A stretch of 64,000 nucleotides of DNA, from the NCBI GenBank assembly GCA_013239625.1, contig MU053513.1, forward strand, positions 2,406,927 to 2,470,926, in the 5' to 3' direction. The stretch's first letter is position 1. Every line of letters starts with the position of its first letter. The position numbers and the translations under genes were made by a program. Shown piece after piece: positions 1 to 64,000 of this stretch. This DNA comes from Lama guanicoe (lineage: Eukaryota). The notes beneath the pieces are model-generated. The model was not told where the DNA came from, did no database searches, and saw nothing but the letters and a program-made list of their open reading frames with translations.

Positions 1-1288
1 AGGCAAGAATATATAATGGAGAAAAGACAGTCTATTCAGCAAGTGGTGTTGAGAGAACTGGACGGCCACATGTTTATCAGTGAAGTTAGAACATTTCCCA
101 CACACAAAAATAAACTCAAAATGGCTTAAAGTGTTAAACATAAGACAAGACACCATAAACCTCCTAGAAGAGAACATAGGCAAAATATTCTTTGACATAA
201 ATCGTAGCAATGTTCTCCTAGGGCAGTCTCCCAGGACAATAGAAATAAAAGTGAAAATAAACAAATGGAACCTAATTAAACTTATAAGCTTTTGCATAGC
301 AAAGGAAACTGGCAACAAAACAAAAAGACAACCTATGGACTGGGAGAAAATATTTGCAAACAATGTGACCAACAAGGGCTTAATTTCCAAAATACACAAA
401 CAGCTCATACAACTCAGTAACAAAAAACCAAACAACCCAATCAAATAGTGAGCAGAAGACCTAAATAGACATTTCTCCAAAGAAGATATCCAGATGGCCA
501 ATAGCCACATGAAAAGATGCTCAACATTGCTAATTATCAGAGAAAAGCAAATCGAAACTACAATGAGGTGCCACTTCACACCAGTGAGAATGGCCATCAT
601 TAAAAAGTCTATAAATAAATGCTAGAGAAGATGTGGAGAAAAGGGAACCCTCCTACACTGTGGTGGGAATGTAAATTGGTGCAGCCAGTATTGAAAACTC
701 TATGGAGCTTCCTTAAAAAACTGAAAATACAGTTACTATATGATCCTGCAGTCTCACTCCTGGGCATACATCAAGAGAAAACTCTAATTTGAGAAGATGC
801 ATGCACCTCAGTGTTCATAGCAGCACTATTTACAAAAGCCAAGACAAGGAAGCAACCTAAATGTCCATTGACAGATGACTGGATAAAGAAGTTGTACAAT
901 GGAATACTACTCAGCTATAAAAAAGAACAAAAAAACACCATTTGCAGCAACATGGATGGACCTGGAGATTGTCATACTAAATGAAGTAAGTCAGACAGAG
1001 AAAGACAAATATCATATGATATCACTTATAATGTGGACTCTAAAATATGATACAAATGAACTTATTTACAAAACAGAAACAGACTCACAGACATAGAAAA
1101 CAAGCTTATAGTTACCAAAGGAGAAAGGTGGGTGGTGGGAAGGGGCAAATTAGGAGTCTGGTATTTGCAGATACAAAATACTGTATAGAGAAAAGCTAAA
1201 CAGCAAGAACCTACTGTACAGCATGGGGAACTATATTCAGTATCTGTGATAACCTATAATGGAAAATAAAAAATAAAAAACAAATAAA
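1..1288 (+). mobile_element. Relatively young LINE-1, 3' part (disrupted ORF2 C-terminus, 3' UTR, A-rich tail); 5' end outside window
   Basis: ORFs 80-448 ([13 protein letters not shown]...WEKIFAN) and 899-1096 (MEYYSAIKKN...FAATWMDLE) are typical L1 ORF2 C-terminal peptides broken by stops/frameshifts; G-rich 3' UTR tract ~1126-1146; A-rich end ~1263-1288. Confidence 0.95.
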
Positions 1289-1424
1289 GGGATTCAGAAA
1301 AGTATAAAAACCAAAAAACAAACAAACACAAAACCACCAAAGAATGGGCAGAAGTATATCAGCAAATGTAAACAAAACGCAGGGGTCACGATCTTAATAA
1401 AGCTTAGTAACAGACAATTTTTAA

Positions 1425-1635
1425 CCTAACATCTATCTAGCACTTACTATATGCCAGATCTTACCTTAAGTGCTTTTTATATATTAACTTATGTAATCCT
1501 CTTCAAATCCAGTGAGATAGTTACTACCATTATGTCCATTTTTTTGGATGAAGAAACTGGGGAACAAAGACGTATAACTTTGTAAGTGTGAAAGTCTGAA
1601 TTTAAACTTAACCAATCTGGAATTTGTGAACTTAG
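1425..1635 (-). mobile_element. MIR SINE
   Basis: Antisense MIR core 'agcacttactatatgccag...attatgtccattttt...gatgaagaaactg'. Confidence 0.75.
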
Positions 1636-1822
1636 TCACATTTCCTGCTTATCCAGGCAAAAAAGCATTAAGTGAGGAAAAAAAGGAATGTTAAAGGATG
1701 CGACTCGCAATGCAGAATATGAGTCACAAATCTGTATATACACAAAAAGACAGTATCAAGACTGATGCAGTAAAACCCAAAAGAGGTATTTTAAAGGAGA
1801 AATGATAGTAAAGGGACTTTAG

Positions 1823-1990
1823 TTTTCTTAACAACATAATGAGATGTAATTCACTTACCCTATCTTTCACACAACTGCATGTACAATCCAATGGCTTTTA
1901 CTATATTCATAGGGTTGTGCATCCAGCACTATGATCAATTTTAGAACATCTTCATTACCCCATAAAGAAACTCTGCATCCATTAGCTACA
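1823..1990 (-). mobile_element. L1 (L1MB-like) 3' end fragment
   Basis: 'gagatgtaattcacttacc...tatattcatagggttgtgcatcc...caattttagaacatcttcattacccc' resembles an antisense L1MB 3' terminus. Confidence 0.7.
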
Positions 1991-2012
1991 GTCATGGAGA
2001 TCTAAATGTACA

Positions 2013-3300
2013 TTTTTCTTTCTTTCTTTTTTAAAATATAAATTGTATGTATTTAAGGTGTACAACAAAATTTGGTACACATACACATAGCAAAATGATT
2101 GCTACAGTTAAACTTAATCTATCATCTCACATAGTTGGCATTTTGTGTCTATCATGAAAGCATCTGAAATGTACAGTATTCAGCACAGTAGTAGTAACAA
2201 TAGTCACCATGCCGCACATTAGATCTCTAGACTTACTCTTCCTGTATAGCTGTGTTTGTACCCTTTGACAAACATTGTCCCACTTCCCCCACCCCTTGGC
2301 CACTGGTAACAACTATTCTACTCTCTGCTTCTGAGTTTGACTTTTTTTTTGGATTCCACATATAAGTGAAATCATGCAGTCATTTGCCTTTTTCTGTCTG
2401 ACTTTTATCACTTAGTATAACGTCCTTCAGTTTCATCTATGTTGTTACGGTGACAGGATTCCCTTCTTTTTTAAGGCTGAGTAGTATTCCATAGTGTATA
2501 TGCACGTGTGTGGTCATCAGGTTTTATTTATCCATTTGTCCATCAGTGGACACTTAGGTTGATTACATACTTTGGCTAATGTGAAAAATGCTGCAGTGAA
2601 CATGGGAGTGCAGATATCTCTTTGAGATTCTTATTTTATTCCGTTTGGATATACACATAGAAGAAGGATTGCTCGATCATGAGGTAGTTATATTTTTAAT
2701 TTTTTGAGAAACCTCCATACTGTTTTTCCATAGTGGCTGCACCAATTTACATTTTCATCCATAGTACACATAGGTTCCCTTTTCTCTGCCCCCTCTCCAA
2801 CACTTGTGATCTATTGTTTTCTTGATAATAGCTATTCTAACAGGTGTGAGATTATATCTCATTGTGGTTTTGATTTGCATTTCTCTTGATGATTAACGAT
2901 TTTGAGTATCTTTTCATACATAAGTTGGTCATTTAAATATCTTTTTTTGAGAAATGTCTATTCAGATTCTTTGCCCATTTTTTAATTGAGTCATTTGTTT
3001 TCTTGCTATTGAGTTGTTTGCATTCTTCATATATTTTGAATATTAAGCTCTTTAACATATGTATGGTTTTCAAATGTTTTCTCCCTGTTCTGTAGGTTGT
3101 TTCTTCACTCTATTGACAGTTTCCTTAGCTGGCTAGAAGCATTTTCAGTTTGATTCAATTCCTTTTGTTTATTTTTGCTTTTGTTGCTTGTGCTTTGGGG
3201 GTCATATCAAAAAAATCACTGCCCAGACTAATATCAAGAAGACTTTGCTCCATGCTTTCTTTTAATAGTTGTACAGTTTCAGGGTCTTAAAGTCTTTAAA
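2013..3300 (-). mobile_element. L1 (L1MA9-like) 3' part
   Basis: T-rich start, antisense 3' UTR 'aaattgtatgtatttaaggtgtacaac', then antisense ORF2 end ('gattccacatataagtga', 'catgggagtgcagatatctct'). Confidence 0.9.
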
Positions 3301-3484
3301 GAACAGATAATTGTACAGTGATTTTAATACTTTCAGAGCCTAGACAAAAAGGAAAATCTTCCACTTCCTTTTATGAAGTCAGCATATTGAACCTCAAAAA
3401 AGAATAAAAGGAAGAGAAGACTATGGATGTCTCACTTCTGAACAGTGACACAAAAATCCTAAATAAGAATAAAATTAACAAGTA

Positions 3485-4040
3485 ATTTTTAAAAACCTTT
3501 TCATAATCCAATATACACATATGGAAAAACTGCGTTAAATATAAATGTAAAGCTCCATGAATTATTATAAAGCACAGCCTAAGCAAATACTGCCCAGGTC
3601 AAGAATTCAAACATCACCAGCATACTAGGAACCCCTCAGGTAACTTTACCCAATTATTCTTTTCCCTCCTTTAAAGATAACTACTATCCTAACTTTTATT
3701 ATAATCATTTTCTTATTTGTTTATATGTTTATCACCTAATTATGCATCTCTAAACACTCTGGTTTAGTTTTGCCCATTTTTGAATATTATATAAATGCAA
3801 TCATGCAGTATATATTCTTCTGTGTCTTGCTTTTGGGGAGAATTAAAGTTATATTTGTAAAATTTATTCATCTTGGTGCAATTTTTTATTTGATGCAATC
3901 TGTTTACAATCTGTTAATTTCCTTTCATGTATAGTATTTCATGAATGAAAATACCTCAATTTGCCTACTATTCTGTTGGTTAACTTGTAGATTATTTAAA
4001 GTTTTTGATGCTATAATGTTGCTCTAAACATTCTTACCCT
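3485..4040 (-). mobile_element. Old L1 (L1ME-like) 3' fragment
   Basis: 'cccaggtcaagaattcaaacatcaccagca...atataaatgcaatcatgcagtatatattcttctgtgtc' resembles an antisense L1ME 3' end. Confidence 0.65.
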
Positions 4041-5141
4041 GCAGAATTAAAAATCATTATGACCAAGTGGAATATAGCCTAGGAATGCAAAGATAGTTCA
4101 ACATTAGGAAACATGTAGGTGTAATTTATCATTTTAATAGGTCAAAAGGAAAAATAATATGATAATTTCCTCAGATACAGAAAAATATTTGAAAGAATTA
4201 AGTCGTCTTGGATAAAAAAGTAATTATTGGTTACTTGCTTCATATGAGGTAATGTAGCCATCTCCATCCCAAAGTGTCATTCTTAGTAGAGAAACACTAG
4301 AAGTATCTTCACACACAAAGGATACCAAGTATTAAGATTATTATCTAACAATGTATGAGACTTACAATCTCATAAAATTATGATGAGAAAAAATGATGAG
4401 AGGTATAAAACTTGGAAAAGAGAAAGAATGATAAGATTTTATATTTAAAACCCTAGACTAGCAATAAAGAAATGCAGTAATGTATCAGCTTATAAAATTA
4501 ATATACAGAAATCAATAGCCTTCATACAAGACTCCATTTACAACAGCAACAAAAATAATAAAATACCTATGAATAAATTTACTGAGAAAATATCCAGGAT
4601 TCCATTGGGGGAAAAATCCTCTAAAAAAGGCATAAAGAATATAGCAGAAGACTTCAACAAATCAAGAGGCACACTACATATTTTGATATGAAGATTCAAA
4701 ATCATAAAGATTCAACTTCCCTAATTTATACTTTTAAATCAGATCTAATAAAAACAGCAACATGTGTTTTCCTGTAACCAGACAAGCTGATCTTCAATTT
4801 TATAAGCTAGAGTCATCAAGAAAACAAGAGAGGGAGAACTCACTTTTTCAGAAATTAAAATATTCTGTAAAGCTTCAGTAATTAAAGCAGTCTGTTTCTG
4901 GTGTGTAATAAGGCAAATGAATCAATCCAATCAGCACATAAAGCACTGGAGAAAATTACCAGACAATCTCATTCGTAACTACAGTTGTAAAAGTCCTGAA
5001 TTAAACATTAGCAAACAATGTAGCCATCCACCCACACACCCATAGCCACCCCCATACCCACACCCACACCCACACACACACAGGTTAAGAGGAGACTGCG
5101 GCAGTTAAGCTGAGTCACCTTGGTGGCTTGGATTAGGGGAT

Positions 5142-5649
5142 TGCATTAATTTTCTATCACATTGTAACATATTAACACAAGCATAGGCGCTTAAAACAAC
5201 ACGACTTTCATTTTCCATTCTGTCAGTCAGAGCCCGATACAGGGCTAAAATCGTGGTGTCAACAGCGGTATGTTCCCTCCTGGATGCTCTGAAAAAGAAT
5301 CCATTTCCTTGCCTCTTCCAGCTTCCGGAGACTACATGCATTCCTTGGCTCAAGGCCTCCACCCCGCACTTTCAAAAGCAGCAATGTCGCATCTCTCCCA
5401 CTTCCTTTTTGTAGCCACATCTCCCGTTGACTCTGACTTCAGCTGGGGAAGACTCTCCTGTTAAGGACTCACAGGATCAGGCTGGGTTCACCTGGATGAT
5501 ACAGGATAATCTCCCCGTCTCAAGGCCCCTGACTTTAGTCCCATCTGCAGAGCCCCTTTTGGGAAGGTAAGGCGAGGACTTTGCAGGTTCGGGTGTGAGG
5601 CTGGTCCCGTTTAGGTCATGGCTGTGGGCTTTCCTTCTGCCTTATCACA
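5142..5649 (-). mobile_element. MaLR solo LTR (MLT1D/E-like)
   Basis: TG...CA ends; MLT1 phrases 'gcttaaaacaacac', 'gaatccatttccttgcctcttccagcttc', 'caggataatctcccc'. Confidence 0.85.
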
Positions 5650-7319
5650 GAGGTAGACACGCAAACGGACATGCCCAACGTGTGGGTAAGGACATACTCA
5701 GATTATTCACCAGAGCCTGAGAAGCAGTCTGGCTGCCTCAGGTAGCCTCTACCTACCTACTGAACTCGATCCCCACCCCACTCTTTGTATGATGATCATC
5801 TACACCAGGCCGTCCTATCATTTAGACACCTCACTCTTCAACTCAGGCCTGTCCTGAATTTGTTCCGTAGTCCCCATCTTGCTCAGTCCTACTTATGATC
5901 TCTTCTCAAGGTCAAAAACAAGTCTGTGGTTACGCACAATTCCATGGTGGTTTTGTAGGCAGAACTGTCTGCTCTAATAGGAATGGTCATAAATGCACAG
6001 CAATCTGACTAGCCACAGCACTCACTCTGTGATCTTAGCCTATCATCAATAAAGTATTGTCTGGTCATATTAAACTTGATTTATTTTCTACCTGGAAAAA
6101 AAGAGTATGGCAATTTGAGCTGTTAGCCACATTCTTTCATGTGATAAGAAATTAGACAGGTTCTAGCTACCGGGCAGTATCACTCTACTAACATAGTCCC
6201 TGCTTACTCCCTCCTTAGCTCTGTCTGTTCCCAGTTATCCCACCAGTTCCCTTCTCTGCTCTCACCAGATCTCCCACAAATGTCCCTAACAGTCGTGTGC
6301 ATACATTTCCACAAGACGGAAGAGATTCATTTCAGGAATGAGGCTTTGAGAAGCCAGTTCTATTCCCATACCGGTATGACGTCTAACATAAACTCTTAAA
6401 AAAAAAAAAAGTCAATGTTCAGCCAATTCCTTCAAAGCCCTTGGTAAACAGTAAGGAATCAAAAGTCTCCCTTCACTTTTGGAGTCCAAAGAACACACTA
6501 ATGAGTGGAAAACAACCACCACATTTCTGGTCTTTTCAGACTAAGAAAAAAGAGGCTGCTTAAAATGCAAGATGAATGTGCAGTATTTGAGTTTAAAAGA
6601 TCAAATTAACACCATCTCTTTGTTACATCCTTTATTTTTTATACTCTTCTTAAAATAAGCATGTATGTGTGTGCATGTACGAGAGAGAATTCTTTGAGTC
6701 TCAACCATGCTTCACCCTTAGGTATTCATTTCAATACTGTACCCTATGCCTTTAGATCTTTGGCTGCTACTGATAATGAAAACACTTCATAAATTTGCTT
6801 TGAATTTTCCGACCCCCACTCTAGGTCTGCATTGTATAAACAGGTCTTTGTTAAAATGGAAGTAAGCGACGTTATCACACACAGCGACTGAGCTTTGGGT
6901 CTGTAATTGCATCTCCTCCAAGTCCTCTTGACGTTCCACTGTAGACCTCTAAACTTTCTGTGAGCTGCTTGACATTTGATCTGGGATCATCCAGGCTGCC
7001 CTTCCCAGGCTCTTCCCTTCACTGTGCCTTTAAACTCCTTGTGGCAGTGATGTGACTAGAAATGAACACTCTGCTTCAGACACAGCCAGCAAGTAGCTCT
7101 GAATTTTTTATCATATTTTCTTCAACCTTCTTCCTCAACTTTTCCTCTTAGTTATTCCGTCTATCTCTCAGACTATGTGTGTGTTCAGTTGTTTCAGCGT
7201 CTTTTTTTGAATTTACCAAATGATTTCTTTTTTAATCAGCCAACTGTCTAGCTGACTAAATAATTGTTTAGTCTTGGTTTCATTTTGGACAGTTAGCCCT
7301 CACCAGTTGCTTGATATTA

Positions 7320-7920
7320 ATCAATTCATTCACGCGGCCAACAAAAAATTTAATTGGCTATTTCTGTGGACCAGTCTTCATTCTAGGCTTGGGATCATGG
7401 GCTGACAAAAATAAACCCTGTTCCTACACTCATGAAGGTGATAGTCTGGAGGTGGTGGAGGAGAACATAGTTAATGGAATGATCCTGCAAAACAAGTAAA
7501 AATATAACTGCAAGAAATACCCCAGAAGTACCAGTTACTATGAGAATGTGTGACAGGGTCATTCAAGGAAGACTTCTCTGGAGAAGTGATACTTGACCAG
7601 AGATCTAACAGATGTTGACTAAGGAAAGAGATAGGACAGGTACATTCAAGGGAGGAGGAACAGCCAGGCAGCGGGAGCAGCATATGCAAACATCTTCCGG
7701 TGGCAAGAAGCATGGAATGTTTGAGAAACTGAAGTGAGGCCAGGGCGGTTGGTGCAGAGAGAGCAAGAGAGCTGGGGTGGCAGAGGACAGCAGGGAAGCA
7801 GGCACAGGGCAGACAACAGAAGAGCTCACAGGCTCCCATGAAAATTTCGTTCCTGACTCCCAGACAAGGAAAAACTATGGAAGGGCTTATCCAAGGGAGG
7901 GTGACATCATTCAGTTTTCA
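7320..7920 (-). mobile_element. L2 LINE 3' part
   Basis: Antisense L2 end 'aattcattca...caacaaa', 'aggaagacttctctggagaagtgatacttga', 'agcatatgcaaa'. Confidence 0.85.
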
Positions 7921-9989
7921 TGCCTCCTGCCTTATTTATTTATTTCCATCCCAGAGACATGCATGTGCTATGAATAGTAACTGTACACGGGATAACACAC
8001 AGAGTTTCAAATAACATCAGACCTTTTGAATGTGCAAGACAGAGATTCTTAATTGAATTCATGACCTAGTCCCTCTAAAGGTGCTTTATGGGCAATGTTC
8101 AGGCATCTACTTGGGTGGCCATTCTGGGGTATACCCATAGAATATATATTGTAAAGAGGGGTATTAGTGGTCCTTTCTATTAACCACTTCTTAAACTAAA
8201 TGAAGAGGCTGCAGAGCACACAAGTGCTCCTATGTTCATTTCTGCTCAGAGATCTTTATTTTCTCATCAGTCTCCAAAGAAACATAAACTGCTTCTGATG
8301 GAGCACCTCTAGAGGCTTTCATGGGGGACGGAATAGTCCCTGAGAACCCACTTTGGGCAAGACTTCCACGGAGACTCTTGGGAGAGAAGGAGGTAGAAGT
8401 TGCTCATGAGAAGATAAAATCTTAATGAAAAATTTAGGACATAAGCAAGTGACTAACAGTGTGACACAGCAGGAAGCTGCTCCGAGAAATCTGATGAGGA
8501 GCCAGCATTGGAGGATGCTTTGTCCTCAAAATACTCAGCAGAAGTGAGAGCCTCGAGTGCCGAGAGGCTGGCACTCTACTTCTGTAAGAATTTACAATCG
8601 TTTTCCCCTGTCTCTGTCCGTTTTGTGCTTCAAAAAGCATCAGCCACTTTTGGACAAGGTCCTAGCCTGCCCTTCGTTCCTCTAAGCGTCTGTCCATTTC
8701 TAAGCAGATGAAGCGTGCTGCCTTATGTTCTCCTGCGCCCACGCGCCAGAACAGAAGGTCTAGATCAGCAAGCCAAAAGCAAGGAATACTTCCAGAAGAA
8801 TTCAAGGGTGAAAGGTGAAAAGCAAACCACACACACACACAGAGAAACACATGGCTATAAAGTGATACAATTATGCTACCTCTATAGCTTTAAAATATGC
8901 AAAATATGTAATTGTATTTACATTAAAAAGCCAAAAAGGTAAGAACAAATACGTGCAGGCTTTGAATTTCTGTGCATTTACTAAATACAGTCCTCTCTGC
9001 ATAGGTCCTCTGGAACCTACAGAGGTCAATAAGGGGAGCAACCAAGAGCACCCACCACCTCTATCCAGAGCATAACTAGAAGACAGAGAGTGCTCCAAAT
9101 CTCAGCTTGCACAGAGGTAGGGAAAGAAGAACCTGGGATCTGCAGAGCCAGCGCAGAAGACGTGCTGGAGCTGAGCACCGGCTGAAGAATGCTTGGGAAA
9201 GAGGAGAAGGCAGCGGGGCCAGGCAGAGGCAAAGCACGTAACATCATTCCGAGTAGGAAGATGTCCCGCTCTGAGCGGATAAACACTGACAAAGGTCTAT
9301 AGTCTGTTGGATCAGAGCACCATTACTGGGGTCACAGAAGGAGAAGGCTGTCCAGAAGTGGCAGTCTTGCAAAGTCACCTTTTTGGGGAGAGAAGAGGTG
9401 TCCTTAAAGCTCAGGTGATGGAGTGGAAGGAGGAGATTATTAAGTGTTGGAGACTGAACCCATCAGAACAGAATGAGAAGGGACAACGCCCCCCAACAAA
9501 GGGTGCCATGTATTTTTGAAAAAGTGCTCTTAACGATATCAACAGAAGACAGGGTTTTCAAACTAAGAAACTAAGGGAGTCTCCCCCAAACCTTACCACT
9601 GTCTACACAGAATCCCCTGTTATTGCTGACTCAGGAAAATGCAAGACCATTCAAAGCTAAAAGAGCAGATATCATTCCCACTAAGTCACTATAAGACCCT
9701 GGAGAGTAAGAATCAAAATATTTCAGCAGGTGAAAATTCTTCCCCTTCAAAAAAACTACAAAGCAGAAGAAAACTGTGACACAAACCCCAACTGAATTAA
9801 ATATCCATGAAAAGCACTTTCTATATTAAAAAAAATAAAACCTCTAATCAGAAATACAAAAGCTTGGAACAGAAATGCACAAATTTTTGAAAGACAATGT
9901 GAAACACGAATTAATTAAACAAGGAATCATGCAAGCCCCATCACAATGGAGAGAGGTGGCTCTCAGCACCTCAGTCGAGGACTGTATTT

Positions 9990-11090
9990 AGCACCAATAA
10001 TGGAGCAAACGGACATTCTGAGCTTCCTGGTGTGATGCGCCACGGGGACACAATATCACCTATGTAGTGTGCTTTCCAAAAATATTTAGCCTGAATCTAA
10101 ATGAAGAAATAATCAAACAAATCTAGAATATGGGACATTCTCGAGGGCATCTGGCTTAGACCCTTTGAAACTGTCAGTGACATGAAAGAAATGGAGACGG
10201 TATTCTTCTGGTAAAAGGAGACTAAAGAGACATAATAAATGGGACGTCTGATCCTTTATTTGACCCTGATTTGGTAAAAAAAAAAAGTCAGTTATAAAGA
10301 ATATTTTTGGAATAAATGGGGAAATTTAAATATGGTCTGTATCTCATGTAAATTATGGTATCAAATGTTAAGTTTATTTTGTTGCAGTCCTTGCATTCTG
10401 GTTATATAGGACAATGCTTTTTTGTCTTAGCAGCTACAGTCTGGCTGAAGTATTTAAGGGTGTGGTGACATGTCTAGTACTGACTTTCAAATGGATCAAC
10501 AAATCTGTGTGTGGATTGATGCATGTGTGCAGACATGGATGGATGGAGTTAAAGATAAAGCAAATGTGTCAAAATGTTAATAATTAGTGAATGTAGGTGT
10601 GCCCCCAAATTCACATCTACCCAGAAGCTCAGAATGTCAGCTTGTTTAACAATAGGGTCTTTGCAGATGTAATTCATTAAACTAAGATGAGGTCATCTGG
10701 ATTCAGTTGAGCCCTAAACCGAATATGATTGCTGTTCTTATAAGAGGAAAGGAGACACAGAGACACACAGGGAGGAAACCCATGATGACCTAGCAATAGG
10801 CAGAGATTCGAGTGATACGAGGAATGCCCAGGACTGCCAGCAATCACCAAGTTAGGAAGAGGCAAAGAATTCTTTCCAAGAGCCTTCACAGGGAGTATGG
10901 CTTTGCGGACACCTTGATTCCAGACCTCTTGCCTCCAGAGTTGTTTCTGTTGTTTGAGTCCTCCAGTTTGTGTTAATTTGTTATGGCATTCCCAGGAAAC
11001 CAAGACGGTAGGTAAAGGAAAAAGTCTTCACTGAAAATACTTCGGGTTTTTCTGTAGGTCTGACATATTTCAGAATCACAAGTTGGGAAA
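9990..11090 (+). mobile_element. L1MC4/5-like 3' UTR, split by an MLT1 LTR
   Basis: 'cacaatatcacctatgtagtg...ccaaaaatatttagcctgaatcta', 'tgggacattct', 'caaaatgttaataattagtgaat'; resumes after 11012. Confidence 0.75.
10598..11007 (+). mobile_element. MaLR solo LTR (MLT1B/C-like) with 5-bp TSD GTAGG
   Basis: 'aatagggtctttgcagatgtaatt', 'gacaccttgatt', 'ttgttatggca...ggaaac'; GTAGG at 10593-10597 and 11008-11012. Confidence 0.9.
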
Positions 11091-11668
11091 GAAATAAAAA
11101 TAAATGAAATAAAAAAATTTTTAAGAACTTATGCACAGGAAAAAATTAATCAACCAAATTTATCTCCCCAATAGTTACAAGAAATCCCTGCCCCTCACCG
11201 ACCTCAGAAAACCTCCCAGCCTCTGTGTTAAAAAGCGTGCTTCATCATCTCCGTCCCTCCTCCCCAAATTTAGGCTCGGGATCTTATATGACTTTGGTTT
11301 TTGAGTAGGACTGCCAGATGTTCAGAACCGGGGAGACAGCTGGGAGTTATACTGCTACGTCATGGAAATGCAGGTGGCCTTCAATAGAAGTGAGTAGAGG
11401 GAAGTTTCTGAAAAGAGGATAAATGGACAAAACAGAGCCTCCATTCAAAGGATGAGAGACAGCATCATCTAACAAGTCAAAATATGAGCAAAGCCAGTAT
11501 TGGGCTTGGATTGGGACAAAGAGACAAAGACGGTGTTAGCTGCACACAGAAGGGGATGAGCCAGGGGAGGAGATAGGCTAGACATGGTAGCAGGCCTTCT
11601 GTAGCCCAAGACAGCTGTTTAGTCTGTGGGCTTGGAACGGTCTTCCAGGGTCTGGATTTGGGTTATCT

Positions 11669-11744
11669 CTTTCTTTTTTCAACTGAAGTATAGATGGTTT
11701 ACAATGTTGTGTTAATTTCTGGGGTACAGCATAGTGATTCAGTT

Positions 11745-11803
<59 letters not shown>

Positions 11804-12396
11804 TCAGATATATATATATATATATATTCCTTTTCATAGTTTTTCTCATTATAGGCTAGTACAAGACATTGAACATAGTTCCCTGGGCTATACAGTAGGA
11901 CTTTGCTGTTTATCTAGTTTATATATAGTAGTTAGTATCTCCAAATCCTGAACTCCCAATTTATCCCTCACTAACCCCTTTCCCCTCTGGTAACCATAAG
12001 TCTGTTTTGTATGTCTGTGACTCTGTTTCTGTTTTATAAATAAGTTCATTTGTGTCATTTTTTTTAAGATTCCACATATAAGTGATATACATGTGGTATT
12101 TTTCTTTCTCTTTCTGGCTTACTTTACTTTAATGACGATCTCTAGGCCCATCCATGTTGCTGCACATGGCATTATTTTATTCTTTTTTATGGCTGACTAG
12201 TATTCCACTGTATTTATATGCCACATCTTCTTTATCCAATCATCTGTCAATAGACATTTGGGCTGCTTCCATGTCTTGGCTATTGTAAATAGTACTGCTG
12301 TGAACATTAGGGTGCATGTATCTTTTCGAATTAGAGTTTCCTCTGGATATATGCCCAGGAGTGGGACTGCTGGATCATATGGTAAGTCTATTTTCA
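11669..12396 (-). mobile_element. Young 5'-truncated L1 3' end, inserted in a MIR
   Basis: Reverse complement resembles the L1 at 1-1288 (~730-1260); flanking repeat GGTTATCT at 11661-11668 and 12397-12404; MIR-like sequence continues ~12405-12515. Confidence 0.92.
11745..11826. repeat. Compound (TA)n(CA)n(TA)n microsatellite in L1 3' UTR
   Basis: Directly visible dinucleotide runs. Confidence 0.97.
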
Positions 12397-13649
12397 GGTT
12401 ATCTGTTATTCTGCCTCTGTGATGTTAGAAAAATGGGAATAATAATCGTACTCTTACAGGGTTGTTGTAAGAAACAAAGCTGCAAATTACTTAAAATAGT
12501 TCCTGCATCACAGCATTGTGAATGTTTTAGCTGTTTATCTGTCTTGAATCTTGGGCCTGGGTTAGGTACGTGGCTTCACCCATTAGTCTCAAACTATGGT
12601 GGATGCAGAAGTGATTTTAACAGAGTTTCATTCTGAAATTTTGGAATTATCATGCTCAGGGTTTCAAGGTATGAGGGAAAGAATTCTGCTAACTGCAAAA
12701 CTATTGATACAATTTTAGTTTCCTTTTGAAGTTTTTGTAATTTTCTACAATAAGGCAGTGCTAATTTGATATCAGAAAAAAGGAAAGATCTAACCATGTC
12801 CCTCTTACACTTCATCTTCCCATTGAAAAAATGGAGGTGGTGGGGAGGAAAGATTATTCCTTTTGTTTTAAAGAATAATAGCATCAGTTAAGAAGCAGAA
12901 GTGCTCAATTGCCCCACAGCCCGGTCCTAGCCTCGCCCAGGCAGCTGACCCTGGGGCTGGCTGCTCAGCAGGTCAGGAGATCCTCAGTGGAGAATCAGTG
13001 AAAAATTAAAAAAAAACTCAGATTGACTTTAGTGAATTAGTCTGATGAAAATACACAAGCTCAAGCAGGAAAGCAAAAGGATATCAACAAGTTTGGATGT
13101 TTATTTAATGTGAATTGCTGGACTTCATTATAGAAAAAACATTGATTGACAATCACTAACTTCCAAACAAAACCCGATGTGTATACAGTTGAAAATAAAA
13201 TCGATAAAAACTTCAGCAGTCATCTCACTGTCCCAGGTTTCAGAATGCTAGAGCCCTAAGTTTTTTTTTTAAATAATTTATTCCATTTTTAAAAGGGCAC
13301 AGTGAATAGAGAGTATGGTTGAAAAATGTTATTAAAATATAAATATGTGTAGCCTCTGACCTAATGACTACCATAGTGATTGCTGAATTTATCTGTGTCT
13401 CTATGTAAACAAATTAAACAAATGTTGGCTTGACAGGCATGATGGTCACAAATTCTTAGACTTAAGAATCTTAAGAGGGCCCTTAAAGTATATCCAATCC
13501 AGCTCTCTATGCAAAGTGGGCATTACAATATGCAGCACAAGTGATGGTAGTCAGGCTCTCAGATGCCGTCTCCAGACCTCTCTCTGCCTGTGCCACCCTG
13601 GTATTAAAAAATCTGTAATAAAAAAACAGCAAACGCTGTCTGTTTGAAT

Positions 13650-13853
13650 CATAGCACCTGCTTTTATCCCCTTTATGCCACTTACAACAATTGTAACACC
13701 ATTTTTTATTGGTGCTTTTTTTCCTTCATCGTCTGCCCTCCCACTGGACTATAAGTTCTTTCAGGGCAAAAGTCTTGAGGCTTTGCTTGCTCCGGTGTCC
13801 CTTATCCCTTCTGCATAGCCCAGAACTCATCAACTATTTGTTAAATTAATGAA
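13650..13853 (+). mobile_element. L2 3' end
   Basis: 'cccactggactataagttctttcagggca...ctcatcaactatttgttaaattaatgaa'. Confidence 0.75.
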
Positions 13854-16072
13854 CACAGCTTTGGATTCTTTTCTGTCAATTTTAACACTACCGGGGACCT
13901 AAAGGTCACTGAGATGTTCCTCAAAGCTAACAAATGTCAGGACCAAGAATCAGATGCAGCTGCATAATCCAAAGTCACTTAAATTCCTAGGTAAAGCCAT
14001 TTAAAGTATTAAAGTGAAGCAATTTAAACTTTTTATCATCCACAGACCATTCCGGCCCACTCTTGTGAAAAACCTCAAAGGCAATTTGGGTTGGAGGCAT
14101 TTTTCTTCTTTAACTCTTCCAAATGCAGCTCTGTATTAGCATGTTCGATAAAGCAAGTAACACTTCCACTTGATTGCTTGCAACCATTCTTGACCCTCAT
14201 TTCATTCTAGTTGGAGGTAATTACTTGCTGCTAATGCAAAGTGCTAAAGACAGCCTTAAATTCTGCTGAATTATTATGTAGACTGGGAGTCAGATCTCCC
14301 TAATTCTTCTCTTAAAACAGCACCATAACTTTAATCTCTACTTTGTCAAATTCAAAAGTCAATCTATTTTTGAGTGAAAACTTCTTAAGATACTGGTCCT
14401 GGACCTGGTGGAGGAAAAGGGTGAGTTTCTTTGGGAATGAGGTCAGGAATGAATAAATCAATAACAGGGGAGGTGAAGTATGTACTTGCAGAATCTAATA
14501 TACAACAAAATTGTGGAACCAAGCTCTTGCTAGCATCTTCTCATGTCCGGAGGACTGAAGATACAAGACTGTTTAGGCAATCTAAGTAGCAGCTCTAAAA
14601 TTTAGCCACAGTCACTGGATAATTTTGTTGTTTTATCTGAGTCTAGATGGAAGCTCTGAATATCAACTCTTTTAAATTCAAATCAATCATTTCTGTGTAC
14701 GAAGAGGTCATCTCTGGATTAACAGTATTTACGGGAAAATGGAGCAGGGTTTCTCTTCGCCTCATTCCCGGAATCAATAAAAGAAAACAACAGTAAAAGG
14801 CTGTTTTTTTCTGTGAATACCTAAATGACTTCACAATCATTATTCCACTCAGAGGAAAAATGATTCTTACAGCACAGCGAGGGGGAGAGAACGCTTGGCT
14901 TCTGTTAAGACTAATGGAGGTTGGGATACAAAGTTCAGTTGTCCACAGGCCTGGAGAACTGGAGGAAAATTTACTAATTAGTTCTTCCTAAACCAAGAGG
15001 CTTATTTTACTTTCCTGCATGAGAAAGTGAAGCACAGGACCATATCTTTTCCTGAGAAGGGTAAATGAAATATCTTCCAAAAATTAAAAAAAAAAGATGG
15101 CAAATGCAACAATATAAGCTTAAATATATGGGGTTGTGCATTCGTTAAGTTTTTCACAATGTAGAAGATTTAAGTCTACAAATGTAGAAAACATCACACT
15201 TGTAAAATTGGGACTGGCGGGGGTGATTTATGGCCTCCGTTCCTCCCTGGGGGGCAGGCCCCAAGCACATTTTCTACTGCATTCCCACTGCTTTCCATTT
15301 TCTAAAATTATGCTTCTGGTCTAATCAAAACACTGCTTTGACACAGGCTTTTTAATCTTCCTTTTTTTCTCCCACAAAAATCACCTCAGGCATCACAAAT
15401 CCATTTTATTGGAAACCGTAATCTTGTACTTAAAGAACAACTCAGTGTTAACCCCGGGCCCTCTGGACACCTTATATCAGGTTGAGGTGAGTACTAGAAT
15501 CTTAGAATGTCAGCTGGGGCTTGCGCCAGCAAGGGGGGCTTTACAGACCCTCGCCCTGTGGGGCACACCCCACAGCCATCTCAGCCTGTGGCTGGTGTGG
15601 CCCCGGCCCGTCTGCCGAGCCGGGAGAGAACCCAGTCAGTCCCCGTTCCCCAGGAGAACCGCTCCAAGCCGGGCGCAAGCTGCCCAGAGTCCCCAGGGCA
15701 GCAGTGGCACCAGCTGTCTTGAGCTTCCAGGCCTCTCCTATTTCAAAAGATGGTCAGATGTTCGTCTAAGTTGGTTTTACTCAAGTTGCCGAGCTTCAAG
15801 TGTAAGGAAAGCACAATTTCTCTTTAGGTGAATTGTGGGGAGAAGAAGTTCTAAGCACAGATTCAAAACAAACTGGGGAAGACAAACCGGGGGAGGGAAG
15901 CAGGGAGCAGTTTCCAGGGAGAAGCAATGTCATTAGGCTGATGCTAAAATCGCAATCTGTATCTCCTGTGAAACTTGAAGCCCGCCCTCAGTCAAGGAAG
16001 CTGCTTGAGAGGCGCTGTGCTAGCTTATTTCAACGAACGAAATCGTTCGGAAGGACAGTTATTCAGATTACA

Positions 16073-16230
16073 ATTCAGCCATTCATTCATTTGCTTATTG
16101 GTGAATATATATTGAATGTTGGCATGTGCCAGGCTTTGCCAGGCACTGGGGCTACCACAGCGAGCAAAGGGACAAAGTCCCTGCTCCACGTGGCTCACGC
16201 TCTCGGGGGTGGTAGGGGGCACAGAATAAA
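16073..16230 (-). mobile_element. L2 3' end
   Basis: 'cattcattcattt...tattgaatg...atgtgccaggc...caggcactgggg...gacaaagtccctgc'. Confidence 0.8.
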
Positions 16231-17389
16231 TAATTTGGGGGATAAGGAAAGAAGACAGAAAGGAGGCAATCTAATTTATTCTTGGTACCTTAAGGACTTT
16301 TTATATTCATCCCCAGTGATTAAACAAAGATTCTGTGCTAAACAAAACTTTCTCTTTCTCATAACGAACACTACATTTCTTAGCTCCAGATCGTCTTAAC
16401 CTATGAACTATTAGCTGTTGAAATGACACAAGAGCCATCCATTTCTCTCTTTTAAGCAATGAAAGCAATTCCACAGGAATTGTTGCCAGTGTTCTCAGAC
16501 ACAACCGGGACACGTTCACTTCTAGATTCCCGGCCCCATATATCAGGGGAGGCACCTCTGTCTCCTACCAGGATGAAAACTATTGCCTTGGGCAGCCTTA
16601 GGGTAGAGAAGCAGCACCGGGGACACACGCGACTCCTCTCTTTTGATCCACCTACACTCAAACCCTTGTGTTCCTCAGCACATGACCACTAAATAAATTA
16701 CCTGCTGGGCACCCACAACCCTCCCACTGCACCCTACCTGTGCAGACTCACACACTCACACACTACTTTTGTAAAAGAACGCAATATTCAGGCATCGTAG
16801 GCCAGAGAAATCCCACACCATGTGAAACGTGTATGACCCAGATCTTGGCTGTTAACATGTCTTCATGTTTGAGAAGTGGTTTCCATGAACTGGATGTGAT
16901 ATCTTGTCACAATACTGAATTAAAAGCATGAGTTATATACTGAGACATCGCTGGGTCGGGGGGGGCAGGTTCTAAACATTCATGTTACTTGTGTCTCTGT
17001 TCACAGATGGAATTAGGTAGCCTTCTCCCCAGCCTGCTCTAAAGAGCCGTTGCGTGTGGAAAGCTCAGTTTGGAAGAGCTTCAGGACTGCATGCTGCGGG
17101 GCAGGAGTCAGTGCAGCTGGGGCTCCCCCTGCAGGGCATGGAAGGAACCCTTTTAACTTAGGGGGAAACGAATCTTGAGCGCACTCCATCAGCACTTTCA
17201 TTTTCAATCTCTGTCTTTGCTGTAATTATTTTTTTATATGACCCAGCGCAGAGAGATCAGTATCTGCAGTCAGAGAACCTGAGTTCTTCGTAGTTTGGCT
17301 ACTGATTATCTCATCAGCCTTCAGCCACAGCCAGGTTAACGGTGCATGTGGCCCTGGCTCTGTGGTGGCCGTCCAGCCCAGTGCTTCCG

Positions 17390-17585
17390 ACTGTGGACTC
17401 TGAACTACTGGGATTTGCACCCCCCTTCTGCCATCTGGGGCATGTGACTTAACCTCCTTTTCCCTCAGTTCTCCATCTGTAAAATGGGAACAAGAGAACC
17501 TATCTCAGGTGGTTAGGAGGAGATATGAATTCATACCTCTAGTATGCTTGGAGTGGCTCAGGGCAGATCAATATCTCAATAAACC
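17390..17585 (+). mobile_element. MIR SINE
   Basis: Core 'gacttaacctcc...cctcagttctccatctgtaaaatggga' and 'ctcaataaa' end. Confidence 0.85.
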
Positions 17586-18471
17586 AAGTTGTGACTGGAG
17601 GAAGAAGGACGAGGTCATTTGTGAGAAACAAGTGGAAATGGCTGCAAGCTCTCTGGAAGCGACAATTTCCACTCAGTGTTGTTGTCACTTTGGGCAGAAA
17701 CAAGAGCATTATTCTTCATGGAACTTACGATGGCTTAAATTAGCCCCTTAGAAGGGCAGCTCTTCAGATTGCTATGTGACTGCGATAAATCTAGTGCAAA
17801 CCGGCGGTTGTGGATTTTGAGTCAAGTTCTGCCTTGACTTGGGTTGGGAAGAGGTATTCCAGATGTTTGTGGTGGTGGAGGGTGAGAGGAGACATCTCCC
17901 TAACCCACTGTCCCACATTTCCAGAAGCCCTTGGATGGCCGCCTCAATTTCAGATCTCTTTTGGGAGTCCAGGTTGCTCTGATTCAGACTAGGAAAGACA
18001 AAGGTCCAAAAGAAAAGGAATGAAGTTAGACCCTGAAGGGAGCTCTGACAACACCAAGTCCAGAGTCTGCCAAGGTCCAGATGCACTGCTGTGCTGAGAG
18101 AAGGGCTGCACCACGTCTGCTCTGTGCACCCGAGCACCCTCTCCCAGCACAGTGCCCGGCACACACTGAGCCTAGCAGACGTCCCACAGACCGAAAGAGG
18201 AAAGGCACAAGTGTGTGAATGGGAGAAGGTGTTTCTCCAGATGCTTGCAATCACTGGTATCAGGAGCAGAGACTTCCCCAGGTATGCTACAGAGTAATTT
18301 GAGGGGTGCAGCTTAATGAGTTTGCCTGCCATAAATGAACTTCCCAATTCTACGAGGACATCGGCTTATCATGTGACAGATGCACGATAATGGATAGTAA
18401 AGAAAAAATGGACGTTAAGTTAAGTCAATAATAGAAATAGTTAAAAACAATGTAAGAAATACTGCATGCTA

Positions 18472-18722
18472 GGAGGGGCTTCAAGTTGGTGGAGCAGGAG
18501 GACACGGAGCTCACCCTCTCCCACAAACACATCAAAAATACATCTACACGTGGGACAGTTCTCACAGAATACCTACTGAACTTTGACAGAAGATCTTGTA
18601 CAGCGGGAACTACAAGGAAAATCTTCACGAAACCAGATAAACAGCAAGGTCCTACTGTATAGCACAGGGAACTATATTCAATATCTTGTAATGGCCTATA
18701 ATAAAAAAGAATATGAAAGAAA

Positions 18723-18771
<49 letters not shown>

Positions 18772-18836
18772 ACTGAATCACTATGCTGCACACCAGAAAT
18801 TAACACATTATAAACTGACTATAATTCAATAAAAAA
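18472..18836 (+). mobile_element. Bipartite L1-derived element: L1 5' terminus (~165 bp) fused to L1 3' terminus (~200 bp), with A-tail and 18-bp TSD
   Basis: TSD AAGAAATACTGCATGCTA (18454-18471) / AAGAAATATCGCATGCTA (18837-18854); 5' half resembles a laurasiatherian L1 5' UTR start ('ttcaagttggtggag...cccacaaacacatcaaaaatacatctaca'); 3' half matches in-window L1 3' UTRs. Confidence 0.85.
18723..18771. repeat. (TA)n(CA)n microsatellite in L1 3' UTR
   Basis: Directly visible; same L1 position as 11745-11826. Confidence 0.97.
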
Positions 18837-19172
18837 AAGAAATATCGCATGCTAAAGTGGCTGGCTCTGAAGTCTGAATTGTTCTTATACTGCAGGTTAG
18901 AAGAAATAGGCTAATCTGGGGGGCGTTCCTCCCCCACATACACATGAAGAGGGGAAAGCAGGAAGCACGTGCGAGAAAACAAGCGGACAAGCAGCGCGTC
19001 TGTGAAGAGTCTGTAAACGCTTCCCCCAGAGCCTCAGTGTCCAGCCTCCCCATCCCTCCCGCTCACTCAGCTCTCCACCCACATCACTAGCGGTCTCAGA
19101 ACTGACATAGCGCCCCCACCGGGGCCCGTCCAACACCTCTCACCCAGGGAGTCCTGCACTTCAGTGGGCAAG

Positions 19173-19590
19173 TGTATTACTAGTTTCCTGAAGCTGCTGT
19201 AATAAATTACCAAAAAGTATGTGGCTTAAAACAAGAGAAATTCATTCTCTCACAGCTCGGGCGGCTAGAAGCCTGAAATCAAGTTGTCATGGGAGCTCTA
19301 AGAGGGAGTCAGTCTTCGCTTCTTCCAGCTGCCGGTGGCTCAGGCGCTCTTGGCTCGTGGCTGTCTCAATCCAGCCTCTGCCTCCATCTTCACATGGTCT
19401 CCTGTTCTCTGTGTCTGTCTTCTCCTCCTCTGCCACTTGTAAGGACACTTGTCATTGGATTTTGGGCTCACCCATGTAATCTCTTAACTTAATGACATCT
19501 GTAGTGACTCATTCTAAAAGGTCACATTCACAGGTCCCAGGGTTAGGAAGTAAACAGATCTTTTGGGGAATCACCATTCAACCCAGCACA
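19173..19590 (-). mobile_element. MaLR solo LTR (MLT1C-like) with 5-bp TSD GCAAG
   Basis: TG...CA ends; GCAAG at 19168-19172 and 19591-19595; 'gtggcttaaaacaagagaaattcattctctcacag', 'aaggacacttgtcattggatt'. Confidence 0.93.
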
Positions 19591-19667
19591 GCAAGTGAGG
19601 ATGCAAACCACCGTGTGGGATCCCAGCAGAGCTCCGGTATCACCTCATGTGAAAAGTCAGCGATAAC

Positions 19668-19970
19668 TGGATAAAGGTGGTCAGAAGGTACAAACTTACA
19701 GTTGTATGATAAATAAGTACTAGGGGATGTAATGCATAACATGTTTAATGTCATTAAAACTGTTGTATGTTATATTTGAAAGTTGTTCAGAGAGTTAATC
19801 CTAAAAGTTCTCATCACAAGGAGATTTTTTTTCTTTTTCTTTTCTTCTGTAGCTCTATGAGATAATGAGTGTCCACTAAACATACTGTGGTAATTATTCC
19901 ATGATATACGTAAGTCACATCATTAATGCTGCCCACCTTGAATGTATATAGTGCAATAAAACTGGAAGAA
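19668..19970 (+). mobile_element. 5'-truncated L1 3' UTR
   Basis: 'aaggtacaaactt...ataaataagtactagggga', 'aaaagttctcatcacaag', 'caataaaactggaagaaaa'; degenerate flanking repeat aaaagtcagcgataac / aaaagtcatgatgac. Confidence 0.85.
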
Positions 19971-20242
19971 AAAGTCATGATGACAGTGCCTATTATGTTG
20001 ATCATGGTAACGTGAGCTCCTCAGCATGGGAAATTATATGATACAAAGATAAATCCAGGTCTATTTTAGGAGGAACTGCCAACTCACCTTCCTGATTGCT
20101 GCCTGTTACATGTTCAGCCCAAACCACTGAGTACCACACTGGGTATTTAAGAAGGGGCAGAGATAGTATCCAAAAGGCTGGTGTGACAACCAGAAATCAC
20201 ACAGTATCTGACCCATCACCCAGGCTTACAGACTTGTCAATC

Positions 20243-21267
20243 CTGATATCTGGTCACTCCAGCCACATCTTCTGTATCCTGTCTCTACCTGCTATTTAAA
20301 TAGAGCTGTGTCCAATAATGACAATTTTTATTTAACATTCACAATAAAAATGCTCATTTTTGAGGATCCAAACTAAAGTTTTCAGTGAATCTCTACAAGC
20401 CCGACTAAGCCACAGCCATCCAGTGAAATCCGCAGACCTAAGACTGTTGTGTTTGTGTCTTATTTTCACTGTGAACTCAAAAAGACAGGTGGCAGAAAGG
20501 CGAGGGGCCAGAGAAGGCAGAATGGGTGCACTCCAACGCTTGTCACTCAGCTTGGCGTGAACAGGATCGGTGTCTGCAGCCTGCCACTGTGGTGGGGCCG
20601 TTGCTGATCATCGTTGTCATCGAATGTAAGAGGAGGTACTTAGAAGAGAGGGAGTGGGGGGTACAGCAGACCTTTTCCAGCTGGCGCAGGAGACCAGATT
20701 TTAGGACCACTCACTATGTGACTTGGGCAAGTTATTTTACTTCTGCGGATCTCAAATTTCATCATCCCGAGGGAGCCAGACGACATTGCGTCTAAGGTCC
20801 CTTCCATTTCATACATGCTTGAAACAGCCTTTCATAAAAAAGCACACTAACGCGTGTGTGGATGAAATAACATGTATTAATTATTTGATATGTACAAGCA
20901 CCACACTTGTGCTCCATTATGTCAGTCTTATTTACTTACGAAGCCTTCAAGCCTAATAATCTTAACAACGCTAACAACAACTGGTGTTTATTGAACTCTG
21001 GTTTCATGACAGGTTGTATACTAATGGGAGTGACTTTATCTGAACTCGGAAGTCCTTCCTCTCTGACATCTGATCACCAGAGCCACATCTTCTGTCTCTT
21101 GTCTCCAATTGCTACTTAAACTAGAGCTGTGCCCAGTAATAATAATTTTATTGAATTTAATTTAATGGAATACTCATCATTAAAATGCTAATTCTGTTAA
21201 ATGCTTCAAATACAAGTTTTTAGTGAATCTCTTTAAGCATATAACTAAGCTACAGCAATCCAATGAA
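20243..21267 (+). repeat. Diverged direct duplication: copy 1 ~20243-20427, copy 2 ~21063-21267
   Basis: Collinear exact blocks AGCCACATCTTCTGT (20261/21081), TAGAGCTGTG (20301/21122), AGTGAATCTCT (20384/21222). Confidence 0.9.
20690..20810 (+). mobile_element. MIR/MIR3 fragment
   Basis: 'ccactcactatgtgacttgggcaagttattttacttct...tctaaggtcccttcca'. Confidence 0.7.
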
Positions 21268-21475
21268 GCCAGCTGTAGGTGCCATTCTTATGATTTCTGA
21301 GTTTCACGTGCGTTTGCATGTAAATAATGAAATATACATCACAGTGACTCTGTGAAGGAGGTACCCTGATTATTCCCATTTTCAGATACGAAAATTGAGG
21401 CCTGGAAAGTTTAATCAACTTATCCAAAGTGATACAGCCATGAGGTGGCAGTCATGACTCAAATTCCGGAGTCTT
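20953..21475 (-). mobile_element. MIR in two pieces (~20953-21024 and ~21307-21475)
   Basis: Tail part 'taataa...tttattgaac...catgacagg'; core part 'attattcccattttcagatacgaaaattgaggc...caacttatccaaagtgatacagc'. Confidence 0.7.
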
Positions 21476-21484
21476 ATATTTGCT

Positions 21485-21604
21485 GTGATATAAATTCCAT
21501 GAAGGTAGCAACCATTGCTGTCTAATTTGCTTCTGCCTCTCCAGTGCTTAGCACAGTGCCTGGCACAGAGCAAGCGATCAGTAAATACTTGTGAAATGAA
21601 TGAA
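21485..21604 (+). mobile_element. L2 3' end
   Basis: 'tataaattccatgaagg...ccagtgcttagcacagtgcctggcaca...taaatacttgtgaaatgaatgaa'. Confidence 0.9.
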
Positions 21605-22829
21605 GGTCTGACTCCTCTCTCTTCTCTCAACCACTCGGCTGTATACATCATATATCCCAGTGCTCTCTAAGTGGTGACAGTGGAGACTCCACCAGTGAGC
21701 ACAGGTAGATTAGCACAGTTCCTTCTATGTCACTCCTGGAAAACCAAGGGAACCAGTTCACATTTTGTTAACCATTGGCCCCCTCTTTTTGCACAAAGAT
21801 TGATGGGGCAGTGGGGTATTTATGTCAGGAAGTCCAGGGTGGATAAACCTGTTTCCCTTGGTCCTTGCTCTGGAAATGACATTCCCATGGACAGGAGGAC
21901 CCCGATTTTGCTAGGAAAAGCTGGTTGGCTGATCAGTTGTGTGAGCAACCATCTCCCGTGGGAGCTATGATTAGCTTTCATCACACTTCTGCCTTCTGAC
22001 CACAAATAAGATTGTTTCACTTTTCTCTCACCAGAACTGGCTCCCTGTTAATGCATTTGCAGCCCTAACAGAAAAGAAATGAGAAGCGAGATGGCGTGAG
22101 TGTCCCAACGGCACTCAGCCTGCTAACACTGATGCCGAGCAGGGCAATTCATCCTGTTGGAGTTGACAGAGCGTCCCTGAGACAAAGCGGACGCCACGGC
22201 TGAAGCCACAGGCTCCCCTAGTGCAGCCACGTCTGTCCAGAACACTAGCATGAGAAGGCGGCCCCCCTGAAGGAAAGGTTTGCTGCAAGTTGAAAATGCT
22301 CAGCTTGGTGGCATCCAAGAGGATTGACTGTTTAGTAAATATTTCCTCGAGAACATTAACTGTGGAACTGGGATGCTTAAGTAATGCAGATAATTAAATG
22401 TTAATAATTAAACATTTATAATGTTTGAAATGTTAAGCTTAATGAGACAGGCGATGTATCAGTAGTAAAGGGGGTCCATGCATCCTGAAGATCCGGGTCA
22501 CCACAGAGGTGGCCTGTGTCGGTTCCCAGCTGAACAGGGATTCAGCCTTTCACTCCAGCTTGGCAAAAAGCAGGTGTCTTCTGGTGGGCACTACTTTAGG
22601 ACAGGTGTCCTTACAAAGGCTCTACCCAGAGCAGTGGCGGGGTGTGGGTGAGGGGGGCAGCAGAGATTCTGTAAATGTTTTGCTAGAAATCACACTTCCA
22701 GTCAGAAGGAGCTAGAACTGAAACAAAGATGAATCCACATTTGTTTAGTGAATTATGTGATGGAAATCAGCTCTCTGGAGAGTTGTTCCATTTAGTCTTT
22801 TCTCTTGTGCTTGCTTTCTCATCTTCGAT

Positions 22830-23300
22830 CATTTTCCTTTTCCTCCCCAGTAGCTACTTCTCTTCAGTCTAAAAATACTACACTCAAGTGTTCCTCGTAC
22901 AAACAGCATTCTCTCAACATGTCTCCTTGTCAAAGCAGCACTCCTCTCTCCTTTCTTTCCTTATCAAGCTTCTTGAAGGAGCGGAGTACATTCTGTCCCT
23001 CACTCTCTGCAGCCTGATTTCCCTGGTGCGGTAGCCTGACCCTGCCCCCACCAGATCACGCACAAACTGCTCCTACAGAAGTCATCGATGCTGTACTACC
23101 CAACAAAGCCAAGGCTCTCTTAGGACCTCGCCACAGCATCTTATACTGGTAGACTCTGTTCTTCTGAAATCCTCTCCTCCTCTGGTCTCAGTTCCAACTT
23201 TTTCTCCTGATGCTCCATCTGCCTCTCTGATGACCAGTTTTTAGTTCCTGGCCTGCCCTCAAATGTGAGCTTTTCACCTAAATTGTTTTCTTCTCTTCAC
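22830..23300 (+). mobile_element. L2 internal fragment, apparently resuming at ~25140-25570
   Basis: Pyrimidine-rich L2-like phrases 'aaactgctcc...gtcatcgatg', 'ttctgaaatcctctcctcctctgg'; later 'atgttgctgatccccagacctatatt...ccagaccactctcc'. Confidence 0.6.
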
Positions 23301-23449
23301 AAGGACCTACAGAGGAAAATCCAATAGAGACAAAGCCGGAAACATTAATGTGTGAAGTGGATGGAGTAGGAGGGGGTATAAGACAATATGGAGCAGTGTG
23401 GTCTGTGGCAAATGGATATTGGTTTCCCTAGTGTTAAAGCATTCAAATT

Positions 23450-25010
23450 GGAATACAATTCAGGGCCCTTACTGACAACAATGAATTATAAGCTTAAGTA
23501 TTATTGATCAGGCAGGACAGAGGAGAAGAAGGCATGTTTCTTCCATGTGCTCCTCTGGGAAAGATGGGACTGATATCAGTACCAGGGACAGGTTCAGGTT
23601 GGTTTCACACACCATCTTACACCAGGAAGTCACTGCAGTGGAGCACAAAGCACACTAGCTAGCTGACCACATTCATTCCCTACTCTTCCTTTAAGTCTGC
23701 ACACACTCTGTCTTGGAAGTGCTCATTGGGTGTTTGCCCTACTTAGTACATTTGTTCCTTCTTCTACAACTCAACAGCCTCAGTTCTTCCTCATATCACT
23801 TTCCATCAAACTATCAATCATTTCCTTTTTTAAAAAAAATTATTGGGAGTTTAACATGGTTATAGACCATGAATAAAAGAAAATGTTTGCAAAACATATA
23901 GCTGATAAGAGGTTAATATCTAAAATATATACAGAACTCATACAACTCAATAGCAAAAAACCCAAAACATCCGATTAAAAAATGGGCAGAGGAACTGAAT
24001 AGGCTTTTTTCCAAAGAAGACCTGCAAATGCCTATACATACATGAAAAAGTGCTCAACATTACTAATCATCAGGGAAATGCAAATCAAAACCACAAGATA
24101 TCACCTCACACCTGTCAGAATGACTATCATGAAAAAGACAAGAAATAACAAGTGTTGGTGAGAATGTGGACAAAAGGAAACCCTTGGGCACTGTTGGTGG
24201 GAATGTAAGCCGGTGAAGCCACTATGGTAAACAGTATAAAAGTGCCTTAAAACATTAAATAAAACTACCATATGATCAAGCAATCCCACTCCTGGGTACA
24301 TAGCCAAAGGAAATAAAAATAGGATATCAAAGACATATCTGCACTCCCGTGTTCACTGCAGCATTACTCACAACAGACAAGTTACGGAAACAACCTAAGT
24401 GTCCATCAATGAATGAATGGATAAAGAAGATGTGGTATATATGCACAATGGAATATTATTCAGCCGTGAGAAAGAAGGAAATTCTTCCACTTGCCACAAC
24501 ATCGATGGAACTTGAGGGCATTATTCTGTGTGATATAAGATAGAGGAAGACAAATATTGCATAATATCACTTATATGTGAAATCTTAAAAAAAAGGTCAA
24601 ACGCTTATAAACAGAGAGTAGGAAAGTGGTTGCCATGGCCTGGGGGTGAGGGGGAATAGGAAAAGTTTGGTAAAGGGTACAAACTTTCAGCTGTAAGATC
24701 AGTAAGAGTTGAGGGTCTAATGTGAAACATAGTGACTATAACACTGTAACTAATAACACTGCGTTGTATACTTGAAATTTGCTAAGAGAGTAGAATTTAA
24801 ATGTTCTCACCAAAAAATGTTACTGGGAATTTAACATGGTTTTTAATTGTGCTGATAAGTTAATAAGATTATTGTTATTTTTATTGATGTTCTGGTTACA
24901 AACTCATGGGTTTTGAGTGATCTGCCTCATCCTTATTTCCCCCATAAAGTCCTATCATTTTAGTATGTGATTTTGCAAAACTTTGATCTTTCAGAAAACC
25001 TTTCATTGTC
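23450..25010. mobile_element. Ancient Tigger-type DNA transposon relic (Tigger13a-like), split by L1
   Basis: End region 'ccttatttcccccataaagtcctatcattttagtatgtgattttgca' resembles the recalled Tigger13a terminus; left boundary uncertain. Confidence 0.45.
23862..24811 (+). mobile_element. L1 (L1MA9-like) ORF2 end and partial 3' UTR with ~30-bp TSD
   Basis: ORF 24349-24543 (MFTAAL...QPKCPSMNEWIKKMWYICTMEYYSA); flanking repeats 23832-23861 / 24812-24841. Confidence 0.93.
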
Positions 25011-28000
25011 AAAACATCTAAAGCAACAATCAAAAAGAAATAATAAGCAAAAAACAAAAAGCACCTGCAGGGCTAGTTTAGGACCTCCTGAAGTGATCTC
25101 ATTATTATTTTTTTTTTTCTTTTTCGGCTTCAGTTAACCACCGCTATGTTGCTGATCCCCAGACCTATATTCTCTGGTCCAGACCACTCTCCAGAGAGGG
25201 AGATGATACTCAGTTATCTATGAAACATCTCAATGTGGGCTCGCCAAGGAATGTGTCCAAAATGAGCCTCTTATCGGGCCCCTTTCCACCCACCAACACA
25301 CACAAGGGCCCACACACAGGCCCAACCTCTCTTCCTGTTTGAAGCTGGATGGTGACTTTAGAGTCAGTTTTAAGTCTCTCCTCTTTTCCATTTCCCACCT
25401 TCAGTCACAAAGGGTCACAAAGTCCTATCAGTTCTCACTTTGAAATAGCTTTTACATGCGACCGTTCTACACCCAATTCTGCTGTCACTTCCCTCTTTGA
25501 CGACCCCATCTTTCGCCTGAAGAAACCCACCAACCTTGAACCATTTCTCTGACTGCCTCCCTTCTTTGCACTGACGTTCCCCACACACTGAGGTTTCAGA
25601 CAGATGGAGAGAGAGACCGTGAGGGGAACTGATGGAAGATGAAATTAGCTGTTCTCAACTTTCCATTCTGGTCAGAATCAGCCTGGGCTCTTCACGGGCC
25701 TTTCTGAAGGGAATGAGATGTGTGGATAAGTGTTACTGTTCAGGAAAATCAGAGAAGAAAAAAGTCAGAAAATATCCTGAGAATTAACTAAATCTGTTCT
25801 ATCTGACAGCTGTCAACAGTAAAGAAGGCTGATTTTCTGAGCATCCAGCGTTCAGAAGGTGGTTGGGAGGTATGTGCTGAATGAAGGCTGGAACACACTT
25901 AGGAACCTGGAAACTCCCTGCCCATCGCCCCTGTCCTACTCTGATTTCAGAGTCTTAAAATCCTTCTATCAACAAAGAGAAAGAAGGACCTATCTTGTAT
26001 TAAGTCAGAGGATATTTATTTTTCTAGAAAGGACAATAAACACTGGACTGAATTTGGGGGATCTCCTGTTTCTTGGGAACTGACGAAGGAGAATGGAAAT
26101 GACCTTGTATCAAGGGAATACTTTATTTTCTAGTCTTATGTCTTTTCCTCTAGTCTTACCTTCTGCTTCTACCCAAAGGAAGCTCTCTGAGCCTGAATGT
26201 GTTCAAGCACAGTTAATTATGCTTAATAAATAAGTTAGAAATTATTTGTCTACTATGATTTTTAAATTTCCACTTGAAATGGTTATCTAGAGCAAATTTC
26301 TCTGCTTCAAATTCATTCACTAACTTTCAATTACCTGACCAATTATGGATAACCTTCTCACCTGGCATTTAAAGCTCTTCACCCACTTACCTTTCCACCT
26401 TCAGCCCTCAGCTCATTTACATCAGGACGGGCTGGAGCCCAATGAGCTCCATGCTGCTTTCTGAACATATCCTATCGAAGTCCTTTTCTTGCTTTGGCTT
26501 AGTTTTTTTTTTTTTTCCTATCTGGAATGTCTTCGGTTTGGCTCCTTCTGTGATCCTTTGAGGCCCAGATTAATTATTTCCTCCTTCATGAAGACATTCC
26601 TGGTCCCTATCCCCTATACCTTTTAAAAATGGACATGAGGCCTCTTTCTTCTAAATCTTAAATTACATAGAAATTCAAACAATGATTATATCCATAAGAT
26701 ATATTACATGGTCCTTCCAAAACCTTGATTATTTTATCACTCTAGATTATAGTTTTTTTAAATAATTATTTTCTGTGTTAATTTCTTGACACTGACCATG
26801 ATGTTGTAATCAATTCTGCATCTCATGGGACAACCAAAGGGCATCTTCAGTTCCTGGATATGATTGATTCCCTGTCTCCTTTGCCAGCTCCTCTTCTACA
26901 GAACTATTACATTGGATCTTTTCAGGGTTCCATCTTGAATTCTCCTAATATCATGTGTTTTTTTTTCTTTTAATGTTGTCTACTTCTATGGATTTAGATA
27001 ATAATATTTGCTTGCTAACAACTTCCAAATGTGTATCTTCAGTTTCAATTTTTCATTTGGACTTCAAACCCATATAGCTAAAAGCCAACTCAGATATCTA
27101 AGATTCAAGACGTATGATTACATCCTTGAACTTCTTTAAATCTAGGAAGGAGAAGAAAAAAGAGGAATCATTTTTTTTAAAGGAAAATAACCCCTATTAA
27201 AAGAAAGAGAAGACTTTTCCAATGGTCCTAGAATTGCCCACTCCTAAAAGGGCCTTAGAATCATCCAGCGCATGTCCTCATTTGTAGGCAAAACCCCACA
27301 ACTTCTGGTACAAAGTCCAATGCTCTATCTACTACATCACCACGTAAACTCTGCTATGAACCTTAGAAATATTTTGAGTATCTAAGATTCATTATCAGTA
27401 GCTCAACAATTAATGCAGTTTCAAAAGACAAGAGATTATAAAGCTAAAAATAAATCTTTCAGGTTTATTCCATTTGGGCAACCTCACTAGTACTACTTAA
27501 TTACCTGATAATAATGTCCTCTAAATTAAGGACCAACCCCACAATGAACTCCTTCAAAGAGAGGATTCCTTCCACCTCAGACTCCAGCCACACCTGCACA
27601 TACCTCAGAGAAAAACATCCTTCAGGGAAACCTGTCAGTGGCCTTTTCTCCCGGGGAAAGGCTCACTCACAGAAGAAACAGGCCATGATTTTTGCTGTGT
27701 ATATTTTTCATACTACACTCTCTAGTATAAGCAACCAAATAAACTTCAAGTTTGGTTCTTTCTTCAATCTGAAGATCTGTTTTTTCAAATAAAAGACAGT
27801 AAATCAGATATTTGCTTTAAAGAGCTGGGTACCAAGAAAATAAAAAAGTGACAGACAGGGACAGTATGTATAGTACATATGGCAAAGGCATAAAAACTTA
27901 ACTATCTAATGAGCTTCAGGTGGATGTAAAAATGCTAAGACCACTGAAAACAAGTCAGAGGACAAGTTACCAAAGGGAGCTGTACAATGAACAAAGATGT

Positions 28001-28124
28001 GCAAACCTTTCAGCCCCACTGGAGGTGTTTTTATTGCCTGCTATTTTTCTTCTGAAAAATTAAGAGTGGTTTTACCTCTGCAGAAGATCACCTTTCCTGT
28101 TACACTCGAGGAAAGTTCAGAGTG

Positions 28125-28405
28125 CTTGAGGGGTGTCGGGAGCCAGACTCTGGTTCTTTCTCATATAAACAAATGATCTCTCAGAGTCTCTCAGCTTTGG
28201 TGAGAAATTGGTACAACACCTCAAAGGGTTATGGTCAGTTATACATGAGATGTTACACGTTCAGGGTCTGGCACAGAAGCCGAACCTAGTAATTGTAAGC
28301 TCATGAGAGCAGGACTTAATTTGGTTCATGGCTGTATTCCCAGGAGTTAGAAAGGATCTGGACTTTTCAGGCATTTAATAATTATTATAATAATAATTCT
28401 TGAAT
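28125..28405 (+). mobile_element. MIR fragment followed by L2 3' end
   Basis: 'ggagccagactctggtt...acctcaaagggttatgg'; then 'ttgtaagctcatgagagcaggac...tggttcatggctgtattcccagg'. Confidence 0.6.
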
Positions 28406-30400
28406 TATTGCATCAAAGTGATTTGAATTACCACCTTGCAACAGACCTTTTTTTCACAAATTCCAAATGTTCTGTGTAAATGCTACGACCAAAGGTCTTT
28501 AGTTTTTGTGCTAAGTTTACCATGCAATTTTTCAACATCTGGATAATTTCTCCTCTTCAAAAAAAAAAATTAAACAAGAAATTTAAATCATAATAACCAA
28601 CTAATACAACACTAATTTTATTTCTAAATTATTAATATTATTCCTAGTTATTCAACATTCACAGAAGAATTAAATTGCCAACCTACACCTGTACATATAC
28701 GTATTTATTCAATTCAACACGAGTATGCGATGCCTTATTCACTGAATATCGCCACTACTGATGATTTGTGCCTAAATGCTAACTCCTGAAGAGAGCTCAT
28801 GGTTTTATGGGTCTTTGGTGGGATTTTTAAAAAAGAAATTCTGCATGACAGATGATATTAAAAAGGAGAAAACCCATAATCTGATTTTCCCCCCTATTTA
28901 GACATTGTATTGGTTTCCTTTTATTAATCTCAGCAACAGAATCATTTTGACGTACTATTGTTATTTTTTCCTCATTTCCCACATATTTCCAAAAAAGGTT
29001 TTAGAGTAGTCCATTTTAACATGCTGTTATGTCTTCAATATTTGGTTCCCTGGAAGCAGCTGTAAAATTGAGTATACACAGCTAGCTCAGAATAACATAC
29101 CATGGAAGCAATTTTCTTGTGACAAATAAATAAAAGTGTTTATTACATGCCCACATACCTATTCTGCTGCAGTAATTTCTATTAAATCAGAAATTAGGCA
29201 AAGTGAAACCTGACTTAGAAAACAACCAAGAGCAGAATGAAATGAAAATAATTATAGTCTAATTTGTGAATAGTGCATACAGCTTTAAAGCATTACCTAC
29301 AGTTTCATAAATATAATTGATTAGCTCAAAATTTCAAAATCATGCCCCAAGACCCCACGGAGGCTTTCTGAAAGGGGGCTGTCTATCTCTTTCTTTCTTT
29401 TTTTTCTTTCCTTCAGGATTGCTTCAGAGGATCTGCCAAGCAAAGTCTTCCCTTTTAACCCGTTAATAACTACTAAAATATTCACAGTATTCCCCTGGCT
29501 TCCACCACATCTCACATCGCCAGGTTTTAGCATGCAGGCCTTATTCTCAACCCAATTACCTGGATATGAAGCAGGAATTTCGCAGCTGTCACCAAACACC
29601 TATACCATTTTAGAAAGGCATTGCTATCAATAACCAAAAAACGGGCATTTTATTGCAGACAGTATGTGAAATTACACCTCACTGACAAAAGCATTGCAGA
29701 ACTCGGGTGATAATATTATTATAGTAATTACCATATGTCTTACATCAAATGCAACTCCAGTTTTGTTATCATTCAGGTTTCTAGAAGGAGATAGGAGAGA
29801 GCTGTCACAGTTAGACAGTTTGTCCTCTATTCACCTGCCAGCTAGGCTTTCTATTCTGCTAAAGGAAATACAATTATAACTCCATTTGCATTGAGAACAA
29901 GAGAAGCCCTGGGTTAATTACAGGTAAGGTTCTGTTTACATTCCCTGGGGCTAGCCACAGCCAGATTCCATTTCTGAGGTGAAAAAAGCTGCTGGAGTTT
30001 GAACTAAAGCCACATTTTTTTTTTCTTCTACTCTTGAAATTCTGTGTGGCCAAAGGGAGCCTGCCACTCAAAAATCTTCCAAATGTAACCTCAGGAACCT
30101 CCATTTTCCAGAGTCTGAATGTAGTTAAGGTAAGGTCAGAACCCAAAGCCTAGACAAAAGCAAAGAAGGATGGAGGTTTGAGGCTGTTCATGTGACGATC
30201 AGGAAAAGAGGGTGGCAACATGTTTATTATTAGTGTTATATAATCACTTGATTTAAAATGTAAGACAAAGGAGTAGCAACAGGAGAGAGCCTGAATGCCT
30301 GTTCACTAAGAGGGCTGACTATTTACTGACAGCAGACGGAGTTTTGGAAAAATGATTTTCTTCATCTGTAAGGCTTCTTGGCCTCTTTTGGTTTTCAGGA

Positions 30401-30422
30401 TTTTTTTTTTTTTTTTTTTTTT
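30401..30422. repeat. Poly(T) run, 22 nt
   Basis: Directly visible. Confidence 0.95.
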
Positions 30423-30659
30423 ATGGCCAAGGAAAGGATGCTGTACTAACCTCAGCTGATGTCAGGGATGTGTCTCCGGACTCCTGAGTTCATAGAAGAG
30501 AATGATTTCTCCGGATTTAGATTCAGCTTTCCAAAAATAGGGGTACAGTAAGTCTTCTGCCGTTTGTGGTCTTGCCAAGGTAATCGCAGACCGTTTACCT
30601 GTCTGGCTACAATCTAATAATCTTCTAAATTCTGTATAGTACTCTAGGTGTGTAAAGCC

Positions 30660-30895
30660 AGCCTCTCCCAGTCATTGTCCATCATACCTCTCTATTTTAT
30701 TTTGCTCATACTTATTACTTATTATCTGATATATCCTTTTTTTATTACATATTTGTTTAGTTGTTTCTTTTTGGTTTCATTCTCTCTGCCTTCTCCCATC
30801 ACATGCACATAAGAATGCTAGCTCCCTGAAAGCTGGCTCTTTATTTGGAGCCTAGAACAGCGCTAGACACATAACAGGTTCTTAATCATTATATT
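30660..30895 (+). mobile_element. L2 3' end
   Basis: 'agaatgctagctccctgaaagc...agcctagaacagcgctagacacataacagg'. Confidence 0.7.
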
Positions 30896-33789
30896 AAATG
30901 TAGAATAAACTGGTATAATAAGTTCAGAAGATCTGAATGTTGGCCCTGGCAGTAACCACCGCCAGAGCGCCCTCTGTACACAGATGAGATGATGTAGATA
31001 CAGAGGGTGCTTTCTTTGCAGGCCATTTCTCTAGGAGCAAAATTTTGAGATACATTCAAGAAATAAAATAAAAACAATTCTAGTTTTATGGTCCTAGATT
31101 CTTCTAAAGAAAAGACAAGCTATCTCTAAAAGAGCTGTAATGCATGCACAGTTTCCAGAAGAACCATCTTAGAGAAAAATGAGGGATGATTCTGACCTCG
31201 TTTTACTTAAATCAGAAGAAGAAAGAGATGGGAACTGAAAGTAGTCCCAGTGGGAAGGATAAAGTAAAGCAATAGACTCCCTCTCTAGTGAGGATGGTGG
31301 CAGAGGCCATCTCATGCAAGGAATTCGTCCTACACATTCCTTATTTCCACCCTGAAGACCTAAATTATGTGTGTTATCTGTGTGACTCTGCTAAGTTAAA
31401 AAAAGGAAACAAGACAAAAGTGTAGTTTGTCAAGAGGCATGAAAACCATTCATGAGGGCAAGAGGGGTGGCCTTGGCAACAGCTTTGGAAACTGGACTGT
31501 GTTTCTCACTTTAATGGAGACAAACCAAAATCCTGCCGCCTTCAACTCCCAGGGAGATTCCATTATGGAATCAGCTTTGGAGAGCTTCTCAGCTCCTCAT
31601 AGAAGCTGAGCTGTACTCGGCAAGACTCTCATTTGTGTCCAGCGCACTTGCCGTCTCATTCCCAACAGCAGTTGTACACGTTTGTCCACTTTCCTGAAGC
31701 CCCTGCTCAACAGTATCCCACTTACTCTCAGCAGATGGCAAGACTGAATTCACGTAAATCCCCTGACTTCTCACCTGCATGCTTACTTCCACATGTATGC
31801 TAATTTCTTTCCTTCTAGTCTGAGAGAAAGGCGTCTTCCCCCATCTCTGGCTAATTCTTCATGCTGTCCACCCGACCTGTGCCCTGTCACAAAATCCTGG
31901 ACCTCACTCGAGCAATAATCCTCTTCTTTCCCATACCGACAACCTCCCTTCTAGTGACTCTTCATGGCCAGCAAACGTAAAAGTCTCCTCCATCGTTTAA
32001 GGAAAACTCTTTCCTTGACTCATTATTCCCCTTTGTGAATTCCTCTATGGGAATATTTACCTCTACTTCTTCATCCCTAAGTTATTTAGTGACTCATTAA
32101 AATCCAACTTCCAACCCTTCTCACTAAGGTAAAAAAAAAATCACTTCAATACATTAAGATGGCAAGAAGGGGTTCGCTCAGTAGAATTAATCAAATATCA
32201 CCTTGTGCTAAAGCTCATGATAGGCAGCGTGCCATGAGAATATACAGATGATAGGCCTGAATTCTGCTAGGGTGCACACGAGGGAGAAGGATATAGTGAG
32301 GGTGTGGACAGGGAACAGGACCCGAACAGCCTTGGGAGTGATTAACTGACCTGGGCACAGGGTTGGGTAGGGGACAGGGGACGGCAAGAGGCTGTATCCC
32401 AAAGAGTAAAGATGAAAAACTCTGAGACTTGGCAAGAGCAGACACATACATTTCCAAAACAAGTCACCTTCTTACCTACAGCTATCCAGTTATGCACCTG
32501 GCCCTTGTTAGATGGGGCGACTCACCTATCTGATTTAGGTGAAATGCCATGGAAACTACAAGCAAAACCTGCAATGGTTCAAAACAACTCCAAAACCTAG
32601 GTATGGCAAGGGACCCACTGTGCTGCATTTATTTGCTATGAAATTGGAAAAAACGCCCCTCCTGAACGACAATATATTAAGGACTTAATGTGACGCAGTT
32701 GATATAGTACAAATAATCACAAGCGTTTCCTTTTATTAAAAGTCACACTTCCAAAGCATAATTTCTGTGCAGCACACTATAATGAATATAGCTGCAATAC
32801 ATCACATTGTGTTAAAAGGCAATGGAGGATGAAAATACAAGTACAGTATTCAAAACAATTCAGATTAGGATAAAGCTGTCGACCTTTATGTTCTATTCCC
32901 TGGTCTTAGCAAAGAAAAAAGAGCGGGCAACGACAGAGTTGGTAGTAAAATGTGAGGCTATATTTCACCCTTGTTGGTGCTAGATGTCCCACAATATAAA
33001 CTGCTGAGTAACAAACAGCCAAGTCATACGAGGTCTATCTGGGGGCTCCTCCCGGCTGTGTGATTGCTCCCAGATTGTCCCCATCAAGCTTCCTTTTCCT
33101 CCAATAAATCACACATTGAAAAGATCACCGCTTTCTACTCTAAAACCCAAATTAGGCCCTACAATATATGGTTAATCTCCTGGAAAGCAGCATTAATAGT
33201 GGCATACACAATTATACGGGAATCAAAAATAAACAACTTTAACAGATTTACGAACAACCTTTAAGAATAAGCTCATCCATCAAATTTAAATGCTTGGATA
33301 ACAAAATAATGGCACCTATTAGACAAGCCTAAAGAGAATGGATATATTTGACTGTTGCCAAGAGTAACAAAACACGATGGAAATCACAAGATACTCTACA
33401 GTTAAGGGGAAAAAAACCAAAACAAAACTATGTCCCATTAAAACAAATGGGACAGGTGCAAAGAAAAAACTTGAAGGCTCAATTAAAACCATGTCTACTA
33501 AAACACACAAATTTAATGCATGTTTATTTTTCCACTAGGGTTATTTTTTCTTAACATGTACCTCATCTTTTTTTTTTAGGTATCACAACTGGGCCTTTGC
33601 TAAATAAATCCCTGTCCCTTTCCGAACAGTGATAAAGGAAAAATAGTCTCACTTCACTTTCAGTCTCTCTTGTTACTAAAATTTTGAAGCTCACAGCCTG
33701 CTTTAGTTTTTCCACCTGCTTATCATCTCATTACCCTCCAATATAGTATTATTTATAGTGTTGAGAGACTGGTACAATATATATACAGC

Positions 33790-34800
33790 CAACGGTAAAG
33801 AAACAGGTAAACCATGGTACATTTCTCAAATATATTTTATATAGTCATTAAAATATTTTACTAGAATTTTTCATAATAAGGGAACGTTCAAAACAATAAA
33901 ATGTTAAAAAGACAAAAGCCAGATATAAAATTGTCTCCACTGTTATTTAAAGGTATTAACATTTATATGTAATTTGAATATATCATAAACAAATCAAAAG
34001 ACAAATGATAAATTGGGAAAATATTTGCAATACATTACAGACATGAATTTTTTACTTATAACATAAAATGAATTTTTACAAAGCAATTGTAAACAAGACA
34101 AAAATTCCAATTTGAAAATGGGCAGTTCCCAAAATAAATAAAATGGTCCAAAAAATGTTTGACTGTACTATTAATGGAAAACTATTAATGAAAATGACCT
34201 ACCATTTTTACCTAATGGATGGGATAGTCTCAAAGAGCTATTAAGCACAAAAATACATGTACAAAGAGCTTCATGGAAGCATTATTTCAGAGAATGGAAA
34301 ACTAGAAACAGCCTACATACTCATAAATAAGGGATTGGCTGCATCATTTCTCAAACATCTGTCTACTCATTTAAAAGAATTATCTGCATGCATTAAAAAG
34401 AATTTTAAAAAAATATTTCCTGCTATGGAAAGATCTCCCTGAAATTCAGTTGGATAAAACAAAAGCCAGATGCAGGGTATGACAGAGAGATGACCCCTTA
34501 TGTAAACTACAGTGATTGAATGTGTAGGCATGAAAAAGAGATGACTGGAAGTTCACTGATCTATTAACAATGGCTGCCTCTGGGTGACGGGGTTAGATAT
34601 ACCTTTTTTCCCCCCACAATACTTGAATTTTCCAACTAATCATGCTTCTTTAGTTTTAGGAAAATATTTACATGCAAAGATAAGAATGATTATCACTTGA
34701 TAGCAGGATTACATGATTTTTTTCTCTTTTAGAGCTTTCAGTATTTTCTCAGTTTTCTACGACTACTTTACTTCATTTCCAAAACAAGAAAAACAATAAA
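33790..34800 (+). mobile_element. Decayed L1ME-like ORF2 end / 3' UTR fragments
   Basis: 'cataaacaaatcaaaagacaaatgataaattgggaaaatatttgcaa', 'ggaaaactagaaacagcct', 'ttaacaatggctgcctctggg'. Confidence 0.7.
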
Positions 34801-36415
34801 GTAAATAACAAGAGAGAAAAGAGCCCTGGAATCATTTGCTGACTCCTACTCCCCTGATCCAGTTAGACAGACCCTTTTGCTCACTTTTCCCACAAATGTG
34901 TCACTGGACTGGGAGGCAGATCTTCTGCTGACATAGCGGGATTTCAGTAACCAGGGAGCCTGAAAAAGCTGCTCGCCGGTTGGAAGCCCTGGTGTCAGTG
35001 TTGCCGGCTGACGGTTTAAAATGTGTCAGCCTAGATCCCAGCTATCTCTTTAGACAGTTTATCACTGGTTATCTTTTTAAATATTGTTTCTCTAAAGTTG
35101 GCAAAAGCAAAACCTGCAGAGTTTTTAAAATGGCAATCTGTATTTCCCACAGTTTCAATGAATGGAAGGAATGTTTACATTCATCAATGTAACTTCTGAA
35201 AAAAATTAGGACCTAGGTTTTTATCTCTATATTTGTTTTCAAAACATTTAACTAATGATGGAATGTGTCACATAGAACACACAGACTATTGTTTTTCTTC
35301 TTTGGGTATCAAAATTTGGCTTGGATGACTCCCTAATGATAGAGGCTTTAAAACTCCTGAATGTATTTCCATGAGAGGCTCTGTCATTTGAAATTTCAAA
35401 GAAAGGACAGATCACTCTTATGAGTTAATTTGAGTACAATATTGACTGAAGGCAGAAAAATATACTCTGCTCTGTTCTGTTCACCCCTACGATCTTCAAG
35501 AATAAGTTACTCTGATAGCAAAGATAAATGTGTCTCTGGCTTTGAGTTGGCAAATTCAAATAGATTGCTGGTCTTTAAGGAAACCAGGCCAGCCAGAATT
35601 ACTTACTCTTTTTAGTTTCAAAAAAGTGAACAAAATCTAGTTACTGCTCATGGGTCTATACTGGTCAGGAATGTTTGGACCCAGAAGGGTACATATTTCT
35701 TAATCCTTCAAGGTCTCTTGGAAACCCTTGTCCCCTTAGTTGGTATTGCCCTTGATCTGGAACCCTGGATATTTAAGCTAATAAGACTGTTGATGCTCCA
35801 TCATAGGAGTAGAGCAGAGAGGACTTCTGGTATGTAGGTGGCAGTAGGTGAGGAAGCTAAAGAAACATGTTTGAAATTGTCCACTGGTAAAGTTGATACT
35901 ACAGAGAAAAGAAGACATGCAAAGATTCTGGTTATAAACATTTTAGGAGGAGGGGAGTGTGTCAAATACTTCCATGTCCTCCACAAAGTCCAATAAGCGG
36001 GTACACACAAACTGTGATCTCAGTGACGTATGTGGACACACTCAATCAGGCAACAAACATTTGTGCGTCTCTTTATCAAAGTAACTGTGGTTGGAATATC
36101 GAGACGCACGAGATGGACCCGCCATCAGGAAACGTGATTTGAATGAACCCTCCTAAAGAGAAACATCGTCTCTGGACACTTAGGTAGTGGAGCCTCCATT
36201 CAGTTTCACTCCTCACAGTTGGCACTGGAGTGGAAGGGCTTAGTGGAGTGCAAAAGCAATGCCACTGAACAGACCTTGGTTTGTGAGCTTTGAAGATATA
36301 AGTAATATTACTTTTATCTGGAAGAAAAAGTCTTTAATTCAGGCCTCAACTCATTCACACACTTACATACTTAGACATACATTTAACACTAATCCACACT
36401 AATACTCTTATGCGC

Positions 36416-36425
<10 letters not shown>

Positions 36426-36474
<49 letters not shown>
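36426..36474. repeat. (TC)n(CA)n microsatellite
   Basis: Directly visible. Confidence 0.97.
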
Positions 36475-36949
36475 AACAAATTAAGAGAATTCAGCAGAAA
36501 TCCGTCTCTCCCACTCTTTGGTATCACAGCAGGGCTGAGTTTCCCCTACTCGGCTCTAATGCTCATTTTAGTACCATCATGCTGTGTTTATTTGACCACG
36601 TTTTCAATAGGACTTTCATTTGATGCATTTGCAAAAGCCCAGGAGTACAGCATGCAGTTTCTTTTCACTGGAATGGCACATTCTTTTTTGAGGTGTTATT
36701 TCTGTGAATATCTGTATGGTGTTTCCTAGATGTGTGAGGGGGGCCGTCATACCTTGGGATCATGCTTTTCCAAACACACTTAATTGTGTCAATTGTTCTG
36801 CTGCAAATGAAATCTAACCTCAGTGGGGCTAGTGATGGAACTCATAATCCTTTCATTTATCTCTAGCTGACAAACAAGTACCTTCTACATGAGCTGCCCT
36901 GTGGCTATAAGTCTCCAGTCTCTATCCCTGACCCTCCACTCACTCTTTC

Positions 36950-39690
36950 TTTTTTCATTAGGTAATATCGTTTAATTATTTAAAATTAACTTTCTGTTTT
37001 GAAACATTTGTAGATTCATATATAGTTATATGGAATAATAGAGAGAGATCTTGAGTGCCTTTTGTGCAGTATCATCCAAATTGTAACATCTTGCAAAATT
37101 AAAGTGCGATATCACAACCAGGGTATTGACGATGCCACCAATGGTCAAAACATTTTCATCACCACAAGGATTCTTCATGTTGCTCTTTTAGAGCCACACT
37201 GACCTCTCCTTCCCACTCTCAGTTGCTTCTCCCTGACCTCCTGGAAGCCGCTAATCTGTTCTCCATTTCTTTAATTTTGTCTTTTCAAGAGTATCATATA
37301 AATGGAATCACCCAGTAGGTTACTTAAGACTGGCTTTTTTCACTCAGCATAATTTCCTGCAGATTCATGTGAGTTGTCATATCAATCATTTGTTCCCTTT
37401 GTTGCTGAGTAGTATCACATGGCATGGATACGCCACAATTTGTTCATCCATTCACCCACTGAAGGACATCTGGCTTGTTTCCAATTTTTAATTATTATGA
37501 ATAAAGCTGCTATAAACATTTTTGTACAGGTTTTTGTGTGACCATAAGTTCTCATTTCTCTGGGATAAATTACCAGACTGTTATTGCTAGATGATGTAAC
37601 TATTTTATGAGAAACGACTGAACTGTTTGCTATGTCAGGCACAGCAAAGTAGCTGTTTCGTTTCACATCCCTACCAGCAATGTGTGAGTGATTCAGTTAC
37701 TGGTGAAGCTTAGGTGCTGTCACTAATTTCTATTGAGCTATTCTCGTAGGTAGGCAGTGATACCTCATTGCAATTTTAATTTACATTTAATTGATGACTA
37801 AAAATGCTGAACATCTTTTCACGTGCTTATTTGCCCTGTATCTACCAGCTTCAGTGAAATGTCTGTTCATTTCTTTGTCCATTTCTTAACTGGGATAGTT
37901 CATTTTTACTGCTGAATTTTGATAGTTCTTTATATAGTCTAGATACTAATCCTTTGTTGGATATGTGGTTTGTAACTATTTTCTTCCAAATTATATCTCA
38001 TCTTTTCTCTCTCTTAACAGTCTTTGTTGAGCAAAAGTTTTCAATTTCAATGAGGTACAGTGTATCAATTTTTCCTTGTATGGATCTTGCTTTTGGTGTC
38101 AAGACAAAGAACTCTGCCTTGCCTTAGATGCTGAAGATTTTCTCCTAATATTCTTTTCTGAAAGTTTTATATTTTTATATTTTACTTTAAGTCTATAATG
38201 CATTTTGAGTTACTGATTTATAAGGTGTGAGGTCTAAGTAAAGTTTCACTTTTTTTTGCCTATGGATGTCCAATTCCTCCAGTACCATTTGTTGAGAAAG
38301 CTATCCTTTGTTCATTGAGTAGCTTTTGCACCTTTGTTGAAAATCAATATTTGTATGGGCATATTTGTACGGGTCTATATCTGGGTTCTCTGTTCTATTC
38401 CAATGATCTATGTGCCTATTCCTCCAGCAATGCCACACCATCCTGAGTACTATAGCTATATAGTGGGCTTCATTATAAGGTAGAGTGATTACTCTTACTT
38501 TAATCTTTCTTTGCAAGATCATTTGAGCTGTTCTAAGGCCTGTGTGTTTCCATATAAATTTTAGAATAAGCTTATCTATGGCTGCAAACAATTTTGCTTG
38601 GATTTTGGCAGGAATTACAAAGGCTCACCTACATTTAGTCTTCCAATCCATGAATATAATGTCTTTCCATTTATTTAAGTCTTCTTTGATTTCTTCTATC
38701 TGTATTTTGTGGTTGTCAACATATGGATTCTTACATGTTTTTGTTAAGTCTGAAGTATTTAATTTTCTTTGGAGCAGTTATAAATCATTCTGAGTTTTTG
38801 ATTTTGATTTCCACATGGCCATTGTGAGCATATAGAAATCCAACAGATTTCTGCATGTTGATCATTTATCCTGTGACCATAGTGGACTCATTCGTTCTAG
38901 CATGATTTTTTTTTTCCTTTTAGATTCTTTGGAATTTCCTATGAAGATAATCATGCCATCTGCAAAGAGACAGTTTTATTTCTTCTTTTCCAATACATAT
39001 GCTTTTAAAATTTCTTTTCTTGCCTTACTTCAGTGGCTGGAACTTTCAATCCTATGCTTCATCAGAATGATGCCAAACATCCTTTCCTTGTTCCCCACTC
39101 TAAAAGGAAAACATTGCTTCTCGTTGTTAAGCATGATGTTAGCTGTATGTATTTTAGGTGTTCTTTATTAAGTTGAGTATGTTCCCCCTTATTTTTAGAT
39201 TGCTGAGAGTCTTGATCATAAACAGGTGCAGGATTTTGTCAAATGCTCTTCTGTATCAATTGATAATGATTATATGTTTTCCTCCTTTAGCTTTTTGATT
39301 GATTTTCAAGTGGTGAATTATATTTATATCCAGAGATTTCCTTTTCTGGAACTTTTAAATTACAAATCTAAGTTCATTCATGGTTTTAGGACTGTTTAGG
39401 TTGAGGTGTGGTAGTTTATTGTTTTTAAGAGCTTGGCTTATTTCTTCTAAGTTGTCAAATGTATCAATGTAAAGTTACTCATACTGTTCCACTATTGCCA
39501 TTTTAATGGATGTGGATTTGTAGTGATATCCTTGTTTTATTCCTGACACTGGCGATTTGTGTCTTCTCTCTTTATATCTCTTCCAGTGTTGCTAGAGGTT
39601 TGTCAATTTTATTGATTTTTTTGAAGAACTAGCTTTTTGTTTCATTGATTTTCTTTTCGTTTCATTGTTTTCTTGTTTTCAGTTTCTCAC
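36950..39690 (-). mobile_element. L1 (L1MC1/2-like), ~2.7 kb 3' part
   Basis: Minus-strand ORF2 peptides 'KTCTKMFIAALFII..NWKQARCPSVGEW' (37415-37666) and 'IDKLILKFIWK...WRNRHIDHWNRTENP' (38301-38591); L1MC-type 3' end 'gtaacatcttgcaaaa...atatcacaaccagggtattgac'. Confidence 0.92.
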
Positions 39691-39739
39691 TCTTCTTTAT
39701 ACTGAAAATCATGTCTCCAAGACAGGAAAAGAAGAACTT

Positions 39740-40200
39740 TTTTTCTATCTCATTGTCTTTCTCATTCTTGGTGTTCCTTCCCCCATCTTTTCTTCATTCC
39801 TTGTGTTAGAGGAAGGCTTGTCCGTCCTCCTTTCAAAGGCTAAGCACCCACTCCCAGTTTCGGCTCAGTTTTCTCCTCTGGAGTCATGCCTGCTCAGTAA
39901 CTTAGCTTTCTCTTTCATCTTTAAGCTTCTTCTCAGCCCGTATGTTTGTTCCTGCCTCTATCACACCCTAAAAAAGTCCCCCAGGTACAATTCCAACTAA
40001 ACTATTGCTTCCCCTCACCATCAAAGTTCTCAAGCATGTAGTCTGCATTCTCTGCCTCCAGCACTCGATTTACCATTCACTCTGGCTCCTCCCTCTTCTT
40101 GTGACCTCGCCCTAACCGTGTCTCAGTTTACTTCTGATTCTGCTCGTTGGCTTCTGCTTCTCCTGACACCAGTCTCTCCCTAAATGATAGTTTCTACAGC
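39740..40200 (+). mobile_element. Decayed L2 internal fragment
   Basis: 'ttgtccgtcctcctttcaaaggctaa', 'aaagttctcaagcatgtagtctgcattctctgcctcca'. Confidence 0.5.
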
Positions 40201-40319
40201 CCTGCCCAAGTCTCACTTGGCATTCTTCTTTTTGCCTTATGTCTTCTGTTTTGTTGTGGCTTCTGCTTACTGTCTGCCTGATATCTGTGTGTCTGTGGGC
40301 TTTGGCGTCATTCTATCAT

Positions 40320-40396
40320 TATATGTGCGTGTGTGTGTATATATATATACACACACACACACATATAAATATATGTATATATACATACACACACAC
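40320..40396. repeat. Compound (TG)/(TA)/(CA) microsatellite
   Basis: Directly visible. Confidence 0.9.
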
Positions 40397-41708
40397 TTCA
40401 AGAGAGTATCAGATTGGTTGGCCAGTCATTCTCCAGTACAAATTGCCTGATTGGCCACATCTATTTTGTAAGATAAGCCCATAGGCTGACTCTGGGTGGA
40501 CCGCTGTTCCCTGATCCAATCATCTTGACCGGCACAGTGAGGTAGTGTGGGTACGAAGCTTGCTAACTATACAGAAGAAAGTTGTCAGAAATGAGCTGTG
40601 GGTAGAGGGTCTATGAAGCACTCAGAGTAAACCACAATTTAAATTTCCAGATTTGTGTTAGTTTGCAGTTCTGGCCATTTTTAGTAAAAGGATGTAAGTT
40701 GACTATTCTATGATATACATTATATCTGAACTGTCAGATTTTTTTAAAAAAAGTCTAAATATCAGTACTTTTAGTTTCAATTTCTTCGCAGTTTCTATGT
40801 CACATGAGTCTGAAATTCACCAAAGATTATCAGTCATATGGCTGTTTTCCTTTAAGATGTCAAAGAATAACGAGATTGATTCACAGAAAGTCACTGAATT
40901 TACAGCAGCTGAAACTTTTAAATTTCTAAGTTTTGTTATCTCTTTGTAGAAGGCAAGATTAAAAAATTCACTCGTACTTCGAAAGGCCAGATATATAGAG
41001 CTGACTAGAAAAGCTATTCTAAGCTACTTGACTCCTTTCCTGGACATGAACTGCATACACATTCCTTCTCCCACATCCCTGCCCCGATTTGCATGTGAAA
41101 TATAGTCATCACCAGAAAGATGAATACAGCATGTCAAAACATGATCTAGGACATTATTTCTCACTGCCTTATTTTTCCACAAATATTTCCATCTTCAAGC
41201 TTCAGCACAGCTTTCCACCTTATTTATTGCCGTATTTATGGTGTTTTCTCTGATTTCTATTAGCAGTCCTCAGTGAAACTGGTTATAGCACTTTTCTATT
41301 ATTTCTTGCACGATGCTTAAAAATTCATTCTTTAACACTGCCATTCTCATTCTCACTCTAGCTTAAGCATCTCGATTACAAAGTTATTTTAGGGTAAATT
41401 GAAGGTGAGTTTGCCAAGATGATAATGAAGAAAGGTATAAAGTTTCTTTTTTTTTTTAAGTAATTGAGAACTCTTGGCTTTCAAATGGTGTTAGAAGCCA
41501 GGGAAGATTCCAGGCACACCATCCATTTGGCTCTTGTCTGTCTCTCTGTCTATTAGAGAGAAGGTAATTTCTATCCAAGTCATTGAATTTCTTTTTAAAA
41601 AAATTACTTTTAATATGTTACTTGGATAAAAGATTATCTATTAAAAATAAGAAACCAAGGATTCAAATTATTTATAACTCCATTAACAGAAGGTAATAGG
41701 AATGTATC

Positions 41709-41738
41709 TGTGTGTGTGTGTGTGTATGTCTGTGTGTG
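41709..41738. repeat. Imperfect (TG)n microsatellite
   Basis: Directly visible. Confidence 0.9.
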
Positions 41739-44700
41739 CAGGGTGGCAGTTTAATTTTTCCAAATAATTGAATCACGCTGTACATATTTGCCAGTGATCC
41801 TAGCTCAATAATAAATCATAAACAAACACAGGACATTTTGACCCTGATGTCAATATTTAGCCTATATTTTTCCTAGCTTGATTTTTAGCAATGTTCAATG
41901 TTAGCAGCAAGTCAGTTATTGTCTATCACAAATTTTACTCTATGCTTTTTTGGTCCTTTTAGCTTTATTTTGTGCTGATTATTTATACCACTAACATTCC
42001 TTATAAATTGAAGAAATAAGAACCTCTTTGTTTTTATGTATATATGTGTAGAAAGCAATGGTAAAGCACGTGCTTCAGATCTCAGTGCTAGGCAAGGTTA
42101 AATAATGAATTTGAAACTTCCTTTTCCAAATCAGAACTTATATGTTTGAAGGAAGTAAGGCTCAGAGCCTTGCCCACCGGACTTTCTGCTCATCCTAAAG
42201 GGGTTCTTGGGGACATCACATAATTAATCTAGGAGCAATTAGTTAATTCTGGAGAAGAGCAGCCATTCTACTTAAGATGTTTTCATTTAGTTTGTTTATT
42301 ATAATTATTTATCAAGGTACTTTGTTAATACCTATACTAAATTTTTTGGTGGCAAAAAGCTTGATGGAACATAGGCTAACATGCTCATTTAACCAAACAT
42401 AAGGGAAAACTCACTGTTTGGAATATGAAGCCATAGCCCAGGTAACATTAAGGTATATCCTAATCGCAAGAATACTTAAAAGGTGAGAAAAAGCCTAAAA
42501 TTTTGTACTGACAAACACCATCCTGTTTTTTACAGAGCCAATGACATACCAGCTAGAGTTTAACCAGAGCATTGAAAGAGAAACCCAGTAAAATTATTCA
42601 AGCCTTGTGGTTTCTCCTTACTGAGCAGTGAAGATGCTTTAAAATCCTATCCGTTAATAATTTCATTCATTTTCTAGTGGATACCAAAATCTTGATGTTT
42701 AGAGAAACTTTATTTCTTCCATTCACTGAAAAATAAAATTTAGACCAAGATTGAATTGGAAAAGAAAATTTCTGGATAATGAAGTGTTTAGTTCCAGTAC
42801 CTAAGATCAATATACGACATTTGAATAGGGCATAAAGAGTTGGGTTTTTTCCTTTTGAAAGGGACAAAAGAGAAAACAAGATCGAGAGCCTCTCTGGCAA
42901 CGTAGGACTCTTCTTAAGGTGCAGAACGAGGGATGGGTTGTGAGGGACAAAGCAGCACAGCCATGCGAGGTGGCTGACTCTCCCCTCTCCTCCACGTGTC
43001 ATCTGTCCCAGCCTCCCCCTGCAACCGGTGTCTGAGACACACTTAGAGCACAGATAGAGACAATTTTGTCTCCAGCCAAAATCTGGAATCTCTTCTCGGT
43101 CCAAAACCAAAAGATACTTTCCTCCTAAAACTATAAATGCAGCCAGTCAATTGGAAATATATTCTACATGAATGCTTCAGGGAATTTTTTTAATGCAGAT
43201 AATTAGATCAATCTTGCCTTAATTTTGGTAGAAAATATGTTTTCTCTTCACGTTCTAAATTCTCAGATACACGAAATGATTATTATTATCACCAAGGAAT
43301 TTTTAGAAACGTGTTAAAAATCTTAACAAAGATCTATGCCAGCCGCCAGTCTTCCGAGTGAGTGTGCTTACTTTCCTGGCTCTCCTCTTCTCCCAGCAAG
43401 TGCAGGTCTTTAATTAAAGATGAACACAGCTCAGTAGTCTGTGCTTTCTCGGTGCACAGGGAATCCGAGAGCTAATGGGGGTAGCTTTATTAAAGCCTAG
43501 TTTTAATCATCTAGGATTCCACTGGGTGCTGAATTTGAATCATGCTTTTGTGTTTTTTGGTCTTGACTACTTATTTAAATATACTATTTACCTAATGAGT
43601 AATCAGAGGAACAAATTTTAGTCACAGGGATTCTGAAAGGCATATAAATCACCACTGTCTGCATTTTTATCTACACCCCCATAAAAACTTTAATTTTACA
43701 GATATAGTTGTCAGTGTTGAGCAAACAAATGCAGTCCAAGGTGCTAATAAATGCGTCTTCAAATTCACAATGATTACAACCTATGGGAAAGGTTATCTTC
43801 TGAAATATCTGACCCTTAGTGTTTTATGTTTTAAAGGTAATACTGAAACTTTCTTTATAAGTGTTTCATCTGGTATCAAATTAGTTACTTAAAACTAGTA
43901 AATCCAAATCTCTTCATTATAATATAGGCAAAACCCAAACCTTTTATCTACGACTAAATAAAAATGTTTGGTTGACTTCTCTGGGCAATCAATTTAAGCA
44001 ACTAAAATGTTCTCCCCTGAAATTACTATATTTACTTAGCTTTTTTCCCTCCAAAAGATTAAAAAAAATTATCCATCTTCAACTGCAATCTTGACATTGC
44101 ATATCACCACCCGCATGTTCTAATTCCATGATTGCACATATTTACACAAATTATATGATAAGATGCAATTACAATAATTATAGAGGAATAGGCAACAATT
44201 GAAAAAAGCCAAATTCCCGCTAAAATAACAGTAAATGATATGAAAATCATCAGACAAACCAATACAGAGAAAGAAATGTAAGATGAATAAAGGAATACAG
44301 GAGCAAATAAGCCAGGAAAATGCTTCAGTCTTAGCAAATGGAAATGTGTTAATGCCAAGAAATTTGAGGCTTTGGGTTTAAGGGTAAAGTTCTTTCTCCT
44401 CTAAAGTTGGTTCCCAGTCCTATACCATGAATGTTTAACATCTTGACTTTCCTAAACATGTTATAACTACAGAAACTTTTTCCTTGCTGATGTTTTGTTC
44501 ATTCAAAGAGGAGGAATAAGTATCAAAGTGATAAAAACAGGAACACACTGTAGACAACAATATGGAATTTTAGTTAGTGAAGAGCAAGTCTTGCTATGAT
44601 CCTCTTGTCTGTTTTTTTATAAGCTGTCTCCAAGCAGACATCTCATTTTCAAGAATATTGAGAATATTGTTTGTCCAATTCATTTTCCTTTTTGAAAAGT

Positions 44701-44984
44701 ATGTTTGTAAGACAAATTATGCACCTGATACATGTGAACGCTCTATAAATTGTCCTCTAGTATATTTTATTTGTATCCCAATTTCTCACTTTGTTTTCTA
44801 TTTCAGACAAATATCCTTAATATAAACATTGGGAAGGTTGCCTCTTTGGTTTCTTTTGCAGATTTTGCTAGATCTGAAATCAGGTCTTGCCAGCTGATGA
44901 CAGTACAAAATTAACATTCTGACATACCAGAATTCCTCACGAAGAAGCTTAGATTTATCCTTCAATCTAGTTGATTCATGATTT

Positions 44985-45180
44985 CTATATGTCCCAGGTA
45001 CTTATTCACACTCTATTTTATGTAATATTTCACAAGAAGCCTGCAAGGTGATCTTTTACTTGAATTGAATTCCCACTTTATACATGAAGATACTGAGGCT
45101 TTGAGAGCTGAGGTACAGAGGTAGGTGTCAGAGGTAGAAAGCAGTTAAGCCAGGATTTGACGTCTGGGCTCCCTGAAGCA
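44985..45180 (-). mobile_element. MIR SINE
   Basis: 'ttcccactttatacatgaagatactgaggctt...agccaggatttgacgtctgggctc'. Confidence 0.7.
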
Positions 45181-45559
45181 TTTATACACTTACTGACTGC
45201 GGACACTGCATAGATGTGAGGTTGTGGGGATGTAAAGATGCATTTGACATGGTCACTGCCCTTGAGGCACGTCATGTCTTACAGGTTACAGAGACACAAA
45301 TTTCAGTAATTTCATATAAAATGGAAAATGCTGAGAGAGGCCTGAAATGGGTTTCTAAACACATTATTAGATGCCTCATGCATTTTACTGTACAGGAGTC
45401 TGGTTTTAATAAACAGTCGTGATGATTTAAAGTAGGGTTAAATCAGATTCTTTAAGACGTGAAACATATAATTTCAGAAAATAAAATGTCAATTTCTTAG
45501 AGAATCAAAGCTGTCTGTAGAATTGTAAATTCACTGATTCACTGATTAAATGATTCATA

Positions 45560-45960
45560 GAGTGAATTCATTCATTAAGGAATGATCATGAAGTACCTCT
45601 GAGCCAGGTATGCAGCAGGCTTTGCAGATGCAAGGTGAATAAGGAAGACTGGCATCCTGCTGTCATGAAGATTACAGACATTCCAAACTCCCCAACAGAG
45701 TGTGTTCAGGGGCCCCGGAGCACACAGGAAGTGCTCTAACCCAGATGTTCTGGAGGGAGGGAGGGATGGCTAAGCAGAGATTATGAAGTAGCCAAGCAAA
45801 GAGGAGAGGTATGATCCCGGAAGTCTGGAGGCAATTTGTTGTGTAAAAGTCTTGAGAAGAAAGACAGCATGGCAAAAATAAGAACCTGAGAGAAATTTCA
45901 TCTGCTTGGAGCCTTCGGTGAGAAGGGGAAATGGTGAGAGGTAATAAGTAGTATCATCAG
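45560..45960 (-). mobile_element. L2 3' part
   Basis: 'aattcattcatt...ctctgagccaggt...gtgaataag', 'agaaagacagcatggcaaa'. Confidence 0.6.
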
Positions 45961-46669
45961 AAAGGAAGTCCAGTGCATTAAAAGCGGGTTTTAGGCTAAT
46001 CACGCATGGGGAAATATCGCCCCCTAGGCTCTGCGGGCCGTCTTGCATGTTGGAAATAGCTCATGTGTTGCCGTAGTAGAAATATAATGCACTAAATTAA
46101 TGGTTTTAGTATTCCTGGGTAATCGGATATATGAAAAGAATAACAAAATATAAAGGAGAGGACTGGGACTATCTTGGGACTAAAACTAAGGTGAACCAAG
46201 GATATCCACTCATCTGGAGTCCACTAAGTGAAGCAGTTGAAGCCTGAGCTCAAACATCCCTCCCCATGCTTAATAAGGAGCAAAACCTCATATAAATGAA
46301 GCACACAGTGACCAAGACTAGGGTAACGTGGAGTGGAACCTCAGGGCGAGTTGGAGGACTTTGCGTTCAGGACAAAGAGTGAGATCACATGGGGAAGCAC
46401 TTGGGTGGCCAACGGAAGGGGCTGCCCAGAGCCTGGTGATGTAAGAAACTGCAGAGAAGGACTTTCTCTCGCCAGTGTAGTTGCAGGTAGTGAAAATCAG
46501 TGAAATGTCTTGTCACCATCACCCGTCAGAAAGGCCTCATCTTAGACTTAGTGGCTTCTATGAGTTGGCCTGGGCTACTAGCAAATCTGACAGCCCGCTG
46601 CCTCTGTCGTCCTTCCTGTCCCTTGCTGACACCAAAGATAGTTGGGCATGTTCAGAGACAAGAGTAACT

Positions 46670-47215
46670 CACAGAGGGCTAGGGTAGTAAGCAGGGTCAA
46701 GGTCATAACTAAATCCTAAAAGCCATGTTAAGGATTTTATCCTAAGAACAGAAACCCAACAAGTTGGTGCAGAGATGACCAGAGAGTTGAGTTTTAGGAA
46801 GATCACTCTGGTGGTAATGGATTAAAAGGGGCGAAAGGATGGAAGGACACAGGAATTCTAGAGTCATGTTGAAGGAGTCAGTGGAGGAATGATGGCGGTC
46901 TCTTCTAGATGGCACGAGTGGGGATGCAGAAAGTGTGACGGGTGACTGACTGGTGTGTGTAGCATCTGAGATGGCAGAATCCAAGGATGATACCTAGACA
47001 TATGATTTTGGAAACTGGCTTAACAGTGATTAACAGGAAATAGAAATAGCAAAACACTAGTAAAGGAAGGAGAAGGCTGAGATGATGAGTTTTCTTTAGA
47101 ACATGCTGAATTAGGGTACCTGTGGGGCATTTAAGGGAATGTGGGTCGTACGTAGTTGGAGATGCAGATTTGCAGTTTAGGAGAGAGACCTGGGGGTGGA
47201 GATACAGATAGCTGT
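46670..47215 (-). mobile_element. L2 internal fragment
   Basis: 'agccatgttaaggattttatcctaag', 'ttttaggaagatcactctgg', 'gatgatgagttttctttagaacatgctgaatt', 'ggagagagacctgggggtggagatacagat'. Confidence 0.85.
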
Positions 47216-48774
47216 CCTGCATTAATCACACACACTTCTAAGCAACAAGAGACAAGTTCAAGTTCCAAACACATATGCCTTACTATTTAGGAGAACTTTC
47301 TGTTTATACTTCATCTTATCAATTAGAAGTGGCTTCAGCAAATTCTCGTCATTCTTGTACTCAACCATCAAAAAATTACAGGAGAACTACTATATTTAAT
47401 GATAGTATTCCTCTAAAATTCAACACTTTAAGTGGCATTAATTCTCTTTTCCCATCTTGTACAGACTTTCAAGAATAAATTCTCTGATCAGGAAGTTCAA
47501 AAGTTCACATATTATTTTAACTGCCTTTCTCAACTTAAATTCTCACTTCACCATTTGTACCAGTCATGAACGATTTTATCACTTTATTTCCCCCAGGGAG
47601 GAAATGATTCCTGAGAGGGGCTGCCAACAAAAACCAGTGTGAGAAACCTTAGTGAGAGTGCCTTTATTCTAGAAGCTCTTGGAAAGTCCACTTTGGTTAG
47701 GGGGTGCGTCTCTTTTCTTGTCATAGTCTCCATCACAAAAGGGCTTTTAACTTGGCTATATTACTGCCCAGTAGACAGGAGTTTTGGCAGGCAATTTTTT
47801 TTTCACATTAGCATGGAATTTTTTGTGTCTAGATAATAGCTTAAGTATCAGTTGCTGCTGCTCAGTTAAGAAAAAATAGAAAGAAGGGACTCATTATGGC
47901 TTTTCCTCCCCCAAAATGATGAATACATTTAAGACAAGAGCATTCTGCTTCCTTTGAAAAAGTTAGGTCATGCTAACTTTCTGCATGCTTAGGAGAATAT
48001 GGTAGTTGGGCAACAACACTATAAAAGGCACTTCTCTTGTTAACACCAGCTAAAAATCACTCGACTTCAAGGAAAAATTGCAGCAAATGAAAGAAAGGAA
48101 TGTATCACTCGCCTCCTCCAAAGCTTCCTGTACACATCAAACAAATCAAAACATGCCCAAGTACATTTATGAAGAAGATTGTTTTGATAATCCACGCATG
48201 AACCCCAATTTGCAAAAAGCTGACTTAAGAAAATAAGACATTATTCCATGGAAAATAACTTTTCAATACAGAATAGAAGTTTTGTCTTTATAATTGGAAG
48301 AATTCTTTTTCTTCCTTATCAAAGCACAGAATTTTAAAATTTTTCACAGAACTCAGTAAGAAAGATCCCTTCCCCCAATCACAGTATCTTGAGAGTTAGT
48401 GAAAGATTTGGACACAAGCACACTGCGGAGAAATACACTCTTTCTGACTCCACTGGCACTTGCTTATGCCTTTTGTCTCTATGCAGATCAGGGAGGGTGG
48501 ATGTCAGGACCTGACCAATGTGGCAGGAAATGGGCACCACCGCTATTCACCTGGTGTTAGGAGGAGCTGCTGGACAGTTTGGTTCCAAGACAACAAACAT
48601 GAAATGTCTGAGCTGGAAGGAGTCTATTCTTTCCACATTCGGGAAATGCCCCATAACTGATTCCTCTAAGTGATTATTCCTCCATGCCAGCCTTGGCCAA
48701 AAATAGCTCTACCCCTACATGAAGGGTACGCAGGATTTTCTGCCAAACTCCACAGGAAACAAACAACGCTCTTT

Positions 48775-49240
48775 AGCTTTTTATTCACTTTTAACAGAGG
48801 TTAACATATAGAAAGATGCATAAATAGTAAGAGTACGCTCAATGAATTTTCACAGAGTGAACACACCCATGGAAACAGCAGCCTGATCAAGAAGCAGAGC
48901 ATTGTCAGCCTCCCAGGGGCCCTGCCTTGGCTTCTACTCGCAGCCCCTCCTCCAAGGATAAACACTAATCTGTCTTCTTACAACACAGATTGATTGAGCC
49001 TATCACTGAACTTGATTTAAAAGGAATCGTATAGTTTGCATCTTCGTAAATGACTCTCTTGATTCAACATCATGCTTGTCAGATTCACTCACCCAGTGAG
49101 CCTTGGTAGTTCGTCCAGTCTTGCTGCGTGTGGTGTTCCATTTTGAATATATCCCAATGTATCTGTTCAAATATTGATGGACATTGGGTTTATTATAAGC
49201 AGGATTGCTGTGAACATTCTTGTAGCTGTCTTTTAATGAC
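48775..49240 (-). mobile_element. L1ME-like 3' end
   Basis: 'ctcaatgaattttcacagagtgaacacacccatg...gatcaagaagcagagcatt', 'ttgatggacattgg', 'gctgtgaacattcttgta'. Confidence 0.8.
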
Positions 49241-49535
49241 TGTGTTGGTGCCGGTCACGAGGCCCCATAACCATGAGTTGGAATCCCTTCCCCTCCCTCC
49301 TCCCACCTGAGACTCTGATGGAACCTTCTCTTTGTAATGGCCAGATCTCCCAGTGACGTCAAGGACGTGTGTAATAAACTTTCTCTCTTTTTACCATCTG
49401 ACGTTTATTCATCCACCCAGGAAAATTACTCTTTGCCTATTTACGACCCACATATTCGGGTGGGGCTTCTCCCTGGAATAAGCCAGGAGCCTGTGGACGA
49501 GGACAACTGGAGCATCCCACTGCTGTTTCGTATTA

Positions 49536-51920
49536 CTTTTGTAACAGCTTTATTGAAATATAATTCACATGCCATACAATTCACCTTCCTAAAGTGCGCC
49601 CTTCCGTGGTTTTCAGTGTAGGCATACATTTTATTGTGCTTGGCTTTACAGTGTTTCACAGGTTTTTTTTTTTCTTACAAACTGGAGGTTTGTGGCAGCC
49701 TTGCATGGGGCAAGTCTATTGGCGCCATTTTCCAACAGCATTTGCTCACTTTGTGTCTCTGTGTTACATTCTGGTAATTCTTGCAATATTTCAAACCCTC
49801 CACCAGCAAAAATCTTATGACTCACTGAAGGTTCAGATAACGGTTACCATTTTTAGCAATAAAATATTTTAAAAATTAAGGCATGTACATAGTTCTTTTT
49901 GACTCAAAGGTAGTGCACAATAGAGGGTAAACACACCTTTAATATGCACCCAGAAACCTAAAAATTCATGTGGCTCCCTTTTCTTTGGTATTTGCTTTAA
50001 TGTGGTGTTCTGGAACTGAACCCACAGTATCTCTGAGGTATGCCTGTATATTCAGAGATATGTGAAACCATCACCACAGTCTGTCTTTCAACATTTTCAT
50101 CATCTCAAAAAGGAATCCCATATCCGCTGGCTGTCGCCCTCTTAGCTACCAATCCCCCTCCAAGCCCTGAGAAATCACTCATTTACTGTTTCTATGGATT
50201 TGCCTATCTGAACATTTCTCCGAAATAGAATGACATAGTATGTGGCTTCCTGTGACTGGCTCCTTTAACTTAGCTTGATGGTTTCATGGCTCATCCACAT
50301 GGAAGCGGGTATCAGTACTTCATTCTTTCTATGGCCAAATAATATTCAATTGTATAAGACATGCCACGTGTTGTTTATTCACTGGTCAGTTAACAGATAT
50401 TTAGGTTGTTTCCACATTTGGGCTGTCATAAATAATAATGCTGCAAACATTTACGATGAGTGTGTTTGTAGCTAGATATGTTCACTTACATTGATATATA
50501 CCTAGGAATGGAATTGCTGGGACATGCGGTAATTCTATGTGTGACCATTTGAGAAATTGCCAGATTGCTTTCCAAAGTACTAGCACCATTTTATATTCCC
50601 ACTGGCCGTCTAAGAGGGTCCCAATTTCTTCACACCCTTGCCAACACTTCCTATCATCTGTCTTTTTCAAACAGCCATCCTAGAGGGTATGAGATACATC
50701 CTAGGGTGTTATCTTGTGATTCTGATCCACATTTCTCTGATGACTAATGATGTCAGGAATCTTTTCATGCGTTCATTGTCTATTTATATATCTTCTTTGC
50801 AAATGTGTCTATTTAGATCCTTTGTCCATTAAAATTTTTTTTTTATTGTTGAGTTGTGAGAGTTCTTTATATACTCTGGATATAAGTCTCTAATCAGATA
50901 TATGAATGGAAAATCTTTTCTCCAATTCTGCAGGTGTCTTTTCACTCTCTTGATAGTATCCTTTGAATTATAGAAAATTTTAATTTTGATGAAGACCAAT
51001 TTATTTTTTCTTTCGTTTCTCATGCTTTTGGTATCATAAGAATTCATTGCTAAATCCAAGGTCATGCAGATTTATTCCTTAATTTCCTTCTAAGAGTTTT
51101 GTAGATTAACATTTACATATATCTTACATTTAGATCTCTGAACCACTTTGAGTTAATTTTTTAAATAGATATGAGGAAAGGGTTCAATTTCATTCTTTCA
51201 TATGAAATGATTCAGTCATCTCAACATCATCTATTGAAAAGACTATTCTTTCTCCAATGGTCTTAACACTGTTGTTAAAATCAGTTGACCATGGACACAT
51301 GGGCTTCAGTTTGCACTCTCATTTCTATTCCATTGACCTGTATGGCTATCACTAAGCCAGTAACACACTGTTTTGATTATTCTCATTTTGTAGTATGTTT
51401 TGAAATGGGAAAGTTTTGGAATTTGAAAGCCACCAATTTGTTCTTGTTTTTCAAGATTGTTTTGGTTATTCTGGGTCCCCTGCAATTTTTTAATTCTAAA
51501 ATCAGCTCATCAATTTGTACAAAGAAGCCAGCTGGGATTCCAGTAAGGGTTGCACTGAGTCTGAACATCAACTTTGGGAGTACTGTCAACTTAACAATAT
51601 TAAGACATATGATCCATGAACATGGGATGTTTTCCATTTATCTAGATCTTCTTTAATTTCTTTCAACAATGTTTTATAGTTTTCAGAATATAGGTGCTGC
51701 ATTTCTTTTGTTAAATTTATTTCTAAATATTTTATTCTTTTTGATGCAATTGTAAGTGAAATTATTTCTTTCATTTCATTTTCAGATTGTTCATTGTAAT
51801 TGAATGGAAATGAAATTGACTTTTGTGTATTGATCTTGTATCCTGCAACTTTGCTGAACTTGTTTATTAGTTAACAGTTTTTAGTATACTCCTTAGGACT
51901 TTCTTTATATAAGATCTGCA
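49536..51920 (-). mobile_element. L1 (L1MB-like) 3' part, interrupted by a Tigger1-derived MITE
   Basis: Minus-strand ORF2 peptides 'IPCSWI..LNIVKLTVLPKLMFR' and 'TIASKRIKYLEINLTKE...LYSENYKTLLKEIKEDL'; 3' end 'aacagctttattgaaatataattcacatgccata'. Confidence 0.93.
49619..50046 (+). mobile_element. Tigger1 internal-deletion derivative (TcMar-Tigger MITE; Tigger1a_Art-like)
   Basis: Termini (T)AGGCATAC...GTATGCCTG with TA on the right (TG on the left); Tigger1 left-end ('tggaggtttgtggcagccttgca') and right-end ('ccaccagcaaaa...tgactcactgaagg', 'ggaactgaacccacagtatctctgagg') sequence; no transposase. Confidence 0.9.
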
Positions 51921-52679
51921 TCCTTTAAAAAAATTTCTTAGAGAAACATAATCACAGCAAAGAGGAAACCAGGTAAGTTCAATGTATCATTTTCTAACAA
52001 TTTTCTGGAGATGGACAGATAGCATCCTCTGACCCTAAGGAATACTCTGCAAAGGAATTCAGTGGAGAAGGAATGCATTTTGTTTTCTCAGTTGACTGTA
52101 CAATCAGGCTGGAAAAAAATCATATGTAATATTTTGCAATTAGAAATAGGTTATTCCATTTTATTTGGGCACCTAATGAGCATACTGAAAAGAATTAAAA
52201 ATAAGCCTTATAATAAAGTGATAAAGCAAAATTCAAATTGATGAAGACACTCTGGCAACTTTCTAAAAGAATACATAGGATTTTATTTGCTACACTAGGC
52301 AAAAGATCAGGAAAATGTTATCCAGTTCAGAAGACCAGTGTAATGGAGTTTCTCTGCAAGTAGCAAATCCATTCATAGTCAGCACAGAACATTTCTCATT
52401 CAATAGGTCTTATATTCCCGAAGTGCCCTGTTCTCTTGTTTCTTGTTATTTCTCGGCAGTTTCTGAATGTACCATAATCTATCCTCATGTTTTGCAGATA
52501 CAATGTTTGATGTCTTGTAATAAAAACTCTAAAATAATACTATAGTAGACTATGAGATCATATATCACCACAGTCTGGCCCAAATTGTTCCACATCAAAA
52601 CAGGTTTTAACCACACAGTGGGGAACACTGCCGTACTCTTCAAAGAAATAAACCCAACCCTGGGCTAAGGCGGTCTCAC

Positions 52680-52698
52680 TGCTGCCCCCTCGTGGCAG
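52680..52698 (-). promoter_or_regulatory. Candidate CTCF binding site
   Basis: Minus strand reads CTGCCACGAGGGGGCAGCA, close to the CTCF core CCASYAGRKGGCRS; outside any recognised repeat; binding not shown. Confidence 0.5.
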
Positions 52699-53861
52699 AT
52701 GTGGAGAGAGGACATAGGTGGGTAAAGGCTGAAGCAACTAGGCTCCTTCAACCCTGATTGGGAAAAGTACTGAAAGGCTGACCAGTGTGCTGCCATATAC
52801 AGTAAGACCTTTTATTCTACCAAAAAGACATTGAGGGCTAAGAAAGTAAGATGGACCTCATGAAGACACAGTTATTATGTCCTGGAAGTATCTTATGGCC
52901 CTGTTGTGGATGTGTATAACTATACCAATTATCATTTTAATTTCGTCAGAAGAGGACATCGGAATTAATGTACCACAAACACTTACTGCAACTATTCCAT
53001 TTCCTCAACCTCTGTGACCTAAAGCAAAACATTTTCTCATTCAAAACTACTGAGGACCATTATAAAACATTTATTTGAAAATTACACCGACATCTGATGA
53101 GGCTAATAATGTGCTCACTGTAAACATGTTATTTCCTAAAACACTGATGTTCTGAGCAAACATTAATCCATAAGTCTGTTCCTAATTCATTATCTGAATT
53201 AATTACATATTTAGATAATTCCCAACAAACCAATGTTATCAAACTATGGGAAATATTCATCAGCAATAAACACATCTAAATGTGATTTTTTAAATCACTG
53301 AGGAAATAAGAAACATATATTTAAGAAAAATTATTCCAATTTGCAAAGTGGAAAAATGAAATATTTGAAATGATAATTGTTTTTCTCAGTTTGTTCACTG
53401 TTGAAATTAGACTGACCACTTTCTTGCTTTCATTTTATTCGTTGTAAGAATATTCAATTGCTTTGGCCAGGTATCAAGGGGACTTATTAAAATGCTAGAA
53501 GGAAACATACAAATAATTGGTTCCTTTTTATGGCAGATTTGATAAACTTTTTTTTTTCACAAAAATATGCTCTAATTCTGGGCTAACACCAAATATTTCT
53601 TCGAGAAATGAGTATTTCTACTATATGGTGACCTACACAATTTTTAATAACTACAGTTTGGAATGAGTATAAGATACTGGGTATTACTTATGATTGTGGT
53701 GGGAGCACCAATCATAATCGTATAATTTCACTTCTCAAACAAATTCCAACACTTATCCCAATCCAACCCACTTTTATCACATATTTATCACCTGCAAAGT
53801 GCTTTGGTAGCATTTTATTTTGCTATTTATAAGTAAATTTAAATTTTTTTACATGATGGAC

Positions 53862-55845
53862 TTTTTTAAAAAAAATTGAAATGCAACTGACATAAAATAA
53901 TGTAAGTTTAGGATGCACAACACATCGATTTGAAGCATTTGTGTGTTACAATATGAGTACCACTGTAATATTAGCTAACACTTCTACCACCCCACATAAT
54001 TAACACTTCTTTCTGATGGTGAACATTTAAGATCTGGTCTCTTAGCAACTCTGAAATATATAATTTAGTACTGTTGACTATAATCATAATGCTGTGCATT
54101 AGATCTCCAGAACTCATTCCTCTTCTAACTTCAAGTATGTGTCCTTTGACCAGCATCATCTCCTCAATTCCCCCACCCCACAGCCCACATTCTACTGTTT
54201 CCACGAGTTCAGCTTTTTCAGATTCCACATGTAAATGATATCACACAATATTTATCTTTCTCTGTCTGACTTACTTAGCATAACACTCTCAAGATCCATC
54301 TATGTTGTTGCAAACGGCAAAATTTCCTTCTTTCTCATAGCTGAGTAATGTTTATATTCATATACATCACATGTCCTTTATCCATTCATCCATTGATGGA
54401 CACTTAGGTTATTTCCGTATCTTGACTATTATGAATTACGCTGCAGTGAACATGGGGGTACCTGTATCTTTTCAATATGCTGTTGTCATTTTCTTTGGAT
54501 ATGTAACCTGAAGTGGGATTGCTGGATCATATGGTAAGTTGATTAAATTTTTGAAGACTCCTGTTTACTGTAGTGGCTGAACCAGTTTACATTCACCAAC
54601 AGTGCATGAGGGTTTCCTTTTCTCTACATCCTCACCAACACCTGTTATTTATTGTTTTTTGATTTTAGTCATTCTAACAGGTGCTAGATGATATCTCATT
54701 GTGGTTTTGATTAGAATTTTCCAGATGATTAGGGATGTTGAACATCTTTTCATGTTGGCCATTTGGATATCTTCTTTGGAAAAATGTCTATTCAATTCTT
54801 CTGCCCATTTTAAAATTGGACTGTTTGCTTTTTTTAATGTTGAGTTGTATGAGCTATTTATACATTTTGGATATTAACTGTTTATCTGGTATGGTTTGAA
54901 ACCATTTCTCCCATTCCAGTTTGCCTTTTCATTTTGTTGATTTTCTTCCGTGGTGCAGAAGCTTTTTAGTTTGATGTAGTCCCACTGGTTGATTTTTTAT
55001 TTTGTTGTTTATGCATTTGGTATCATATCTAAAAATTTATTGCCAAGTCAACATCAAATAGCTTTTCCCCTATTTTTCCTTCTGGGAGTTTTATGGTTTC
55101 AAGTCTTATGTTTAAGTCTTTAATCCATTTTGAGTTCATTTTTGTGAAGCTAGGAATCCAATTTCATTTTTCTAAATTTTTCTAAATGTGGTTATCTCAT
55201 TTTCCCAGCACCATTTATTTAAGAGGCTATTCTTTCCGCATTGAGACTTCTTGGCCCCTTGTCAGGTATTAGCTAATGTTATATGTGGGAGTTTATTTCT
55301 GGGCTCTATATTATGTTCTCTTGGTCTGTGTGTTTATTTTTATGCCAGTGCCATACTGTTTTGATTAATATATCTTTGTAATAAAGTTTGAAATCAGGAA
55401 GTGCAATGCCTCTAGTTTTGTTCTTTCTCAGGATTGCTGTGCCTATTCTAGGTCTCGTGGTGCCATACATATTTTAGAGTTTTTCTATTTTTGTGAAAAA
55501 TGCCATTGGAATTTTGATAGAGATGGCATTGAATCTATAAAAGGCCTTGAGTAATATGTATATTTTAACGATATTAATTCTTATGTTCCATGAACACAGG
55601 ATATCTTTCCATCCATTTGTCTTCTTCAATTTACTTCATCAAAGTCTTCTAGTTTTCATTGTATAGATCTTTTCCTTCCTCGGTTAATTTATTTCTGAGT
55701 ATTTTATTGATGCTATTGTGAACAAGATTGCTTACTTTATTTCTTTTCTAGATATTTTGTTGTTAGTGTATAGAAACACAACTGCTTTCTGTATGCTAAT
55801 TTCATATCTTACAACTTCACTGAACTTGTTGATTAGTTTCAACAT
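53862..55845 (-). mobile_element. L1 (L1MA9-like), ~2 kb 3' part
   Basis: Antisense 3' UTR 'gaacatttaagatct...tcttagcaact', 'gattccacatgtaaatgata', continuing into antisense ORF2 ('tttcccagcaccatttatt', 'ccatgaacacaggatatctttcca'). Confidence 0.93.
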
Positions 55846-56544
55846 TTTAAAGAGTTTGGATTAACTACTAGAACATCACTATCTTCACTCATGAAGTTGC
55901 ACTGCTGAGAGAACATTGTGACAGGTAAGGATTCTTTTCCTTTTAAGTAATGGTCTCAGTCACTGAATGACAAGTGACAATGGGGTGCCTATAAAGTCCA
56001 TAGACAAGGTCTATTGGGCACAGCTGGATACAAAATTTCCTTGCCTCTTCTGTGTTCCAAACTACCATGTCACCTGATATTATTACTACACTTGGCTGAT
56101 TTTTGTCACAACTCTGCACATGAAACTCCTTAGGATCCAGAACACGGCTGTCACAGGGGTGGTGGCCAGGTAGGGGGTGTACACTCTCCACCCTGTAATG
56201 GGCCCATTCAGGTTGACAGAAGGTCAGTTACCAAGAGACCTCACTCACGTAGATTCAAAGCAAACCTCAAATAGTTTTATGATGATTCAATCTTTGTTTC
56301 AGCTTCCAAAAAGGTCAAGGGGGAAACTTAAGGGATTTGACAGATTTTTAGAAAAGCAAATGGTACAAAAAAAAATGACATTTTCTTAGAGGCTTTCCAC
56401 AGCAGCATTGTCTTAAACCTATTTCAAAAGTAAGAAAAAAATCTAAAAGCCTACTGCTCATGACTGATTTCAAAATGTTTACATTTGTGTGCTACGCCAC
56501 ATTTCAGGGCTAAGGACAACCAGAGTATGATAAGCATCTTCTAT

Positions 56545-56785
56545 CAATGACTGATATTTCCCTGACTGAGTGCTTCCTACGTGCTGGGTATTGTACTAAA
56601 GGAATGACATTTATTGTCTTATTATCATATTAAATCCTCCCAATAATCCAATGAGGTAGATATCGCTACTCATATTATATTACAATTATAGAGGGGACTG
56701 AGGCTCAAAAATAAAGTGAATTGCCCCATATCACCGTCAGTGAATGGCAGATCTAGGGATGAAATCTGCTCTGTGTCTTCAAAGA
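56545..56785 (-). mobile_element. MIR SINE
   Basis: 'ctgagtgcttcctacgtgctggg...taaatcctcccaataatccaatgaggtag...gactgaggctca...aattgccc...tggcagatctagggatgaa'. Confidence 0.85.
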
Positions 56786-58284
56786 CTGTGCCCTCAAACA
56801 TTATGCTACAATTCTCCTTTTCTCGTGCCTCTGTCTTCCTTTTGCTCACATTTTACACCCTTTTTATGTCTCAAGTGCCATCACGTGATTGCATCTTTCT
56901 CCGGTAGGAGGGATGGAATCCAAGTCCATCTATCCGTCCTTCTGTCTGTCCATCCCTTCCTCCCTCCCTTCTTTCCTTCTCTACTAACAAAGTTTTACTA
57001 AAGCTATTCTGAGGGCTGGGTCTCCAAAGCTCTCACAATCCCTAAGGGCAGGATCTACATTTTTCTATTGTGAAATTCCCCATGCTTGCCACAACTGCGG
57101 ATATAAATTAAAGGGTGAATCATGAACGATCGAACAAAATCTTGCTCTCTAGGAACGTCACGTGCCTGGGGCCACAGCAAAGAGTCTGGACGCCCCAACA
57201 AGTGATAGCTGCTGGTGAGAATAAACAGGTTATCATGGATGACTTCATTTTGGGGAACAGCCTATAAAGCAGTTAGAGGTACTCACTATTCTGTTGCATA
57301 TTTACTCCTCTCCTTTTCTCTGCACAACTGGGCAGACTGATGTGCAAAACCTTAAAATGAGAGATTTAATTATATGTGCTGGAGGTACCAAGTGTGTTTT
57401 ATGTTGGTTCATCCATTGCTTAAAATACTCTAGATACAAGAAAGCTGATTTTTTTTCCCCTTAGTTCCTCTGTTGTCAGCTACAAGGGACCCTTTTTTAA
57501 TATATGTGATTGTGTGGTGTTGATTAAGGGTCCTCTGTTTTTCCAATTATTTATTCAACAACAATCTCATTATATATATAAAAGTGAGATTAATTTGAGT
57601 GGAATATTTACAATACATTCAGATGTTTCTAGAGTTGAAAGAAAAGTTTGGGATACTGTTTTTACTCTATTCATAAACATAGACTATTCAGATAAGTATC
57701 AGAAACCCCATGTATCTTCACTGCTTGCAAGTAATGGTGACTACCTTCTGGGATAAATGGAGAATCACTGAGACTCAAGAAAACAAAAATCCTAAACATG
57801 GCTTCTCTTTATTTAAGATCTACCTATGGTTTTGCTTATTGCAAAATACAATCTTTTTGAAACAACAGCAAAAAACCCCAAAAAACAAAAAGCCAAAGAA
57901 GCCCTAAATAATAATAGCAGCACTGAAAAAGGCAGAGTCTTTTTCTCTGTCCATAGTAAGACTCTCACGGGAGAACTTTTATTTGAGACTGTCACGTATG
58001 AGTTGTGAAATCAAACTTCCCGCAAGTGTGAGCTCTGAGAGACCTGAGACATTTCACAGCCTTTTAACTACTTACTCAATAGTGTACAAAGCAGACTTGT
58101 TTGTAGCCTGTATAAACCTAACAAACTCTCAGTTGCACACGCACTTCACAGGACCTTTGGAAATAACAGACCATGATTCTCTTCCTCAACTATTGATAAT
58201 CATTGTTCATGCTAAGCGTGTAGGAACATGTGACACCTGGTAAGGCTAGTGACTATTTATATGAAATAACTGATGAAATATAAC

Positions 58285-59400
58285 GAGGATCCATAAATAA
58301 ACCCTTGCATTTATGAATAATTTACTTTTGACAAGGTCTCTTGGCAACTGAGTGGAGAAAGAATAATTCTTTTCAACAAATAGTGCTGGGACAGCTATAT
58401 ATCCACCTGCAAGATGCGAGGATGAAGTTGGGCCCTATGCCACATCGTACACACAGTTTGAACTGGATCAGAAAATTAAATGTAAGAGCTAAAGCTATAA
58501 CATTCTTAGAAGAAAACAGAAGTAAATCGTCATGATCTTGGACTAGGCAATGTTTTGGTTTTTTTAAAACTATGACACCAAAAATACAAATGATAAAAGA
58601 CAAAAAATGGATAAGTCAACATCATCGAAATGAAAACCTATGTTTCACTAGGCTAATGCAGATAAAAACCGCAATGAGATACTACTTCATACCCACTAGG
58701 ATGGCTAGAATGAAAAAACACAGATGATAACAAGCGTCAACAAGGATGTGGACACATTTAGAACCCTCATACATTGCTGGTCAGATGGTAAAATGATGCA
58801 GCCTCTTTGGAAAACCAATTCAGAATTACTCAAAAGGTTAAACCCTAGATTACCATATTACCCAGTAATTTCACTCGTAGGTTTACACCCAGGAAAAATG
58901 AAGGCATGTATTCACACAAAAACTTGTATTGGAATGTTCATTATTCAGTATTTTTAATAGCCAAAAAGTGGGAAAACCCAAATGTCAATCAACTGATGAA
59001 TGGATAAATGTAGTGTGTATATATATATATATATATACAAGGGAATATTATTCAACAGTAGAGAAGAAATAAGGTCTGACACATGAATGAAGCTTTAAAA
59101 ATTATGCTAAGTGAAAGAAGCCAGTCACAAAGGGCCAAATGTTGAATGATTTAACTCATATGAAATTTCCAGAATAGGTAATCCATAGAAATAGAAAGTA
59201 GATTAGTGGAAGCCAGGCAATGAGGAGAGAGGAGAATGAGAAGTAACCGCTATTAAGTATCGGGTTTCTTTTAGGGGTGATGGAAATATTCTAAATTTAG
59301 ATTGTGATCATGATTACAGAAGTCTGTGAATACGCTAAAAACCAATGAACTGTATACTTTGACAGGATGAGTTAAATGTCAATAAAGCTGTTATTAAAAA
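58285..59400 (+). mobile_element. L1 (L1MB7/8-like) ORF2 end and 3' UTR, with an internal deletion near 58646
   Basis: 'ttttcaacaaatagtgctgggaca', 'atgagatactacttcatacccactaggatggct', 'attatgctaagtgaaagaagccagtcacaa', 'tcaataaagctgtt'; the stretch matching ~300-535 of the first L1 is missing. Confidence 0.9.
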
Positions 59401-60340
59401 TCTAATCAGATCAAAAAAAAAATTTGTTGAACAGTTGCTTTATTGCCTGTCTTTTCCAAGTATTCTGGGAGCTCCAAGTCAGAGTCCTACTGTGTCCCCC
59501 AGTGCACCTAGCTGAGAGACTAGAAATTAAAATTTGTCACCCAAGAATTTTTTAATAGCCGAATTGAAAACACTTAAGAATGTCAGCTAGGCAAGGAATC
59601 AGAAAGTCCACCCACCTATCTACTCCTATTGAAAAACTGATTTATATGTATATTTTGGCCAAATGAGATTTTAAAAATGAACACAGTAAGAAGAAATTTA
59701 GGGTAAAAATGACGGGGTTGGGGAGGGCTTCCCTTATCCCGCTTAAAGTCAAAGTTAGAAATCCAATAATGAATTACATTTTCTTGTGTGTTCTTTGGTT
59801 TGGGGGTAAAGTTGCCCTTAAAGTTGTTCCTCAGTTGCTCCACTTACAATTTTTATTCCATTCACAGGACCAGATCTTTTATTATTATTTTTAAGTCTAT
59901 GCTTCAGATGAAATCTCTTGCCATGTTTGATGACCACCTAAATCAATTACTGACATTGTTCTATTCCAACACTCTAAATTTTTTTTTTTAATATATGGTT
60001 GGGACACTGTGCTAAAAGAATTACTAAACAAAAAATATTTTCACCTTCCACAAATAGAAGTCTGCATAATAAGAGAGTTTTATTGGAAAGACTTGATATT
60101 ATTTGCTGCCAACCCCTCTATACAATCTTCCACTTTCCCACTTTTAATTATGCTTAAATTGACACATATAGTGTGAACTCAGCTATGTAAAAATAATGTA
60201 CGTAGAAGACAGGCCTTAAGAAAGTTTCTACAATGATTATGTCATCTTTAGTATAGAAAATTCCTGGAGATTTTTATTTTATTCTTCTACCTTTCTATAT
60301 TTCTAAATTAACCATAATAACCATGTATTTATTTTAAAAA

Positions 60341-60409
60341 ATATTTACAATGGCCAAGATGTGGAAACAACTTAAATAGCCACTGACAGATGACTGGATA
60401 AAGACTGTA

Positions 60410-60455
<46 letters not shown>
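60341..60455 (+). mobile_element. Short L1 fragment running into a (TG)n(TA)n microsatellite
   Basis: 'acagatgactggataaaga' is identical to 871-889; dinucleotide runs ~60405-60455. Confidence 0.8.
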
Positions 60456-60460
<5 letters not shown>

Positions 60461-61254
60461 GTAAAATTGGAGATAATGCAAGCAGGCAGACTTTTGTCAC
60501 TCATTATTCACATAAAACTCTCAAACATAATTTCACATTATTTTTTACATTAAGAGTTATTGATCAAACAATAAAATGTACAAGAGAATTATCCTGATCA
60601 AATCCATAACTGTGATAGGTCAGATGAAATCTCTGAAACTGGAAAACCTTTCCTAAATGAAGACCTACTTACCAACTGAAGCAATCAAGACGTGTGTAAG
60701 CCTCCGCTGTACTCTAGCCTCAGGCCTGCAAACAGGGGCAGGTCTGGACACACATAAAACATAGGTATACAAAAAGACTAAAAATTATAGGAGGGAAAAA
60801 TGTATAAAAGGCAAATGCTAACCAAAGGAAATCTTTATGGCAATCAGCAAAATGGAAGCAAAACAGGGTTTAACTCACATACACTTTTTAAGAAAACACG
60901 TAACATGTTCACATTTAGGTTTAAAAAGATAAAGAAGGCAATGCAAAAAGTTGGCAGAAAGAAACCAAAATTATATCATTACTTATACCAAAGTGGCAAG
61001 ATTAAAGGAATATTTCCCCTCTCTATTTTTCAAAACATTTACGTTATTTTTAGACAAATATAATTAGTGCAATTAATGGCTTCTCCCCTTCTTTATTTTT
61101 TTACTGTAATTTTTACTTTTTTGCATGAAGGCGGGAGCAGCTACGGGTAGAGCAGCCTTTACAGGTGTGAGGTGATGGGAGCTGGACACTCAGGTGCTGT
61201 CACAAGGATGGGAAAGGAAGGAGGAAGGAAGGAAGAACTTCAAAAATATCTATG

Positions 61255-61731
61255 AGAACTCCAGTGTTCAATGCAGCATTATTTCCAATGGCCAAAAGGT
61301 GGAAACAACGTTAAGTGCCCATCAAAAGATGAATGGATAAACAAAATGTAGCTTATCCATTAAATGGAATACTGTTCCACCATGAAAAGGAACAGTTCTG
61401 ATACAAGCTTCAACGTGGATGAAAAGATAATGCTAAGTGAAATGTCAGACATAAAATGACAAATAATTGAATGACTTCACTTTATGAAATATCTAGAATA
61501 GCAAATTCATAGAGACAGAAAGTAGAATGGAGTTTACCAGGAGTTGGAGGGAGGGGAGAATGGGGAGTCATTACTTAATGGTTACTCGTCTGTTTGAAGT
61601 GATATTTTGGAAATAGTGGTGACAATTGACATCTCTGTGAATTAATTAAAATGCCACTGAATTGTACACTTAAAAATGGTTAAAATATCAAATTTTATGT
61701 TATATATGTGTCATCACAATAAAAACACTTT
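61255..61731 (+). mobile_element. L1MB-like 3' part
   Basis: 'atggccaaaaggtggaaacaa', 'gatgaatggataaacaaaatgt', 'aaattcatagagacagaaagtagaatgg', 'atgccactgaattgtacacttaaaaatggttaa'. Confidence 0.9.
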
Positions 61732-61746
61732 AAAAAGGGGATCAGA

Positions 61747-62026
61747 GAGATATAGAGAACAAACTGGTGGTTACCAGTGGGGTGTGGGAACAGGGAAGGG
61801 GCAATACAGGAGCAGGGGAGTTAAGAGGTACAAACTATTTGATATAAAATAAGCTAAAAGGATATATTGAACAACATGGGGAATATAGCTAATATTTTAT
61901 AATAACTATAAATGGAGTATAACCTTTAAAAATTGTGAATCATATTGTATACCTATAACATATTGTACAGCAATATTCAATTAAAAAATAAAGTGGGTGT
62001 CTTGTAAACAAAACCGACAAAAAAAA
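61747..62026 (+). mobile_element. 5'-truncated L1 3' UTR with 15-bp TSD and a short 3' transduction
   Basis: TSD AAAAAGGGGATCAGA (61732-61746) / AAAAAGTGGATCAGA (62027-62041); L1 3' UTR 'agaacaaactggtggttaccagtgggg', 'aacatggggaatatagctaatatttt'. Confidence 0.9.
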
Positions 62027-62199
62027 AAAAAGTGGATCAGAAGGACTGAGTGATGCTTCACTCCAGAGATAAAGGAGAGAGTTCAGGCACCAAAACAAAG
62101 GGCTGATTTAATAAGGAGCTTATTGGCAGAGATCACGTGTTCTCTGACCCATCTCCTTACCTGGAAGCCACCAAACCAAGATGTATAAAATACAACCCC

Positions 62200-62690
62200 T
62201 GCCAGTTGGCTGTCATGGGAGAGGCAGGCCCTGATGTCTTTAATGACAGAATTATTCTACCTGTGAATTGTTAGAATAATGGGGAGTTCGGAGATTATGC
62301 CAAAATCAAGAAACAACACTTAGCACCTATTTGAAAAAATGTAAAAAAGAGTGGCTCAGAGACACCATCGAGCACGAAAAATGGGTCAAAAAGGACAGTC
62401 GTAGAATTCAAGAACCTGGGTAAAAGGAAGATAAAGGAATCAAAATGTTGTCTAAAACTAGGAGATAAAAAAGAAATACAGAAAAGGTTGCTGATTAAGA
62501 AGGTGATACTTAGAAGTATTTGTGCTGGAAAATTTCTTTTTAGGGAAGACAGTTACGTCAAAGTGAACCTGTACCGTATATGGACAAGCAATTAGACCTG
62601 TAACATAGATGGACAGGGGGTTAAATCCTGGAGTGGAAACCCAGAAACTGAAGACCAACATGAGGTATACCTCTGGCAAGGGCCCACTCA
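62200..62690 (+). mobile_element. Possible very old RTE/RTE-X-like LINE reverse-transcriptase fossil
   Basis: Frame +1 with stops gives ordered motif look-alikes GPDVFN, GDYAK, VVEFKNLG, EIQKRL, KVNLY, GVKSW; AIRPVT in frame +2. Confidence 0.35.
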
Positions 62691-64000
62691 GTGATCATGA
62701 AGATGATGATCATCTCTAACCGAGTCCAGGAAGCTCATGAGTTTGCTACCAGCTACGCCCCCAAAATAGCTACTGATGGGTTGGAGGGAATTTAGAGAAA
62801 AGTGACAAGAAGCATTAAGGGACTGCTGGGAATGCTTCATAAAAGTGAAAAATTCTGGAACACATTTTGTAACCAAGCAAACAGGCAGGGGATGAAAGGA
62901 AGGGCTGGAAGCACCACCACACCTGCCAAGTGCTGGAGAGTTGTAAACAACAGGGAAAGAAAGGGGAGTTCACGCTGGTGAGGGATGCCCACATGTTCAG
63001 GATTGATAAGCGGAGACCTCAGCACAAATATCAAGACATATTTATTAATTATTCCAACTCTAGGTGGAATATAGCTGGGTTTTAAGCTATTAAAATAAGT
63101 CTTTAACTAGGATCTAACAGTACAGAGCTCATGCTTTCCTGTGCATCACCAATCACATCATACTGTAAGACAGTACACACACAGACCCCCACATACCTGA
63201 CCTACATGAATAAAAGCAGGAAGTACATTAAAATGTCAAAGAAACACAGATCTGAAATGTACGAAAAGCTCTCTAAGGAAATACTTTAAGTTATCAACGG
63301 TAATTATGTCTTGGTGGTAGGTTTCTGAATAACTGCTATTTCCTTTTTACCATTTGCTATTTTGAGAAGACACTGAGAATATACGCATTTACAACCGGGT
63401 GGGGGTAAAGTTGGTTTCTCAGAACTAACATTCTGCCTCTCTTCTCTCTTATTTCTTTTTCAACATGCTATTGTGGGGATGACGCAGAGCAGCTTTTCCC
63501 AGAGAGAAGGCATTCCGTGCTCTCAAATGTGGCCTACGGGCATAGTCTTCGTGAAACAGGACTGAGGTGGGTTTAGTTTAGAGCTTGGCAGAATATCCTG
63601 TAAGATACAGGTCTGCCCCCTTTCCATCCTTCAGACCTTCTCAAGGGTGAGACCCCATCAGGATGCTCTGTGGACCATTAAGAATGGCCCTTCACGGTGC
63701 AGACCAGCCAATCCTGGAATTCATAACTCCCTCGAGGACCTGAGCCTACTCATCTTAGAGGGCCACTCAGGTGCTCATTTCAGAAAACAAACAAAAGCAA
63801 AAACACCGCAACCATTGTAAGTCCTAGACAGTGGAAATTATTTTCGACTGAGTCCTTGTCCACTGATGCTCCATTCTGTTATCACACAGCACAGCAAATC
63901 ATAGTCAAGTGTAATAATGTCAAACAGATGTGACCCCTTTGTAGCTACTACACAGCCCACGACAAGCCACCCTTACTGCCTTTCTAGAACCCAGTCAGTA

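Follow-up and report, generated by a model that had tools for sequence, protein, structure and literature searches.

A 365-bp ORF-less L1 copy in guanaco DNA, probably derived from an L1 RNA spliced between its 5' and 3' UTRs

Within the 64-kb window, by which we mean the whole stretch of guanaco DNA analysed here, we observed a 365-bp unit (18472-18836) between direct repeats, which consists of L1 nucleotides of about 1-165 (the start of the 5'UTR) joined to the end of an L1 3'UTR (200 bases), and from which ORF1 and ORF2 are both absent. The first-pass annotation of this DNA had already described such a bipartite, ORF-less element mobilised in trans, and had offered an amplified family, a template jump or a later deletion to account for it. 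Its anatomy and its mobilisation in trans are supported by the present analysis, but the likeliest cause of the junction, GT-AG splicing of an L1 RNA, had been missed; the mini-L1 is better explained by splicing than by any of the earlier options, and template jump and later deletion are less likely. We consider splicing the likely origin of the junction. With less assurance, yet in preference to the other readings, we regard the mini-L1 as a retrocopy similar to the spliced integrated retrotransposed elements (SpIREs) of human L1 (Larson et al. 2018, PMC5860796), in which splicing would have linked about nt 165 of an L1 RNA to its 3'UTR, and the resulting ORF-less RNA, which many parent L1s could yield as a by-product, would have been retrotransposed in trans.

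The ends of the mini-L1 are those of an ordinary TPRT insertion, with a target-site duplication (TSD), an A tail and an endonuclease site. The 5' copy of the TSD (18454-18471, +) and the 3' copy (18837-18854, +) are identical at 16/18 positions, as first annotated, and they are the sole 18-mers in the 64-kb window to reach at least 15/18 on either strand, so that a chance repeat was rejected. At the presumed L1 endonuclease nick beside the 5' copy the bottom strand reads TTTCTT/AC, which is close to TTTT/A and TTTC/A, the L1 endonuclease sites named previously (PMC5860796). The unit ends, again in agreement with the first annotation, in AATAAA (18828-18833) and a short residual A tail (18828-18838 together, +), with an 8-A run at 18831-18838 of which the final two bases fall in the TSD.

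A 66-codon sense frame over the 5' part had no match in Pfam, a blank that carries little weight because the same Pfam run missed 3/3 L1 ORF2-type fragments, two of which were recognised in a PDB search (the 67-aa query being 4 residues longer). A different frame, stop-free over 58 codons (18486-18662, +), begins at a TTG standing in place of the opening motif's ATG and spans the junction; the same upstream frame in the homologous 5' ends described below, those of three metagenome contigs and of pig L1B, meets a TAA within about five codons, and this TAA is absent in the mini-L1. The frame could be open by chance, or it could be a translated uORF that brings the mini RNA to the ribosomes making ORF2p. 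Two other identities were considered for the element and rejected: a structured RNA (z -1.59, with 6/100 shuffles equally stable) and a tRNA-, 7SL- or 5S-derived SINE (no Rfam, ARAGORN or B-box match in the window).

The 5' part of the unit (18472-18636, +, the putative exon 1) is, judging from its alignments, about nt 1-165 of an L1 5'UTR, an identity that the first annotation had proposed and that now stands on homologues. A motif from this part was found at 3 loci in metagenome contigs (L001-L003, 1.1-1.25 kb), all of them unspliced 5'UTRs ending before ORF1. The left flanks of these contigs are unrelated, and they are followed by a common sequence which begins in register with 18472 and continues as a GC-rich (58-63%) tract, with a 5'UTR of over 900 nt. 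The 5' part matched their 5' ends at 78-79% over 115-126 nt (E 2e-20 to 8e-26): 93/122, 97/125 and 99/125 positions are identical over 18472-18596, similarity falls to 9/20 over 18597-18617, 10-12/19 positions match in register over 18618-18636 (shuffle p 0.0004-0.007), and beyond 18636 the match is 4-5/15. At 18482-18489 (+) the mini-L1 carries a degenerate AAGATGG motif, with one A-to-T change relative to the openings of L001-L003 and pig L1B, where we take this motif to be a YY1 site. As for the contigs themselves, L001:80-1219, L002:69-1092 and L003:37-1251 are mammalian L1 5'UTRs with flanks, that is, host DNA in a metagenome assembly, and L002 is without about 140 bp that are present in L001 and L003 near their positions 780-950.

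Because L001-L003 stop before ORF1, the L1 identity of the 5' part was cross-checked on the pig L1B consensus library (supplementary file 1 of PMC6501411). By eye, the pig L1B consensus sequences in the accessible part of that file open with the same sequence as the 5' part; 18506-18538 is an exact 33-nt match to the L1B8 consensus, and 18617-18636 matches L1B1 (Repbase L1B-SS) at 14/20 positions.

The 3' part (18637-18836, +, the putative exon 2) aligns, as had been claimed, to the L1 3'UTRs at 1194-1286(+) and 11920-11670(-) of the window. Against the 11.7-kb copy (11913-11670(-)), 72/82 and 56/64 positions are identical on either side of a microsatellite (88%), which is a (TA)n(CA)n tract grown within the 3'UTR at 18723-18771 (+), at the same position as the (TA)/(TG) run of that copy. 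This sister copy served as our comparator: at 11670-12400 (-) it is a 5'-truncated, unspliced L1 with the C-terminus of ORF2p and a 3'UTR, and its frame at 12400-12200(-) matches human ORF2p residues 1163-1230 (E 1.4e-25).

The junction is placeable only to between 18629 and 18636, and the 7-nt stretch 18630-18636 (+) is assignable to either half, with matches of 6/7 to the 3'UTR copy, 3/7 to L001-L003 and, by eye, 4/7 to pig L1B1. Split alignments of the mini-L1 to L001-L003 and the comparator put the best break between 18629 and 18630 in 3/3 comparisons, 7 nt before the putative splice position between 18636 and 18637, which is more than 4 score units off this optimum; the optimum placement keeps the AG and implies no splice. 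In the last four bases, the differences of the homologues from the mini-L1 are, by eye, the pattern expected from opposite-strand CpG decay, and we infer that a 5'UTR origin accounts for them about equally well. Because the homologues are distant and the last-four-base differences fit the decay of one CpG, we prefer to describe 18630-18636 as microhomology whose 3' edge coincides with the splice position. A short AG-ending homology at the junction is predicted by the splice consensus, and a template jump predicts it too.

On the donor side, in gapless register with 18637, L001 and L002 read TGG/GTAGGG and L003 reads TGG/GCAGGG (the slash marks the splice position), and GT makes up about 2% of positions in the homologous 5' ends. 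In the pig library, the 10 motif matches listed out of 11 are L1B 5' ends with GG/GTAG at the same register. The splice donor consensus is MAG/GTRAGT. Measured against it, the donor in the distant homologues is weak (4-5/9 consensus matches) and is surpassed by another GT in their 5'UTRs, and the mini-L1's own exon end, CAG, lifts the match from 5/9 to 7/9.

On the acceptor side (11914-11937, -), the comparator reads TACTAAC (11937-11931), the optimal U2 branch point, then 17 nt ending in TAG, and then the base homologous to 18637; the branch A lies 19 nt upstream of the junction AG (11915-11914), which is the first AG after the heptamer. This TACTAAC is the only perfect one in 730 nt of comparator L1, and among the 53 AGs of the same 730 nt, 3 have a branch point of at least 6/7 at -18 to -40, all via this heptamer, and the AG of the junction comes first among these three. 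TACTAAC occurs 4 times in 128 kb, which gives about 0.0007 for a 23-position window, these motif statistics being post hoc. The comparator acceptor has nearly no polypyrimidine tract, and the motifs that point to the splice come from this one sister copy on the acceptor side and from distant homologues on the donor side. The acceptor seems to have arisen in the younger L1s of this lineage, because it is absent from pig L1B, whose 3'UTRs read TGG/ATAAGC without AG or heptamer here (8/9 matches in the part of the library consulted), and from the older L1 at 1194, which has neither heptamer nor AG at the acceptor place. We also observed that the comparator, an ordinary truncated L1, has a perfect branch point and AG at 11937-11914(-) followed by a poly(A) signal; each copy of its L1 subfamily would be a potential terminal-exon trap for same-strand host genes.

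We infer the following course of events for the mini-L1. A full-length L1 would have been transcribed from its own 5' promoter, as the intact 5' terminus suggests. The spliceosome would then have linked a donor near L1 nt 165 with an acceptor some 200-240 nt before the 3' end, and what left the RNA as one intron would be, as the motifs in homologues indicate, most of the 5'UTR together with ORF1 and ORF2. The polyadenylated RNA of about 350 nt would have been copied, like a processed pseudogene, by ORF1p/ORF2p supplied in trans from other L1s, because the mini RNA codes for neither protein. Since donor and acceptor belong to the sequence of the parent family, different full-length L1s would be expected to make the same product repeatedly and so to give rise to same-junction copies, none of which need be active; if such copies are splice products, they would be SpIRE-like by-products and not necessarily a self-propagating SINE.

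In human L1 the donor is used rarely and trans-complemented SpIREs are rare (PMC5860796), which counts against the splicing of an L1 RNA followed by copying in trans. Splicing could also have made only the founder of a self-propagating non-autonomous family, whose mini-L1 masters keep enough of the internal Pol II promoter and are mobilised in trans. The retained 5' terminus and poly(A) signal would suit such a family, and ORF-less bipartite families do exist for RTE, Ingi, Vingi and R2 (PMC5786205), but the mini-L1 has lost the greater part of the GC-rich 5'UTR, which exceeds 900 nt in L001-L003, the opening AAGATGG motif is mutated in this copy, and human SpIREs lose promoter activity (PMC5860796); we hold this family to be unlikely. 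The same doubt attaches to the idea that the gain of a branch point and an AG in the 3'UTR made the coding region an intron and thereby founded a Pol II 'SINE' of L1 ends that multiplies from its own masters. If true, it would give the L1 clade its first family of ORF-less bipartite elements, splice-born, in genomes poor in young tRNA SINEs, and the same splice would act as an inherent brake by turning L1 RNA into a non-coding competitor for ORF1p/ORF2p.

A one-off template jump, in which a nascent cDNA of about 200 nt anneals to the 5' end of an L1 RNA (the same or another) via 6-9 nt of microhomology and synthesis then proceeds to that end, seems improbable to us. The 7-nt ambiguity with its 6/7 match to the 3'UTR, an alignment optimum that precedes the splice position by 7 nt, and the single copy in everything searched (the 64-kb window and microbial collections) speak for it. 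But it leaves unexplained why the break coincides with a conserved GT on one side and, on the other, with the AG that comes first after the sole perfect branch point; and since the two mismatches to pig in the last four bases, like the mini-L1's own state there, are by eye what opposite-strand decay of one CpG would produce, a 5'UTR origin would suit these bases about equally well. A full-length L1 that inserted and later lost about 6-7 kb by microhomology-mediated DNA deletion would look alike in its TSD, 5' terminus and tail, and microhomology is present at the junction; we nevertheless consider this history very improbable, as the coincidence with splice signals would go unexplained and a recurrent junction would be impossible.

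In the 64-kb window, the 5' part and the junction each occur once. The exact junction pattern had 0 matches in metagenome contigs, the 5'-end motif and the 3'UTR motif each had 0 in viral and genome contigs, and there was no mini-L1 match in plasmids or phages, all of these collections being microbial and uninformative on copy number. The divergence of the mini-L1 is about 6%, as estimated from the two TSD differences and the 88% identity to the sister copy. At a neutral rate near 2e-9 per year the insertion would have, as a rough figure, an age of some 25-30 million years, and the copy is an old fossil, probably without function. On this rough figure the insertion is also older than the Camelini/Lamini split at 16.3 Mya (PMC6726744).

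Self-BLAST of the 64 kb revealed no short repeat family, and there was no tRNA, Rfam or B-box match; such a lack of young SINEs would be uncommon in most mammals and agrees with camelids, whose SINEs are put at about 1.6%, nearly all MIR (PMC8605555). Elsewhere in the window, 20243-20427 and 21063-21267 are 71% identical and form a local duplication of 200 bp, which has no relation to the L1 fragments. Just downstream of the mini-L1 lies a stretch (19170-19500) that we take, from its appearance, to be an MLT1-type LTR.

Among known systems, SpIREs fall into intra-5'UTR or 5'UTR/ORF1 classes (97/622, 97/790, 97/853, 97/976), account for 131/6,609 full-length human L1s (roughly 2%) and have been judged dead ends, and L1 sequence changes create new classes of them (PMC5860796). 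Like the mini-L1, they keep the L1 5' terminus and carry TPRT hallmarks, and in them an internal part is missing at donor and acceptor motifs, as is probably the case in the mini-L1; unlike the mini-L1, which is without both ORFs, they retain ORF2 and are mobilised in cis or with ORF1p alone supplied in trans. With its acceptor in the 3'UTR and its 365-bp unit, the mini-L1 belongs to none of the classes described in the available text of that paper. SpORF2 and other spliced human L1 RNAs run from a 5'UTR donor to a distant L1 acceptor (97/1837, 290/1920; Belancio et al. 2010, PMC2896524); SpORF2 and its kin keep ORF2, with no 3'UTR acceptor shown in the sections of that paper at hand, and Belancio et al. 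2006 may list further sites. Other L1 splice products and chimeras are on record, none of them ORF-less of this kind in the excerpts available (PMC2896524, PMC5753468, bioRxiv 10.1101/2025.02.02.635956).

The mini-L1 also resembles the ORF-less bipartite LINEs, namely RTE-N, RTESINE, Bov-A, Vingi derivatives, RIME and R2 derivatives (Kojima 2018, PMC5786205), which retain nothing of the parent LINE but its 5' and 3' ends, have no ORF, and are presumably transcribed by Pol II and mobilised in trans. In the available portion of that paper, such elements are reported only for RTE, Ingi, Vingi and R2 and are ascribed to internal deletion, whereas the mini-L1 has an L1 parent, outside the reported clades, and was probably spliced. 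HAL1 (half-L1), an L1 derivative retaining ORF1 (PMC5786205, PMC5753468), is likewise non-autonomous and has L1 5' and 3' ends; it was rejected as an identity for the mini-L1, as HAL1 encodes ORF1p and is kilobases long (HAL1_SSc is 3016 bp, supplement of PMC6501411), and the mini-L1 is 365 bp with no ORF1. Processed pseudogenes, too, arise when a Pol II RNA that has been spliced and polyadenylated is copied in trans, with a TSD, but the mini-L1 descends from an RNA of L1 itself and includes the beginning of the internal promoter. In the titles and abstract openings of the literature matches listed, an ORF-less 5'UTR/3'UTR L1 from camelids or any other group is undescribed; a Dfam or Repbase entry for such a unit may exist.

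Annotation would usually split copies of the mini-L1 type into two unrelated L1 fragments, and an ORF-less spliced class of L1 would surprise specialists, more so if it were abundant. A germline-fixed 5'UTR-to-3'UTR splice product would show that a few base changes in the 3'UTR can turn the whole L1 coding region into an intron, and if the product exists in many copies, such ORF-less RNA would be mobilised efficiently in trans. The mini-L1 is in this respect a natural test of L1 cis-preference and of the birth of a SINE-like element.
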